From: an uncultured Acidimicrobiales bacterium
GTDB lineage: Bacteria; Actinomycetota; Acidimicrobiia; Acidimicrobiales; DATKAS01
Length of the DNA stretch: 64,000 nucleotides
Direction of reading: 5' to 3'
Assembly: GCA_963739555.1 (NCBI GenBank)
Contig: CAVUAV010000011.1
Coordinates: 92,558-156,557, forward strand
The translations under genes were made by a program, and so were the position numbers. The notes below the pieces were generated by a model. That model had not been told where the DNA came from, made no database searches, and was given only the letters and a program-made list of their open reading frames with translations. The stretch's first letter is position 1. Every line of letters starts with the position of its first letter. Positions 1-64,000 of the stretch are shown one piece after another.

Positions 1-1
1 A

Positions 2-307
2 CCCGTGCGACAGGATCAGCGGCAGCGCGCCGTCGTGCGGCGAACGCACGTGCACGAAGTGGATGTCGAGCCCGTCGACCTCAGTGACGTGCTGGCTGAA
101 GCGGTTCAGCTGCGCTTCGCGCGCCCGCCAGTCGTAGGTCTCGGCCCAGTACGACGCGACCTCGCGGACGTAGCCGAGGGGGATGCCCTGCGACCAGTCG
201 TCGACGACCTCGGCATCTCCCCATCGCGTGTTGCGAAGACGGGCGCGGAGGTCTTCGAGGTCGCTGTCGGGGACGCTGATCGTGAACGGACGGACCGAAG
301 CGCTCAT
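2..307 (-). CDS. Epoxide hydrolase, N-terminal part (runs off the window edge)
   Basis: Hand translation from ATG at 307: MSASVRPFTISVPDSDLEDLRARLRNTRW...DWSQGIPLGYVREVASYWAETYDWRAREAQLNRF...DGLDIHFVHVRSPH...LPLILSHG, which is the EHN domain signature. Not in the ORF track. Confidence 0.9.
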   Translation of the reverse strand, partial: MSASVRPFTISVPDSDLEDLRARLRNTRWGDAEVVDDWSQGIPLGYVREVASYWAETYDWRAREAQLNRFSQHVTEVDGLDIHFVHVRSPHDGALPLILSHG

Positions 308-325
308 GCCTCGGACCGTAGAGCG

Positions 326-1242
326 TCAGAACGCGATGGGCGACTTGATCGCGATCTTGTAGCCCGAGCTGACCGAGCCCGAGACCGTCGGCACCTCGTT
401 CGTGGTGCCGTCGCTGAACACCATGTCGGTCGACAGTGACACCTGCGAGTAGCTGTCCTGGCTGCCGGTGTACTGCGAGGTCGCGTAGACCGCGGTGTTC
501 ACGTCATCGGGCAGCGCGAGCTGCGAGGTGGCGACCTTGTTCGACGCAGAGGTGATCGCGTCGACGCTCGGGTACACCTCGTAGTGGATGTGAGGCCAGC
601 GCCCCGAGTAGCACGCCGGGTAGACGCTGGTGAATTTCACGAGACCACTCGCGTCGGTGACCTGCACGCCGCGCAGGTAGTTCTGATCGGTGACCCCGTT
701 CGAGTACATCGAGTAGCGGCCCTCGGCGTCGCAGTGCCACACGTACACGGCTGCGCCTTGCACTGCCTTGTTCGTCGCCACATCCACGATCGTCATCTCG
801 AGGTCGACCGGCACCCCGTCGGCGGTGCCGGATGCGCCGCCGAAGCTCGACCGGATGTCGCTGCGGACGATCCCGCTCTGGTTCAGCGCGTTCGCGCCGT
901 TGCTGCCGTCGCCCGGGAACGGGCCGGCGGTCTCCTCCGGCACGGCTGACAGTCCCGTGTCGGCATTCGTCGTGGTCGCCGCGGCCGAGCCTGCACCGCC
1001 GGGTGGGGCGCCGCCGTGGCGGCGGTCCACCGGGTCCACCACTCGGCTGCGCGGAGGGCTGCGTGGTCGGGCGTCGCTGTCGTCGCCGCCGACGCTGCCC
1101 CGGAGTCGTCTGCCTGCCGCAGGCCGCCAGGAATGCAGCGGCTCCGGCCCCGACGGCGAGCCCGAGCATCCGGCGGCGGGTGAAGATCGTGCCGACGTCG
1201 TACGCCAGACCCTCGTCGGTCGTCGCGGTGGTCGTCAGTCAT
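326..1242 (-). CDS. Intradiol ring-cleavage dioxygenase-like protein, Tat-exported lipoprotein (frameshifted)
   Basis: Motifs WHCDAEGRYSMY, YLRGVQVTD and YSGRWPHIH in ORF 326..1042. The N-terminus with TRRRMLG and lipobox LAAC is spread over ORFs 883..1242 and 504..1169. Confidence 0.8.
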
Positions 1243-1331
1243 GCGGCGAGTATGCCCAGCGACGCTCGCGGCCAGCGCTCGCCCGGCCGCCTTCTTACGA
1301 ACCTTTCGCGTCGTGTGCCAAAGTTCATGGC

Positions 1332-3042
1332 GTGACGGGGGACCATTCGCAGGACTACTACGACGAGATCAAGCAGCGGTTCGCCGAGGAGCGCGACCTG
1401 CGCCTCGCGTACCGACCCGAGGGAACAGCACAGTTCACCTCCGAGCTGACGGGCGACTTCGCCCGGTACGCGGCTGATCCATACGTCGAGGACGTGATCG
1501 CGCGCGATCCCATCGACGACGAGGTCGAGGTGCTGTTCATCGGCGGAGGGTTCTCCGCGCTGCTGACCGCCGCACGTTTGCGCGAGGTCGGCGTCGAGTC
1601 GATCCGGATCGTGGAGCGCGGTGGCGACGTCGGGGGCACGTGGTACTGGAACCGCTACCCAGGCGTCGCATGCGACGTGATCGCGTACGACTATCTCCCT
1701 CTGCTCGACGAGATGGGCTATGTCCCGACCCGGCACTACGCAGAGGGATGGGAGATCCTCGAGCACTGCCGCGCGATCGCTCGCCGTTACGACCTGTACG
1801 AGCTCGCGGTGTTCCAGACGACGGTGAGCTCCACGGTCTGGCACGAGGACGAACAGCTGTGGCACCTCACGACCGACCGCGGCGACACGATGCGAGCGCG
1901 GTTCGTGATCTGCGCGAACGGCACACTCTCGAAGCCGAAGCTGGCCAAGATCGCCGGCATGGAGACGCTTCACGGGCTACTCGTTCCACACGTCCCGCTG
2001 GGACTACGAGTACACGGGGGCGAACCTCGAGAACCTCGGCGACAAGGTCGTCGGCATCATCGGCACGGGCGCAACCGCAGTGCAGGCGATCCCGAACCTC
2101 GCGGCGAACTCGAAGGAGCTCTACGTCTTCCAGCGCACACCGTCTTCGATCGACATCAAGAACGACTGGGAGACCGATCCCGAGTGGGCCGCGAAGCTCA
2201 AGCCGGGATGGCAGGCGAAGCGCCGTCAGAAGGCGATGACGACGCCCCTGATGAGTCAGGTGCAGATCGACGAGCGCGCCGCGACATCACGTGAAGAGAA
2301 GATCCGGCGCCAGGAGAACGCCAATATCGACTACATGATGCGGATCCATCGCCGCATCGACGAGATCGTCGAGGACAAGGCGACCGCCGACGCGTTGAAG
2401 CCCTGGTACATGTTCATGTGCAAGCGGCCGTGCTTCCACAACGAGTACTTGCCGTCGTTCAACCGCCCGAACGTCCACCTCGTCGACACACACGGCAAGG
2501 GCATCACCGAGATCGGCGCAAAGGGCCCGATCTTCGAAGGCGTCGAGTACGAGCTCGACTTGCTGATCTACGCGACCGGTTTCGAGGTGCAGAAGACCGG
2601 CATCTGGAACCAGATCGTCGGTGACAACGGCGTCGAGCTGAACGACAAGTACCGAGACGGCGTGCGCACGCTCCTCGGCATCCACTCGAACCACTACCCG
2701 AACCTCTTCATCATGGGTGGGTACCAGGCGTCGTTCAACTTCAACCTGACCGATGTGCTGCAGGCGCAGGGAGATCACATCGCCGCGTGCATCGACTACG
2801 TGCGCCGCAACGGCCACACGACGATCGACGTCACCCACGACGCCGAGGAGTGGTGGGTGCAAGAGGTCATCGAGCATCGAGGCAAGACCTCGCGCAACGC
2901 CGAGTGCACGCCCGGCTACTACAACTTCGAGGGAGAGTTCAACCGCCGGCAGGACGGCAACTACAACGGCGGCTTCCCGAAGTACATCGAGCACATGTCA
3001 TCCGTCCGCGACGACATGGAGCGCCACTTCACCTTCACCTGA
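1332..3042 (+). CDS. Baeyer-Villiger / flavin-containing monooxygenase (frameshift near 1965)
   Basis: IGGGFSAL and [15 protein letters not shown], then FHTSRW fingerprint, [13 protein letters not shown] and YATGF. Joins the 3' part of ORF 768..2294 to ORF 2080..3042. Confidence 0.9.
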
Positions 3043-3105
3043 CCCGAACCCCGGTCGGGATTGGGCACTTGCCCGCAGAATGAGGCTCCGAGTGCCCAAT
3101 CTCGG
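3043..3105. repeat. REP-like palindrome between convergent genes (copy 1)
   Basis: CCCGAACC followed by CGGGATTGGGCACT-N21-AGTGCCCAATCTCG. Shares its terminal motifs with the element at 14187-14250. Confidence 0.65.
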
Positions 3106-3110
3106 CGTGA

Positions 3111-3878
3111 TCAGAGCCCGGACATGACTCGCCGGTACAAGGGCCGGGGAAGTGCTCGGGCGGCCGCTGTCATGACGCGCACCATCGGTGGAGACCACAC
3201 GACCGCGGACCCCCTCTCGAGGCCGCGGATCACGTCGCGTGCGACGTCGTCCGGAGTCGTCGCATACGGCGCGGGCGTCAGGCCCCGAGTCATGGGTGAG
3301 TGCACGAAGCCGGGCCGCACGATCGTGACGTCGACACCGGAGCCGTACAGCTCGAGCGCCAGACCTCGGGCGAACGAGTCGAGCCCAGCCTTCGCCGAGG
3401 CGTACGCGGCCTGACGCGCCCGAGGCAGCAGGGCGGCCGCGCTGGAGAGCACGACGACGCGCCCTTGGCCCTGGGCCGTCATCCTCGTCGCGACGAGACG
3501 AAGGATCGACACCCCTCCGAGGTAGTTGGTGGTCGCGACGGTGACCGCGTCGTCGTGGGGGTCAAGGGCATCGCTGACACCCATGACACCGAACGCGACG
3601 AGCACCAAGTCGAACCGGCGCTTGTCACTCCAAACGCCCTGAAGGAACCCGGCATGGGCCGCGGTGTCGCACGCGTCGAATCGCACGGACGCGAGCGAGA
3701 TCTCACGGTGCGCGGCATTCAGCGAGTCGAGCCACGGCTCGAGCTCGAGCGGTCGCCGGGCCGCGAGCACGACGTCGGTCGTGCCCCGGTCGACAAGGCG
3801 CGAGACGATGCTCTGCGCGATCGCCGAGCCCGCGCCGAGGACGAGCACCGAGTCGGGGATGCCGGTGCCATCGATCAT
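3111..3878 (-). CDS. dprE2: Decaprenylphosphoryl-2-keto-ribose reductase-like SDR
   Basis: MIDGTGIPDSVLVLGAGSAIA start, YASAK catalytic motif and VRPGFVHSPMT. Directly downstream of the dprE1 and ubiA homologues. Confidence 0.75.
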   Translation of the reverse strand: MIDGTGIPDSVLVLGAGSAIAQSIVSRLVDRGTTDVVLAARRPLELEPWLDSLNAAHREISLASVRFDACDTAAHAGFLQGVWSDKRRFDLVLVAFGVMGVSDALDPHDDAVTVATTNYLGGVSILRLVATRMTAQGQGRVVVLSSAAALLPRARQAAYASAKAGLDSFARGLALELYGSGVDVTIVRPGFVHSPMTRGLTPAPYATTPDDVARDVIRGLERGSAVVWSPPMVRVMTAAARALPRPLYRRVMSGL

Positions 3879-5216
3879 GCGTCGGCCTCGAGAAGATGGA
3901 GACGGCGTGCGAGGTCTGAGCACATCAGCCCCGCAGGATCGGCGCGCCGGCGGACCGCGCACCACTCTTCGAGACGCGGGTACATCGCCCGCAGCGTGTT
4001 CGGTCGCAATCTGCTGTCCTTCGCGAGGTACACGCGCCCTCCGGCCAGTGCGGTGATGGAGTCGAGCCGCCCGAGAAGCGCCCCGAGCTCGGGCGCCGCC
4101 GCCGGCAAGATCGATGGCGATGGTCCAACCGTCGATGGGGAACGACAGCGGCCCCGGGTTGCCGGTCCCGAAGCGCTTGAGCGAGACCAGCGGCGAGACG
4201 ACCTCGTGTCGCCGGTACGAGGCGAGGACGTCGGCAAGCGCGTCCTCACTTCCACGCGGAAGCACGCCCTGCCATTGGATCAACCCACGCCGGCCGAACA
4301 GCCGGTTCCAGCTTCCGAGCCGGTCGAACGGAAAGAGGAAGGCCTCGAGGCGCACCGTGCGCTCGGTCGGACCCGGTGCCGCCATCCGCCAGTACGACGT
4401 GGAGGCCATCCGGATGAGCGACGGACGCATCACTCCGAGCGCCGGCCCCGATTCGGACCCGTCGTTCGCAGATGGCGCCCGCCGCGCCGGCGAGTGCCCG
4501 GCCTCGGCCAGTGCCGGCTCGCCGCACGTGATCACGCCGCGGCCCATCCGATCGGGTGGCGCACACGGGTCCAGCCACGCCATCGCGTGCTGGTGCGCGC
4601 TCCGGTCGAGGATGCGCAACGTCTCACCGAGGACTTCGGTCCTCCAGGTGACGGTCTCGAACCATGGGGTGCGCAGCGGGACGAGCCGCAGCGTCGCACC
4701 GGTGATGACACCGGTGAGCCCCATGCCCCCAGCCGTGGCCCAGAACAGGTCAGGGTCGCCGTGTGCGTCGACGACCCGAGGCCCTTCCGAAGTCACGAGG
4801 CCAAAGGCCTCCACAGAGCCCGCGAACGAACCGACCGCGCGGTGGTTCTTGCCGTGCACATCCGACGCGATGGCCCCGCCGACGGTGACGTGCTGCGTGC
4901 CCGGGACGACGGGGAGCATCCACCCCGCGGGGACCGTGCGAGCGAGGATCGCTCCCAACGTCGCACCCGCGCTTGCCGTGACGGTGCCGCACCGTTCGTC
5001 GATGGGACCGATCGATCGAAGTCCTCGGAGGTCCGCGACGTGGCCACCCGCGTTCAGCGCGGCATCGCCGTATGAGCGACCGGCCCCGCGTGCGATGAGG
5101 CGTCCGTGCGGCCGCGCCTGCACGAGCTTTGCGACGTCGGAGTCGGTTTGCGGCTCGTCGACCGTGGCAGCGCTGTGCGTGGCTCGACCCCACCCGGACA
5201 GCACGCGATTGCTCAT
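3875..5216 (-). CDS. dprE1: Decaprenylphosphoryl-ribose 2'-oxidase-like FAD oxidoreductase (frameshift near 4095)
   Basis: LSGWGR, GAGRSYGDAA, PVVPGTQHVTVGGAIASDVHGKNH and LSFPIDGWT. The C-terminus GGRVYLAKDS...SDLARRL is in ORF 3875..4255. Confidence 0.85.
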
Positions 5217-5223
5217 CGAGTGC

Positions 5224-6123
5224 TCACCACAGATACAGCCCGGCGACGAGCAGGAACGCGACCACGGCCCCCGCGGCCAAGAGCCCGGGGTCAGCGAGGA
5301 GGCGCTCGGGATCGACTCCCTCGCCGCGAACGACGAGCTGCGTGGCTCGGAGCATCCCCACGGTGAACGGCAGCACCGAACACGCGACCCACGGGATGCC
5401 ACCTTCGGCAACGTCGATCGTGAAGGCCCACTCCGCGTACGACAGCAGTGTCGCGGTGAGGCTCGCCGCGACGAGCTGACTGGTGAAGTCGGGCGTGTAG
5501 GCAGTGAGGGTCGATCGGTACGGCCGCGCGTCCTCGTCGAGGGCGAGGTGGTCACCGTGACGCTTCCCTACGACGATGAACAGAGCGGCGAATGACGCGA
5601 CGAGCAGAAACGAGGGACTGACGGCAACGGGCACCGCGACGGCGCCTGCGATGGCGCGCAGGAGATAGCACGAGGCGACCGCGGCGACGTCCACGACTGG
5701 GATCATCTTGAGCCACAGGGAGTAGGCCACCGTCAACGCGATGTACGTGACGACGACCGAGGCGAACGCAAGGCCGAGCACGGTGCTCAGTCCCAAGGCG
5801 CCGGCGAGCAACCCGATGCCGAGGATCAGCGCGAGCGGTGCGGGAAGAAGTCCGGCCGCGACTGGGCGCAGTCGCTTCGTCGGATGGAGGCGATCGGCCG
5901 CGATGTCGGACACGTCGTTCACGAAGTACGTGCCCGACGCGGCGATGCACAGCACCACGAACGCGACCGCGACGTGCTCGAGCGCAGTCCGTTGGCGGAG
6001 GACCTCGGCGGCGAGCGGTGCCGCGAGCACGAGCGCGTTCTTCACCCACTGACGCGGCCGCGCCGTGACGACGATGGCATGGAGAAGTGCGATCGGCCGA
6101 TGCTGCCGGACGAGAAGGAGCAT
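5224..6123 (-). CDS. ubiA: Decaprenyl-phosphate phosphoribosyltransferase (UbiA family)
   Basis: ARPRQWVKN, YFVNDVSDIAADRLHPTKRLRPVAAG and YSLWLK, with multiple TM segments. The true start may be near 6148 across a frameshift. Confidence 0.85.
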   Translation of the reverse strand: MLLLVRQHRPIALLHAIVVTARPRQWVKNALVLAAPLAAEVLRQRTALEHVAVAFVVLCIAASGTYFVNDVSDIAADRLHPTKRLRPVAAGLLPAPLALILGIGLLAGALGLSTVLGLAFASVVVTYIALTVAYSLWLKMIPVVDVAAVASCYLLRAIAGAVAVPVAVSPSFLLVASFAALFIVVGKRHGDHLALDEDARPYRSTLTAYTPDFTSQLVAASLTATLLSYAEWAFTIDVAEGGIPWVACSVLPFTVGMLRATQLVVRGEGVDPERLLADPGLLAAGAVVAFLLVAGLYLW

Positions 6124-6144
6124 CGAGCTCGATCGCCGAGGTCC

Positions 6145-8057
6145 TCATCGAGAGAAGACCGCTACGAAGTCGCGTTGGTCGGGCACGAGATAGCGATTCG
6201 CCGGAGTCGGCATGTCCGGGCTCAGCCGGTGGCCCACGGGCGCGGCCTGGCCGCGCCGGATGGGTGAAGAGGTTGTAGACGACCATCTTCTTGTGGATGT
6301 CGAGCTCCATGGCCCGCACTGCGCCAGCGGCGTGCAACGCTTCGGCGAGCACGTCGAGCGTGAGCTGGTTCCCGCTCGCATAGAGCACATGTCCCTGCGC
6401 GTCGACGCCGACGGCGGAGCGCCAGGTCGGGAGTGTGCTTCGAATGCCGCCCCACAGCCCACCCACGTTGTGCCGGAGCCCGGGCACCACCGCGCCGCCG
6501 TCGACGATGAGATGGAGGTTCTGCCGCACCTCGGTGACATCGGGACCGAGCTGCGCGTCTCGCCCCCACATCGCGACAGTTGCGCTGCCGTCGGTGTGCA
6601 CGACGAACGACGCGATCCCGTCCTGAAGGGTGCCCGCCGTGTGACCCTCTTCGAGCGCGCCGCCTGGGGTGTCGCGCATCTTGTAGCCGGAGTTGAACGC
6701 GGCGAGAAGCTGGCTCTGCAGATCGACGGGCACCTGCGCGCCCGCGGGCCCTGATCCTCCGCCGGGCTGCCGCGTGCCGGCGATGACCATGAAGCGGACG
6801 GTCGCGGGATCCATCCATGCGAGCGAGACGGTCAGATCCGGATGCGCGGGGTCAGGGCGCACCCGTGTCGTCGCGATCTCGATCCGCCCGTCTGGGGCAG
6901 CCTGCTCAGTGGTCCACTGGCCCTCGCCAGGGAGAGCAGGACTGAGGATGGGCGGGACGGCGGACGGCCCCGAGGGCGTGGGGATACCCGGGACCGTCGC
7001 GCCGTCCTGTGGTGGAGGGCTCGCCTGTGCTGGAGGGCTCGCCTGTGCTGGCGGGCTCGCGAGCCTGCGCTCGGGGGCGACGGGCGGTGCCGGAAGCGAT
7101 CTGAGTGTGTCCTTCGTGGACGGTGGGTGCTTCCAGAGCCACCAAGCCTCGGCTCGGTCGACGACGCTCGTGAACCCGTGGCCCTTCAACCAGTCGACCG
7201 TCCGTACGTCGACGGTCGCGTAGCCAGGCGCCCGCAACGCGCTCACGTAGGACGAACCGATCGCGGCGAAGACCGCGACCAGCGGGAGCACCGCCAGCCT
7301 CTGGGGGACTGTCAATGGGACTCGGCGTCGTTTCCGCGGCCGCTCCGTGCGCGGCACCGGCATGAGAGCCACGACGACGACGAGCGCGACGACGACCCCC
7401 GTGACGACGCCGGCGAGCACGTCGGTGATCCAGTGCACACCGAGGACGAGCCTCGACAATGACGCGATCACAGCGGTCACGAGGACTGCGGGCACGAGCC
7501 ATCGAGGCGTTCGCGGCCCGACCGACGCGAGCGGCCACGACCACGACGCTCACGGCCAACGCAGCAGTGGTCGCTGCGTGCGCGGAAGGAAACGAGAAGC
7601 CGGTGTCGACCACGGCTCGCAGCGCGGCGTCAGGCCTCGGCCGGACGACACTGATCTTCACGAGGTAGTCGAGCATCCCTGCGATGACGACGGCGGCGAG
7701 CGGCACCCCGACAACGACCCGCCGGCCCACTTCGCGCAGGAGCCAGACTCCGGCGAGAACCGCACCGACAAGCACCCCGACCGTCCCGGTCACGATGCCG
7801 ATCGCCTCCGCGGTCCAGACCAGCGCGATGTCTCGGTTCGCGGCGAACCACCGGGCGACGTTGAGGTCCAGATGCGACGCGTATCCCGTGCCGTCGGGCG
7901 TGGCGAGCTCGACCCCGGCAAACCACAGGAGGACACCAAAGACCACGAGCGCGAGCGCCGCGAGCGCGATCCTCAGCATCCAGCGCACGGCAGGGGGTCG
8001 CCGGTGAACGACAGGGACGTCGACGACTGGGTCGACCGCGTCCATCACATCGGTCAC
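6145..8057 (-). CDS. PAP2 phosphatase fused to a phosphodiester glycosidase (NAGPA-like) domain (frameshifts near 7500 and 6240)
   Basis: PAP2 motifs KISVVRPRP, SFPSAHA and SRLVLGVHWITDV; then a TM segment and Pro-rich linker; then LLAAFNSGYK, VRQNL, TWRSAVG and RAMELDIH, ending RDFVAVFSR. Confidence 0.7.
7013..7060. repeat. 18-bp coding tandem repeat (about 2.6 copies) encoding ASPPAQ
   Basis: tggagggctcgcctgtgc occurs twice, followed by tggcgggctcgc, within the Pro-rich linker. Confidence 0.8.
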
Positions 8058-8090
8058 GTGAGGAACGTAGGGATCAATGTGTAAAGGAAC

Positions 8091-8110
8091 GGCGAGGCTG
8101 CGGTTATCTG
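8091..8110 (-). promoter_or_regulatory. Candidate response-regulator site upstream of the PAP2-ubiA-dprE operon
   Basis: ggcgaggctgcggttatctg matches 9030-9049 (gccaaggtgtcggttacctg) at 14/20 positions; shared core CGGTTAyCTG. Confidence 0.4.
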
Positions 8111-8126
8111 CAGGGAAAACCTGGGG

Positions 8127-8954
8127 CTAGGTCACCAGCGACGCGTAGAACCGCAGGTACTCCGATGTGTGCGACCGCCAGTATGCGCGGTCGTGCCCGC
8201 CAGGCGCCTCGACGAGGTCGGCGCTTCCTCCCGCCGCTACGACACGGGTCGCGAAGTGCTCGACTCCGGGCCTGAGAGCGTCCTTGGCGCCGACGTCGAG
8301 CCGGATCGGACCGGACTCGCCGCTCAGTCGAGCTGCCATCGCGTCGTCGCCCGTTCCGACCGCCGGGCTGTGGCCGCCGACTCCCGAGAAGACGCCGGGA
8401 TGCATCGCGACTGCCAGGAGCGCCACTCTCCCGCCGCGTGAGATCCCACCGACCGCACGATCGGCGGAGTCCGGCAGGGTGCGATACGTCTGGTCCGCCC
8501 ACGGCACGAGACGATCGACGAGATCGGCAGCGAGCCCGTCCGCCATCGTGGCTCCGCCGTCGGGCATGACGACGATCATCGGAGGGATCGCGCCAGTCGT
8601 GATGAGGGCGTCAGCCATGGTCGTGAGGCCGATCGCTGGCCATTGCGTCGCATCGGCGCCCGCGCCATGCAACAGGAACACGACGGGGAAGCGGCGCTGG
8701 GGGTCGCGCGCGTAGCACGCCGGCAGGTACACGCTCGCGAGACGCGCTCCCGGTGCACCGAACGGAGCCTCGATCTGCTCGACGGTGCCCGTGCCGGCGC
8801 AGTCCGACGCCACGCTCGCGACAACCGGCGGCGAGGTCGACATGGCTCGTGCACCGGTGGTGGGCACCGTGGGTGGGCTCGAGGTCTGAGCGGCAGCACA
8901 CGCGGTGATCGCGCACGTCGCGGCCATGCACACCACGAGCGTCGCGGCTTTCAT
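8127..8954 (-). CDS. Secreted/lipoprotein esterase (Fes / antigen-85-like alpha/beta hydrolase)
   Basis: Signal peptide with lipobox-like AITAC, VYLPACY, FPVVFLLHG, nucleophile GISRGG and GGHDRAYW. Confidence 0.8.
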   Translation of the reverse strand: MKAATLVVCMAATCAITACAAAQTSSPPTVPTTGARAMSTSPPVVASVASDCAGTGTVEQIEAPFGAPGARLASVYLPACYARDPQRRFPVVFLLHGAGADATQWPAIGLTTMADALITTGAIPPMIVVMPDGGATMADGLAADLVDRLVPWADQTYRTLPDSADRAVGGISRGGRVALLAVAMHPGVFSGVGGHSPAVGTGDDAMAARLSGESGPIRLDVGAKDALRPGVEHFATRVVAAGGSADLVEAPGGHDRAYWRSHTSEYLRFYASLVT

Positions 8955-9029
8955 CGAGTGACCGTACGGCTCCCCCGGTAAGCCATCGGTGAACAGCAAC
9001 CCTGTGACTTTGCTCTCCGCTATCCGGGA

Positions 9030-9049
9030 GCCAAGGTGTCGGTTACCTG
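9030..9049 (-). promoter_or_regulatory. Candidate response-regulator site in the divergent esterase / response regulator region
   Basis: Second copy of the CGGTTAyCTG motif also seen at 8091-8110. Confidence 0.4.
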
Positions 9050-9135
9050 TGCCTCCGTACCTTCCCCGATGGAGTGCGCTCGCTATGGCGGGGCATGAGC
9101 AGAGCGCGGCCTCCGCGGGGCCTAGCGTCTCGCTC

Positions 9136-9813
9136 GTGGCTGAGCGGATCCTCATCGTCGAGGATGACGACAGCATCGCGACGAACCTCGCGCGAGCGCT
9201 CACCGCAAACGGCTACACGGCTACACGGTCCGCCACTGGCGCCGAGGCGCTGACCCTCGCCCCCGACTCTGACCTCGTGCTCCTCGACCTCGGGCTGCCC
9301 GACATCGACGGTCTCGAGGTGTGCAGGCAGATGCGCGCGACCGACGCCACCCTCCCGATCCTCATGCTCACTGCTCGGCAGGAAGAGATCGACGTCGTCG
9401 TCGGCCTCGACGCCGGTGCCGTCGACTACGTGACGAAGCCCTTCCGTCTCGCCGAGCTCCTCGCCCGCATCCGTGCACAGCTGCGCCGTCCCGATGCGAA
9501 CCACGAGCCCGCGGAGCTGGCAGTCGGAGACCTCGTCGTCGACCGGGCGTCCAGACGGGTGTGGGTCGACGGAGACGAAGTCGACTTGCGGGCGAAAGAG
9601 TTCGATCTGCTCGCTGTGCTGGTCGCTCAGGTCGGGAGCGTGATCACGCGCGAGGACCTCATGTCCGAGGTGTGGGATGAGCACTGGTTCGGATCGACCA
9701 AGACGCTCGACGTGCACATCGCGGCGCTGCGACGCAAGCTCGATGACTGCTCCGACGGCCCCAGTCGGATCACGACGCTTCGGGGTGTCGGTTACCGGTT
9801 CGAGGCGCCATGA
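9136..9813 (+). CDS. OmpR-family response regulator
   Basis: ILIVEDD, LLDLGLPDIDG and DYVTKPF; winged helix TKTLDVHIAALRRKL...TLRGVGYRF. Confidence 0.95.
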   Translation: MAERILIVEDDDSIATNLARALTANGYTATRSATGAEALTLAPDSDLVLLDLGLPDIDGLEVCRQMRATDATLPILMLTARQEEIDVVVGLDAGAVDYVTKPFRLAELLARIRAQLRRPDANHEPAELAVGDLVVDRASRRVWVDGDEVDLRAKEFDLLAVLVAQVGSVITREDLMSEVWDEHWFGSTKTLDVHIAALRRKLDDCSDGPSRITTLRGVGYRFEAP

Positions 9814-9826
9814 GACGACGGATCCC

Positions 9827-11151
9827 ATGAGACGTCGGATCCTCCTTGCGATCCTTGCGATCACCGCGCTCGCAGTCGCGTTGTTCGGGATCCCACTCGG
9901 CATCGTCGTGCGACATCAGGAGACCGACGAGGCGACGCTGCGCCTCGAACGCCAGGCCACCATCGCGGCCGCCGACGTGCCGAGCGACCTGGGGCAGGAT
10001 GGGGACGAGGTCGCTCTGCCTTCCCCACCCGCGAACGTGAAGTACGCGCTGTACACACCGCAGGGCGCGCTCGTCACCGGCGACGGACCGAGCCGCGCGG
10101 ACCAGACGGTGGCGGACGCGACGCATGGCGACATCACCGACACGGAAGCGGGCGGACGGCTCGTGGTCGCGGTTCCCGTCAGCTCGAACGGGGAGGTCGT
10201 CGGCGTGGTGAGAGCCGAGCGCTCTCTCGCGAGCGTCGAGGGCCAAGTCTGGAGGCGGTGGGGAGCTATGGGAGCGATCGCGTTCGTCGCGTTCGCCATC
10301 GCTGCTGCTGTCGCCACGATTCGAAGCCCGCCGGCTCACGCGCCCAGTCGAAGACGTGCGAGATGCCGCGCGGCGGCTCGGCGAGGGCGACTTCTCGGTG
10401 TCGGTCCCGGCATCTGGCGTTCGCGACCTCGACGACGTGGCGGACGCGCTGACGGCGACCGCCCAGCGGCTCGGCGAGCTGATACGCGCGCGAGCGCGCC
10501 TTCAGCGCCAACGCGTCCCACCAGCTGCGCACGCCGCTGACCGGCCTCCGACTCACGATCGAGACCGAGCTCACCGACCCACGTGATGACCCGACCGCGG
10601 TGCTGCTCGAAGCCCTTGACGAGCTCGACCGGCTCGAGGCGACGGTGAGCCAGCTCCTCGCGCTCGCCCGCGACAGTGCGAGCCCGAGAAGCCCGGTCGA
10701 CGTCGGTTTGCTGCTGCAGAAGCTCGAGCGACGCTGGCGTCGACCTCTCGCCGCGCTCGGCCGCCGGCTCGAGATCGTCGTGGACGACGAGCTCCCCCGC
10801 CCCGAGGTCTCAGAGGTGGCGATCAGTCAAGTGCTCGATGTGCTCATCGACAACGCGGCGCATCACGGCGCCGGAGTCGTCACGGTCGAGGCGACGGGCG
10901 TCGTGTCCGGCGTCTCGCTGAGCGTCACGGACGAGGGCGCTGGCATCGCGGACCCGGCTCGCATCTTCGAGCGCCGCAGCACCGATGCAAGAGGGCACGG
11001 CATCGGCCTCGCGCTCGCACGCAGCGTCGTCGAGGCCGAGGGCGGGCGCCTCATGCTCGAGCGCAGCGCGCCGCGCCCGCAGTTCGTGATCGTGCTGCCG
11101 GCAACCCGTCCCGTACGGAAAGCGCCGCAGCCCGCGCCAGTTCCCGCCTAA
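9827..11151 (+). CDS. HAMP-domain sensor histidine kinase (two frameshifts, near 10325 and 10485)
   Basis: Two TM segments, HAMP domain, H-box NASHQLRTPLTGL, N-box LIDNAAHH, DEGAGI and GHGIGLALAR. Confidence 0.88.
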
Positions 11152-12810
11152 GGCCCGTTCAGCTGAGGGATCTCGGGCGCGAGGCCGACGTTGTTGGTGC
11201 TGACGTTGATGCAGGTGGCAACGCCGGAATCGAGCGCGTCGTCGAGAGCGTGTGCGAGGCCATCGAGCGTGTCGACGCGCACCCCTCGGCCGCCGAAGGC
11301 GAGCCATGACCTCGTGGTAGCTCGCGTCCGAGAGCGTCGTGCCGACCACGCGATGGCGTCCGTCCGGGCGCATCTGGAAGCCCTGTGAGGCGCCCCATCG
11401 AGCGTTGTTCATCACGACGACCACGATCGGGAGGCCGTGGCGCACCATCGCCTCGAACTCCCCGATCGCGAAGCCGGCGGCCCCATCGCCGGTGATGCAC
11501 ACCACGCTTCTTCCCGGCGCGGCCTTCGCCGCGCCGATCGCCGCGCCGAACCCCATGCCCATGCAGCCCAACCGGCTGTGCGTGAAGTACTGCGCACCCG
11601 CGGGCAGGCGGAGCGCATCGTGCAGCCAGTGCTTGCACACGGCACCGTCGCCGATGACGAGCGCGTCGTGGAGCGCAGCTGCGTCTGACGCGACACGTGC
11701 CGCGGCGTAGGGGTGCAGGCGCTCACCGTCGGTCGTCTCGATCGCATCGAGCTGCGACCGTGTCGCGGCGAGCGATGCGCGCACCGTGGCGCGCCAATCC
11801 GGATCCACCTTCCACACGTGATCGCGGCTCCTCGCCGCGAGCGCTCGAATCGTCTCCTCGGGATCCGCGATGACGGCCAGCGCCGCGGGAGCGAACCGAC
11901 CGACCTCGGCTGCGTCGCTGTCGACCTGCAGGATGGTCGTGCCCCATGCGACGCCGCCGTCGCGCAAGCCCGGCGTGTCGAAGCCGAAGCGCACACCCAG
12001 CGCGAGGGCGACGTCCGGTCGCTGGCCTTCGGGAAGGCGACCGAGCTGGTACAGGGTGCCCCCGTACCGATCGTCGTCGTCGGCAACCGCGCCGATCGCG
12101 CCGTAGTCGGCGAAGCAAGGAACGCCCGTGACGTCGAGGAGGTCGTTGCACGCGACACGCGCACCGGCGCTTGGGGCACCGCCCAGCAAGAGCACCGGGC
12201 GTGCTGCGCTCGCGAGCCGCTCGAGGAGCGCGGCGACGGCCTCCGCGCTGGGCGCGGCGGCAGCGAGGGCGGGCGGCGCGTCGAGGGTCAACGTCGCGTC
12301 GGCGTCGAGGACGTCGGCCGGGATGTCCAGCAGCACCGGGCCGCGCGGCGCTGTCGTCGCGATGCGGATCGCCTGAGCCACGACGCGGCCGAGCTGATCG
12401 ACCGAATGCACCTTGCACGTCCACTTGCTGATGGGTGCCGCCAGGCCGACGTGGTCGATGCCGACCTGCAAGCCGTTGGACTCGAGCGTCGATTCGGGCG
12501 TCGAGCCGACCACGTAGATGACCGCGGTGCGATCGAGCATCGCGTTCGTCATCGACGTGAGGACGTTCGTGAGTCCCGGACCCGGGCACACGGCCGCGAC
12601 GCCGAGCGTGCCCGTCAGCCGTGAGAACGCCTCGGCGGCGAACCCCGCGCTCCCCTCGTGGCGAACGTCGACCAGGGCGACGTCGAGGTCGGGGCACGCC
12701 TGGAAGATGGGATCGATCTGCACCCCGTGGATCGCGAAGATCGCCGTGGTCCCCGCCTTGCGCACGGCGTCGACGAGCACGTGCCCACCGTTCGGTTGGA
12801 ATGGCTCCAT
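11148..12810 (-). CDS. Thiamine-diphosphate enzyme, benzaldehyde-lyase-like (frameshift near 11300)
   Basis: IHGVQIDPIFQAC, VRHEGSAGFAAE, NGLQVGIDH and RGPVLLDIP; ThDP motif GDGAAGFAIGEF...MNNARWG. Stop at 11148 after ...APEIPQLNGP. Confidence 0.85.
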
Positions 12811-12868
12811 CGCCGGATCGTAGGACCCGCTGCTTTCTGCTTGCATTGGACCGACGACAGGGGGTGCC

Positions 12869-14158
12869 GTGGACGAGCTGCAGGGCTGGCTGGAAGAGAG
12901 CTGGGATCCCGACCTGACGGTCGGCGAGTGGTGGGAGCGTCTCGGCATGTCCGGTTGGGCCGCGCCGCTGCTTCCCGCCGACTGCTACGGACGAGGGCTC
13001 TCGCGGGGCGAGGCGCTCGTGGCCCAGCAGACGATCGCGAAGTTCGGTGCGCTCGGAGCGCCTATCGGCTTGGGGCTGATGCTCGCCGCGCCCACCATCG
13101 CGACGCACGGGACGCGCGACCAGATCGAGCGCTACATCCCCGACCTCGTCACCGGCCGACGGGCGTGGTGCCAGCTGTTCAGCGAGCCCGGCGCGGGCTC
13201 TGACCTCGCCGGCCTCTCGACTCGAGCAGTCCGTGACGGCGACCTGTGGCACGTCAACGGCCAGAAGGTCTGGACCTCGGGCGGACAGATCGCCGACCTC
13301 GGCATGCTCATCGCCCGCACCAACCCAGAGGCGCCGAAGCACCAAGGCATCACCTGGTTCGCGATCGACATGCATCAACCGGGCGTCGAGGTACGGCCGC
13401 TACGCGAGATGACCGGCCACGCGATGTTCAACGAGGTCTTCCTCACCGACGCAGTCGTCCCCGACGACGCGTGGATCGGCGATGTCAACAACGGCTGGGC
13501 GGTCGCGAACACGACGCTGCAGTTCGAGCGCTCGGGCATGGGCGCTGGCGGCGGTGCACCGGTGCGTGGCGCGTGGATGGCACTGCCGGGAACCGTCGCC
13601 GGGCACTTGCAGCAGCGAGCGGGCGACTTCGTGGCCCCCGCCCGCAAAGGCGGCAACGGGAACGGCAACCGCGCGCAGCGATCGACGGGTGCCAAGACCT
13701 ACATCGACCTCGCGAGGGCGCTCGGCCGCAACGATGAGCCCGCGATCCGCCAAGACCTCGCGCGGCTGCACACGCTGAGCGAGCTCGCGCGCTACAACAC
13801 CGAGCGCCACAAGGCCGTGCGGGCTGCCGGCGGCGACATCCCGGGCCTCGCGAACTTCACGAAGCTCTCGATGGCCGACGTCGTGCGGCTGAGCCGCGAC
13901 CTCGGTCTCGAGCTGCTCGGGGCGCGAGGCATGCTCCACGCGTACGACGACGAGGGTCGCAAGGCGCTCGCAGCCGAGCCGGGCGGTGTCGCGGCGATCA
14001 TGGTGACGAGCCAGGCGCTCGGAGCCCAGGCACTGCCGATCTACGGCGGCACCGACCAGATCCAGCGCAACATCATCAGCGAGCGCGCGCTCGGGCTCCC
14101 GAAGGAGCCGGGCGACCTTTCGTCGGTGGCGTTCTCCGAGCTCCCGAAGAACGGCTGA
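12869..14158 (+). CDS. Acyl-CoA dehydrogenase family protein
   Basis: WCQLFSEPGAGSDLAGL, NGQKVWTS, FNEVFLTD and IYGGTDQIQRNII. Confidence 0.93.
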   Translation: MDELQGWLEESWDPDLTVGEWWERLGMSGWAAPLLPADCYGRGLSRGEALVAQQTIAKFGALGAPIGLGLMLAAPTIATHGTRDQIERYIPDLVTGRRAWCQLFSEPGAGSDLAGLSTRAVRDGDLWHVNGQKVWTSGGQIADLGMLIARTNPEAPKHQGITWFAIDMHQPGVEVRPLREMTGHAMFNEVFLTDAVVPDDAWIGDVNNGWAVANTTLQFERSGMGAGGGAPVRGAWMALPGTVAGHLQQRAGDFVAPARKGGNGNGNRAQRSTGAKTYIDLARALGRNDEPAIRQDLARLHTLSELARYNTERHKAVRAAGGDIPGLANFTKLSMADVVRLSRDLGLELLGARGMLHAYDDEGRKALAAEPGGVAAIMVTSQALGAQALPIYGGTDQIQRNIISERALGLPKEPGDLSSVAFSELPKNG

Positions 14159-14186
14159 GCGCGCTCAGCCCTCGCTGGGCCTCCTC

Positions 14187-14250
14187 CGGGATTGATGATT
14201 GGGGGCCGGCATGAGTGCCCCGAGTCATCAATCTCGGGTGGTGGTTCGGG
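14187..14250. repeat. REP-like palindrome between convergent genes (copy 2, inverted)
   Basis: CGGGATTGATGATTGGGGGC-N10-GCCCCGAGTCATCAATCTCG followed by GGTTCGGG, the reverse complement of CCCGAACC. Confidence 0.65.
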
Positions 14251-14255
14251 ACAGG

Positions 14256-15239
14256 TCAGCGCTGCATGACGTGCGTCGCGAACAGGTCGATCGAGCGCAT
14301 CACCTCGGCGTGGGTGAGGTCGCCCATCGTGAACTTTCCGACGAAGAAGTCGGTGCCGGCGCCCTCCTCGAACGCTTCGATGCGCTCGGCGACCGTGGAC
14401 GGCGAGCCGGCGATGACCGCGCCGAGCTGCAGTGCGAGCTCGACATCGCCGCCCAAGGTCGGGTCGTTCGGCGGCGGGATGTCCCACTTGCGGAACAGCG
14501 GAGTCAGGTGCTCGGAGAACACCGGCCACGTGCGCCGTGCGATCGCGAGGGCCTCGTCGTCAGAGGGCGCGACGATCACGCTCGTGATTCCGGCGACGTC
14601 ACCACCGGCCCACCCATTCGCTTCGCACGCGGCCCGATACTTCGCCACCTGCTCGGCCACCATCGGCGGCGGGCCGACGACCACGGTGCTCATGCGGTCC
14701 TTGGCCGCGTGCATGAAGTTGCCCGGGTGCCAGAACGGCGGCGTGGGCGTCTGCAGCGGACGCAACATGATCGGCACGTCGTCGAAGTGGTAGGTGTCGC
14801 CGTGGAAGGTCAGTGATTCGGAGGTGAGCGCGGCGCGGAGCACTGCGAGCGCCTCCTCGTAGTTCTCGACCATCCGCTTGGTGTCGAGGCCCCACAGCTC
14901 GTGCTCGGGAAGGCTGATGCCTCTTCCGACGCCGACGTCGAAACGGCCGTCGAGCATGTGATCGAGCGAGCAGATCTCCTCAGCCAGGCGCAGCGGATGG
15001 TGGAACGGGAGGAGGTAGACGAGCGAGCCCAGGCGGATGCGGCTCGTCGACTCGGCCGCCGCGGCGAACAGCAGCCCGATCTGGGGCATCGAGTCGAGCG
15101 GGATCATGTGGTGCTCTGACTTGAAGTAGTGCGTGAAGCCCGCGTCGTCGAGCGTGCGGATCAGCTCGAGCCGGTCGCGGTAGAGCTGCCCGAGCGGCGG
15201 ACCACTGATCTCGATCTGGTCGAACACCCCGTAGCGCAT
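14256..15239 (-). CDS. LLM-class (luciferase-like) flavin-dependent oxidoreductase
   Basis: SEHH, IRLGSLVYLLPFHHPLRLAEEICSLDHMLDGRFDVGVGRG and RSIDLFATHVM. Confidence 0.92.
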   Translation of the reverse strand: MRYGVFDQIEISGPPLGQLYRDRLELIRTLDDAGFTHYFKSEHHMIPLDSMPQIGLLFAAAAESTSRIRLGSLVYLLPFHHPLRLAEEICSLDHMLDGRFDVGVGRGISLPEHELWGLDTKRMVENYEEALAVLRAALTSESLTFHGDTYHFDDVPIMLRPLQTPTPPFWHPGNFMHAAKDRMSTVVVGPPPMVAEQVAKYRAACEANGWAGGDVAGITSVIVAPSDDEALAIARRTWPVFSEHLTPLFRKWDIPPPNDPTLGGDVELALQLGAVIAGSPSTVAERIEAFEEGAGTDFFVGKFTMGDLTHAEVMRSIDLFATHVMQR

Positions 15240-15292
15240 GCGACGAGTCTTTCAGGCGGCCGGACGGGGCGGCCGAGGGAGAAAGGTGAGGC

Positions 15293-15332
15293 AGAAAGGT
15301 TGGGCATCGAATGATCGGTGCCCAACCTTTCT
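15293..15332. terminator. 18-bp stem-loop downstream of the ScyD/E-like gene
   Basis: agaaaggttgggcatcga-atga-tcggtgcccaacctttct, with one imperfect pair. Confidence 0.65.
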
Positions 15333-15341
15333 CACGTTGCC

Positions 15342-16545
15342 TCAGCCGAGTCTGACCACCGCACCGCTGCCGGGAACGGGGCTCGCGGAGTTGATGCTCA
15401 CGTACATCCTGCCGTCAGGACCCTGAGCGATGCCCCCTGGCAGTGGCAGCGAGCCGCCGCCGACGTGAGTGATCTGCGACGGATGCTGGAACGGGATCAC
15501 GACGACGTCGCCGGGCGGGCCGGCGCTGTTCGGCTGGAACATCTCGGTGGCCCAGAAGTTCCCGGCCCGATCGAACGTGCACGCCGTGGCGGTCGTGAGA
15601 CCACTGGCCCACAGCTGGGGCGTAGCCGGGTGCTGCGGGTCGAAGGTGGCGTTCGGGTCGATTCGGAACACGTTCGCACGCCCTGGCGTCTCGAAGTTCG
15701 CAAGCAAGTCGAGCGTCGCGACGTACAGCATCCCGTCCGGCCCCTGCGCGATGCACGTGGGCGTTGAATCCCGGAACGGCTCAGTCGTCTCGTTCGGGGT
15801 GTACGCGATCATTCGGAGCGTGCCGTTCGAGTTCACCTCGGAGATCGTGTTCGCGGCCGGCGTCGGCGACGAATGTGCGCACGGTCCCCTTGGAGTCCCG
15901 CATCACCAACACGCCGTAGGGGTTGCTGTCGGGGAAGTCGTCCGGGAACAGGGACTTGTGCGCTCCCGTGAACTGGTACATCTGATCGCCCACGTTGCTG
16001 AGATCTCTCGGCGCTCCACTGGCGGGGTCGAGCGCGAACAGGTGGCCCATCTGTGTGGTGCTCACCGCGCCGCCGGTCTGGGCCGCGATGCCGTCGTGCG
16101 ACTCGCTCATGATCATGCGGACCGTGCAGATGCTGCTCGAGCCCGGCGACAGCCACGGCGTGGTCCCGGTGTGTCCCAGGAAGCAGCTGGTGCCGAAGGC
16201 GCTGATGCCCTCTGGCCCGAGCACGTCCGGCGGCTGTGACGGGTCCTCCGAGGCGAACACCGACTCGAACCCGGTGGTCCACGTTGCGGTCTTCGACCCC
16301 GACGCGTACTTGGTGACCCGGCCAGAGCTCGTGAGCCCCGCCGAACCGCTTCCCGCGACGCCCGATTCGGACACGTAGAGGTTTCCTCCACTGTCGAACG
16401 TGATGCCCCGCGGCGTGTTGAGCCCCGTGATCACCGGCGTGGCCACGGAGGCCGCGCCCGCACCCACCGAACCGACCGCAGCAACTGCCGCCACCATCCC
16501 GACCGCAAGCGCCAACGCGAGCGGCGCTCGAAGCTTCCTGCGCAT
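15342..16545 (-). CDS. ScyD/ScyE-family secreted beta-propeller protein (frameshift near 15855)
   Basis: Signal peptide, GLNTPRG, LYVSESG, DSNPYGV...VADAG, STPT..AQGPDGMLYV and PGGIAQGPDGRMYVS. Confidence 0.8.
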
Positions 16546-16672
16546 ACCGCCTCCCTCCCCCCTCGATGACGGGATCGTCACCGAACCCGGGGGATGCTTC
16601 ACCTCGGACGGGAATTGCGCAAGTGCTGGCAACTCGACCAACCAGGTCAGGATTGAGTTTTGCGCGATCGTG

Positions 16673-18125
16673 TCAGTGCGGCACGCGCTCGGCGCGCAGC
16701 GCAGCTCGGCGCACCTTCCCCGCTTCGTCCCGCAACGGAGTGTCGACGAACTCGACCGTGCGCGGCAGCTTGTACTTGGCCAGGCGCTCGACCGCGAACG
16801 TCAGCAGCTCTTGCTCGGTGAGGGCGCCAGGATCGGCCTCGACGATCGCGTGGATGGTGTTGCCCTTGTCCTCGTCGGGCAGCCCGATCACGCACACCGA
16901 CTTCACCGCAGGGTGCTCTTGGATCGCGGCTTCGACCTCGGCCGGATAGATGTTCGCCCCGCCCGACAGGATCATGTCCTGCATGCGATCGCCGAGATAG
17001 AGGTAGCCGTCGGCGTCGAACCAGCCCATGTCGCCGAGCGACTCCCAACCGCCCTCCATCGTGCGGGGCTCGGCTCCCTTGTAGTGGTATGTCGGCTCGT
17101 CGCGAGTCCGCCGCAGCCACACCTCCCCCATCTCTCCGACCGGAAGCTCGTTGCCGTCGACATCCGTGACCTTGAACTCGCCACTGCTCGGACGGCCGAC
17201 CGAGCCGCGGTGCTCGAGCCACTCCGGGCCGGTGATCACTGTGATGCCCTGCCCCTCGGTGCCCGCGTACAGCTCGAAGATCTTTTCCGCACCCAGCCAC
17301 TCGATCCACGCCTCCTTCAGCCACACCGGGCACGGCTCGGCGAGGTGCCACACCACCTTCAACGAGGAGAGGTCGTAGGCGAGGCGCACGTCGTCGGGAA
17401 GACGGAGGATCCGCTTCATCATCGTCGGCACCACATAGATGAGGTTGGCGCGGTGCTCCTCGATGGCGGCGAGGGTGGCCTCCGCGTCGAAGCGCTCGAG
17501 CAGCACCACATGGCTCCCGATCAGCAGCGACTGACACGACCACACCGCAGGACCGTTGTGATAGAGCGGCCCGGGCATCACGAGGCAGCCGTCGCGCTCG
17601 AATCCCGAGCGCCGACGGTGCCTCGTCGTCGATGAGGGACGGATCGCCGGAGATGATCAGCTTCGGCCGTCCGGTCGAGCCGCCTGACGTCGGCGCCTTC
17701 CACGCCGGCGACACGGCATCGGGCATCGGACCATCATCGAGGTCGCGGGGCGACCGGTACCCGACGGGCAGGCACACGGTGTTCGGGAGGCTCTCGGGCT
17801 CGGCTCCCACGACGACCTTCGACTCGGCGAGCGCGACGATCTCGGCGAGCTCGCGCGCAGGGAGCTTGGCGGACACCGGTTGCGGCACGGCGCCGAGCTT
17901 CCAACAACCGAGGTAAGCGACGAACCAGTCCACGGAGTTCGGCAGCGCAACCGTCACGAAGTCGCCGACGCCGACGCCACGCGCCTCGAGGTCGCGCGCC
18001 ATGCGGTTGCCGAGCCGCTCGAGCTCGGATCGAGAAACCGAGCGTCCGCCGCAGGTGACCGCCGGGAAGTCGGGGTTGTCAGCGGCGAGGTCCGAGAGGC
18101 GCCGGGCGAACGAGACGAGAGCCAT
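16673..18125 (-). CDS. AMP-binding acyl-CoA synthetase (bile acid-CoA ligase-like; frameshift near 17605)
   Basis: TSGGSTGRPK, PGPLYHNGP, ELYAGTE, GDMGWFDADGYLYLGDR and RDEAGKV. Confidence 0.9.
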
Positions 18126-18156
18126 GAGCCTCAGTCTGGCTCGCGGCGCGCCCCGA

Positions 18157-18639
18157 TCAGGAAGGAGTCGCCACCGACCGGAACGCGACCTCGCCGAGAC
18201 GGCGGAGGTCCTCAGTCAGCGCCGCAGTGCGATCGCGGTGCCCTGGGATCAGCGAGGCGTAGACGACGTCGAGCAACTTGGGGGCCTTCACGACCTCGAA
18301 CGTCTGCTCGATGGTGGTGCCATCGTCGTGAGGCCGGAGCCGGATGGCCCAATCGGTGCTGTCGGGGTACCGCGCGTTGGAGACGGTGCGCCACACGAGC
18401 TCGTAGGGCTCGGCCGTCACGATCTCGCACACCCGTCCCCACCGGAACACACCGGCGCGGTTTCGGCCGCGAAAGCGCGCACCGGGACGAGCTTCGGTCG
18501 CGTCGCCAAGCCACGTGACGCTGAGGCACTCGTGGCTCCACTCGCCCGTTCGCGTGACGTCGCGGACGACCGCCCACACTGCGTCGATCGTGGCGGCGGT
18601 CTGAACGTCTGCCCGGCCCTGCTTCTGCACTCGCCTCAT
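18157..18639 (-). CDS. SRPBCC family protein
   Basis: VWAVVRDVTRTGEWSHEC and GARFRGRN. Start overlaps the TetR stop. Confidence 0.85.
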   Translation of the reverse strand: MRRVQKQGRADVQTAATIDAVWAVVRDVTRTGEWSHECLSVTWLGDATEARPGARFRGRNRAGVFRWGRVCEIVTAEPYELVWRTVSNARYPDSTDWAIRLRPHDDGTTIEQTFEVVKAPKLLDVVYASLIPGHRDRTAALTEDLRRLGEVAFRSVATPS

Positions 18640-19312
18640 CTCTCGGTCCTTTTTCCTTCCGATCGCTTTCGATCCGGCCTGAGCAAGCGCTCGAGGCCGC
18701 CGCTCATCCATTGCTCGTACTGCTGAGGCGTCCATCCCGACTCGTCGACGAGCAGGCAGTACACCTCCGGGCTCGTCACTGCCCACACGCCGTCGCGCTC
18801 CACCGGCGTCGCGTCGCGGCCGAGGATGAGCGCGATGCTCGCGGCGACGTCGGTGCGCTGACGCTCGCGAGTCGCCTGCAGCTCCTCGGCCATCTCCGCA
18901 TCGTGGCCGGCTGCTTGCCGGATGACCTTCGCCATGGTCGCGGTCCGATCGTGCACAGCGGTCAGCAAGCTGGCCGCGGCCGCCGTTCGCTCACGCAGGC
19001 TGCCGCGCCCCATCGCGGCGAACTCCGGTCGATCGGCGACGGCCAGCGGCTCGTCATCTCCCACGACGGCTACGTCGACGACGCCCTGCAGCAGCGCCCG
19101 CTTCGACGGGAAGTGGGCGTACAGGGTCTCGGTCGCGACCCCCGCTTCGGCCGCGACGTCGCGCATGCCAGTGCCCTGCCAGCCAAGGGCGCTGAACAGC
19201 CGAGATGCCGCCGCAAGGAGTGACTGCCTGGTCTCGGCCGCGCGTCGTCGCGGAGCGGCGAGCGATAACGCCTACTGGCGCCGGGAGCTTCGGAGACGGT
19301 GGTCTCAGCCAC
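18636..19312 (-). CDS. TetR/AcrR family transcriptional regulator (frameshift near 19245)
   Basis: RRYRSPLR N-terminus; HTH MRDVAAEAGVATETLYAHFPSKRALL; GWTPQQYEQW. Confidence 0.88.
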
Positions 19313-19536
19313 GTGATAATCATTAGCACAGCCCAGTATTAAGTACAATATTGTTCCGGTCAATTGGCCGCCTGGGGTTGGGTTCGGCCGCTCGCGGGTC
19401 GCCTCGCGAGAGGCCTGGCGTCCTCACCAGGCGCCTGATCTCTGGGTCACTTCGGCCCGCGTCCGCCGCGAGCTGCGTCGTGCTTTCACGGAACCTGTCG
19501 AATGGCGCGCATCAGGTCACCCTCCAGCCAAGAGGC

Positions 19537-20736
19537 TCAGCCGGTGCGCACGTGCGCGGCGCCAGCCGCGACCAACGCCGCGATCGCGTCGGCGTCGTAG
19601 CCGACCTCCGCGAGCACCTCGGCGGTGTGCTCAGAACGCATCGGTGCGTGCCGGCGGACGCTCAAGGGTGAGCCATCCATGACCATCGACGGGCCGACGA
19701 CGCGATACGGCCCGACGACAGGGTGCTGCTGGATCGTCACCGTGCCGCGATTCAGACCGTCGTCGTGGAGGATCTCGTCGATGTCCGGCACTGCGTTCGC
19801 AGGGATGCCCTCGCGCTCGCAGAGCTCGAGCCATTCGGCCGTCGTGCGCTCCGCGACGATCGCGCCGAGGTTCGCGTAGACGACCTCCGCGTTGACCGAT
19901 CGAGCGGCGATGTCGGCGAACCAAGGCTCGTCGAGCAGCTGCTCGCGACCGACCGCGGCGAACAACCGTCGCCAATGGTCGTCGGTGTACGGCAGCAGGG
20001 CGACGTACCCGTCGCGCGTGCGGTGCGGGCCACGTGTCGTCGTGAGGATGCGGCTGTACCCAGAGGGCTCTCCTTCGATGGCCGCACGAGACAGATGCTC
20101 GACGAGGTTGAACGCGAGCACCGCGTCGAACATCGGCACTTCCACCCTCTGGCCGCTCCCGGTCCGCTCCCGGTGGAGCAGCGCCGCCAGGACGGCGCTG
20201 ACGATGGTCTGGCCCGCGACCTTGTCCCCGATGAGCGCGGGCAGGAACGTCGTGGCTCCCACCGTCGCGTTGCTGAGCCGAGCGAGACCTGTCGCGGCCT
20301 GGATGACGTCGTCGTACGCGGGCCGGTCCTCGTCCGCCGTGCCGGTGCGGAAGCCTTGCGCCTGGCAGTACACGAGCCTCGGCCTCGTCGGCGCGAGGTC
20401 GGAGTAGGTGAGGCGGAGGCGCCCGAGAGGGCCGGGACGAAGGTTCGTCACGAGCACGTCGCAGGTGTCGAGGATGCGAAGGAACGCGGCCATCCCATCC
20501 GGATGCTTCATGTCGAGCGTCACGCCGCGCTTGTTGCGGTTGATGTTCAGCGCGATGCCCGACATCTCCGGATGCGGCCCGCCGCCCATGAACCGGTTCG
20601 TGTCGCCCCGCCCGGTCTCGACCTTGATGACGTCCGCACCCAGGTCGCCGAGAAGCTGCGTCGCGTAGGGACCCATGATGACGCTGGTGAGGTCGAGCAC
20701 TCGAACGCCGTCGAGTGCTCCCGCCGCGTCGTTCAC
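19537..20736 (-). CDS. CaiB/BaiF family III CoA transferase
   Basis: LDGVRVLDLTSVIMGPYATQLLGDLGADVIKVE, NRNKRG and PAYDDVIQAATG. Confidence 0.93.
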   Translation of the reverse strand: MNDAAGALDGVRVLDLTSVIMGPYATQLLGDLGADVIKVETGRGDTNRFMGGGPHPEMSGIALNINRNKRGVTLDMKHPDGMAAFLRILDTCDVLVTNLRPGPLGRLRLTYSDLAPTRPRLVYCQAQGFRTGTADEDRPAYDDVIQAATGLARLSNATVGATTFLPALIGDKVAGQTIVSAVLAALLHRERTGSGQRVEVPMFDAVLAFNLVEHLSRAAIEGEPSGYSRILTTTRGPHRTRDGYVALLPYTDDHWRRLFAAVGREQLLDEPWFADIAARSVNAEVVYANLGAIVAERTTAEWLELCEREGIPANAVPDIDEILHDDGLNRGTVTIQQHPVVGPYRVVGPSMVMDGSPLSVRRHAPMRSEHTAEVLAEVGYDADAIAALVAAGAAHVRTG

Positions 20737-20761
20737 GAGCGAACCGTAGTTTGACGGCGTC

Positions 20762-22246
20762 ATGACCAACCTGTGGAGCTACGGCGCGGCTGACCTCGTC
20801 GAGATGATGCGGGCGCGCGAGGTCTCGTCACGAGAGGTCGTGACCGCGTTCCTCGCGCGGATCGACGCTCTCAACCCCACGTTCAACGCGATCGTCTCGA
20901 GGCGCCCAGACGACGAGGTGTTGGCCGAGGCCGACGCGGCCGATCATGCGCTCGCGTCCGGTGAAGACGTCGGCCCGCTGCACGGCTTGCCCCATGCGAT
21001 CAAGGACACCGCGAACACGGCAGGGCTACGGTCGACCTACGGGTCGCCGCTCTTCGCGGACCAGATCCCGACGGAGGACGGGCTCGCCGTCGCGCGGGTG
21101 CGCCATGCCGGAGCGATCTTCATCGGGAAGACGAACGTCCCCGAGTTCGGCCTCGGCTCGCACACCTACAACCCGGTCTTCGGCGCAACGGGCAATGCGT
21201 GGAACCCCGCGTTCAGCGCGGGCGGCTCGAGCGGTGGCGCGGCCGTGGCGGTGTCGCAACGAATGCTTCCGATCGCGGACGGCAGCGATCTCGGCGGATC
21301 GCTGCGGAACCCCGCGGGTTGGAACAACGTCTTCGCCCTGCGCCCGTCGCAGGGCCGGGTCCCTTCGTGGCCGCGCAGCGACGCCTTCTTCGCGCAGCTG
21401 GTCACGGAAGGTCCGATCGCGCGAAGCGCCTCGGACCTGGCCCTGCTGCTCGGGGTGCAGAGCGGTGAGGACCAACGCGCACCGCTCTCCTTGTCGAGCA
21501 CACCCGGCTGGGCGGATCACGCACCGCTCGACGTCGACCTCCGCGGTCGTCGGATCGCGTGGCTCGCCGACTTGGGCGGACACCTGCCGATGGAGCTGGG
21601 CGTGCTCTCCGTTTGCGAGGCGGCGTTGAAGGTCATCGCCGATGCGGGGCTCGCCGTCGACGCAATCACTCCCACCTTCGATTGGACGCGTCTCTGGCGG
21701 TGCTTCGTGGTCCTGCGCCAGTTCAGCCTGGGCGGCGATCTCGCTGGCGCGTACGCCGATCCCGCGGTCCGCGAGCTCATGAAGCCCGAGCTGCAATGGG
21801 AGCTCTCCGAGGCAAGAGAGCTCAGCGTCACCGACGTGCAGAGAGCAGTCGTCGCTCGCACCTCCTGGTACGACACGGTGCTCACGCTCTTCGGCGAGTT
21901 CGACTACCTCGCGCTGCCCTCGGCCCAGGTGTTCCCGTTTCCGGTCGGCGACACCTGGCCGACGACCATCGCGGGCCACGCGATGGACAGCTACCACCGC
22001 TGGATGGAAGTCGCGGTGCCCGGCACGCTGTCGGGCTCCCCGGTGATCAGCGTCCCCGCCGGCTTCGGCGGTGAGCACGACCTCCCGATGGGGCTGCAGA
22101 TGATCGGCCGTCCACGCGACGACCTCTCGTTGCTGCAGCTCGCCCGATTGTGGGAGCAGTGCGCTCCGTGGGTCGCGCTCTCTCCGCCGGATCCGAGCGA
22201 GGGCCGACGTCGTACACTGCCGCGCGATGTCACCCGTGCTTGCTGA
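20762..22246 (+). CDS. Amidase signature family protein
   Basis: GPLHGLPHAIKD, GKTNVPEFGLGSHTYN, GGSSGG and DGSDLGGSLRNPA. Confidence 0.93.
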   Translation: MTNLWSYGAADLVEMMRAREVSSREVVTAFLARIDALNPTFNAIVSRRPDDEVLAEADAADHALASGEDVGPLHGLPHAIKDTANTAGLRSTYGSPLFADQIPTEDGLAVARVRHAGAIFIGKTNVPEFGLGSHTYNPVFGATGNAWNPAFSAGGSSGGAAVAVSQRMLPIADGSDLGGSLRNPAGWNNVFALRPSQGRVPSWPRSDAFFAQLVTEGPIARSASDLALLLGVQSGEDQRAPLSLSSTPGWADHAPLDVDLRGRRIAWLADLGGHLPMELGVLSVCEAALKVIADAGLAVDAITPTFDWTRLWRCFVVLRQFSLGGDLAGAYADPAVRELMKPELQWELSEARELSVTDVQRAVVARTSWYDTVLTLFGEFDYLALPSAQVFPFPVGDTWPTTIAGHAMDSYHRWMEVAVPGTLSGSPVISVPAGFGGEHDLPMGLQMIGRPRDDLSLLQLARLWEQCAPWVALSPPDPSEGRRRTLPRDVTRAC

Positions 22247-23186
22247 GTCGCACGATCGCGCTCATCCCGTCGAGACCGACACCGCGTGGTCCGAGTCGTA
22301 CTACTTCAACTGCTACGACCCCGATGCCGACGTCGGCTTCTACACGCGGGTCGGCGTTCGCCCCAACGAGGGGACGATCGACGTGGGGCTGGCCGTGTGG
22401 CTCCCCGGTGGGGGCATCGACCACACCGGCCACCGCCGCGAGCAGACCGAGATGGTCGACTCCGTGCTCGACGTCGGCCCTGTGCGCTACGAGATGCTCG
22501 AGCCGATGAAGCGATGGCACCTCACGGCGAACGGCAAATCGCTGAAGGGCGAGCTCTCGATGGACGTCGTCTTCGAAGCCCGCACTCCCCCGATCGGTGC
22601 CGACGGCCAGAACCGTGAGGCGTCCGACTCGTCGAGCGCGGCGACGCGTCAGTCCGTGGGCAAGGGCCACCTCGAACAAGGCGGGCTCTGGAGCGGATGG
22701 ATCAGCGCCGGCGGCGAGCGACGCGAGCTCGGGCCCCGAGCGCGTGGCAACCGCGACAAGTCGTGGGGACCGCGCCGGTGGGGCGGTCCGAAGATGTGGC
22801 GTTGGTTCTCGATCAACATCGACGACGACACACACTTCGGGGGCATCGTGATCGGCACCGAGGCCGGCGATCTGCACCGCGGGTGGGTGTTCCGCGACGG
22901 CGAGCACGAGTCGATCGCCGAGTGGAAGGTGACGAGCGACCTCGCGCCCGACGGCGTGACGCATCGCGCCTCGCACGTCGTCGCACGGGACAAGGCCGGG
23001 CGAGATCACGTGCTCGAAGCCGAGATCCTTCGTGTCGAGCCGGGCGAGAAGGGCATCAAGCCCAACACGACGATCGTGAACGAAGGCCTCGCCCGCTGGA
23101 CATACGACGGTCGCACCGGCACCGGGATCAGCGAGTACCTCCACCAGCTCGACGCAGACGCACGGCCGGTCATCCCGATCGCCTGA
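22227..23186 (+). CDS. Conserved hypothetical beta-barrel protein (AttH / tocopherol-cyclase-like fold suspected)
   Basis: WSESYYFN, HLEQGG, GNRDKSWGPRRW and GTGISEY. Overlaps the amidase stop. Confidence 0.6.
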   Translation: MSPVLAESHDRAHPVETDTAWSESYYFNCYDPDADVGFYTRVGVRPNEGTIDVGLAVWLPGGGIDHTGHRREQTEMVDSVLDVGPVRYEMLEPMKRWHLTANGKSLKGELSMDVVFEARTPPIGADGQNREASDSSSAATRQSVGKGHLEQGGLWSGWISAGGERRELGPRARGNRDKSWGPRRWGGPKMWRWFSINIDDDTHFGGIVIGTEAGDLHRGWVFRDGEHESIAEWKVTSDLAPDGVTHRASHVVARDKAGRDHVLEAEILRVEPGEKGIKPNTTIVNEGLARWTYDGRTGTGISEYLHQLDADARPVIPIA

Positions 23187-23208
23187 CTCACTCCGCGAGA
23201 AGGCCCGC

Positions 23209-26200
23209 ATGGCTCAGTCAGCGCCCGGAGCACCGTCCGAGAGCGTCGATGGCCGCCTCGTGGGTCGGGCCACGGAGCTCGCGCATCTCGATCGTTGGCT
23301 CGACGAGGCGCTGCACGGAGCACCCCGCTTCATCGTCCTGAGCGGCGAGCCCGGGATGGGAACCACGCGCCTTGCTGACGAGGTGCAGGCGCGCGCTCGG
23401 CAGAGTGGGTTCCGCGTGCTGGCCGGCCGCTGCTTCGAAGACGTCGCCGTCCCGTACCTGCCGATGGTGACCGCGCTGCGTCCGTTGCTCACATCCGACG
23501 ACGCTCCCGTGCTCGAGCCATTGTTCGGCCGCGGCGCGTCGTCCGTCGCCGCTGATCCGAACGACCTCGCGCTGTACATCGGCGTCGCGGAGGCGCTCCT
23601 CGATGCCAGCAAGGACGCCGCGCTGTTGCTCTCACTCGACGGGCTCCAGTGGGCCGACCGAGCCACGCTCGACCTCCTCGCTCACGTCGTCGGCGCGCTC
23701 GCCCAGGCCGCGAACGACGCGACGGTGCCGGCGTGCGTCCTGATCACCGTCGGCGACGTCGATGCGGACGCTGCCGCGGCTCGCACGCTGCACCGGATCG
23801 CGCGCGAGCCCGGAGCGAGGGCGCTCGAGCTCCGCGGTCTCGACGCCGTCGAGGTCCACGACCTCCTGCTCGACCTCGCTCCCGTGCGGCCGTCGCGTCG
23901 CCTGACCCTCGAGGTCATGGAGACGACTGGGGGCAACCCGCTGCTGATCCGCGAGCTGCTCGACAACCTGCTCACCACTGGCGCGGCGACCGACCGCGGC
24001 GGCGAGCTCGTGCTCACGAGAGGCACGATGCCTGTCGTCGCGCTTCGCATGGACGCAGCGGCCGAGCGTCGTATCGGCGCACTGAGCCCCGATGCCCGTG
24101 ACCTCCTGCTCATCTGCGCGTTCCTGGGTGACGGCTGCGCGGTCGAGGATGTGAAGGTCGTCTCTGGCCTCGACGAGGACGCGATGGCCGAGCTCATCGA
24201 CGACGCGGTGAGTGCAGGATGCCTCCGCGACGACGGCGACGATCGCGTCCACTTCGCGAAGGCCCGCCTGCGTGAGGTGCTCTTCAGGGAGCCACAACGT
24301 CGGCAACGTCAGCTCCTGCACCGCCGGATCGCCGACGCTCTCGACAGCCAGAGCACCGAGGGCGGCGCGATGGCAGTGGCACATCATCTGCTGCGGGCAG
24401 GGCCGATAGCGGAACCCCAGCTCGTCATCGACACGTGTGCTCGGGCGGGTGACGAGGCGTTCTCGCTCGGGGCCTGGGGGCCCGCGGTCTGGTACTACGA
24501 CGAAGCCGCAAAGGCTGCCGCGAGCATCGAGCGAGGCGGGGGCACCAGTCCGATCCCGATCGTCGAGCTGCATCTCAGAGCCGGTGAAGCGGCCCAGCAC
24601 GACGTGGACTCGACTGCGGCCGAGCCGCATCTGAGTCGAGCCATCGAGCTCGCACGCGCCGCCGGAGACCTCCCGCGTTGGGCGCGAGCGCTGTTCGCCC
24701 AGATGCGCTTGCGAGTCACGACGTCGGGCGTCGACGCTGACCCGGCGAGCCTCCGAGACTTCCTCGACGCCGCCGGCGACGAGGTTCCGGAGCTCCGGGC
24801 CGAGGCTCTCGCGTTGCTCGCCGAGTACGAGTTCACGATCTCCGATCCGGAGCACGGGGCCGCGACCGCGCAGAGCTCGCTCGAGCTCGCCTCGTCGGTC
24901 GGTGACGAGAGGCTCGGCGCATACGTCTGGTTCTCGCTCGGGCTGCAACACCTGCGCACGTTGGCTCCCGCCCGGGCGGCCGAGTGCTTCGAGCGGGGAC
25001 TCGCGCATGCCGAGGCCGCGGGCTCGACGCGCTACGTGATCTGGAACACGGGCCGGATACCTGTGGCCCAGTGGCTGCTCGGCGAGATCGATGCGGCGGT
25101 CGTCGGATCCGAGCGCGCGGAGTCGCTGTCGACCACGCATCAGTACTGGGCTGAGCATTCACTCGCGTGTTCGCTCGGCGCGGGGCTCGCTGTCACGCAA
25201 GGTCGCTTCCGCGACGCGGAGCGTCTGGCCGAGAGCGGACTCCAGACCCTTCGGCGCACTGAGTTCACGGTGACTCCCCCCGTCCTCTTCGGCGCCCTCG
25301 CTGCCTGTCGCGCGTGGCGCGGCGACCATGCCGGCGCCCACGAGGCCCTCGAGATGTGGCGCAGTGCGTGGGGCGGTCGTCCTGGACGCCTCGCGCTGCT
25401 CGTCGACGCCATCGCCGGTGATCGTCGAAGCGTCGAATCGCAGCTCGCGTCGACACCTTGGCGCGACGCCGCCGGGCCGGCCGTTGATCTCTTCCGGCTT
25501 CCGGCGCTCGCCGCCCAAGTGGAGATCGGCGATGCGATCGGAGACGTCGCCCTGCTCGCCGCGGCCATCCCCGGCCTCGCTCAGGCAGTCGACCAGGGAG
25601 TGATGTGGACGACCGGCTGGCCGTCGCTCCTGCCGCGCCTGCTCGGCGTCGCTTCGATGGGCCTCAGCGACCGCCGCGCCGCGCACGAGTGGCTTGACCT
25701 CGCGGCGGATCAGGCGACGACGAGTCGGTCGTTGCCCGAGGCGGGACGCGTCGACTTCGAACGAGCGCGACTTGCAGCCGCGGAGGGAGACAGAGAGCTC
25801 GCCTTGGCGATGCTCGTCACGGCCGCGTCCACGTTCGACGAGCTCGGGCTCTTGCCCTTCCTCAGCCGGACAAGGGCCCTCGCCGATCAGCTGGGTGCCA
25901 AGGACGCGAGCGGGGGATCACCAGCGGGCACCCGGCGCACCGTCCTCTACAGCGATCTCGTGGAGTCGACGACGCTCAACGTGCGAGCAGGCGACCGGCA
26001 GATACCTCGAGCTGCTGCGTGAGCACGACCGCATCGTGCGCGCTCGACTTCGCGACCTCAACGGCGTCGAGTTCAAGCACACCGGCGACGGCATCGCGGC
26101 GTGGTTCTTCTCCGCGCTCGACGCGGTGATGTGCGCGCACGCGATCGCGGGCGATCTCGAGGAAGTCAACGTCTTGCACCCGACGTTCCCGCTGCAGCTG

Positions 26201-26428
26201 CGGTTCGGGTTGGCCTCAGGCTCGCCCCTCGAGGAGGGCCAGGACCTGTTCGGCCTCACCGTCGTCGAAGCCGCACGGCTGTGCGCCCTCGCGAAGCCAG
26301 GCCAAGTGCTCGTGACCGAGGAAGTCGCGTCGCAGGACGCGCGCCATGCCTACCGCTCGATCGGACGAAAGAAGCTCAAGGGGTTCCCCGACCCGATCGT
26401 GGTGTTCGAAGCGCTGCCCAAGAGCTGA
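23209..26428 (+). CDS. STAND-like AAA ATPase, helical (TPR-like) repeats and class III adenylyl cyclase (frameshift near 25995)
   Basis: LVGRATEL, GEPGMGTT, LDGLQWAD and TGGNPL; Ala/Leu-rich helical region; cyclase motifs LYSDLVEST, FKHTGDG and DLFGLTVVEAARLC. Confidence 0.85.
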
Positions 26429-26513
26429 CAGCGGCACTTTCACAAGTGCACACGCTTGGGTAGCGTGGGCCGACCCGGACCGCGGGGTGCGGTTCGAAGA
26501 AGTGGGGTGCGAC

Positions 26514-27427
26514 ATGCCTGGCGGGATGCCTTACCACTTGGAGAAGGGACCGTATCTGTCGGTCCTCGAGGCCCAGTTCAACTCCGACACCGAGCAGCTA
26601 CGGACACAGGCGAACCTTCTGATCAGCGGGCGAGCGCAGCATGAGACCACGTTCTACGACTGCCCCGCGATCGACCAGTTCCCCAAGGCCCCCCCATCGG
26701 GAGCCAGGGCGGCGCTTCGAGACCACATCTACAACCATTGGTTCGGGTGGACGGGGAGCGCCCCGAACTACACACCGCAAGTGCTCGTCGACGAACTGCT
26801 CGCTTCCCGCGAGCTATCCGCAACAGACCGGCTATTGGCGGGGATACCACGGTGACGTCGAGAAGATCGTCCGCACCACGCTCATGCGCGCCGCGGAAGT
26901 CGCGCTCGGCGTCGAACACGAGACTCCCCCGCAGATCCAGCACAGCGATGTGCGGAGGCACTGGCCGGCGGAGTTCTTCTGGGTGTGCGGCACCGACCGC
27001 TTCGAGGGCTACGTCACTTGGCGATCTGTCCTGCGGAAGCGACGGGGCCAGGTGACGGTCGTCTTCGTCACGCCGGCCACCCCGGACCCGCTCTTCAATG
27101 ACCTGACCACACAGGATCCATATCCGTTCACAACCGTTGTCAGCGACACCGCTCCGCGGCGTGCAAACCCCTTCTTCATCAGCCGCCCGCGGAAGAACGA
27201 CGCCATGCAGGGGATCTGGGTCGTGACCCACACCATTCACCAGCGTCACGCCGCCGTGTTGCCAGGGCCCACCTCGAGCCAGCAGGTGCTCATCCCCAGC
27301 CGCGCTGCTTCCAGTCGATGCCTCGTCGGCGGTGAACTCGTCGTTGATGGTCGGGTGCGGCGAGGTACGCACATTCGTGCCCAAGTTCGGCGACGGCGGC
27401 GTCGAACCCTTCGGAGTCACCTGCTGA
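26514..27427 (+). CDS. Hypothetical protein of about 300 aa, no family recognised (frameshifts near 26795 and 27300)
   Basis: MPGGMPYHLEKGP...HWFGW, then TGYWRGYHGDVE...HWPAEFFWVCG...FEGYVTW, then ...PKFGDGGVEPFGVTC*. Coding-like codon usage across three frames. Confidence 0.65.
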
Positions 27428-27439
27428 GGAGGTCCAGCG

Positions 27440-27871
27440 ATGTCAGACCCTGCATGGAGTGACCACCGCGTCGTCCAGCTGGTGATAGAGGATCTGCTGG
27501 CTGCGCTGAACGAGACGTTCGAGCAGACCGGCGGCTTCTCCCCCGCGTCCGATCTGCCCGCCCCGATCGAAGCCGATGGGTACACGGTCGTGGCGTGGGA
27601 GTACCGCGGGAAGGAGCGGCTGAACCACCTCGCACGCAAGGAATTCCTCGCCGGGCGACGCGATGTGGTCGTCCGCGGCATCACCGTCGTCACCACCTCG
27701 GACCAGGGGCCGCGCTTTCACCGGTACATCGACTGGGCGGGGGTCTACGAACAGCTCGGCATGGTGCCGGGACGTCCGAGCCTTGGGGTCGTGCAGGAGG
27801 CGATGATCGGCTCTGACGAGAACAAGCACCCAGTGCTCGTGTCTCCGGAGCACTCGAAGCTCAGCCAGTGA
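27440..27871 (+). CDS. Hypothetical protein, possible SnoaL/NTF2-like fold
   Basis: RBS GGAGG; VVAWEYRG...VVVRGITVV...FHRYIDWAGVYEQLG resembles the C-terminus of SnoaL/ester-cyclase proteins. Confidence 0.6.
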   Translation: MSDPAWSDHRVVQLVIEDLLAALNETFEQTGGFSPASDLPAPIEADGYTVVAWEYRGKERLNHLARKEFLAGRRDVVVRGITVVTTSDQGPRFHRYIDWAGVYEQLGMVPGRPSLGVVQEAMIGSDENKHPVLVSPEHSKLSQ

Positions 27872-28835
27872 GCTGAGAAAGCAACGCGTCGTCGGCGGAG
27901 AAGTCGTACTCGAACGTGTCGCGGCCCTCGCGATCGAACCATGCGTACGAATCTGCATATGCGGCTTCGAGGCCGTAGCTCGGCGACCAGTCGAGATCGC
28001 GCACCGCCTTGTCGACCGAGAACATGGCGCCGCCGACGGTCGCCTCGCCCCAGTGCACGAGCGCGTGGCGAGCGTGACGCGCGATGTCGAGGGGGACATG
28101 CACGACGTCGGGGCGCACACCGACGGCCCGAGCCATCAGCTCGATGCAACCGAGGACGCTCGTGATCTCGCTGCCCGCGACGTTGTAGATCTGCTGGTGC
28201 GCGCGTTCGTTGCCGATGAGCGAGACCATCAGTGATGCCACGTCCTGCACGTGCACGAGATGGACGAAGGGGAAGCCCTCCGCCGGGATGAGGATCGGAC
28301 GACCCAGCTCGAGACGGCGGAAGAAGATGGGCTCGCGGGTCACGAGCGGGCTGTGCGGACCGATCGTGTGCGTGACACGCAGCGACGTCGCGTGCAGCTC
28401 TGGGATCGAGAGCAGGAAGCGCTCGCAGCTGACCTTCCCCACGCCGTATCCCTTGCGGGGGTCGCTGTCATCGGCAGCATGCGTCGCGTGAGACTCGGTG
28501 ACCGGCTGGATGAAGCTGCGCTTGTACACCGCGACCGAGCTCGTGAACACGAACTGCGTGACGCGTCCGCGGAACAGGTCGACCATCGGCTCGAGGTCGC
28601 CAACGGTGTACGCGGTGTTGTCGAACACGACGTCGAAGTCGTCGCGATGCGAGCTCAGCGCGTAGTGGATCGCTCCCGGCACTCGGCGGTCGGCGTGGAT
28701 GCGCCGAGCTCCGGCCGGCAACGGCGCTTCGTGGCTGTTCATGACCGTGACGTCGTGACCCTGTCGAGCGAGCTCGAACACGAGGTGACGACCGATGTAG
28801 CGATTGCCTCCCATCACCAACGCGCGCATCGCCAT
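27861..28835 (-). CDS. NAD-dependent epimerase/dehydratase family protein
   Basis: LVMGGNRYIG, FTSSVAVY, YGVGK and HVQDVA. Confidence 0.88.
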   Translation of the reverse strand: MAMRALVMGGNRYIGRHLVFELARQGHDVTVMNSHEAPLPAGARRIHADRRVPGAIHYALSSHRDDFDVVFDNTAYTVGDLEPMVDLFRGRVTQFVFTSSVAVYKRSFIQPVTESHATHAADDSDPRKGYGVGKVSCERFLLSIPELHATSLRVTHTIGPHSPLVTREPIFFRRLELGRPILIPAEGFPFVHLVHVQDVASLMVSLIGNERAHQQIYNVAGSEITSVLGCIELMARAVGVRPDVVHVPLDIARHARHALVHWGEATVGGAMFSVDKAVRDLDWSPSYGLEAAYADSYAWFDREGRDTFEYDFSADDALLSQLTG

Positions 28836-28927
28836 GACCCTAATCAGGGCAACCCGAACGTCCCCAAGGCGCGACGAAAGGACCAACAGCACTGGCGAGG
28901 GGCCGTCGTCCCCCGCACGATCACAGC

Positions 28928-30431
28928 ATGAGGTCGCGGAGCCGAGCTCACCATGGTGCCGTCAGCCACGTGGTCGTGTGGGCTGGCGCACTCGCCCTTG
29001 TCAGCTCGCTGCTCCCCGCCTGCGGGGGCTCCTCAACGTCCACGTCTTCGACGGGCACCTCGTCGACGGGACTCGTGCTCGAGGCGTGCACTGTCGATGG
29101 CGTGTCGGCAAGATGCGGGACCCTGAGCGTTCCCGAGGACCGACTCGGAGGCGGTGGTCCTCAGATCCCGATCCGGGTCGTGGTGATCCCCGCTACCGAT
29201 CCGCACCGGCAGTCCGATCCGATCGTCTGGTTCGCAGGCGGTCCCGGCGATTCTGCGGTGGACACGATCAGCCGGGTGCGACCGCTCCTCGCGGCGAACA
29301 CCGACCGAGATCTGGTCTTCGTCGAACAGCGCGGCACCGGGGCCTCGAACATCACCTGCCCGGCGTTCCCGGGGCTCGACGACAAGGTGGCGCTTCGGTC
29401 GGCCGTCGAGTCGTGCTTGGCGAGCCTGCGCGCTGACCTGCGCTTCTACACAACGGCCATGTTCGCGGACGATCTCGACGAGGTCCTTTCCGATCTTCAC
29501 TACGAGAAGGCCAACCTCGTCGGCATCTCCTATGGCACCACGGGTGAGCAGGTCTTCTCGACGAGGCACCCGGATCGGGTCCGCACGATGACACTGCTCA
29601 GTGGCACGCCTCTCGACGTTCCGGTGTTCGAGCGGTTCCCCGAGAACGCACAGCGCGCCCTCGACCTCGTGTTCGACGAGTGCGAGCGGGCCCCGGCCTG
29701 TCAGCAGGCCTTTCCGACTCTCCGCGCCGACTGGACCGCCCTGTGGAGCTCGGTGAGCGCATCGCCCTGGGTTGTGCCGGCCGACCAGTCACCGAGCGGC
29801 ACCGAGGTCAGCCTCGACTCGAGTTGGGTCGCCTCGAAGCTGCATGACCTCCTTCTCGTCGCCACGACCCAAACCAGGCTCCCGCTCCTCGTGCACACCC
29901 TCGGCGCCACCGAAGACCGGGTCGCTGCCTTGCTCGCCGTCACCCAGGCGTACCCGGATTCTCCAGGTACGGGCTCCAGCGAACAACAGATGCTCCCCTA
30001 CGCCATCCGATGCAACGAGGCGTGGGCCCGCGACGATCCCAGCAAGCTCGTCGGCGCCGGACAGCTTCGAATACGGGCTGGACCGAAGCAACGCCGAATG
30101 GTGGCAGGAAGTCTGCGCGCTCATCCCCAAGGCCAGTGACACGACCGCAACCGCGGAGTCGACGAAGTCCGACGTGCCCGTCCTCGCCTTCAATGGCGAG
30201 GAGGACCCGCAGGACCCGCCGGGCAACATGGCGGGAGCCCACGAGCTCTGGCCGAACAGCCTCGTGCTGACAGTGCCCGGGCAAGGACACGACATCGACC
30301 CGGTGTCCGCGGGCTGCGAGATCCCACTCATCAAGTCATTCATCGAGCAGGGCGGCGTCGCCGGACTCGACACGACGTGTCTTTCGAAGCTTCCGCCGCC
30401 CTCGTTCGATCTCACGCTCCCCGGCGGTTGA
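28928..30431 (+). CDS. TAP-like alpha/beta hydrolase lipoprotein (frameshift near 30055)
   Basis: Lipobox LLPAC, CGTLSVPED, AGGPG, EQRGTG, GISYGT, GEEDPQDP and PGQGH. Confidence 0.85.
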
Positions 30432-30443
30432 GCCGGCCGAGGA

Positions 30444-31016
30444 CTACGCAGGTGTCGTGCGGTCCGCGAGGTGCGCGGCGCGGCTGTCGTAGAAGGCGTC
30501 GATGTCGCCGAACTCGGCCTCGTCGGCGAACGCTGCCTGTGTCGTCGCGACGATCTCGTCGTTGGACTTCGTCAGGTCGAGCGGCTTCGCCTGCGGTTGC
30601 TGGACGTGCCAAGGCGTGTCGATGAACACCTCGACTCCGTTGTGCTCGGGATCCGAGAAGTAGATCGACCACACGTTGCCGTGCGTGAGCGGCATGATGT
30701 CGCTCACTTCGGCGTGCTCCTCGAGTACGGAGAGCAGGCCCCTGAGGTCGTCGAGCGTCCCGGCCGAGCGGTAGGCGGTGTGATGGACGCTGTTCGACTT
30801 GTCCGGCTCGGGCCGACCGGTGATGAACGCGACCTGGTGGTGATGGTTCGCGATCTGTGAGAGGAACACGATCTCGTTCGGACCGAGCGGCCCGCGATCG
30901 GCGACCTCGAATCCCAGCACGTCGCGGTAGAACGCGATCATCTTCTCCGCGTCGTGGACGTAGACAACGGTGTGCGCGACTTCGAGACGGAGTCGGTCAG
31001 CAGACGGCATCGACAA
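30444..31016 (-). CDS. VOC family protein
   Basis: HTVVYVHD..MIAFYRDVLGF, HHQVAF and THGNVWSIYFSDPEHNGVE. Confidence 0.88.
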   Translation of the reverse strand: MSMPSADRLRLEVAHTVVYVHDAEKMIAFYRDVLGFEVADRGPLGPNEIVFLSQIANHHHQVAFITGRPEPDKSNSVHHTAYRSAGTLDDLRGLLSVLEEHAEVSDIMPLTHGNVWSIYFSDPEHNGVEVFIDTPWHVQQPQAKPLDLTKSNDEIVATTQAAFADEAEFGDIDAFYDSRAAHLADRTTPA

Positions 31017-31032
31017 CCTCCTGGGATCGGGT

Positions 31033-31653
31033 TCAGCGCGGCGTGTCGGCTTCCATCGTGACCTCGAGCCGTGCTCGCGACAACAGGTCGTAGGCAGCAG
31101 CCTGCCGGGCGGGAGGCCGCCAGTCGAGCACCGCCGCCTCCACGATCACCCACGACACCACCCACGAGATCGTGACCACGAGCACCGCCGTGACTGCGAG
31201 CAGGCCCGCGGCTCCTCCGTCGGCCTTGGTCGCGAGGTAGCCGAAGACGTACGCGGCGATCCAGCACACGATGGCGATCGCCATCCCGGCGGGCAGCTGG
31301 GCCAAACCCGTAGAGCGAACGGCCATCGCCTCCCGCCATGCGACGGATGACAGGGAGAGGGCGCGCCGATGGAGCGCGGCCTCCACCTCGGTCACGGGTG
31401 GGCTGATCGCAGCCGTCGGCGGCAGCACCGCGCGAACGACGATCTCGTCGGGGAGCCGTCGCACCGCCATGAGGATGGAACCCAGCTCCTCGACCCCCGA
31501 CTGCTCAGCGAACGGACGATCCGCGAATGGGTCGCTCTCGGGCTCGCGAACGAGGTCGGCGAGCTCGGAGAGCTCGACGACGACGAGACGCTCCGCGTGG
31601 ATGCGCGCGAGCTCTGCATCGAGGTCTGCGCGTGCGGCCAGGGTGAACCTCAT
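31033..31653 (-). CDS. Hypothetical membrane protein (two C-terminal TM helices)
   Basis: Coherent 206-aa ORF with a hydrophobic hairpin and SWVIVEAAVLDW. Overlaps the region just after alkB. Confidence 0.6.
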   Translation of the reverse strand: MRFTLAARADLDAELARIHAERLVVVELSELADLVREPESDPFADRPFAEQSGVEELGSILMAVRRLPDEIVVRAVLPPTAAISPPVTEVEAALHRRALSLSSVAWREAMAVRSTGLAQLPAGMAIAIVCWIAAYVFGYLATKADGGAAGLLAVTAVLVVTISWVVSWVIVEAAVLDWRPPARQAAAYDLLSRARLEVTMEADTPR

Positions 31654-31678
31654 AGCCGCGGCATCCTACGGACGGCTT

Positions 31679-32434
31679 CTACGCGCGAGCGAAGCCGGTC
31701 TCCCGCACCGTGAGGCTCAGCCTTCCGCTCGGGAGGCCGAGGCCTCGCGGCCCCGTGTTGTCGTAGACCTTCGGGACGCCGTGGTACACCCGTCGACTCG
31801 GACCACCGAACACGAGAAGGTCGCCCGAGCGCAGCGGGATGTCGACGAACGGCGCGGTTCGCCGCTCGACGCCCGCGATGCGGAACACGCAAGTGTCGCC
31901 CACGCTGATGGTGACGACAGGCGCGTCCGATGGCTCCTCGGCGTCCTGATGGAGGCCGAGCCGCGCACCCGGCGCGTACAGGTTGGCGATCACCGCGTCC
32001 GGCTCGAAGTGCTCCGCGGTCGGCGCGCCGAACGTGTCGGCGACGGCTTGTCGGGCGAGTCGGAAGATCCCAGACGGAAGCGGCTTGACCGGCGCCCCGT
32101 CGGTGTCGTCTGCGGTGCGGCTGTATGCGTACGGCTGCCAGTGCCAGCCGAGGCACACGGACTGCACGCTCATCAGGTGACCGCTCGGCACGCGTGGGTG
32201 ACGAAGACCTGCAGGCGGAAGCGCCCAGACGCGGAACTGCTCGACCAGCGACCGCTGCTCGGCGGGCGAAAGCCACCCTGAGATCACGACCACTCCGGGC
32301 GACAGCTCGGTGCGCTCTGACTGCCGCGGAAACAGCTCCATCGGCGTGGCCGCAGCACCCGATGCGAAGTCGCGGGGAAGCGAGGTCGGCACGCCGCCGA
32401 GGCGACTCGTCCCCATCGCAGACCTGCGGCTCAT
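31679..32434 (-). CDS. alkB: Alpha-ketoglutarate-dependent dioxygenase AlkB
   Basis: MSVQSVCLGWHW.PYAY, NLYAPGARLGLHQD, SGDLLVFGGPSRRVYHGV and RLSLTVR. Confidence 0.92.
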   Translation of the reverse strand: MSRRSAMGTSRLGGVPTSLPRDFASGAAATPMELFPRQSERTELSPGVVVISGWLSPAEQRSLVEQFRVWALPPAGLRHPRVPSGHLMSVQSVCLGWHWQPYAYSRTADDTDGAPVKPLPSGIFRLARQAVADTFGAPTAEHFEPDAVIANLYAPGARLGLHQDAEEPSDAPVVTISVGDTCVFRIAGVERRTAPFVDIPLRSGDLLVFGGPSRRVYHGVPKVYDNTGPRGLGLPSGRLSLTVRETGFARA

Positions 32435-32441
32435 GACAAGA

Positions 32442-32468
32442 AGACGACAGGGACGCTCCGAACGTGAG
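32442..32468 (-). promoter_or_regulatory. ECF-type promoter for alkB (probably leaderless)
   Basis: Minus strand CTCACG-ttcggagcgtccctgt-CGTCT, 7 nt upstream of ATG 32434. Confidence 0.7.
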
Positions 32469-32473
32469 CCGAC

Positions 32474-32500
32474 CTCACGAAATCGTCACCGCCGTCGTCT
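32474..32500 (+). promoter_or_regulatory. ECF-type autoregulatory promoter for the sigma-ogt-oxygenase operon
   Basis: Plus strand CTCACG-aaatcgtcaccgccgt-CGTCT, with the same boxes and 16-nt spacer as the divergent copy. Confidence 0.7.
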
Positions 32501-32529
32501 ACCAGACATCTCGTACGGTCAGGAGCCAC

Positions 32530-33018
32530 ATGCCGCGCAAGCAGCCTTTCGAGGTTGTCGTCGAGATCCACGGCGCGACGGTGCTGCGCGTCTGTCGGGC
32601 GGTCGTCGGGCCGAGCGATGCCGATGACGCGTGGTCAGAGACGTTCTTGTCCGCGATGAAGGCGTATCCCTCACTCCCCGACGACGCCAACGTCGAGGCA
32701 TGGCTCGTGACGATCGCGCATCGCCGAGCGATCGACATCGGGCGCGCTCGGTCCCGCCGGGCGGCCCCGACCGATGCGATCGCCGACGGCGTCGATCAGC
32801 GTGTACAGACGGAGCCAGCATCCGATCCCGACCTCGTCACCGCTCTCGCCGCACTTCCCGACAAGCAGCGTCAATCGGTGGCCTATCACTACCTCGCTGG
32901 ACTGCCGTACGCCGAGATCGCGGAGATCCTGGGCGGGACCCCCGAGGCCACGCGACGCGCCGCCGCTGACGGCATCGCGACGCTCCGGCGTTCACACACG
33001 AAAGGGGTGCTCCATTGA
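32530..33018 (+). CDS. ECF RNA polymerase sigma factor
   Basis: RBS AGGAG; region 2 DADDAWSETFLSAMKAY...AWLVTIAHRRAID; region 4 LAALPDKQRQSVAYHYLAGLPYAEIAEILG. Confidence 0.9.
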   Translation: MPRKQPFEVVVEIHGATVLRVCRAVVGPSDADDAWSETFLSAMKAYPSLPDDANVEAWLVTIAHRRAIDIGRARSRRAAPTDAIADGVDQRVQTEPASDPDLVTALAALPDKQRQSVAYHYLAGLPYAEIAEILGGTPEATRRAAADGIATLRRSHTKGVLH

Positions 33019-33628
33019 GCACGGAAGTCGACCTCACCAATGCACTGCAGGGCGCCGTCAGCGTCGACGACGATCACATTCGCCGGCTCCGCGAGCGGCT
33101 CGCCGCCGACGCGGAGGCCGAGCACGTGCTCGACATCGGCTACCGCACTGTCGACAGCCCCGTGGGGAGCTTGCTGCTCGCCGCGACCGAGACCGGACTG
33201 GTCAGAGTCGCCTACGCGAGCGAGGACCACGATCGCGTGCTCGAGAGCCTCTCGAGCGAGATCAGCCCTCGCATCCTGCGCCATCCTGCTCGCCTCGACG
33301 CCGCCGCCGCGAGCTCGACGAGTACTTCGACCGGCGTCGGAAGGTCTTCGGGCTGCGCCTCGACTGGCGCTTGTCGGACGGCTTCCGCGCCACCGTCCTC
33401 CATCACCTGGGCGACATCGCGTACGGGCGCACCGCCAGCTACGCGGAGGTCGCGCAGCTGGCGGGTCGTCCCAAGGCCGCCCGCGCGGTCGGGACCGCGT
33501 GCGCCAACAACCCGCTTCCCATCGTGCTGCCCTGCCATCGCGTCGTGAGGTCGGACGGCAGCATGGGCGGCTATCTCGGAGGGGTCGACGCGAAGGCGAC
33601 GCTGCTCGAGCTCGAGGCAGCCGGGTGA
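33015..33628 (+). CDS. ogt: Methylated-DNA--protein-cysteine methyltransferase (frameshift near 33305)
   Basis: YRTVDSPVGSLLLAAT, IAYGRTASYAEVA and ARAVGTACANNPLPIVLPCHRVV (PCHR active site). Confidence 0.92.
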
Positions 33629-34334
33629 CAATCGAGCAGCGGGTCGACGACCTCGATTGGGACGCCGCCTTCGCTGGCCTCGACGAGGTCGGCATCGCCG
33701 CACTCGGCCCGATCCTCGACGACGACGAGTGCAGCGAGCTCGGGGCGCTGTACGACGACGGGTCGCTGTTCCGATCGACGATCGACATGGCGCGGCATCG
33801 CTTCGGCCAGGGCGAGTACCGCTACTTCGCGTATCCGCTGCCGCGCGTCGTCGCGGAGCTTCGGGCGTCGTTCTGGCCTCACCTGCTTCCGATCGCGCGC
33901 GAGTGGGCCGCGCGGCTCGCACGCCCCGCCCCGTGGCCCGACGACTTCGAGGAATGGATCGCGCAATGCCATGCCGCCGGTCAGACTCGACCCACTCCAC
34001 TCATGCTGCGCTACGGACCGAATGACTGGAACGCGCTGCACCGCGACCTCTACGGGGATCTCGTGTTTCCGGTCCAGGTCGTCATCGGCCTCGACTGCCC
34101 GGAGCGCGACTACACGGGCGGCGAGTTCGTCGTCGTCGAGCAACGACCGCGCGCCCAGTCACGAGCGACGACGCGCACGATCCCTCTCGGACACGGCATC
34201 GTGTTCACCACGCGGGATCGACCGATCAAGTCCGCCGCGTGGATGGGCGTCCGCCCCCATGCGCCACGGCGTCAGCACGCTTGCACAGCGGCAAACGCCA
34301 GACGTTGGGCCTCGTGTTCCACGACGCCGAGTAG
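33625..34334 (+). CDS. 2OG-Fe(II) oxygenase, DUF2086-like (frameshifts near the 3' end)
   Basis: FRSTIDMARHRFGQGEYRYF, PTPLMLRY, NALHRDLYG, GGEFVVVEQRPRAQSR and MRHGVS...GLVFHDAE*. Confidence 0.85.
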
Positions 34335-34361
34335 CCCAGCGCCAGGGCCGCGCCGGCCTCC

Positions 34362-36041
34362 CTAGTCGGCGTCGGGGAAGCCGACGATCTCGACCGTGCC
34401 GGCCTTGCCGTCCACGCGCACGAGCGCACCGTTCGGGATGCGGCGGGTGCCGTCGACGGTGCCGACCACCGCGGGGAAGCCCATCTCCCGTCCCATGATC
34501 GCGGCGTGCGACGCGAAGCTCCCGTGATCGGTGACGATCGCGCCGACGACGTGGAGGAAGGAGTTGAACGACTCCCCCGTCGCCGAGGTGACGAGCACCT
34601 CGCCGTCCACGAGCTCCATGAGGTCGTCGAAGTTGCTCACGATGCGAGCAGGCCCGACGTAGACGCCGGCACTGCCACCGATGCCCATCACGACCCGCTC
34701 ATCACCCGCAGGAGCGGGCGCCTCGCCGCTGACTCCGCCGATCACGAAGCCGAGCGCGCTCATCACACGGGCAAGCGGCGGCGGGAGGGCATCGACGGGC
34801 GGCGGGGGCGGCGGGGGCGGTCCGAGCAACGGCGGCGCGCCAGCCTTGCTCAGGGCCTTGCGGGTCGCGACCCGGGCCGCGAGCTCCTCAGCCGTGGGAT
34901 TCGCGGAGCCACCGAAGATCGCGTCGATCTCCGCGCCGCGAAGGTCGAGCGTGTCGTACTTGAAGCCGATGCGACCGCGCTCGAACAGTCGGGTGCCGAG
35001 CTCGATCAGCGCGAGTCGCATCAGGCCGACCGCGGACGAGTCGCTGTAGAGACCGCGCTCGTCGCGCAGCCGGTACACGAGGCGCGCCTCGGCGAGCATG
35101 TCGTCGAAGGCGTCTCGCTGGTCCTCGGGAACCGCCTCACGGAGCTCGGCGGCCAGCGCGTCGGCGCGCTCGGTCGAATGATCGGCGTCGTAGCCGAACG
35201 CGGCTGCCAGGCGCCCGAGCACGAGGTCGGGTCGCTCGACGACCGTCGGGTTCGTGAGGTCGAAGCCCGCGGCGATGCGGAATCCGACAGCGCGGACGTA
35301 CGCATCGACGGCGGGCACTTGCTCGCGAAGCGCCGCGAGGCGGTCTGCCGCAGGCGCGTCGCCAGTCAGCAATCCCTCGGCATCGGGATCCGCGCGCAGT
35401 GCCTCGATCGCCGGCGCGATCTCGGGGTTGAGCACCCCCGACACCGGCGACCAGCCGTCGAAGACCGCAAAGATCGGCACTGGGTCACGCTGCGTCCAGC
35501 CCGCCGCGTGGAGGACGAAGTCACCGACTGCGACGAGCGCGGCGGCGTTGTAGGTGTGGTGCTGCTGCCACATCTGCGACATGTGATCCATGCACTGGTG
35601 GAGGTGGGCCCGGAGCTCTTCATCGCTCAACGCGGGAAGGTCGACCGCTGCGAGCTCACGATGCCGTGCGATGGAGCGCGGCTTTGCCTCTTCGTCCCAG
35701 TACTTGAGGGTGTCGCGCCAGATCCGGTTCGCGAAGGCCGCGTCGGCGAGCGCCGTGCGACGACCGATCTCGGCGCCGAGCTGCTCGGGCGACTTCGGAC
35801 CGTCGGGTCCCGGCACGTCGAACGGCACCGGTTGCGTGTACGGGAACCCGTTGACGAACGCGAGCTGCATGGTGTCGAGGAGCACGCCGTACGGGTCGAG
35901 TGCCGCGGAGAAGCCAGCGGCAAATCCCTTCGGATAGATCTCCTGCAGCAGCGGTGTCACCGATGCCGGCAGATGCGCTCGATCTTGCATCCACGGACCC
36001 GGACCCGGCGCTTCCCACGCTTGGTCGTTCATGTCGCCCAT
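34362..36041 (-). CDS. PEP-utilizing enzyme: substrate-binding domain plus C-terminal His swivel domain, no ATP-grasp domain
   Basis: APGPGPWMQDRAH N-terminus; C-terminal GAIVTDHGSFASHAAIMGREMGFPAVVG...VRVDGKAG. Confidence 0.8.
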   Translation of the reverse strand: MGDMNDQAWEAPGPGPWMQDRAHLPASVTPLLQEIYPKGFAAGFSAALDPYGVLLDTMQLAFVNGFPYTQPVPFDVPGPDGPKSPEQLGAEIGRRTALADAAFANRIWRDTLKYWDEEAKPRSIARHRELAAVDLPALSDEELRAHLHQCMDHMSQMWQQHHTYNAAALVAVGDFVLHAAGWTQRDPVPIFAVFDGWSPVSGVLNPEIAPAIEALRADPDAEGLLTGDAPAADRLAALREQVPAVDAYVRAVGFRIAAGFDLTNPTVVERPDLVLGRLAAAFGYDADHSTERADALAAELREAVPEDQRDAFDDMLAEARLVYRLRDERGLYSDSSAVGLMRLALIELGTRLFERGRIGFKYDTLDLRGAEIDAIFGGSANPTAEELAARVATRKALSKAGAPPLLGPPPPPPPPVDALPPPLARVMSALGFVIGGVSGEAPAPAGDERVVMGIGGSAGVYVGPARIVSNFDDLMELVDGEVLVTSATGESFNSFLHVVGAIVTDHGSFASHAAIMGREMGFPAVVGTVDGTRRIPNGALVRVDGKAGTVEIVGFPDAD

Positions 36042-36153
36042 TGCCGCCCCCTTCGCCACCGCCCGCGAGGTGTGCCCCGCAGCGGGCTGCACGGTAGTGG
36101 CCGGTTCGGAGGCGCCTCTCATCGACGACTGGCGCGCTCGCAGCTTCTGGCCG

Positions 36154-36537
36154 TCAACCCGTCGCAGGCTGGAAGAGCTCGATGACGTTGCCCGACGGAT
36201 CCAGCACGAGGATCTGGCGTCCACCCGGTCCGCTCACGACCTCGTTGCGGAAGTGCACGCCCGCATCCTTGAGGCGAGCAACCTCTGCGTCGAGGTCGGC
36301 GGTGATGAAGTGGAGGCGGTTCCATCCGCCGGGACCTGGCGTGACGCCGTCTGGCATCGGGCGGCCGGCCGAGCTCATCGGTCCGCTCAGCAACACGCGA
36401 AGGTTCCCCTTCGTGACGTCGGCGAACGCAGGCGAGCTGATCCCGACCTCGAACCCGAAGTGGGTGGAGTAGAAGTCCACCGCCTCGGCCACGTCGTTGA
36501 CCATGTACCGAACGTTCACGACCTCATCGGACGACAT
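36154..36537 (-). CDS. VOC / glyoxalase family protein
   Basis: VRYMVNDVAEAVDFY and SGPGGRQILVLDPSGNVIELFQP. Confidence 0.9.
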   Translation of the reverse strand: MSSDEVVNVRYMVNDVAEAVDFYSTHFGFEVGISSPAFADVTKGNLRVLLSGPMSSAGRPMPDGVTPGPGGWNRLHFITADLDAEVARLKDAGVHFRNEVVSGPGGRQILVLDPSGNVIELFQPATG

Positions 36538-37329
36538 GGATGCTCCTCTCGCCGTCGGCCGAGTGCGCGAGCTCGGCGATCAGCAGGTTGACGCGGACTT
36601 CGATCTCGTCGGCCGCACGCACGAATGCCGGATAGCTCTCGTCGTCGTTCGCTGCGGCAGACGGCCGGGTCGGCCATGCTCCAGTGCGCGGCCACTGGCT
36701 CGCCGGGAAACTCGGGACAGATCTCCTTGACCTTGTCGCACAGGGTGATGACACGATCGAAGCGAGCGCGCGCGAAGCGCTCGAGATGCTTGGTGGTCTG
36801 CCCGGATATGTCGATCCCTCGCTCTGACATCACCCGCACTGCGTTCGGGTGAAGAGGCTTCGGGTGGCTGCCCGCGCTTCGGGCCTCGACCACGCCCTGC
36901 GTGTGATTCGTGAGCAGCGCCTCGGCGATCTGGGAGCGCGCAGAGTTCCCCGTGCAGAGGAACAGGACGCGCTGGCTTGCGCTTCACCGCGCCGATCTGT
37001 TGCGGAACCGGTGGCGCGAGCGCGAGCGCCGGGTGCAACGCGGCTCCGGCCGACACGAAGAGCTGGCCGAAGCGGGCGAGGTCGAGCCGGTAATACGTGT
37101 CGCGCCCGTCGGCAGAGCTCTGCCGGGCCGACACGAGACCCCCTGACCGGAGCTCTCCGAGGTGATACGAGACGAGGTTCTGGGCCTTTCCGACCAGCTG
37201 AGCGACCTCGCCGGGCCGCCGGTCGCTGCGAGCGAGATGGCTCAGAAGCTGCCAGCGCAGTGGGTCCGCGACGAGCTGCAGGAACTGGAGAGGCGCTGCG
37301 TCGGCAGCAACTGTGACCACGTCATCCAC
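36524..37329 (-). CDS. ArsR HTH fused to an LMW phosphatase / ArsC-like domain (two frameshifts)
   Basis: ADPLRWQLL...QNLVSYHL...DGRDTYY; then VLFLCTGNSARSQIAE (CX5R), SAGSHP, ITLCD and HWSMADP. Confidence 0.85.
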
Positions 37330-37334
37330 AATAG

Positions 37335-37368
37335 ATCAAGTCAGATTGATACGTCAATCTGATTCGAT
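37335..37368. promoter_or_regulatory. Tandem palindromic operator for the ArsR-LMWP regulator
   Basis: ATCAA-gtcaga-TTGAT and GTCAA-tctgat-TCGAT immediately upstream of the start codon; also the inverted repeat tcagattga-tacg-tcaatctga. Confidence 0.65.
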
Positions 37369-37466
37369 GCATACCTCTCGGGGAAGTGATCGTGGAAAAC
37401 GGCGACTAGCCGCTAGGTTGGGGCGACTCGCCGCACGGGTGAGTTCATCAATGAGAAGAGATCGTT

Positions 37467-37667
37467 TTGTCTACAGGTACTGTCAAGTTCTTCAACAACG
37501 ACAAGGGTTACGGCTTCATCAGCCGTGAAGATGGCGACGACGTGTTCGTGCACTTCTCGAGCATCCAGTCGGCAGGCTTCAAGTCCCTCACCGAGGGTCA
37601 GAAGGTCGAGTTCGATGTTGCTCCCGGCCGGAAGGGTGAAGAGGCGCAGAACGTTCGCGTGATCTGA
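37467..37667 (+). CDS. csp: Cold-shock protein (CspA family)
   Basis: [23 protein letters not shown] and [13 protein letters not shown]. Confidence 0.96.
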
Positions 37668-37690
37668 GCGCTCTGGCTCTCCCTAACGAC

Positions 37691-37714
37691 AGCCGCCGGG
37701 TCACACCGGCGGCT
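37691..37714 (+). terminator. Hairpin downstream of csp
   Basis: agccgccgg-gtcaca-ccggcggct, a perfect 9-bp stem. Confidence 0.6.
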
Positions 37715-37754
37715 GATCCATTTCTGGCGGCGGCTCGAGGAGAAGGGCGTCCTG

Positions 37755-38117
37755 ATGGCCAATCCGAGCAGGATGAAGCGCGAGATCGACAAGGCAAAGA
37801 AAGAGAAAGCGGCCGAGAAGCGTGAGCGCCGGCAGAAGACCGGCGACGCCGAGCCCGGCGAGGCGAGCATCACGCCGCCGGACGCGTCGGTTCCGACCGA
37901 CGAGCTCCTCGGTCAGCTCGAGCGCATCCATGCGCAGTTCGCCAACGACGAGATCGACTTCGAGGAGTTCGAAGCGGCGAAGGACGCGCTCATCGCCCAG
38001 CTGGCGATGGGCTGCGGAGGGAGCTGTACCCGGCCGAGGCGGCAGCCCTCACTCGACTGGCCACGGACACCGTCCGGATGCGATCAGCGAGGTGGAGACG
38101 ACCGAGCGTCCAGATGA
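37755..38117 (+). CDS. Small Lys/Arg-rich protein with a SHOCT-like motif (3' end uncertain)
   Basis: MKREIDKAKKEKAAEKRERRQK...EIDFEEFEAAKDALI. The tail overlaps the desaturase, so the real end is probably near 38015. Confidence 0.6.
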   Translation: MANPSRMKREIDKAKKEKAAEKRERRQKTGDAEPGEASITPPDASVPTDELLGQLERIHAQFANDEIDFEEFEAAKDALIAQLAMGCGGSCTRPRRQPSLDWPRTPSGCDQRGGDDRASR

Positions 38118-38916
38118 GCCACTTGCCCGGGTCGTACTGCCACCAGCGCGGGCCGTTGCGATAGTCGAACGGAAAGCGATGGTGGAAGCTGTGATAGCCC
38201 TCGCCGAAGGTGATCAACGCGGTGATGACGCTGTCACGGGCGGACGAGCGCGTGTCGTAGCGCCGCTTGCCGATCAGATGCGCGAGTGAGTTCACACAGA
38301 AGGTCGCCTGCAGCATGACTGCCGTGCGCAGGAACCCTCCGACGAGGAGGCCTCCCCACGCGTCTCCCCACTGCGCGGCGACGAGAGTAGGAAGCAGAAG
38401 CCCCACGCCGATCGCGATGAACACATAGAAGCGATGCTGCAGCCGGATGCTGGTCACCGCCGCGAGATCGGTGAGGCGAGTGACATCGGCAGAGGCCTCC
38501 CGACGACGGAACAGCCACCCGACGTGAGCGAACCACGCACCCCGCGTCACCGCGTGCGGGTCACCGGCGCCGTCGGTGTCGGCGTGATGGGCCCGATGGT
38601 CTGCACTCCACGACAGCGCGGAGTTCTGGAACGTCGCCGCGCCGAACGCGAGAAGCGCCCAGCGGACCGGCGCGACAGGGCTGTACGTGCGATGGGCGAA
38701 GAGCCGGTGATAGCCAGCGGTGATCCCCAAGCCGCAGGCCACGTAGAGGACCGCAGTCATCGCGAGCGTCGGCAACGAGGGGTTGACGACGATCCACACG
38801 AGGCCGGCGATGCCGGCGAGATGGATCAAGGACAGGCCCACGATCGTCGTCCAGCACAGCCCCGGCGGCGTGGGCACCGATGTCCTGTCGGGTCGCTCGA
38901 GAAGGTCGGTCGACAT
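37990..38916 (-). CDS. Delta-9 acyl-CoA / acyl-lipid desaturase
   Basis: His boxes GYHRLFAH, DHRAHH and GEGYHSFHHRFP; also VNSLAH and YDPGKWLI. Confidence 0.92.
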   Translation of the reverse strand: MSTDLLERPDRTSVPTPPGLCWTTIVGLSLIHLAGIAGLVWIVVNPSLPTLAMTAVLYVACGLGITAGYHRLFAHRTYSPVAPVRWALLAFGAATFQNSALSWSADHRAHHADTDGAGDPHAVTRGAWFAHVGWLFRRREASADVTRLTDLAAVTSIRLQHRFYVFIAIGVGLLLPTLVAAQWGDAWGGLLVGGFLRTAVMLQATFCVNSLAHLIGKRRYDTRSSARDSVITALITFGEGYHSFHHRFPFDYRNGPRWWQYDPGKWLIWTLGRLHLADRIRTVSVASRVRAAASAGYSSLRSPSPAGR

Positions 38917-38930
38917 GGTGCCTCCGATCG

Positions 38931-39170
38931 TCAGATGGCCGAGTAAGGGACAGGATGGTTGCCGCCGAGCTCGGCGAACCGTTCGTTCAGCGCGTGAGCG
39001 ATCAGGTCGTGATTGTGATCGCTGGCGGTCAAGGCTCCGTAGATATGGGCCTCGAGCTCGACCGGCGTGCTCATGCCACCGAGCTCGAAGTAGCGCAGCC
39101 ATAGGTCGTCGAGGCTCAAGCCCGCGTCGATACGAGCGCGGTTCAGCCTGTCGTCGGGCGCGTCAACCAT
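38931..39170 (-). CDS. Small conserved-looking hypothetical protein (79 aa), divergent from the GAF-ANTAR gene
   Basis: AGLSLDDLWLRYFELGG...ELEAHIYG...HDLIAHALNERF, the C-terminal part of ORF 38931..39677. Confidence 0.7.
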   Translation of the reverse strand: MVDAPDDRLNRARIDAGLSLDDLWLRYFELGGMSTPVELEAHIYGALTASDHNHDLIAHALNERFAELGGNHPVPYSAI

Positions 39171-39355
39171 GAGACTCAGGAGGGGAGGCGCCGAACACGC
39201 CGCTTCGACATGAGTGCTGCTCCGAATCCGGCGTGGGCATCGCCGAGCCGAACCCTCGCTGTCGAAGGCGCCGAGACGCACGGTAGCCTCTCTGCCCGAG
39301 CTGGCCACGCCAGCGGCTGTCGATTTCCGCAATCGCCACTTGGGGACCGACTCTC

Positions 39356-40090
39356 GTGGACAACATCGAGGGATACCGAGAAGAGGAGCTCGTCGCCGAG
39401 ATCGCCGCGGTCGCGAACGCCTTGCTCTCGGGAAACACGCTGGAGGAGACCCTGCAGCAGGTGGTCTCGACTGCCGTGTCCGCCATGGACGGATGTGACT
39501 CAGCCGGCGTCTTCGTCGTCGACGGTCGGGCAGTGCGCAGCGTCGCCTACACGAGCGACGCAGTTGTGGAGCTCGACCAATTCCAAGACACGCTCGACGA
39601 AGGCCCCTGTCTCGATGCCGCGTCGTCCGCGGCTGTCGTCTACGTGAGCGACCTCTCCGAGGACGATCGCTACCCACGCTTCCGGGCCGCCGCCATGTCC
39701 GCCGACATCCGAACTGTGCTCGCCTGCCCCCTCAGCACTGACGGCATGCGTGGCGCGCTGAACCTGTATGCACGGCTCCCCAACGCCTTCGGGGCCACTG
39801 ACCGAGCGAAAGGCACCATCCTCGCTGCCCTCGCGGGCGCCGCCATCGCTTCCACCTCACGTCGAGCGGACCTTCAATCGCAGAACCTCAACCTGCAGGC
39901 CGCGCTGGTCTCACGCGAGCTGATCGGACAAGCGCAAGGCATCCTGATGGAGCGCGAGCGGGTGAGCGCCGAGCAAGCGTTCGACATCCTGCGCCGCGCC
40001 TCACAGCACTTGAACGAGAAGCTCCGCGATGTCGCGCAGACCTTGGTCGAGACCGGGGAATCGCCGAACACCGGAGATCACGAGACCTAG
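39356..40090 (+). CDS. GAF and ANTAR domain protein
   Basis: DQFQDTLDEGPCLDA and GALNLY; ANTAR motif SRELIGQAQGILMERE...AFDILRRASQHLNEKLRDVA. Confidence 0.92.
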   Translation: MDNIEGYREEELVAEIAAVANALLSGNTLEETLQQVVSTAVSAMDGCDSAGVFVVDGRAVRSVAYTSDAVVELDQFQDTLDEGPCLDAASSAAVVYVSDLSEDDRYPRFRAAAMSADIRTVLACPLSTDGMRGALNLYARLPNAFGATDRAKGTILAALAGAAIASTSRRADLQSQNLNLQAALVSRELIGQAQGILMERERVSAEQAFDILRRASQHLNEKLRDVAQTLVETGESPNTGDHET

Positions 40091-40138
40091 TCAGAGGAAC
40101 CGGGTTAGGGTCGCCAACCCGAGCTGTGGAGGTCGATC

Positions 40139-40480
40139 ATGGGCGTGTTCAACGGGGTGTTCCCGATCCTCGAAGGCAAGGAGGAGGCCGGTCGCGCGTT
40201 CGCCGCGGAAACGGTCGGCGCTCGCAATGCGGATTTCGCTGCGCTCCAGGCCCGATCGAACATCACGCGGGAGACCTGGGCAATGCAAGAAACCCCGATG
40301 GGAAGCTTCATGGTCGTGTGGTTCGAAGGCGACGTGGAGAAGGCGTTCGGCGACCTTGCCACCGACAACGGCGAGTTCGCGACGTGGTTCAGATCACAGG
40401 TCAAGGACATCACTGGCTTCGACCTGGCGGCACCGCCCGAGGGGCCGCTGCCGACCGTGCTGCTCGACTGGCACAGCTGA
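40139..40480 (+). CDS. Hypothetical dimeric alpha-beta barrel-like protein
   Basis: RBS GGAGG; FPILEGK...ITRETWAMQETPMG...FATWFRSQVKDITGFDL. Confidence 0.65.
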   Translation: MGVFNGVFPILEGKEEAGRAFAAETVGARNADFAALQARSNITRETWAMQETPMGSFMVVWFEGDVEKAFGDLATDNGEFATWFRSQVKDITGFDLAAPPEGPLPTVLLDWHS

Positions 40481-40493
40481 CGCGCGCTCCCTG

Positions 40494-40973
40494 GTGACGG
40501 ACGACATTCCGATCGCTGGCGCACTGCTGGGCCCGGCGAGCGCGGGCGACGCCGCGGAGCTCCTCGTGCTCCAACGGTGTTGCTGGGTCGAGGAGGCCAT
40601 CGCCAACGACACCCTCGACGTCGCTGCACTGCACGAGTCCCTCGAGGATGTGCGGGCGTGGCTCGGGGAATGGGCGACGTGGACCGTCCGCCTCTCCGGC
40701 CGGCTCGTGGGCGCCGTGCGTGCTCGGCGAGAAGGCTCGACGTGGGACCTCGGGCGGCTGATGGTCGCACCGGACCTCGCCGGTCACGGTCTCGGTCGTT
40801 GGCTCCTTCGATTCGCCGAAGCTCAGGCCCCTGACGACGTCGAGTCGATCATCTTGTTCACGGGCGCGCGGAGCACACGCAACATCGCGATGTACGAACG
40901 CGCCGGCTTCCAGCGCTCGACGGACCCCGCGCCGCCGAACGCAGTCCGCCTCGTGAAGCGCCTCGAACGCTGA
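40494..40973 (+). CDS. GNAT N-acetyltransferase
   Basis: LLVLQRCCW, GRLMVAPDLAGHGLGRWLL and NIAMYERAGF. Confidence 0.85.
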   Translation: MTDDIPIAGALLGPASAGDAAELLVLQRCCWVEEAIANDTLDVAALHESLEDVRAWLGEWATWTVRLSGRLVGAVRARREGSTWDLGRLMVAPDLAGHGLGRWLLRFAEAQAPDDVESIILFTGARSTRNIAMYERAGFQRSTDPAPPNAVRLVKRLER

Positions 40974-41012
40974 GCCGCTTGCCTGAGCATCGCCCTGGGG
41001 CGAACCTCTCGC

Positions 41013-41972
41013 ATGATCCACATCCGCTTGGTGAGCCCGCCAGACATCACGGCGGGCCTGGTCGATCGGCTCGCGAGCAATACCGGCGTGCTCGACCTGA
41101 TCGTGCTCGAGGGCGTCGCGCGAAATCCCGATGGTGACGCGGTGCAGTTCGACGTGACCAACGCCGAGGCGAACAGAGTGCTGCAGAACTTGCGAACCCT
41201 CGGCGTGCCCGAGCGCGGATCGATCGTCATCGAGGATGTCGGTGCCGTGCTGTCGAACCGGGCGACGGATGCGGAGGCACAGGCTCCGCGCGCGTTGAGC
41301 CTTTCGCCGATCTGGGAGCAAGCGGAGGCCAGGATCCGCTCCGGTGGCCGCTATCCGCCGAGCTGGTTCGCCTTGCTCGTGATCGCCGGGCTCATCGCTG
41401 CGGTGGGGATCTTCACGAACTCGCAGATCCTGATCGTCGGAGCGATGGTCGTGGGCCCCGAGTACGCCGCGATCATCAGCGTGTCGCTCGGCATCAACAA
41501 GAGCGACCGGTCGCGGATCCGTGCCGGACTCCTCGCGCTCTTCGTCGGCTTCACGATCGCCGTCATCGCGACGTTCGTCTTCAGTGTCGTGGTTCGCGCG
41601 TTTGGCTGGGAGACCGAGCTCTTCAGCCTCGGCATCCGTCCGGTTTCCAACCTCATCAACAGTCCGAACGTGTTCTCGGTCGTCGTCGCGACCCTCGCTG
41701 GGATCGTCGGCGTCGTTTCCCTCGTCGAAGCTCGATCGGGAGCACTGATCGGGGTCTTCATCTCCGTGACGACGATCCCGGCGGCCGCCGACATCGGAGT
41801 GTCGACTGCGTTCGAGAACTGGAGTGAAGCGCGCGGCTCTCTCATCCAGCTGCTCCTGAACGTCGCGATTCTCATTGCCGTCGGCGCGGTCGGACTCGTG
41901 GTGCAACGACGGTTGTGGGGGCGAATCGCGAGCCGGAGGACGGGAACAAGACCCGACGGCCTCACGCCCTAG
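41013..41972 (+). CDS. DUF389 membrane protein
   Basis: IVGAMVVGPEY and LIGVFISVTTIPAAA, with multiple TM segments. Confidence 0.85.
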   Translation: MIHIRLVSPPDITAGLVDRLASNTGVLDLIVLEGVARNPDGDAVQFDVTNAEANRVLQNLRTLGVPERGSIVIEDVGAVLSNRATDAEAQAPRALSLSPIWEQAEARIRSGGRYPPSWFALLVIAGLIAAVGIFTNSQILIVGAMVVGPEYAAIISVSLGINKSDRSRIRAGLLALFVGFTIAVIATFVFSVVVRAFGWETELFSLGIRPVSNLINSPNVFSVVVATLAGIVGVVSLVEARSGALIGVFISVTTIPAAADIGVSTAFENWSEARGSLIQLLLNVAILIAVGAVGLVVQRRLWGRIASRRTGTRPDGLTP

Positions 41973-42074
41973 GTGTACCCGGCCATCAAGTTGGTGACGT
42001 CAGTCGGCTGATGGGTGGGAGGCCCCCGAGAGCACTGTGGCGTCGGCGAGGCCAAGTGGAACTACGTTCGGCGC

Positions 42075-43109
42075 ATGATCGACTTCTCCAGTGACCCTCG
42101 GATCGACCCTCGCATCAAGACGGTGCTCAGCGCTCTCGGGACACCGGGAGCAGGTGCCGACGCCGAGAGCCGCGAGCAGCTGCTGGCCGAAGCGAGCACC
42201 GAAGCGGCGATCGCACAACGGGAGATGGTCTCGGCGCTGCTCGGAGCCGCCGACAACGAGGACGTCGCGCCTTCGAAGGGCCTCAACATCACCGAGCACT
42301 CCCTCGTGTCGCAGCCTGACGGCAACACGATCAACGTGCGTCTCATCCGACCCGATGGCAAGAGCGCACTGCCGGCCGTGTACTACATCCACGGCGGCGG
42401 CATGCAGTCGATGTCGTGCTACGACGGCAACTACCGCGCCTGGGGCCGGATCATCGCGGCCCAAGGCGTCGCCGTCGCGATGGTCGACTTTCGCAACGCG
42501 CTCACACCTTCGTCAGTCGACGAGGTGGCGCCGTTTCCGGCCGGGCTGAACGACTGCGTGTCTGGTCTGCACTGGCTCATCGCGAATGCGTCCGACCTCG
42601 GCATCGACGCGGATCGCATCGTCATCGCCGGCGAGAGCGGCGGCGGCAACCTCACTCTCGCGACCGGGCTGAAGCTGAAGCGAGACGGCGACATCGGACT
42701 GATCAAGGGTCTCTACGCGCTGTGTCCCTACATCGCCGGACGCTGGCCGCTGCCGGAGCATCCGTCGTCCACCGAGAACAACGGCATCCTGCTCGACCTG
42801 CACAACAACCGCGGCGCCATGGCCTACGGCATCGACGAGCTCGATCGTGGCAACCCGCTCGCGTGGCCGAGCTTTGCGACCGAAGACGACGTCCGCGGCC
42901 TGCCGCCGGTGATGATCAGCGTCAACGAGTGCGACCCCCTCCGTGACGAGGGCATCGAGTTCTACCGGCTCCTGCTCCGCGCCGGTGTGCCCGCTCGGTG
43001 CCGCCAGGTGATGGGGACCGTCCACGGCACCGAGGTGCTCCCGTTCATGTGTCCTGAGATCAGCCGCGACACCGCGGCGAGCATCGCGGCCTTCGTCGCG
43101 TCCGTGTAG
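42075..43109 (+). CDS. HSL-family (family IV) esterase/lipase
   Basis: HGGG, PFPAGLND, GESGGGNL, ECDPLRDEG and HGTE. Confidence 0.9.
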   Translation: MIDFSSDPRIDPRIKTVLSALGTPGAGADAESREQLLAEASTEAAIAQREMVSALLGAADNEDVAPSKGLNITEHSLVSQPDGNTINVRLIRPDGKSALPAVYYIHGGGMQSMSCYDGNYRAWGRIIAAQGVAVAMVDFRNALTPSSVDEVAPFPAGLNDCVSGLHWLIANASDLGIDADRIVIAGESGGGNLTLATGLKLKRDGDIGLIKGLYALCPYIAGRWPLPEHPSSTENNGILLDLHNNRGAMAYGIDELDRGNPLAWPSFATEDDVRGLPPVMISVNECDPLRDEGIEFYRLLLRAGVPARCRQVMGTVHGTEVLPFMCPEISRDTAASIAAFVASV

Positions 43110-43119
43110 GAGACGCCGC

Positions 43120-43635
43120 ATGGAGACGTGGGACGCGATCCGGGCGCGGCGCAATGTGCGCACGTACACCGATCAGCCGATCAGCGACGAAGACCTCGAC
43201 CGCATCCTCGAGGCCGGCTGGCGTGCACCATCGGCCTCGAACCGACAGCGCTGGGAGTTCGTCCTGATCACAGACAAGGCCCAGCTCGAGGCACTCGGAG
43301 GTGTTTGGCAGGGCGCCCGACACATACCGGGCGCGCAGGCCGCGATCGTGCTGCTGCTGCCCGAACCGCCCGAGGAGCGGTTCATCACGCTCGACCGCTA
43401 CGACCTCGGCCAGGCGACCTACGCGATGTTGCTGGCTGCAACCGATCTCGGCATCGGCACCGCTCACTCGTCGATAGGCGACCAAGACAAGGCGCGCGAG
43501 ATCGTCGGGTTCCCCGACGGCTACATCGCCGCGTACATGATCGGGCTCGGCTACCCCGCGGATCGGCCCCTGAGCCCGATCGTCAAGCCAGATCGCCGCC
43601 CATTCGCCGAGGTGGTGCATCGCGGCGGTTGGTGA
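43120..43635 (+). CDS. Nitroreductase family protein
   Basis: IRARRNVRTY, APSASNRQRWEF and LGYPAD. Confidence 0.9.
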   Translation: METWDAIRARRNVRTYTDQPISDEDLDRILEAGWRAPSASNRQRWEFVLITDKAQLEALGGVWQGARHIPGAQAAIVLLLPEPPEERFITLDRYDLGQATYAMLLAATDLGIGTAHSSIGDQDKAREIVGFPDGYIAAYMIGLGYPADRPLSPIVKPDRRPFAEVVHRGGW

Positions 43636-43722
43636 CGAGCCGACCCGACGGGCGCGTTCGCGCGATTGCCGCACTATGACGCGGGCGATCGCGCGAACGG
43701 TGCGTGGACGCGGCGGCGCCGG

Positions 43723-44897
43723 TTACGAGTAGATCTCGAAGAGGCCGGCTGCGCCCTGGCCACCGCCGATGCACATGGTGACGACTCCCCACTTGGCCTT
43801 GCGGCGGATGCCCTCTTGCAAGATGTGGCCGGCGCAACGCGCGCCGGTCATGCCGAAGGGGTGGCCGATCGCGATCGAGCCGCCGTTGACGTTGTACTTG
43901 GCAGGGTCGATGCCGAGCGTGTCACGGGAGTAGAGGCACTGCGAGGCGAACGCCTCGTTCAGCTCCCACAGGTCGATGTCGTCGACCTTGAGGTTGTGGC
44001 GCGAGCAGCTTCGGCACCGCGAAGACCGGGCCGATTCCCATCTCATCGGGCTCGCAGCCGGCAACGGCCCAGCCCTTGAAGGCGCCGAGCGGGGTGAGGC
44101 CGCGCTTGCTCGCCTCTTCGTCAGACATGAGCACGACCGCGGCGGCGCCGTCGGACAGCTGGCTGGCGTTGCCGGCGGTGATGAAGTTGCCTTCGCCGCG
44201 GACTGGCGGCAGCGCTGCGAGACCTTCGAGCGTCGTGTCAGGGCGATTGCACTCGTCTCGGTCGACGACGTAGTCGACGAACGACTCCTCCTTCGTCTCC
44301 TTGTCGACCTTCTTCATCGTCGTCTTCATCGGGACGATCTCGTCGGCGAACAGGCCGGCCGCCTGCGCCGCGGCCATGCGCTGCTGCGACTGGAGCGAGT
44401 ACTGGTCCTGGTACTCGCGGCTCACGTCGTAGCGCTTGGCGACGATGTCGGCGGTCTCGATCATCGGCATGAAGATCGCCGGGTACATGTCGAGCAGCTG
44501 CTGGTCGATGTTCGCAGAGCCCCCCATTCCCCCACCGGGCATGGTGATGGACTCGACGCCACCGGCCACGACGACGTCCGCGCTGTCGGTCTTGATGTAG
44601 TTCGCGGCCAGCGCGATCGCGTTCAGACCGGACGAGCAGTGGCGCTGGATCGTGGCGCCGCCCGTGGTGACGGGCAGGCCGGCGAGAAGGCCCGGCGAGC
44701 CTTGCGAGGTTCGCCGCGCCGTGCGCGCCGTTGCCGAGGTAGACGTCCTCGACGGCTTCGGGCTCGACTCCGGACTTCGACACCGCGTGGCTGATGGCGT
44801 GCGCCGCCATGCTCATCGCTGGAGTGTGGTTGAACCCACCACGACCCGACTTTGCGAGTCCGGTGCGGGCGTAGCTGACGACGACGGCTTCACGCAT
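43723..44897 (-). CDS. Acetyl-CoA C-acyltransferase (thiolase; frameshifts near 44700-44660 and 44005)
   Basis: [42 protein letters not shown] and MCIGGGQG. Confidence 0.9.
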
Positions 44898-44995
44898 GGC
44901 GATGTTCCCCTCGGCTCATCGCAGCCGCAGCGAGCGGCTGGGTCGATCTCGACGCCGCCACCCTAGGAACGTCCGACGGCTCACGTCGATTCAGG

Positions 44996-45022
44996 GGTTT
45001 CGCCAGGGATGGCCATGGGTAC
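44996..45022 (+). promoter_or_regulatory. SigF/SigB-type general-stress promoter
   Basis: GGTTT-N16-GGGTAC upstream of the hemerythrin gene and its RBS GAGGAGG. Confidence 0.6.
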
Positions 45023-45049
45023 TGCGCTGCCGACACCGAGGAGGCAGCC

Positions 45050-45490
45050 ATGGCAGATGTGATCACGTTGCTCGAGCACGACCACCGCGAGGTGGAAGAG
45101 CTGTTCGAGAAGATCAAGAAGACGAACGGCGCAGCGCGGGCTCAGCTCGTCTCGCGGCTCGCCGCCGACTTGCGGCTCCACATGAAGGTCGAAGAGTCGA
45201 TCGTCTACCCAGCCATTGCGAAGCAGGTCGACGACGGCGACGACATGGTCGAGGAAGCCAAGACCGAGCATGAAGGCGCCCGCAAGGTGCTCGCGGACGT
45301 CGAGAAGCTGTCGCCCAACGAGCCCGGCTTCGACGGTGCGCTCGAGATGCTCGAAGCGGGCATCTCCCATCACGTCGAGGAAGAAGAGGACGAGGTCTTC
45401 CCGAAGTTCCGCGAGTCGGTGAGCGCTGAGGAGCTCGACGATCTCGGCGAGAAGGTCGCTGCCGCCAAGGAGAAGGCTGCCGCCGCCTGA
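45050..45490 (+). CDS. Hemerythrin (HHE) domain protein
   Basis: LEHDHREVEELF, HMKVEESIVYP, EH and HHVEEEEDEVFP. Confidence 0.9.
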   Translation: MADVITLLEHDHREVEELFEKIKKTNGAARAQLVSRLAADLRLHMKVEESIVYPAIAKQVDDGDDMVEEAKTEHEGARKVLADVEKLSPNEPGFDGALEMLEAGISHHVEEEEDEVFPKFRESVSAEELDDLGEKVAAAKEKAAAA

Positions 45491-45631
45491 TCAGCCGTTG
45501 CATGGGATGGGAACGTCGCGGGTACAGACAGTTCCGTCGATGTTTCCCCTGATGCCGCCGCCTCGCTACGGGCCATTCAGGTTCCGGGGCAATAACGGCA
45601 CCACACGCAACTGAGCTTCTGAGGAGGGCGC

Positions 45632-46119
45632 ATGCGCGCTATCACTCGTCGGGCAGCGACCACCATCGGCCTTCTGGCCGCGACAGGTGCACTGATGACC
45701 GCAGCCGCGGCCCCGGTGACGGCGGCGGTTGACGCCCCGGCGGCGAAATGGACGGGCGCGTGATCACGCAGCTCTTCAACGGCAACGGCCAGCTGAAGCA
45801 GACGGAGGCTCTCGGTGCCTGCTACAAGCAGCTGAACGCGAGCGTCGGTCAGTTCGGCACCGCCACGCTGGTCGCCTCCACCGCGGCGCTCGCGAGCGGC
45901 TCGGCCTCGGACGACACGAAGTACATCACGATCGACAGGAAGCTCTCCACGCTCGGATCGCAACGTGATGCGCTGGCCACCAGCATCAAGAACGAGCTCG
46001 ATCAAGCGGCGTTCCACGGTGCGAAGCTCGACAACGGCACCGCCAAGGCGCAGCTGGACCAGTGCAACGGCCTCTTGGTGTCCGCTGCTCAGCTGGCCGC
46101 CTCCGCCACCTCCTCGTGA
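45632..46119 (+). pseudogene. Secreted protein remnant: signal peptide joined out of frame to a C-terminal helical segment
   Basis: RBS GAGGAGG and MRAITRRAATTIGLLAATGALMTAAAA...K, then in another frame DGRVITQLF...YKQLNASVGQFG...QRDALA. Confidence 0.5.
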
Positions 46120-46198
46120 GTGGCGGGAGCCGCCTGCGGTAGTCGCTGAGCCGCCGGCTTTGTGTCGCGAAGCCGGTCTGGTGTGAGACTCGGCGGTC

Positions 46199-47533
46199 GT
46201 GGTCGACGTTCTCTATGCCAAGGCCGACGACGGGACGCACGTCGCGTACCAAGTCCTTGACGCGGACCCGTCGGCCGAACCTGTGCTCGACGTGGTGATG
46301 GTGACGGGTGGGCTGTTCCCGCTCGAGACGTTCGCGTACGAGCCCGGGTTTGCTCGCCTGCTCGACGGGCTGCGTGCGCTCGGGCGTGTGATCGTCTCCG
46401 ACCGCCGGGGGGTGGGGCTGTCTGACCCGATCCACGACTGGCACCGCACGATCGTCGAGCAGTGGACCGATGATCTCTCGGCCGTCGTGGATGCATCCGA
46501 AGCCCGCGACATCGTGCTCGTCGCATTCGACGGCTTCGGCGTCGGGTCGCGGTACGCCGCCATGCACCCTGAGCGAGTTTCGGCCCTGGTCCTCTACGAG
46601 CCGTTTCTCGTCGCTGAGGATGAGTGGGAGTCGTGGTCGACGAACCGCGCGCAACGCGGCGGCGCCAACGTGCGCGGCGAGGACGACATCCTCGCTCTGG
46701 TCGCCCCGAGTCGAATCGGCGACCGCAAGTTCCGCGATTGGTACGAGCGCGCGGGTCGACTGGGCGCGAGCCCGTCGACGGCTCCTCGGATCTGGGAATC
46801 GGTGATGAGCACCGAGCCGCGCCTTGCTCTCCTGAGCGAGGTCGTTGCCCCGACGCTCGTCCTCCACCGACGCGACAACCGGTTCGCGACGGACAACGTG
46901 TTGGCCCTCGCGCAGGAGAGGATCCCCCACGCCGCGGTCGTGGAGCTGGAGGGGCGTGACCACTTCCCGTTCGTGGGCGACGTAGACGCGCTCGTTGCGG
47001 AGATCGCGTCCTTCGTCGTGGGCGAACGACGGCTCCCGCCGCCGCAGCGGCTCCTCTCAGCGGTGCTGTTCACCGATCTCGTTGGCTCGACGGAGCGAGC
47101 GGCGGCACTCGGTGACGCGGATTGGAAGTCCGTGCTCGATCGGCACGACGTGACGGTGCGGACGATCGTCGGGCGATGCGGCGGTTCGGTCATCAAGACC
47201 ACCGGGGACGGCGTCCTCGCGCTGCTGCCTTCGGCAGGGGTCTGCCTGCGCGCTGCCGCGGCCGTGCGCACTGAGCTCTCCGCCGAAGGGCTCGACGTGC
47301 GCATCGGCGTGCACGTCGGTGACGTCGACCTTCGCGGGGACGATGTCTCGGGCCTCGCGGTGAACATCGCGAGCAGAGTCATGTCGAAGGGCGGCACCGG
47401 CGAGATCATCGTGACCGAGTCGGTCGTGGCCTCGGTCGCGGGGCAAGTGATGACGTTCGTGCCGCTGGGCACCCATGAGCTCCGAGGGGTTCCGGGCGCA
47501 TGGCGGCTGTTCCGCGCGGAGCCCACCGATTGA
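46199..47533 (+). CDS. Alpha/beta-hydrolase-fold domain plus class III adenylyl cyclase (LipJ/Rv1900c-like architecture)
   Basis: DRRGVGLSDP and PTLVLHR; cyclase motifs FTDLVGST, KTTGDG and DDVSGLAVNIASRV. Confidence 0.9.
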   Translation: MVDVLYAKADDGTHVAYQVLDADPSAEPVLDVVMVTGGLFPLETFAYEPGFARLLDGLRALGRVIVSDRRGVGLSDPIHDWHRTIVEQWTDDLSAVVDASEARDIVLVAFDGFGVGSRYAAMHPERVSALVLYEPFLVAEDEWESWSTNRAQRGGANVRGEDDILALVAPSRIGDRKFRDWYERAGRLGASPSTAPRIWESVMSTEPRLALLSEVVAPTLVLHRRDNRFATDNVLALAQERIPHAAVVELEGRDHFPFVGDVDALVAEIASFVVGERRLPPPQRLLSAVLFTDLVGSTERAAALGDADWKSVLDRHDVTVRTIVGRCGGSVIKTTGDGVLALLPSAGVCLRAAAAVRTELSAEGLDVRIGVHVGDVDLRGDDVSGLAVNIASRVMSKGGTGEIIVTESVVASVAGQVMTFVPLGTHELRGVPGAWRLFRAEPTD

Positions 47534-48576
47534 GCATCGACGAGCACGACGTCGAGGACGTGACCCTGGTCGCGCGCGGCATCGCGACAGCGGTCGCCCC
47601 CGAGGGCGGCATCACCGACGTGCAGGCAGAGCTGCTCGAAGCGATCGCGACCGCGCTCACGGGCTTCTCGGTGGACTATCGAACGCTCGAGCCGCTCGGA
47701 GCAGACGCATTCGCCGAGGTGCTCGGAGCGCGCGATCTCGCCTATCGCCGGCGGATCGTGCATCACATGGTGCTCGGCGAGCTCGTGCTGCGGCCGATAC
47801 CCGTGGTCGTCGCGCATCGCGTGGCGACCTACGCCGATGCGCTCGGCGTCAAGGACGACTTCGTACGCGTCGCTCGCCGATACGCCCAGGGTGCGTATGG
47901 GCTCGCGTGGATCGATCTCCAGCGCAATGGCTTCGTCGAGGACGTCCGTCTCGCCAGCGGCGCCGACGAGCCTGCGAAGGTCGACCTCGAGCTCGAGGCG
48001 CGGTGGCGGACGTTCGCGGACCTACCCGAAGAAACCCTCGGGCGCTGCGCGTACGAGATGTACGTGGGTCGTGGCTTCGGGTTGCCCGGAACCCCAAAGG
48101 GCGCACCGGCCTACCTCGCCCAGCACGACTTCGTGCATGTGCTCGCCGACTACGGCACGAACCTGAAGGGCGAGCTCGAGGTCTTCGGGCTCATCGGTCG
48201 CGCGGATCCCGACCCGAAGGGCTTCGCGTGGCTTGCGACGCTCGTCGGCTTGTTCGAGACGGGTTACATCTCGAGCTCAGGTTTCTTCGACCGGGACGTA
48301 CGCGAACCGGTGATCCGAGCGCCCGGCATGCACGAGCGCGTCGCCGACGCCATCCGACGCGGCAAGGTCGTGTGCGACTGCTACGGGGTCGACCTGTTCG
48401 ACGTCGACTACTACGAGCTTGCCGACCGGTCGGTGGAGGACCTGCGCGAGCGGCTCCACATCCCACCGAAGTCGACTCGTGCGATCGAGAGCGGATCGCC
48501 GGGCCTCTTCGACCTCGAAGGCATGTCCGAGAACCAGCGGCTGTTCGTCGCGCAACGCCGGGGAGACGACAATTGA
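47530..48576 (+). CDS. Coq4-like protein with an N-terminal helical extension
   Basis: LPEETLGR and HDFVHVLADYGTNLKGELE (HDxxH-x11-E). Overlaps the cyclase stop. Confidence 0.7.
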   Translation: MSIDEHDVEDVTLVARGIATAVAPEGGITDVQAELLEAIATALTGFSVDYRTLEPLGADAFAEVLGARDLAYRRRIVHHMVLGELVLRPIPVVVAHRVATYADALGVKDDFVRVARRYAQGAYGLAWIDLQRNGFVEDVRLASGADEPAKVDLELEARWRTFADLPEETLGRCAYEMYVGRGFGLPGTPKGAPAYLAQHDFVHVLADYGTNLKGELEVFGLIGRADPDPKGFAWLATLVGLFETGYISSSGFFDRDVREPVIRAPGMHERVADAIRRGKVVCDCYGVDLFDVDYYELADRSVEDLRERLHIPPKSTRAIESGSPGLFDLEGMSENQRLFVAQRRGDDN

Positions 48577-48902
48577 ACGGGATTTTCACTCAGACGATCT
48601 CGGTCCAGTGCGCTGAGCCGGAGAAGCTCATCGACCTGATCGCGAAGTGGGATCGTGAGCAGGCGACGGCCGACATCATGGGCTACATGGGCACGCGAGT
48701 GCTCGCGGATCGGGAGCACCACGGGCGCTACCTGATCATCGCGGACTTCGGCGTCGTCGACCCCGACGTTTCAGCCGCCGAAGAGGCTGCGCGCAACAAC
48801 GAGCGACCCGAGACGCAGGCAATGGGAGCGGCGGTCACCGAGCTGCTCGACGGTCCGGCCGAATACAGAAACTTCGACGAGCTGTATCGCACAGACGTCT
48901 GA
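48573..48902 (+). CDS. Hypothetical ABM-like barrel protein
   Basis: FTQTISV...ADREHHGRYLIIADF...AARNNERPETQ...DGPAEYRNFD. Overlaps the upstream stop. Confidence 0.65.
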   Translation: MNGIFTQTISVQCAEPEKLIDLIAKWDREQATADIMGYMGTRVLADREHHGRYLIIADFGVVDPDVSAAEEAARNNERPETQAMGAAVTELLDGPAEYRNFDELYRTDV

Positions 48903-48968
48903 GATCGTCGGCTTCGGGACATCCTCCCAAGCCTTCTGGCCTGGACCGTGATGAACGAGCGCCTTCAT
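48897..48968 (-). pseudogene. N-terminal stub of a zinc-dependent alcohol dehydrogenase
   Basis: RBS GGAGG and MKALVHHGPGQKAWEDVPKPTI, truncated at the stop of the convergent gene. Confidence 0.7.
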
Positions 48969-49026
48969 GAGCGAACCTCCTGCTTGTCGCAACCCCACCA
49001 TGAGCGCGTTGGAGCGTGACCGAGTG

Positions 49027-49068
49027 GAGGCGAAAGGCACCTCCGTGGAGATCGTGCCGTTCGACCCT
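49027..49068. promoter_or_regulatory. Possible DosR/DevR-like boxes
   Basis: gaggcgaaaggcac and, inverted, agggtcgaacggcac between the adh stub and the GNAT gene. Only a partial match to the GGGAC-N-GTCCC type consensus. Confidence 0.35.
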
Positions 49069-49090
49069 GTTCCGGCCGAGCGATCTCGGG

Positions 49091-49615
49091 TTGGATGGAC
49101 ACGTGGATGTCGATGTGCCGGTTTGGAAGCTGCTCGACGGTCGCGAGATCTCCATCCGGCCGATCTCACCGGCCGACAGCGATGCCCTCGTGCGGTTCCA
49201 CCAAAGCCTCAGCGACGAAACGACGCGGCTGCGCTTCTTCGTGATCCACCCGGAGCTCGCGTCCACAGAGGTCGTCTACTTCACTCAGCTCGACCATCAC
49301 GACCGTGAGGCGCTGCTCGCGCTCGTCGGGGACGACATCGTCGGTGTCGGTCGGTACGACCGCATGCGCCAGACGAGCGACGCAGAGGTGGCGTTCGTCG
49401 TCGCCGACGGCTGGCAAGGCAAGGGCATCGGCACGCATCTGCTCGAACACCTCGTACGCCGGGCGACGGCAGAAGGTGTCACCCGATTCTTCGCGGACAC
49501 GCTCGCCGAGAACTACCGCATGCGTGGGGTCTTTCGCGACTCAGGGCTACTCACCGAATCGGTGACGCGGGCCAATGTCGTCCACGTCGTTCTCGACCTC
49601 CGACTCTGCCCCTGA
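49091..49615 (+). CDS. GNAT N-acetyltransferase (Pat-type stand-alone domain)
   Basis: LDGREISIRPI, LSDETTRLRFF, VGVGRY, AEVAFVVADGWQGKGIG and ENYRM. Confidence 0.88.
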   Translation: MDGHVDVDVPVWKLLDGREISIRPISPADSDALVRFHQSLSDETTRLRFFVIHPELASTEVVYFTQLDHHDREALLALVGDDIVGVGRYDRMRQTSDAEVAFVVADGWQGKGIGTHLLEHLVRRATAEGVTRFFADTLAENYRMRGVFRDSGLLTESVTRANVVHVVLDLRLCP

Positions 49616-49633
49616 GCGACTCCGAGCTGCTCG

Positions 49634-50167
49634 TCACCGGCGCGCCGGAGCGTACGAGGTGAGGGAGCCACCCCAAGCCTCAGCCCGATCGGCTTCGCCG
49701 GCCAGCAGATGGTTCTCGCTGTCGACGACGAAGCTCTCGGGCTCGGCAGCGAGGTGATAGCCGAGCTCCGCCAGTCGTCTCCCTATCCCCTTCGAGGCCC
49801 GGCCGGTGAGCAATGCGGGAGCGTCGGTCCGTGTGTCGAAAGCGGCGGCGGCACGGGGCGCGGTCGCGGGCAACCCGTGGAACCAATCCCGGAGACCTTC
49901 ACCTTCCGCGTCCGGATCGAGTTCCAGCGTCTTGCCTGGCTTGTGCGCCGCGTCTCGGCCGGCCTGCCTGGATCGCGTGCTCGACATGCTGTGCACGTGG
50001 GTCGGGCCTCCGACGACCAACAGGTCCGCGGCCGCCACAAGATCCGCCGTGGCCCCCTCGACGGAGACCACGTCCACCTCGAACTCAGGGCCGAGACCCG
50101 CCCCTATGTGGTTCGCGACGACGTGGGTGTTCCCGTATATCGACTCGTAGACGATCAGTGCGCGCAT
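49634..50167 (-). CDS. Flavodoxin-domain protein
   Basis: IVYESIYGNT, LVVGGPTH and AAFDTR. Confidence 0.88.
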   Translation of the reverse strand: MRALIVYESIYGNTHVVANHIGAGLGPEFEVDVVSVEGATADLVAAADLLVVGGPTHVHSMSSTRSRQAGRDAAHKPGKTLELDPDAEGEGLRDWFHGLPATAPRAAAAFDTRTDAPALLTGRASKGIGRRLAELGYHLAAEPESFVVDSENHLLAGEADRAEAWGGSLTSYAPARR

Positions 50168-50255
50168 GATCGGAGCATGGGCTGGCGATGGATCTCGTGG
50201 TAGGGCCAAAGGTATTCACGACTTCGATTCACCACTCGTCTGCGGGGCAGACTCG

Positions 50256-50681
50256 TCACGCAACGCTGATCGGGTCGCGCACCAAGTAGAGGCGCGGGCG
50301 TGGGTCATCGATGCGCTCTGCCGGTTCTTCGATGAGTCCGGCCAGCCCGCACACGTCGAGAAACGCTTGGCGCACCTGACGGGAGCGCACCGTCAGCCCA
50401 CGCGAGTGCGCTCGCAGGAAGTCTCGGGCCCGCACGATGACGGTCACGGTGGCGGCACCCATGAACTTCACCCCGCTCAGGTCGACGACGACCTCGGCGT
50501 CGTCGAGCGCGATCCCCCGGGCCATGGCTTCCGACAGCTCGGCGAGTGTCGAGATGTCGTGGTCGCCGTACAGCGACACGACAGTACGGTCGACGTCGGG
50601 CTCGACGACCGTTATCGGGTCTGGGCGAAAGCCGCCGCGCTGCTCTCCCAATTGTACGACCGCTGGGCCGCTTGCTTCCAA
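50256..50681 (-). CDS. STAS-domain anti-sigma-factor antagonist (start uncertain)
   Basis: VVSLYGDHDIST, VVVDLSGVKFMGAA and LDVCGL. Confidence 0.75.
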   Translation of the reverse strand: MEASGPAVVQLGEQRGGFRPDPITVVEPDVDRTVVSLYGDHDISTLAELSEAMARGIALDDAEVVVDLSGVKFMGAATVTVIVRARDFLRAHSRGLTVRSRQVRQAFLDVCGLAGLIEEPAERIDDPRPRLYLVRDPISVA

Positions 50682-53037
50682 TGGTGTTCGCAGCGACTAT
50701 CCCCGACGTGTTCGGTGACGACGAGCTTCGGCTCGAGCGCGCGTACCTCGATGCTGCGTACGACCGAGTCCTGGCCATGCGCAGCTCGGCTGAGCGCATG
50801 GCCGGCACGGCCCGGCTCACCGAGACCAGGAGTGCGCAGGGGTTGTTCGAGCGCGACAGCGCCATCGCGCACGCCGGCCACCGGCTGGCTGCGCTCGACA
50901 TCGCCAAGGACCGCCTGCTCGTCGGGCGCCTCGACCTCGCCGACGGCGGCTGCCTCTACGTGGGTCGCGTCGCCGTCGCTGACGAGCGCGGCGACCCGCT
51001 CGTCGTCGACTGGCGCGGCGCCGGCGGCCGAGCCGTTCTACCGGGCGTTGCCCCATGACCCCATGGGCGTCGTGCGCCGACGCCACTTCCGATGGCGACA
51101 CGGCGAGCTCGTCGGGCTCGAGGACGAAGTGTTCGACGTCACTGCCGCAGGCGACGCCGGACTCCACCTCGTGGGCGAGGGCGCGCTCATGGCCGCGCTC
51201 GACGCGCCACGAACCGGCCGCATGCACGACGTCGTCGCAACGATCCAGGCCGAGCAGGATGTCGTGATCCGACGCCCCCGCGCCGGGGTGACGGTCGTGC
51301 AGGGGGCGCCTGGCACCGGCAAGACAGCCGTGGCGCTCCACCGCGCCGCCTACCTCCTCTACGCGGAGAGGACGCACTTGACCAGCGCCGTGCTCTTCGT
51401 CGGTCCGTCGACGACGTTCTTGCGGTACGTCGAGGATGTCGTTCCCTCGCTCGGTGAGGACCGGGTCGTTCTCGCCACGCCGGCCGACCTGGGTCCCGCC
51501 GTCACTGTGGCGAAGATCGACTCTCCCGCCGCGGCCGCGGTCAAGGGCGACCTCCGCATGGTCGACGTGCTTGGCCGAGCGGTCCGCGCTCACGAGCGGG
51601 CACCGCGGGCGGGCATCGAGCTGTGGGCAGGCCGGTTCCGTCTCGTCGTCGACCACGACCACCTCGCCGCCATCGTCACGACAGCAAGGCGAAGGTCGAC
51701 CACACACAACGGCGGCCGCCCGCTCGTGGAGCGCCTCCTTCTGCGCCGCGCTGGACACCTCGTATCGCGACGGTCTCGAACGCGACCATCGGATCGGCCG
51801 CATCGGCTCGGAAGGAGTCCGCTACGCGCCAGAGCTCCTCGACGTGATCGACCGAGGCGCGCTCGCGCAGGCCGTTCACACCATCTGGCCGCTGCTCACT
51901 CCCGAAGTGCTCGTGCGCCGCGTCCTCGCGTCTCCACGGCGTCTCGCGAATGCCGGGCGCGACATCCTCACGGAGGATGAGCTCGATGCGCTCTCTCCGT
52001 CGAACGAGGAAGACGACGGATGGAGCGAGGCCGACGTCGCCCTGCTCGACGAAGCCGACGTGCTCCTCGGCCCCATCCCCGCGCGCCCTCGGCGCAGCGA
52101 ATCGCGGCGACGCTCGCTCGATCACGTGGCCGAGCGCATCTTGGAAGAGCGACTGCCGGAGTGCCCGCGCTGCGGGCGCCCACTCGAGTACCGCCCGGGC
52201 GACGCGTCAGGCAGCGACCGGCTGGAGTGCCGCGAGTGCAAGGTCAGGTACGCGACGACCGCGCTCATGGGAGATTCGGCCGCCAACGAGCTGCACGGCG
52301 TGTACGAGGAGCTGAGCAGCCAGTTCGCTTCCGGAGACTCGCCGACGCTGCGTCCGGCCGACGTGCGCTACGGCCACGTCGTGGTCGACGAAGCGCAAGA
52401 TCTCTCGCCCATGCAGTGGCGGGCGGTCGGTCGACGATGCCCGACCCAGTCGTTCACCCTCGCAGGCGACGAAGCGCAGGCAGTCCGCGCGGGATCGGCA
52501 GCGACATGGGACCGCATCCTCGAGGCGCTCGACGTCGCGGCCGACTCGGTGTCGCGCCACGAGCTCACGGTGAACTACCGCACCCCGGCCGAAGTCATGG
52601 AGATGGCCGCCCGTCTGCTCGAGCAGTTCGCACCGCACCTGCATCCGGCCCGCTCTGTCCGCGCCTCTGGGGTCGGTCCGCGCCGCGTGCACACCGGCAG
52701 CCGAGCAGTAGCCGTGGCGGACATCGCCGGCGCGGTCGCCGACATCCGCAGCGAGGTCGGACCGGGGCTGGTGGCGGTGGTCGGTCCCGCGCACCTGGTC
52801 CGCGACCGGGACAGCGGTGTCGAACATCTCACCGCCGTAGACGCGAAGGGGTTGGAGTTCGACGGCGTCGTCGTCGCGGATCCCGAGGCCATCATCCGCG
52901 AGTCGCCGGGAGCTACAGGCATGGCCCGCCTCTATGTCGCGCTCACCAGGGCGACGACGAGGCTGACGATCCTCGCACCGGCGCCGCCCGGACCGCCGCT
53001 CGACGACGTGCTCGGAGCGTTCGAGCCGATCGGCTGA
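50681..53037 (+). CDS. helD: HelD/HelR-like RNA polymerase recycling ATPase (frameshifts near 51015 and 51750)
   Basis: YVGR...VVDWR.PAAEPFY.A, MHDVVATIQAEQD, QGAPGTGKTAVALHRAAYLLY, GHVVVDEAQDLSPMQW, LTVNYRTP, KGLEFD and LYVALTRAT. Confidence 0.85.
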
Positions 53038-53085
53038 CCGGAAGCCCTCCATGTAGGCGTCGACCTTGTCTGTGTGCGTGCTCAT
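53038..53085 (-). pseudogene. N-terminal stub resembling a SnoaL/NTF2-family protein
   Basis: MSTHTDKVDAYMEGFR ends exactly at the helD stop codon. Confidence 0.4.
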
Positions 53086-53131
53086 GGTGCAAACAGAATG
53101 CCCACGCGAGGCATCGCGCGAAACTCTCGCC

Positions 53132-53503
53132 GTGCTGCGACTGGGAACGATCGTGCTCGGTGCCGAGGACGTCGGCCGGGCCGTCGCGTTCTGGGCTGGC
53201 GCGTTCGGCTACGAGGCCGTCTCGTTCCCGGGTGCCGATGACGAGTTCACGATCCTGGTCCCGCCCGAGCGCGTCGGAACCCGGATCGCTGTGCATCGGT
53301 CGGTCTCTCCGGCGCAGGAGCAGCCGCGGGTCCACATGGATCTCGTGGTCGACAGCCAGACCGAACAGGCTTCGGAGATCGAACGGCTTCTCGCTCTCGG
53401 GGCGAGTCGCGTGGCGTGGAGCTACCCCAGCGACCCTGACTTCGTGGTGTTGGCCGACCCCGAGGGCAACCGCTTCTGCATCGTCGACGCCAGCCACACC
53501 TGA
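53132..53503 (+). CDS. VOC / glyoxalase-like protein
   Basis: AVAFWAGAFGY, PRVHMDL and FVVLADPEGNRFCIV. Confidence 0.88.
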   Translation: MLRLGTIVLGAEDVGRAVAFWAGAFGYEAVSFPGADDEFTILVPPERVGTRIAVHRSVSPAQEQPRVHMDLVVDSQTEQASEIERLLALGASRVAWSYPSDPDFVVLADPEGNRFCIVDASHT

Positions 53504-53572
53504 CAGCCGCGCTTGACGCAACGCGCCGCGGCTGTGACTGTCGCACGCGACCTGAGCGCCGAGGGGGTACAG

Positions 53573-54496
53573 GTGGCAGATCTTCATTTGGTGTGCGACG
53601 GACTCCGCTTCCCGGAGGGTCCGATCGCCATGGACGACGGCACTGTCGTGGTCGTCGAGATCCAGAGCGGCACGTTGGCCCGCGTCAGTCCCGACGGCGG
53701 CGTCACTCGGGTGGCCGACACGAAAGGCGGACCGAACGGCGCCGCGATCGGACCCGACGGGAAGGTGTACGTCTGCAACAACGGCGGCTTCGAGTGGGCT
53801 GAGTTCAATGGCATGACCGCGCCCGGCCCGCAGCCAGCCGACTACATCGGCGGGCGGATCCAGCGCGTCGACATCGACACGGGCGAGGTCGAGGACCTCT
53901 ACACCGAGTGCGATGGGTTCGGGTTGCGAGGGCCGAATGACATCGTCTTCGACGACATCGGTGGGTTCTACTTCACCGACCTCGGCAAGTCGCGGGCTCG
54001 CGAGGTCGACAAGGGCGGCGTGTACTACGCAGCCGCCGACGGCTCGTCGATCAAGAACGTCGTCTACGGGCTCGACCACGCCAACGGCATCGCGCTCTCA
54101 CCCGACGGCAGCCGCGTGTACGTCGCCGAGACGATGACAGGGCGGCTCTGGTCGTGGGACATCGAGTCACCTGGCGTCTTCAAGCCCGGTACGACGCCCA
54201 TTGCGCCCGGCACGTTGCACTACGACTTCGAAGGCTTCCAGCTCCTCGACTCGATGGCCGTCGACAGCGAGGGGAACGTGTGCGTGGCGACCCTCGTCAC
54301 CGGGGCGATCAGCGTGATCAGCCCGGAGGGCAAGATGGTCGAGCAGATCCGGGTGCCGAAGTACGACGTGTTCGTCACGAACATCTGCTTCGGTGGGCCT
54401 GACCTTCGCACCGCGTACATCACGTCTTCGGGCCTCGGCTTGCTCTACGCGACCGAGTGGCCGGTGCCCGGCCTGCGGCTCAGCTACAACGCATAG
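53573..54496 (+). CDS. SMP-30 / gluconolactonase / LRE family protein
   Basis: GLRFPEGP, GGPNG, GPNDIVFD, ANGIALSPDG and TNICFGGPDL. Confidence 0.92.
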   Translation: MADLHLVCDGLRFPEGPIAMDDGTVVVVEIQSGTLARVSPDGGVTRVADTKGGPNGAAIGPDGKVYVCNNGGFEWAEFNGMTAPGPQPADYIGGRIQRVDIDTGEVEDLYTECDGFGLRGPNDIVFDDIGGFYFTDLGKSRAREVDKGGVYYAAADGSSIKNVVYGLDHANGIALSPDGSRVYVAETMTGRLWSWDIESPGVFKPGTTPIAPGTLHYDFEGFQLLDSMAVDSEGNVCVATLVTGAISVISPEGKMVEQIRVPKYDVFVTNICFGGPDLRTAYITSSGLGLLYATEWPVPGLRLSYNA

Positions 54497-55451
54497 GCCA
54501 GTTCTGACGCGACCCCGCCGACCGTTTGCTCACTCGGAAACGTTTGGGCAGTTCACAGAGCGGCCAGTGAGCAAACGGTGCGGCAGATGGGGCCATCAGC
54601 GGCGTGCCCGGGCCGATGGGCGTGCTCAGCTCGCCGCTCCACTCGTCCCAAGGCTGCGGGTTCTGCGCGTAGCCGCCGCTCGCGCTCCAACCGCCGTCGA
54701 CGCTCAACACGACGCCGGTCACGAAGCTCGACGCGTCAGAGGCAAGGAACAAGAAGGGTCCGACGAGCTCGGGCAGCTCCCCCATGCGCCGCATCGGTGT
54801 GCGGCTGCGCATCCAGTCGGCCATCCCCGAGTCTTCGAGGAGCGTGCGCGTCATCTCGGAGATGAAGAAGTTCGGCGCCAGCGCGTTCACGCGAAGGTTG
54901 CGGTCCCCCCACTCGCACGCGAGCAACCGCGTCAGCTGGTTCACACCGCCCTTCGCAGCGAAGTAGCCAGCGGTCCGATTCTCCGCTCCCGCGTTGCCGA
55001 AGATCGACGAGAGGTTGATCACGCTGCCGCCACCGTCGCGCAGCATCTCGGGGGCGGCCGCCCTCGTCATGTAGAAGAGGCCGACGAGATCAGTGCCCAC
55101 CATCTTGGCGAACATCTCCGGCTCGCAGCGTTCTGTGCGCACAAGACGATCGTCTGCCCATCCCGCGTTGTTGACGAGGATGTCGATGTGACCGAACGCG
55201 GTCATCGCCTCGCGGACGACCGCTTCGCAGTCTTCGTAGATCGTCACGTCACCGGTGACTGCCACGCATCGACGCCCCAAGCCCTCCACGAGCCGCTTGG
55301 TGTCCTCGAGCTTGTCCTTCGAGCGAGCAGTCACGACGACGTCGGCGCCAGCTGATGCCAGCACCTCCGCGAACAGCACCCCTAGTCCGTAGGACGCGCC
55401 GGTGACGATGGCGACCTTGCCATCCAGTCGGAACGTGTTGGTCAGATCCAC
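54480..55451 (-). CDS. SDR oxidoreductase (3' end probably over-extended)
   Basis: TGASYGLG, NNAG, YFAAKGG, VNALAP and SVDGGWS. Confidence 0.9.
   Translation of the reverse strand: MDLTNTFRLDGKVAIVTGASYGLGVLFAEVLASAGADVVVTARSKDKLEDTKRLVEGLGRRCVAVTGDVTIYEDCEAVVREAMTAFGHIDILVNNAGWADDRLVRTERCEPEMFAKMVGTDLVGLFYMTRAAAPEMLRDGGGSVINLSSIFGNAGAENRTAGYFAAKGGVNQLTRLLACEWGDRNLRVNALAPNFFISEMTRTLLEDSGMADWMRSRTPMRRMGELPELVGPFLFLASDASSFVTGVVLSVDGGWSASGGYAQNPQPWDEWSGELSTPIGPGTPLMAPSAAPFAHWPLCELPKRFRVSKRSAGSRQNWPMRCS
54521..54579. repeat. Long-loop inverted repeat between convergent genes
   Basis: accgtttgctcact-N31-agtgagcaaacggt, with perfect 14-bp arms. Confidence 0.65.
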
Positions 55452-55627
55452 TGGCCCATCCCCCTCGTCGATGTCCGCTCAGCCTGAAGGACGCGCCGCG
55501 ATCCTTCAAGTGCGACGAGGGATGGGGACGCAAGATCTTCGTCTTCATCGCGGAGTCGGCGGCCACACGTCCGCATGCCGAACGCACTACGTTCCGGTCC
55601 GGCTCGCGAGGCTCTAGGGAGGCCCAA

Positions 55628-56479
55628 GTGTCCGTTGTATTGATCACCGGCTGTTCGAGTGGCATCGGGCTGCACACCAGTGTCGCGTTCGCCCGCAACG
55701 GAGACACCGTTGTGGCGACGATGCGGAACATGTCCAAGGTGGGTGCGCTGCGGAAGGCTGCGGCCGACGCGGGAGTCGAGGTAGAGGTGCTCGAGCTGGA
55801 CGTGACCGACGACGCATCAGCGCGATCCGCAGTGAGCGACGTTCTCGCGCGGCACCGGCGGATCGACGTTCTGGTGAACAACGCTGGTGTCGGGCTCTCG
55901 GGGGCCGTCGAGGACTTCCCCGAGGATCAGGCTCGCGCCAGTCTCGAGACCAATTTCTGGGGCCCTGTGCGCATGATCCGCCTCGTGCTGCCGACCATGC
56001 GCGCGCAGGGCGGCGGAGTGATCGTGAACATGAGCTCGATCACCGGTCGCCTCCCCTCGTTTCCGTGCTACGGGTTCTACGCCGCGGGGAAGCACGCCCT
56101 CGGAGCGATGTCCGAATCGCTCGCAGCGGAGGTCGCGCCGTTCGGCATCCGCGTGCTTTGCGTCGAGCCGGGCTACTACCTCACCGCTCTGACCGACACA
56201 GTCGACACGTTGGGCGCGCAGCTCGATCCGAGCTCGCCCTACGTTGACCTCAGTCACTTCATGCTCGACTTCACCAAGGACGCGCTGGTGCACGGTGGGG
56301 ATCCGGCCGACGTCGCCGACGTCGTGCTCGCGGCAGTCGCCGATGAGGCCAGTCCCCTGCACGTGCACGTCGGCGCGGACGCCGACGGGTATCTCGACCT
56401 CTGGCGCGAGACCGGCACGTTCGAAGCGTTCACAGCGGCCGCCAACGCCCTTCTCGCTGAAGGTAGCCAGCCCAGCTGA
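55628..56479 (+). CDS. SDR oxidoreductase
   Basis: TGCSSGIG, NNAG, YAAGK and VEPG. Confidence 0.92.
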   Translation: MSVVLITGCSSGIGLHTSVAFARNGDTVVATMRNMSKVGALRKAAADAGVEVEVLELDVTDDASARSAVSDVLARHRRIDVLVNNAGVGLSGAVEDFPEDQARASLETNFWGPVRMIRLVLPTMRAQGGGVIVNMSSITGRLPSFPCYGFYAAGKHALGAMSESLAAEVAPFGIRVLCVEPGYYLTALTDTVDTLGAQLDPSSPYVDLSHFMLDFTKDALVHGGDPADVADVVLAAVADEASPLHVHVGADADGYLDLWRETGTFEAFTAAANALLAEGSQPS

Positions 56480-56520
56480 CTCGTCAGGACATCGCCGAAG
56501 GGGATGAGTCGCTGTGCCGT

Positions 56521-56952
56521 TCAGGCGAGCGCAAACGGTCTTCCCGAGCCCGTGGCACACAACAGGCGGAGACTCTCCAGGTAGTAGCCCCAGTTGAAGT
56601 TGTAGACGCCGTAGTAGTCGTCCTCGAGCTCGACGGCGTAGTCCTGCCAGAAGCGCAGCCGAGTTCGTCCGTCGTCGAGCGCGGCCACCTGGAAGCGGAA
56701 GGTGCTGTCTTGCCAGGGTTCGTGGCCGCTGACGCACCGCCATCCGAGCTGCGTTGATCCGTCGGCTTCCGTGATCTCCATGACCGGATTGAAGTCTCCG
56801 GTGAAGGTCCACCGCACCTTCGTTCCGACGTTCGCGTCGGCGGCCTCGACGGTGGTGCTCCACCACCCGGCCATCCGGTCATGCTCCGTGAGAGCGGTCC
56901 AGACTGCTTCGGGGTCAGCCTCGATGTCTACGACGTGATGGATCGTCTTCAC
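56521..56952 (-). CDS. SRPBCC (AHSA1-like) protein
   Basis: PEAVWTALT..GWW and WGYYLESLRLLCATGSG. Confidence 0.85.
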   Translation of the reverse strand: MKTIHHVVDIEADPEAVWTALTEHDRMAGWWSTTVEAADANVGTKVRWTFTGDFNPVMEITEADGSTQLGWRCVSGHEPWQDSTFRFQVAALDDGRTRLRFWQDYAVELEDDYYGVYNFNWGYYLESLRLLCATGSGRPFALA

Positions 56953-56965
56953 CGCGCACCTGCTC

Positions 56966-57277
56966 TCACGGCTGGCGGTTGCCCGCAACCATCTCGTAGT
57001 CGGTGAAGAGGACGGGACCAGCGACGAGGTGTGGTCTGTAGACGTCTTCGAAGCGCCTCACGGCGTCGGAGCTGCCATGGGCCTTGTGGGCTTGCTCGTC
57101 CTCGAAGGTGAAGAGGTGGACGAACCGGGTGGGGTCGTCGCTCTGCTGCCACGCGAAGTACATGCGAGTGCCCGGCTCGTTCGTCTTGACGTAGTCGACG
57201 AAGTCGGCGATGGCAGCCTTCACGCTCTCCACGCCGGCGGCATCCACCTGGTAGTGCGCGGTCTGGAAGATGGGCAT
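56966..57277 (-). CDS. Antibiotic biosynthesis monooxygenase (ABM) family protein
   Basis: RBS AGGAGG; NEPGTRMY and FEDEQAHKAH. Confidence 0.8.
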   Translation of the reverse strand: MPIFQTAHYQVDAAGVESVKAAIADFVDYVKTNEPGTRMYFAWQQSDDPTRFVHLFTFEDEQAHKAHGSSDAVRRFEDVYRPHLVAGPVLFTDYEMVAGNRQP

Positions 57278-57310
57278 CGTTGTTCCTCCTTGGCGCCTCA
57301 GCCACGAACG

Positions 57311-57365
57311 TTCAACCTGTCTGTTGAAGATACTCCGGCCTGATACGTTCAACAAGATGGTTGAG
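57311..57365. promoter_or_regulatory. Two ArsR operators in the divergent region
   Basis: TTCAAC-ctgtct-GTTGAA (57311-57328) and TTCAAC-aagatg-GTTGAG (57348-57365, spanning the ATG). Confidence 0.7.
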
Positions 57366-57689
57366 GATTCCACGCTCGATGTCGCATTCTCGGCCCTCGC
57401 TGATCCCACTCGACGGGCTCTCCTGAGCACCCTCCGGAAGGGCGACGCACGCATCACCGATCTCGCCGCGCGCCTTCCCATGAGCTTCGCGGGGGTGTCG
57501 CGCCACGTCGGTGTGTTGGAGTCTGCGGGCCTCATCCGCCGCGAGGTGCGGGGCCGGGAGCACTGGCTGTCGGTGCGGCCCGAAGGCTTCCGCTCCGCCG
57601 AGCGGTGGATCGCGCAGCAGACGACGTTCTGGTCCGAGCGAGCTGACGCTCTCACGGAGCGCCTGCAACGGAAGAACGGAAGCCGGTGA
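57357..57689 (+). CDS. ArsR/SmtB family transcriptional regulator
   Basis: FSALADPTRRALL and SRHVGVLESAGLI...GRE. Confidence 0.92.
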   Translation: MVEDSTLDVAFSALADPTRRALLSTLRKGDARITDLAARLPMSFAGVSRHVGVLESAGLIRREVRGREHWLSVRPEGFRSAERWIAQQTTFWSERADALTERLQRKNGSR

Positions 57690-58123
57690 CGCTTCCCGAG
57701 CCCGCTGCCGCCTGGGTGCAACGTGTCCTGCCGGCGCCTCCGGAAGAGGTCTTCCACGAGTGGGTCGACGCGGAGGCGATGCGGGAGTGGATGTGTCCGC
57801 GTCCGTCTCACGCGACGAACGTGATGCTCGACCCGGTTGTGGGCGGCGGGCTACGGATCGACATCAGAGACGAGGGCTCCGACTTCTACGTGATCGGCAC
57901 CTACCTCGAGATCGATCCGCCTCACAAGCTCAGCTTCACTTGGAGCTCGTCGACCTGGGACGACCCCACAGCGCAGAGCATCGTGACGGTGACACTCGAG
58001 CCGCATGGCGAGTCGAGCACGCTCATGACGATCGACCATGTGCTGCTACCGGCGTCGATCATCGAGGAGTACCAACGCGGGTGGACGGCCATCGTCGACC
58101 AGCTCGAGTCGCGACTGCTCTAG
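57686..58123 (+). CDS. SRPBCC (AHSA1) protein
   Basis: APPEEVFHEW, GTYLEIDPPHKLSFTW and GW; coupled to the ArsR gene. Confidence 0.88.
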   Translation: MTLPEPAAAWVQRVLPAPPEEVFHEWVDAEAMREWMCPRPSHATNVMLDPVVGGGLRIDIRDEGSDFYVIGTYLEIDPPHKLSFTWSSSTWDDPTAQSIVTVTLEPHGESSTLMTIDHVLLPASIIEEYQRGWTAIVDQLESRLL

Positions 58124-58531
58124 CGAGCCGTCCCCAGCCGGACGATCGTTGCGAGCTGGTCTTCGGTCAGCGGCACGACCGACAGCCTCGACTGCCGGAC
58201 GAGCGGACTCGTCGCGAACATCGGCTCGGCCTTGATCTCCGCGAGCGTGACCGCGCGGGCAAGCGCGCTGACGGGTGCGATGTCGACCCACACCCTCTTG
58301 CCATTCGGCATCGGTCGGATCTGGGTAGCCGGCCTTCACCACCTTCGCGAGACCGACCGCGGCCTTGTCGGTCTGCGAGTGGTACACGACGACGGTGTCG
58401 CCCTTGGCCATCGTGCGCAGGTTCAGCTGCGCCTGCGGGTTGGTGACGCCATCCCAATGCGTCTTGCGGTCACGGACGAGATCTGCCCAGCTGTACTCGC
58501 CGGGCTCGGTCTTCACGAGCCAGCTCGCCAT
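58120..58531 (-). CDS. EVE domain protein (frameshift near 58310)
   Basis: WLVKTEP, WDGVTNPQA, YHS, VTLAEIK and RQSRLSV. Confidence 0.88.
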
Positions 58532-58536
58532 CGGCT

Positions 58537-59301
58537 TCAGACGAGCGCAGACGCGTACAGCGCCTCGAGCGCCTGCCAATGTCGCTCGGCCGCGTCGACG
58601 TCGAAGGTCGGGTTGTCGGGAACGGCGAAGCCGTGCGCAGCCGGATACGTGACGAGCGTGTGCGTCACTCCCGCGGCAGTGAGTGCGTCCGACATCAGAG
58701 CGAACGCGTCGTCGTCGAACGACGCGTCATCCTTCGCGCCGCCGATGTAGATCGTCGCTTGCATCGCATCCGCCAGCAGGTGGGGGCTGTCGGGCGCGGT
58801 GGTCGCGATGTAGCCACCGTGGAACGAAGCCGCCGCGCCGACTCGCTCGGGGAAGCGGCCGGCGGCGTTGAGTGCGAGCCCGCCGCCGAGGCAGTAGCCC
58901 GTCGTCCCCACCTTCGTGTCGGCGACCTCGGGCTGATCCGCGAGGAACTGCAACATGGCACCGGTGTCGCGCGTGGCGACCTCTTTCGTGACGCTGCCGG
59001 CGAGGCTCATCAGCCGAGCGCGCTCCTCGGGCACCGTGAAGACCGTGGCGAGATCGAAGGGCTCGTATCCACCCGACCGGTAGTAGATGTTGGGAAGCAG
59101 CACTGCGTAGCCGAGGTCGGCGAGCCGCTGTGCCATCTGGTGGAAGGTGCCGCGCACACCGCCGGCGTCGGGGAACATGATCACCGCGGGCCAAGGCCCC
59201 GATCCGTCGGGGGTGTGGAGCGTCGCGTCGCACGTTCCGTCGGGCGTCGAGATCATCACGTCACGCTGGGGCACGACTTCCTCCTGCGGCTCGAGAGTCA
59301 A
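58537..59301 (-). CDS. Dienelactone hydrolase family protein
   Basis: PDAGGVR, GYCLGG, ASFHGG and AAHGFAVPD. Confidence 0.92.
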   Translation of the reverse strand: MTLEPQEEVVPQRDVMISTPDGTCDATLHTPDGSGPWPAVIMFPDAGGVRGTFHQMAQRLADLGYAVLLPNIYYRSGGYEPFDLATVFTVPEERARLMSLAGSVTKEVATRDTGAMLQFLADQPEVADTKVGTTGYCLGGGLALNAAGRFPERVGAAASFHGGYIATTAPDSPHLLADAMQATIYIGGAKDDASFDDDAFALMSDALTAAGVTHTLVTYPAAHGFAVPDNPTFDVDAAERHWQALEALYASALV

Positions 59302-59371
59302 CCCATCATGTCGCAGTCATCGGAGGTGGCTCACCGCCAATCGTTCCGGGTACCACCGCGCACGAGTGGAA

Positions 59372-60640
59372 ATGACAATGGCCGCCGTCGGGTCCGTCCT
59401 CGCGGGGCGCTACCGCCTCGAAGAGCTCCTCGCGCGTGGCGGCATGGGCTCGGTGTTCGCCGCATACGACGAGGTGTTGCATCGGCGAGTCGCGGTCAAG
59501 GTTCATCGCAGCGGATCGTCGCTGGACCGACGTCGCTTTGAGCGGGAAGCGAAGGTGTTGGCGGGGCTCTCCCACACGAACCTCGTGTCGGTGTTCGACG
59601 CCGGCGAGGAGGGCGACGACCTCTACGTCGTCCTCGAGCTGATCGAGGGGCCGACGCTCGCAACTCGGATCCGCGGGGGTCCGCTCCCGCTCGATGAGGT
59701 CCGAGACATGGGCCGGCAGGTCGCGGCCGCGCTCGCCTACGTCCATGCCCAACGGGTTGTCCATCGTGACGTGAAGCCCTCGAACGTGATGTTCGATGAA
59801 CACGGTCAGGCTCGCCTGGGCGACTTCGGCATCGCCCAATTCGCGGATGCCACGACCCTGACCGCCACCTCGACCACCATCGGGACCGCCGCCTACATGG
59901 CGCCTGAGCAACTCGACGGGAGCCAGGTCACCACGAAGGCCGATGTCTATGCCCTTGGACTCGTGCTCCTCGAGTCCCTCACCGGCAATCGTGCGTTCCC
60001 TGGCCCTCCCCATGAGGCAGCCCTCGCCCGTCTCGCACGCGACCCCGACGTTCGAGGAGACCTTCCGGCGTGGTGGCAGGCGCTGCTACGGGAGATGACG
60101 GCTCGGGATCCTGCGGACCGACCCGACGCGGCCGACGTCGAGGCCGCCCTGAGCGAACGCACCGACGACGCCTCCGCGCCGGTGTTCCTCACCGCGATCG
60201 AACCAATGGCGCTTGCTCCCACGGAGACGCTGGGGATCGCCGCCACCGAGCTGTTGCCGACCGAAGCAGCTTCGACGCGACTGGCAACGGCTCGCCGGCG
60301 CACCGCGGCGCGGAGCCGTGTGGTGCTCTGGGCTCTAGTGGGCGTCGCATTGCTCGTAGGCGCCGCCACGGTGATGGCGGGTGCCGACGACGGTCGTTCG
60401 CCGTTGTTGGCGCCGACCACCACTCTCCCGTCCACGACCATCGCCTCGACGACGGTTGCGCCAGCGGCGACCCCCCCTCCGCCACCCGTAGTGGATTGCG
60501 CCGCGCTCCAAGCCGAGAAGGCCGGCCTCGATGCCCAGAAGAACAAGAAGCACGGCCACGAGGCGCGACAGCAGTCGGGCGACGTCGAGGCGCGGCAGCA
60601 CGAGATCGACGCCCAGCTCGCAGCAGCGCACTGCCCCTAA
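59372..60640 (+). CDS. Membrane Ser/Thr protein kinase (Hanks type)
   Basis: RGGMGSV, VAVK, HRDVKPSN, DFG, YMAPE and DVYALG; then a TM segment and Thr/Pro-rich tail. Confidence 0.92.
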   Translation: MTMAAVGSVLAGRYRLEELLARGGMGSVFAAYDEVLHRRVAVKVHRSGSSLDRRRFEREAKVLAGLSHTNLVSVFDAGEEGDDLYVVLELIEGPTLATRIRGGPLPLDEVRDMGRQVAAALAYVHAQRVVHRDVKPSNVMFDEHGQARLGDFGIAQFADATTLTATSTTIGTAAYMAPEQLDGSQVTTKADVYALGLVLLESLTGNRAFPGPPHEAALARLARDPDVRGDLPAWWQALLREMTARDPADRPDAADVEAALSERTDDASAPVFLTAIEPMALAPTETLGIAATELLPTEAASTRLATARRRTAARSRVVLWALVGVALLVGAATVMAGADDGRSPLLAPTTTLPSTTIASTTVAPAATPPPPPVVDCAALQAEKAGLDAQKNKKHGHEARQQSGDVEARQHEIDAQLAAAHCP

Positions 60641-62115
60641 GACGCGGTGGCCGCGCCGAACCAGGTCTCGAGTGCTCGACGTAGATCGGGGTCGGCGAGG
60701 TCGCCCGCCCAGGCGACATGTCCGTCAGGGTCGAATCAACACGGCAGGGGGCGGGGCGACCTCGCCAACGAGCGGGAGCACCCAGACGCCGTCGTACTCG
60801 GCGTCGACCAACCTCACTCGATTGGCCCAAGGGGAGATGTCGAACCCGCCGCGCGCACCGAGGTCGAGGAGCATGCGGCCGAGCGTCGTGCAGCAGCGTG
60901 CACACGCGCGTGGGTCCGTCCGCGGTGTGCAGGTCGAGATCGGGCATGCGCCGCCCGAGCAGCGGATGTCCCTCCCCGAGGTCGTAGTGGATGTCGAGAC
61001 CGGAGATCATCGCGGCGATGCGATGGCGTGGCTCGTCCATGCTCAGCAACTCGAGCACGGTGTCGCGGAGAGCCCTGCTGCGCTCATCGATGCGGCTGAG
61101 CGCGACCTGCGCCATGGTGTTGCGCAGCACCCGGGCACCGACGGGATGCCGTTCGGCGTGATAGCTGTCGAGGAGGCTCTCGGGTGATGTCTTCTTGATC
61201 ACCTGGGCCAGCTTCCATCCCAGGTTCACCGCGTCCTGCACGCCGACGTTGAGGCCTTGTCCACCTGAAGGGCTGTGCACGTCCGCGGCGTCGCCTGCGA
61301 GCAGCACGCGGCCCGCGCGGTACGACTCTGCCTGGCGCGTCATGTCGGTGAAGCGCGAGATCCACGTGGGGCTGTGCACCCCGTAGTCGGTGCCGTAGGC
61401 GACGACGAGCGCCTCGCTGAGGTCTTCGAGGGTGGGATCGCTGTCGTGTTCGACCTCCTTCTCGACGAGCACGACGCGATACGGCCCTCCGCCCTGCTCG
61501 CGGTCGACCGGACCGATGCCACCACCCTCGGGGCGGATGCCGATCTCCGGCTCCTCTTCCATCTCGACTTCCGCGATCATCCAGCTCGTCGTCGGGTCCC
61601 ATCCGACGAAGTCGATGCCGGCCGCCTTGCGGATCACGCTGCGTCCTCCGTCGCACCCGACGAGGTACTCGGCTCGGAGCGTCGAGTCGACGGACAGCTC
61701 GACATCACACGCCGTCGTCGTCTTGCGTGAAGCCCAGCACCTCGCGGCCGCGGATGATCGGGACCCCGAGCTCGTCGACCCAGCCGGCCAGGATGCGCTC
61801 GATGTCGCTCTGCCAGAGCGCGAGGAGGTAGTTGTGGCGGGTGGGGAAGTCGCTGATGTCCAGGAACGTCCCGGCGTACCCCACGAACGGATGCGTCTGG
61901 CCCTCTGAGAGGAACCGTTCCGCGATGCCGCGCTGATCGAGCACCTCGATGGTGCGGGAGTGGAGCCCCCCGGCCCGCGACCCGTCGAGCTCCTGCGTCT
62001 CGCGTCGTTCGACGATGACGACGTCGATCGCCGCCAACGCCAGCTCGCCCGCCAACATCAGCCCGGTCGGGCCACCTCCTGCGATCACCACCGCATGCGC
62101 GGGCATCGCAGTCAC
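60637..62115 (-). CDS. FAD-dependent aromatic monooxygenase, Rox/PheA-related (several frameshifts)
   Basis: GGGPTG, SRAGGLHSRT, VGCDGGRS, RVLLAGDAA, GGQGLNVGVQDA and HPLLGRRMPD; ends ...LETWFGAATAS*. Confidence 0.87.
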
Positions 62116-62121
62116 GCCGCG

Positions 62122-63624
62122 TCAGAGCCCGCGTTGCGCGGTGATGCGGCCGTCCTTCTCGGCTCGGACGAGCGCGTCGTAGTCGCGTTCGTTCTGGTCC
62201 GCGTATGCCTCCGCGAAGTCGGCGAGCGCCTGGTCGAAGACGTCCTTTGCGCCGAGGTAGGAGGCGATCGCGACTCGGTCTCCGGAGCGTGCGTGCGCGC
62301 GGGCCAGCGTCGTGCCGCAGATGCGGCCGTAGTACGCCATCGTGCCCGGGACCATCGCCTCGATGACGGCGGAGCCCTTCCAGTCTCGGAGCTGACGGAC
62401 GTAGAAGTCGCGGGACACCCCGTCGATGCCTTCGACGGTGAGCCAGCCCAAGAAGATGTCGGCCGCTGCTGCCATCAGGTGCTGACCGTGGACGACGCGT
62501 TCGCCGTTCGAGCTGTGGCGGCTGGGTCCGACGAACTCCTCGAGCACGGAGGGCTGGGCCTCTTTGGCCTGAAGGAACAACGGATCGTTCTCGTCGCGAC
62601 CGAACATCAGCAAGATCCAGGCCCTGGTACCGACGCTCCCCACGCCGACCACCTTGAGAGCGGCGTGGACCAGCTGGAAGTCCTCGAGAAGGTGGCGACG
62701 GTCAGACTGGAGGGTGCCGCGGTAGCGACGGACCAGGGCTCGAAGCCAGTCCATGATCTGGTCTCGTTCGAGTCCCGCCAAAGAGCTCTTCGACGGGCTG
62801 GATGAGGGGCGGGTCGCTGATGATGCGTCGATCGCCGTCGACGACGACTGTCAGCTTGTCGAGCGCCTGCATGCTGTCGCGGGTGCGCGCCTTGGCCACG
62901 GCCGCCTCGCTTCGCTTCTGGGCACGCCGGTCGATCTGGTCCTTCATCTGCGCGAGCAAGGTCGCGGCGTCGAGGCGTGTGTACCAGACATCCAGATTGG
63001 TCATCTCGGCGAACTGACGCATCGCCGACCGGTAGGCGCCGGCAACGCTCAACACCACGCCCCTCCGGTCCTTCACCGAGTAGCCGTTGTCGCGCCCCGC
63101 GATCGCAAAGCTCGCCACGAGCCGCTTCACGTCCCATTCCCACGGGCCGGGGAGCGTTTCGTCGAAGTCGTTCATGTCGAACACCAGCCGACGATCCGGC
63201 GCGCCGAACACACCGAAGTTCATGAGGTGCGCATCGCCGCACAGCTGCGTCGTGAGCCCTGAGCGAGGCGTGTCGCCAAGTCGCTCGCCATGATCAACGC
63301 AGCGCCCCGATAGAAGGTGAACGGCGAGACCAGCATCCGTCCGTAGCGGAGCGGCACCAGCTCCGGCACTCGCGTCTCTGCCTGGTGCTCGAGCAGGGCC
63401 ACTGGGTCGGGGCGAGCCACGCCAGGCGCGAAGCCAGCGTGGCTCGAACGCGGCACCTCGGCCCGCGCCGCCTTGCCCCGAGCCACCCGCTCCGCCACGG
63501 TCAGGTGAGGGACCACCTTGCCGTGCTCGTATCGCAGACCCGCCGGAATGGGGCGGGACTCGTCCGGCCAAGCCTCTGCTTCAACGCTGTCCATGCGCGA
63601 GCCCTCCTCGAGATGTCGGCTCAT
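62122..63624 (-). CDS. DUF2252 family protein (frameshifts near 63280 and 62780)
   Basis: RYGRMLVSPFTFYRGAA, CGDAHLMNFG, NDFDE, WEWDVKRL, KVVGVGSVG and LARAHARSGD. Confidence 0.88.
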
Positions 63625-63696
63625 CGACAGTGAATCACCGGCTGGCCAACGGCGCCCGCTCGGCCCCCTCCCCGGCGCGTTACGGTGCGCGGCCAG

Positions 63697-64000
63697 ATGG
63701 CTCTCGATCCGGCCCCGCTCCCGAAACCGACGACGTCACGTCGGATCGCGGCGATCGCGTCTTGGATCACGATCGTCGGCGCGGGCGTCGTGCTCGTGCT
63801 GCTGCTCCTCAGCGACCCATGGACGATGGTGGGTGCGGCCGCTGCGCTCGCGATAGCCGTGGCGGCGGCGTGGAACGCCATCACTCGTCGGAGGGCAGCG
63901 CGGCTCGTCAGCGCTGCACTCGCGGTCGTTGCCGTCGTGGGGTGCATCGTCGTGCTTCTCGCCGCCCACGATGTCTTGGCGTTGTGCGTCAGCCTCGGCT
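63697..64000 (+). CDS. Membrane protein N-terminus (possibly diacylglycerol-kinase-family), runs off the window edge
   Basis: Hand translation MALDPAPLPKPTTSRRIAAIASWITIVGAGVVLVLLLLSDPW..., with three or more TM helices and no stop before the edge. Confidence 0.55.
   Translation, partial: MALDPAPLPKPTTSRRIAAIASWITIVGAGVVLVLLLLSDPWTMVGAAAALAIAVAAAWNAITRRRAARLVSAALAVVAVVGCIVVLLAAHDVLALCVSLG

Follow-up and report, generated by a model that had tools for sequence, protein, structure and literature searches.

An ECF122 sigma factor locus with back-to-back promoters and a predicted sigma-Ogt complex in an uncultured Acidimicrobiales bacterium

Examination of 64,000 nucleotides of DNA from an uncultured Acidimicrobiales bacterium (the window, by which we mean the whole stretch analysed) raises the question of what an ECF sigma factor controls, and what controls it, when the gene directly behind it codes for an O6-alkylguanine-DNA alkyltransferase (Ogt) and an alkB gene lies divergently upstream. 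The features of the locus are the following.

31679..32434, minus strand: alkB, 2OG/Fe(II) DNA demethylase, 251-aa ORF (PF13532)
32442..32468, minus strand: putative ECF122-type promoter for alkB, with -35 CTCACG (32468-32463), a 16-nt spacer and -10 CGTCTTC (32446-32440) (exact match and PWM)
32474..32502, plus strand: putative ECF122-type autoregulatory promoter for sigma-ogt-oxygenase, with -35 CTCACG, a 16-nt spacer and -10 CGTCTAC (exact match and PWM)
32530..33018, plus strand: ECF sigma factor, group ECF122, 162 aa (Pfam, NCBIfam)
32536-32670, plus strand: predicted Ogt-binding surface of sigma, residues 3-19 and 32-47, region 2.1/2.2 (model of the L011 pair, numbering transferred)
33015..33628, plus strand: N-extended Ogt, TTG start overlapping the sigma stop, PCHR present (Pfam)
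33066..33143, plus strand: N-terminal helix of Ogt, window residues 18-43, predicted sigma contact (subtype comparison and complex model)
33240..33281, plus strand: Ogt segment LESLSSEISPRILR, window residues 76-89, the 'SPR' insertion, second predicted sigma contact (subtype comparison and complex model)
33625..34334, plus strand: PF09859 'Oxygenase-NA' 2OG/Fe(II) oxygenase, GTG start overlapping the ogt stop, stop TAG at 34332-34334 (Pfam)

A preliminary description of this locus is partly confirmed in its observations and partly supported in its interpretation. The coordinates and Pfam matches bear out the arrangement that it gave, with alkB divergent from a plus-strand operon of sigma, ogt and oxygenase genes across an intergenic gap of 95 bp (32435-32529), and with 4-nt overlaps inside the operon, TTGA (33015-33018) being shared by the sigma stop and the ogt start and GTGA (33625-33628) by the ogt stop and the oxygenase start. 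It missed three frameshifts in ogt and the oxygenase. The ogt frame is broken once in the assembly, between 33299 and 33311, giving an N-terminal part (33015-33299) and a C-terminal part with the PCHR motif (33311-33625), and the oxygenase frame changes twice, near 34235 and near 34280. Five contigs from four public sequencing runs (X1-X4) contain one extra base behind 33307, which restores the ogt frame, and in contigs of runs X1 and X2 single bases are missing at 34235 and at 34279/34281, each difference restoring the oxygenase frame; these bridging contigs are 90-99% alike and may stem from other strains, and some runs are without cover in parts. Given that the contigs from the four runs lack them, the three frameshifts are probably assembly indels. 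Split frames recur elsewhere in the window, in a hydrolase gene (28928-30431) and in ArsR/ArsC genes (36516-37329). The genome is 82% complete in 19 contigs, and the ogt gene of a close relative (L009) is frameshifted at another position.

The alkB product matches the PF13532 profile over its whole length (1-194/194, E 4.5e-44), which corresponds to a full-length AlkB domain. Since it falls below the NCBIfam AlkB equivalog cut-off (113 versus 267 bits), it is, as judged by sequence, a diverged AlkB. Its AlkB core begins at residue 32 of the ORF (ATG 32341), where the NCBIfam alignment also starts. The third gene of the operon had been called a 2OG-Fe(II) oxygenase, which is right as to the 2OG family, but it belongs specifically to PF09859 rather than being a generic member; its first frame covers 1-142/172 of the profile (E 1.4e-62) with the remainder in two other frames, and an intact relative from the same genus covers 1-172/172. 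A literature search on PF09859/DUF2086 turned up no relevant publication.

The open frame of sigma extends from 32464, with an ATG at 32530 and a stop at 33016-33018, and its product comprises regions 2 and 4 only (Pfam Sigma70_r2, 11-76, and Sigma70_r4_2, 102-144), passing the NCBIfam sigma70-ECF cut-off with 66.7 against 42.9 bits. The supplement of Casas-Pastor et al. 2021 (PMC7826278) describes ECF122 as an actinobacterial group without an anti-sigma factor, with the promoter CTCAC (-35) / CGTCTAC (-10), a 6-O-methylguanine DNA methyltransferase at +1 and an inferred role in DNA damage repair, and gives Ogt as the sole conserved neighbour in subgroups s1-s3. The window locus fits this entry feature by feature and is, on sequence grounds, a member of ECF122. 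Methyltransf_1N and DNA_binding_1 domains lie directly behind sigma with the 4-nt overlap, in a frame broken once in the assembly, and the promoter of the sigma operon is identical to the published motif CTCAC / CGTCTAC (PMC7826278). Furthermore, scanning of eight locus proteins with Pfam recovered no anti-sigma family, in agreement with the earlier claim that a separate anti-sigma gene is absent; sigma is adjoined downstream by ogt, with overlapping stop and start codons, and upstream by the 95-bp gap that contains the promoters. The closest named homologues of sigma come from Ilumatobacteraceae/Acidimicrobiales MAGs. Two Cellulomonas loci (L041, L085) encode a sigma 64% identical to that of the window with Ogt at +1, and WP_057211282.1 of Cellulomonas sp. 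Root930 is a listed ECF122 member (PMC7826278). The sigma-Ogt pairing and its promoter are hence already published as ECF122 and are not new. A 2022 review (PMC8999054) names Ogt as the candidate regulator of the group, and places the group under 'unknown mechanism'; the question of whether this ECF group had been characterised is thus answered by a catalogue entry with the +1 Ogt and the promoter, but not with a mechanism. A literature search covering few subscription journals found no experimental work on the sigma-Ogt pair or on any ECF122 member.

An exact-match scan of the 64-kb window for CTCACG-N16-CGTCT recovered exactly two copies, at 32442-32468 on the minus strand and 32474-32500 on the plus strand, which are the back-to-back copies in the gap reported earlier; 0.16 copies are expected in the window, and two or more occurred in none of 100 shuffles. 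Genome-wide the strict promoter pattern has three matches, two of them in the alkB/sigma gap. A PWM built from 92 sites, all from other genomes, ranks the sigma-operon site first (28.6) and the alkB site second (23.7) over the whole 4.3-Mb genome. The next-best hits, C10:315432 (22.2) and C10:348866 (17.7), were rejected as further promoters, having only arginine-rich, wrong-frame-looking ORFs downstream. Positions of the PWM free of the search constraint are conserved (T at +26, 97%; C at +28, 96%; A at -2, 70%), and the 92 sites contain no conserved promoter site beyond the -35 and -10. As proposed in the preliminary description, conservation of the motif in homologous loci was examined, and CTCAC-N17-CGTCTnC is kept in 12 of 13 relatives and, among 80 further loci, in 79, standing upstream of sigma or of the gene preceding it; plus-strand copies concentrate in the 250-nt bins at -250..0 (59) and -750..-500 (34), with 0-4 in each bin elsewhere. 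These sequence comparisons support the identification of both gap motifs as ECF promoters of sigma's own group. An AGGAG ribosome site lies downstream of the plus-strand promoter at 32521-32525. On the other strand the alkB ATG at 32434 is only 7 nt past the -10 box, and the alkB mRNA may therefore be leaderless. The inverted repeat CGTGAG-N5-CTCACG in the centre of the pair was considered as the operator of a dimeric regulator and rejected, given that divergent pairs elsewhere have gaps between their -35 boxes of about 2 to more than 50 nt; that single promoters hold the -10 box at a constant 16-nt distance also undercuts this interpretation.

Among the locus proteins neither Ada_Zn_binding nor HTH_AraC was detected with Pfam, and the statement that an Ada regulator is missing is true of the locus. 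It does not extend to the genome, which has on another contig an Ada-type gene (G000:C6:115512-115703, in a 488-aa open frame; the sole Ada_Zn_binding match in the genome) with an adjoining Ogt at C6:117194. The label 'Ada-independent' is therefore not supported for the organism, in which the Ada and ECF122 systems probably coexist.

The gene order is widely conserved. Ogt follows sigma directly in all 13 relatives and, among 80 further loci, in 79, the remaining one being cut off by a contig edge. The sigma stop and ogt start share the 4-nt overlap in all 10 intact relatives and in 66 of the 79 further loci, and overlap in any manner in 75 of the 79. Of the 80 loci, 41 have the PF09859 oxygenase in their flanks (33 of them at +2), and 12 have alkB. 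A divergent alkB was seen only within the genus of the window, in the window itself and in L009/L024, which carry the same stretch; in 10 other loci alkB is downstream on the same strand, behind the operon. Of these loci 79 come from Actinomycetota and one bears the label Dormibacteraeota, and relatives of the sigma are encoded in at least 585 stretches of species-representative genomes, whose hosts include mycobacteria, streptomycetes, Rhodococcus and Arthrobacter.

In the window the first ogt frame contains Methyltransf_1N and the second DNA_binding_1 (E 3.3e-31); anti-sigma domain families (zf-HC2, RskA etc.) were not detected by Pfam in either frame, which contain Ogt domains only. Comparison of 83 Ogts from the +1 position with 41 ordinary Ogts from the same loci reveals that the former are a distinct subtype, with a median length of 203 aa against 175 aa and with two elements confined to them, an N-terminal helix and an SPR insertion of 7 residues. 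The extension is a single helix of about 25-40 residues, found neither in ordinary Ogts nor in any solved Ogt, and agrees with the helical N-terminal stretch quoted in the preliminary description, which is indeed present. PCHRV is retained in both types, PCHR being found in 77 of 78 of the +1 Ogts, and the coupled Ogt retains all catalytic residues. Given that an ordinary second Ogt occurs in 48 of the 80 loci, the +1 Ogt is hard to explain as a repair enzyme only. If it is an anti-sigma factor, its domain content would make it one of a new structural kind, outside the class I/zinc-binding anti-sigma family.

The suggested prediction of a sigma-Ogt complex was carried out on the pair of a same-genus relative (L011), with purpose-built alignments of 86 and 83 rows, because the window ogt is frameshifted; the L011 sigma is 68% identical to that of the window and aligns without gaps across the part that forms the interface, and Ogt residues are numbered in the window as L011 +13, by comparison of the translations. 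The model places Ogt on sigma region 2 via the N-terminal helix, with a score of 0.88 against 0.00 for the best of three controls. Of 157 solved complexes 116 attain the score mark, as do 2 of 215 mismatched pairs, a calibration that is rough here because the alignments were purpose-built. At least 97% of contacts are shared between the runs, with a partner pLDDT of 92 or more. The PDB holds no entry containing both families, and the score is hence not a memory of a solved structure. The predicted interface joins sigma residues 3-19 and 32-47 to Ogt residues 5-30 and 63-76 (L011 numbering), so that its Ogt side is exactly the N-terminal helix plus the SPR insertion, and the PFE motif at the sigma N-terminus, invariant or nearly so in 86 sequences, falls inside it. 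Region 2 is the only part of sigma contacted, and region 4 and the DNA-binding/catalytic domain of Ogt are left free. As the catalytic domain is outside the interface, the model offers no route from an alkylated cysteine to release. Covariation across the interface (MI with APC, 83 paired rows, Neff about 60) placed 2 pairs among the top 20 versus 0.33 expected, and 2 among the top 100 versus 1.66 expected, too weak a signal to weigh for or against the interface.

In light of the above observations, we propose, with a probability of roughly 0.55, that the ECF122 sigma and its Ogt form a self-contained alkylation-damage regulon in which the coupled Ogt acts as a soluble anti-sigma factor released by alkylation. 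The sigma would read two back-to-back promoters of the form CTCACG-N16-CGTCTnC, one driving its own operon of sigma, N-extended Ogt and PF09859 oxygenase, translationally coupled via the 4-nt overlaps, and the other driving alkB, probably as a leaderless mRNA. Ogt would thereby be made in step with sigma, and its N-terminal helix and SPR insertion would cover region 2.1/2.2, which we take to be the surface by which sigma docks on the RNA polymerase core. Since all catalytic residues are kept, the signal could be the irreversible alkylation of Ogt itself or its engagement on O6-alkylguanine DNA, upon which sigma would be freed and the whole set raised. The parts of this proposal differ in their footing: the gene set, the conservation of the promoter, the coupling and the subtype traits of Ogt are shown by the sequences, the binding of Ogt to sigma is predicted by the model, the inhibition of sigma by Ogt and its release by alkylation are what we infer, and, purely by inference, methylation of the PCHR cysteine in particular would be the releasing step. 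In a more specific form that we advance tentatively, alkyl transfer to the PCHR cysteine would destabilise the N-extended Ogt, making it a single-use anti-sigma of a new structural kind, with output set by the number of lesions repaired; it would then constitute a second, sigma-based adaptive response that is widespread in Actinomycetota, alongside or instead of Ada.

A less probable account, to which we would still give some weight, is that Ogt is a co-transcribed repair enzyme and that sigma is controlled otherwise, for instance through another transcriptional regulator, proteolysis or nothing more than positive autoregulation, with the coupling only ensuring co-expression of repair functions. 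PMC8999054 describes ECF groups without an anti-sigma factor, some of them under transcriptional regulation, and places ECF122 among those of unknown mechanism; the unconvincing interface covariation also suits this account, and the Ada-type regulator of the genome could feed in. It does not readily explain why the Ogt at +1 belongs to a subtype of its own, marked by two additional conserved elements and accompanied in 48 of 80 loci by an ordinary Ogt, why the model puts exactly those two elements on sigma (0.88 versus 0.00 for the best control), or why the near-invariant PFE motif of the 86 sigma sequences is within the predicted interface. That Ogt is instead a positive partner, the complex staying on RNA polymerase with Ogt as a co-activator or damage-targeting adaptor, seems improbable. 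Such a role would accord with the free region 4 of sigma and the free DNA-binding/catalytic domain of Ogt in the model, and has a precedent in methylated Ada, a methyl-accepting repair protein that activates transcription in E. coli. However, sigma residues 32-47 (DAWSETFLSALRAYP, region 2.2) lie under the predicted contact, and other sigma factors dock on the polymerase clamp helices mainly through region 2.2; moreover, the promoters have a full -35 and -10, and the PWM shows no additional conserved site.

Equally improbable in our estimation is that the frameshifts are real and that the module of the window strain is a decaying pseudogene cluster from which neither Ogt nor oxygenase is made. 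Three frame changes inside 1.3 kb would fit decay, as would an origin in other strains of the contigs laid over them, which are only 90-99% alike; yet every bridging contig from the four runs has frame-restoring single-base differences, and an indel-prone assembly accords with the other split genes of the window, with the 82% completeness in 19 contigs and with the different position of the frame change in the ogt of L009.

Returning to the proposal of a sigma-sequestering Ogt, the window by itself is a modest addition, being one more ECF122 member, from a soil actinobacterium, whose local twist is the mirror-image promoter of alkB. What appears, from sequence comparison and modelling, to go beyond the published ECF122 text is this alkB with its own opposite-strand promoter, the neighbour counts, the +1 Ogt subtype and the controlled interface model. 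Co-regulation would also tie the PF09859 oxygenases, an uncharacterised family, to the repair of alkylation damage, and the simple promoter and the predicted interface with named residues make the sigma-Ogt system directly testable. Ada is the textbook basis of the adaptive response to alkylation. If our proposal is true, it would represent a second design for turning stoichiometric repair into gene control, in which a dedicated sigma factor is held by a suicide enzyme that damage uses up, so that transcription of alkB, the PF09859 oxygenase and, in most genomes, a second, bulk-repair Ogt would be scaled to the lesions repaired.

The regulon proposed for the ECF122 locus resembles the Ada response of E. 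coli, as well as AdaA-AlkA/Ogt operons in Actinobacteria, in that direct-reversal repair genes (alkyltransferase, AlkB) would be inducible, with a suicide methyl acceptor as the sensor, the role proposed here for Ogt. In contrast, the ECF122 locus is without the Ada N-terminal Zn(Cys)4 and AraC-type DNA-binding domains, its output would pass through a dedicated sigma factor with its own promoter type, and the proposed switch is a relief of inhibition, whereas that of Ada is a gain of DNA binding. In the SigR-RsrA system of Streptomyces a soluble anti-sigma factor is inactivated by a covalent change of cysteine, RsrA being zinc-binding and its oxidation reversible. The proposed role of Ogt would be similar in that a cytoplasmic anti-sigma factor encoded directly behind an autoregulated ECF sigma lets go of it through cysteine chemistry; Ogt differs in being an enzyme without an anti-sigma domain and in that its alkylation is irreversible, so that each molecule would signal only once. 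Also akin to it are ECF125 and ECF127, for which the group descriptions in PMC7826278 propose soluble +1 enzymes (a glyoxalase/dioxygenase and a Rieske protein) as anti-sigma factors. Both groups are likewise actinobacterial, and in both the proposed anti-sigma factor is a soluble, enzyme-like +1 protein, as in ECF122, from which they are set apart by their protein families, promoters and inferred signals.

Four genes lie within 31679-34334 of the window:

31679-32434, minus strand: alkB, a full-length PF13532 match (E 4.5e-44)
ATG at 32530, stop at 33016-33018, plus strand: a sigma factor of 162 aa with regions 2 and 4 only, passing the NCBIfam ECF superfamily model
directly after the sigma gene, plus strand: ogt, matching its family profile
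after ogt, plus strand: a PF09859 'Oxygenase-NA' 2OG/Fe(II) oxygenase

The coordinates confirm that alkB is divergent from an operon with 4-nt overlaps, as in the preliminary description: TTGA (33015-33018) is common to the sigma stop and the ogt start, and GTGA (33625-33628) to the ogt stop and the oxygenase start. On the alkB side, a 206-aa ORF (31033-31653, minus strand) begins 25 nt past the alkB stop, in the same orientation, and may share a transcript with alkB; its C-terminal half is hydrophobic, a Pfam search assigned it no family, and its faint NCBIfam match to EexR/EexS (E 0.00098) lies far under the cut-off. Convergent with the oxygenase is a 620-aa ORF (34362-36224, minus strand) with a C-terminal PEP-utilizers mobile domain (E 3.4e-18) and no Pfam match outside it.

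Two of these genes are interrupted, which the preliminary description missed: ogt is split over two frames with a break between 33299 and 33311, and the frame of the oxygenase shifts near 34235 and again near 34280. Contigs from four public soil-metagenome runs, possibly from the source sample and possibly from related strains, were aligned to the stretch. Behind 33307 an additional base is present in five contigs, which between them come from all four runs; the only other contig piece at this point is a 24-base fragment starting at 33305. Position 34235 is covered by two contigs, both one base short there and both short of a further base at 34279 or 34281. By coordinate arithmetic each of these differences restores the reading frame. 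Translations alone point to further split frames in the window, which fits an indel-prone assembly: an alpha/beta-hydrolase-like ORF (28928-30431) whose C-terminal part lies in another frame near 30100, and an ArsR/ArsC-like pair or fusion in overlapping frames (36516-37329). Given also that the assembly, in 19 contigs, is 82% complete and that ogt of a close relative (L009) changes frame at a different place, the three frameshifts are likely assembly indels rather than decay, and real pseudogenes in this strain would fit fewer of the results. Identical 40-mers occur at C2:4116 and C13:438715 and at C17:14101 and C10:306861 of this genome, and its small contigs may duplicate parts of large ones.

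In the 95 bp that separate alkB from the sigma gene, the two back-to-back copies of CTCACG-N16-CGTCT are borne out, one per strand (32442-32468, minus; 32474-32500, plus). They are the sole matches in the 64 kb (expected 0.16; none of 100 shuffles gave two). Among 61 genomes (this one and 60 relatives), the sigma was found at E <= 1e-20 in 13; the 13-locus counts and alignments A1-A4 take in one unpublished genome (G051, locus L019) as one row. Ogt follows the sigma directly in all 13 loci, with a 4-nt overlap in 10 of 10 intact pairs, and CTCAC[GA]-N16-CGT[CT], in sequences read by eye, precedes the sigma in 12 of the 13 (L015 being without it). A wider scan recovered at least 585 stretches encoding a sigma relative, of which the best 80 were examined. 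Here Ogt is at +1 in 79 loci, the 80th being cut by a contig end; the genes overlap in 75/79 (by 4 nt in 66/79), ogt is unbroken in 78/79 and, among these 78, has PCHR in 77. The motif lies upstream in 79/80, the exception (L088) having just 460 nt of upstream sequence; on the plus strand, 59 occurrences fall in the bin -250..0, 34 in -750..-500 and 0-4 in each other 250-nt bin. The expected conservation of the motif in homologous loci is thus seen in both sets. The most distant sigma relatives (L017-L020, ~40-47% identity) have DCFQETF instead of DAWSETF, with parallel changes in their Ogts (VDVAW for LDVAY, GYGGG for GYLGG, and a different N-terminal helix). From these sequences they look like a separate subgroup, a possible handle on the specificity of the sigma/Ogt pairing.

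A matrix was built from 92 motif sites, leaving out a near-identical relative (L024); at positions not forced by the search it holds T at +26 (97%), C at +28 (96%) and A at -2 (70%). Its top two matches in the whole genome are the window's two sites (28.6 and 23.7), and the next two have no credible gene behind them, so the regulon in this genome appears to consist of alkB and the sigma operon only. The mirror-image arrangement recurs in other loci; a single operator was rejected, as the gaps between the -35 boxes differ between loci, in favor of two promoters.

Counts of other genes flanking the 80 loci are lower bounds, as some contigs are short. A second Ogt occurs in at least 48 (immediately upstream and in the same orientation in 34, divergent in 13), the PF09859 oxygenase in at least 41 (33 downstream in the operon) and alkB in at least 12 (a same-strand downstream match in 10, divergent in L024, which has the same stretch as L009). 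Divergent promoter copies precede ordinary Ogts and, in other genomes, alkB; in L034 one precedes a 237-aa ORF that, from its translation alone, is read as a PF09859-type oxygenase. ECF122-type promoters also precede SnoaL-like proteins of 148-164 aa (upstream on the same strand in L023, L054 and L068, divergent in L046; Pfam scan of all but L068) and PEP_mutase-family proteins of 258-269 aa (divergent in L044 and L099, both scanned with Pfam). Such genes may extend the regulon and are not obviously tied to alkylation repair. Overall, the locus is a real, well-conserved and self-contained alkylation-repair regulon.

Its description as Ada-independent holds for the locus and fails for the organism. 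Outside the window, on contig C6 (G000:C6:115512-117448), a 488-aa open frame with Ada_Zn_binding has an Ogt just downstream. The two probably form a mycobacterial-type AdaA-AlkA/Ogt operon, and the genome therefore seems to have both Ada-type and ECF122-type alkylation systems. DNA_binding_1 is also matched at C10:530912 and, once more in two frames, at C5:1171273-1171519.

A comparison of 83 Ogts encoded at +1 with 41 ordinary Ogts of the same loci indicates that, by sequence, the former are their own subtype. They are longer (median 203 aa vs 175 aa), with a conserved N-terminal helix, L..RLh.RL...A...GLLDVAY, and a 7-residue insertion with an invariant SPR; bacterial and human Ogt structures match their profile only from positions 34-41. 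PCHRV is kept, as are what we take, from the human and E. coli enzymes, to be the Arg finger, Tyr, Asn and Glu of an active alkyltransferase. One reading is that the +1 Ogt is simply co-expressed with the sigma. The presence of an ordinary Ogt beside it in the operon of many genomes suggests that it has another job.

Structure prediction of the complex for a same-genus pair (L011, sigma 68% identical to the window's) used custom alignments of 86 and 83 rows and scored 0.88 (0.88, 0.89 and 0.88 in three runs), while the highest-scoring of three controls gave 0.00; the score mark is reached by 116/157 solved complexes and 2/215 mismatched pairs, counts that apply only approximately to custom alignments. 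Contacts agree at >=97% between runs, with partner pLDDT >=92, and as no PDB entry has both families, the model does not reproduce a structure already solved. The model supports sigma-Ogt binding. On Ogt, the predicted contacts fall in the N-terminal helix (residues 5-30) and the SPR insertion (63-76); on the sigma they fall in 3-19 and 32-47, which take in the N-terminal PFE motif and DAWSETF. In 86 sequences both motifs vary little or not at all. Covariation between the two sides was too weak to be informative. The window counterparts on Ogt both lie upstream of the frameshift:

33066-33143, plus strand: Ogt N-terminal helix
33240-33281, plus strand: Ogt SPR insertion

Sigma residues 32-47 presumably correspond to region 2.2, the part of a sigma factor that docks on the clamp helices of the polymerase, and Ogt binding there would for this reason be inhibitory. 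An Ogt acting as a positive partner of the sigma would bind it too; this and mere co-expression fit fewer of the results than the mechanism put forward in the preliminary description, which, with a specific predicted interface, is the best current explanation. From its distinct subtype, the additional ordinary Ogt of many operons and the predicted complex, we propose that the +1 Ogt would act as an anti-sigma, and further that its alkylation would release the sigma. Alkylated alkyltransferases are unstable; this, the kept catalytic residues and suicide-enzyme logic suggest the release step. In the L011 model nothing connects the cysteine, which sits in the C-terminal domain, with the interface at the N-terminus.

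The question whether the ECF group was already known has a positive answer. A literature search, mostly outside subscription journals, found no experimental work on ECF122. The group is catalogued in the supplement of Casas-Pastor et al. 2021 (PMC7826278), whose ECF122 account describes it as restricted to Actinobacteria, without an anti-sigma factor, encoding in every subgroup a 6-O-methylguanine DNA methyltransferase at +1, and with a predicted promoter of -35 CTCAC and -10 CGTCTAC. A 2022 review (PMC8999054), where it treats the group, places it under 'unknown mechanism' and includes the methyltransferase in its list of neighboring genes that could be the regulator. The idea of Ogt as the sigma's regulator is thus already published; the specific predicted interface comes from the present analysis. 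The window's plus-strand site, CTCACG-N16-CGTCTAC, matches the published promoter, and the locus is a new member of ECF122, with a separate mirror-image alkB promoter as its local peculiarity.
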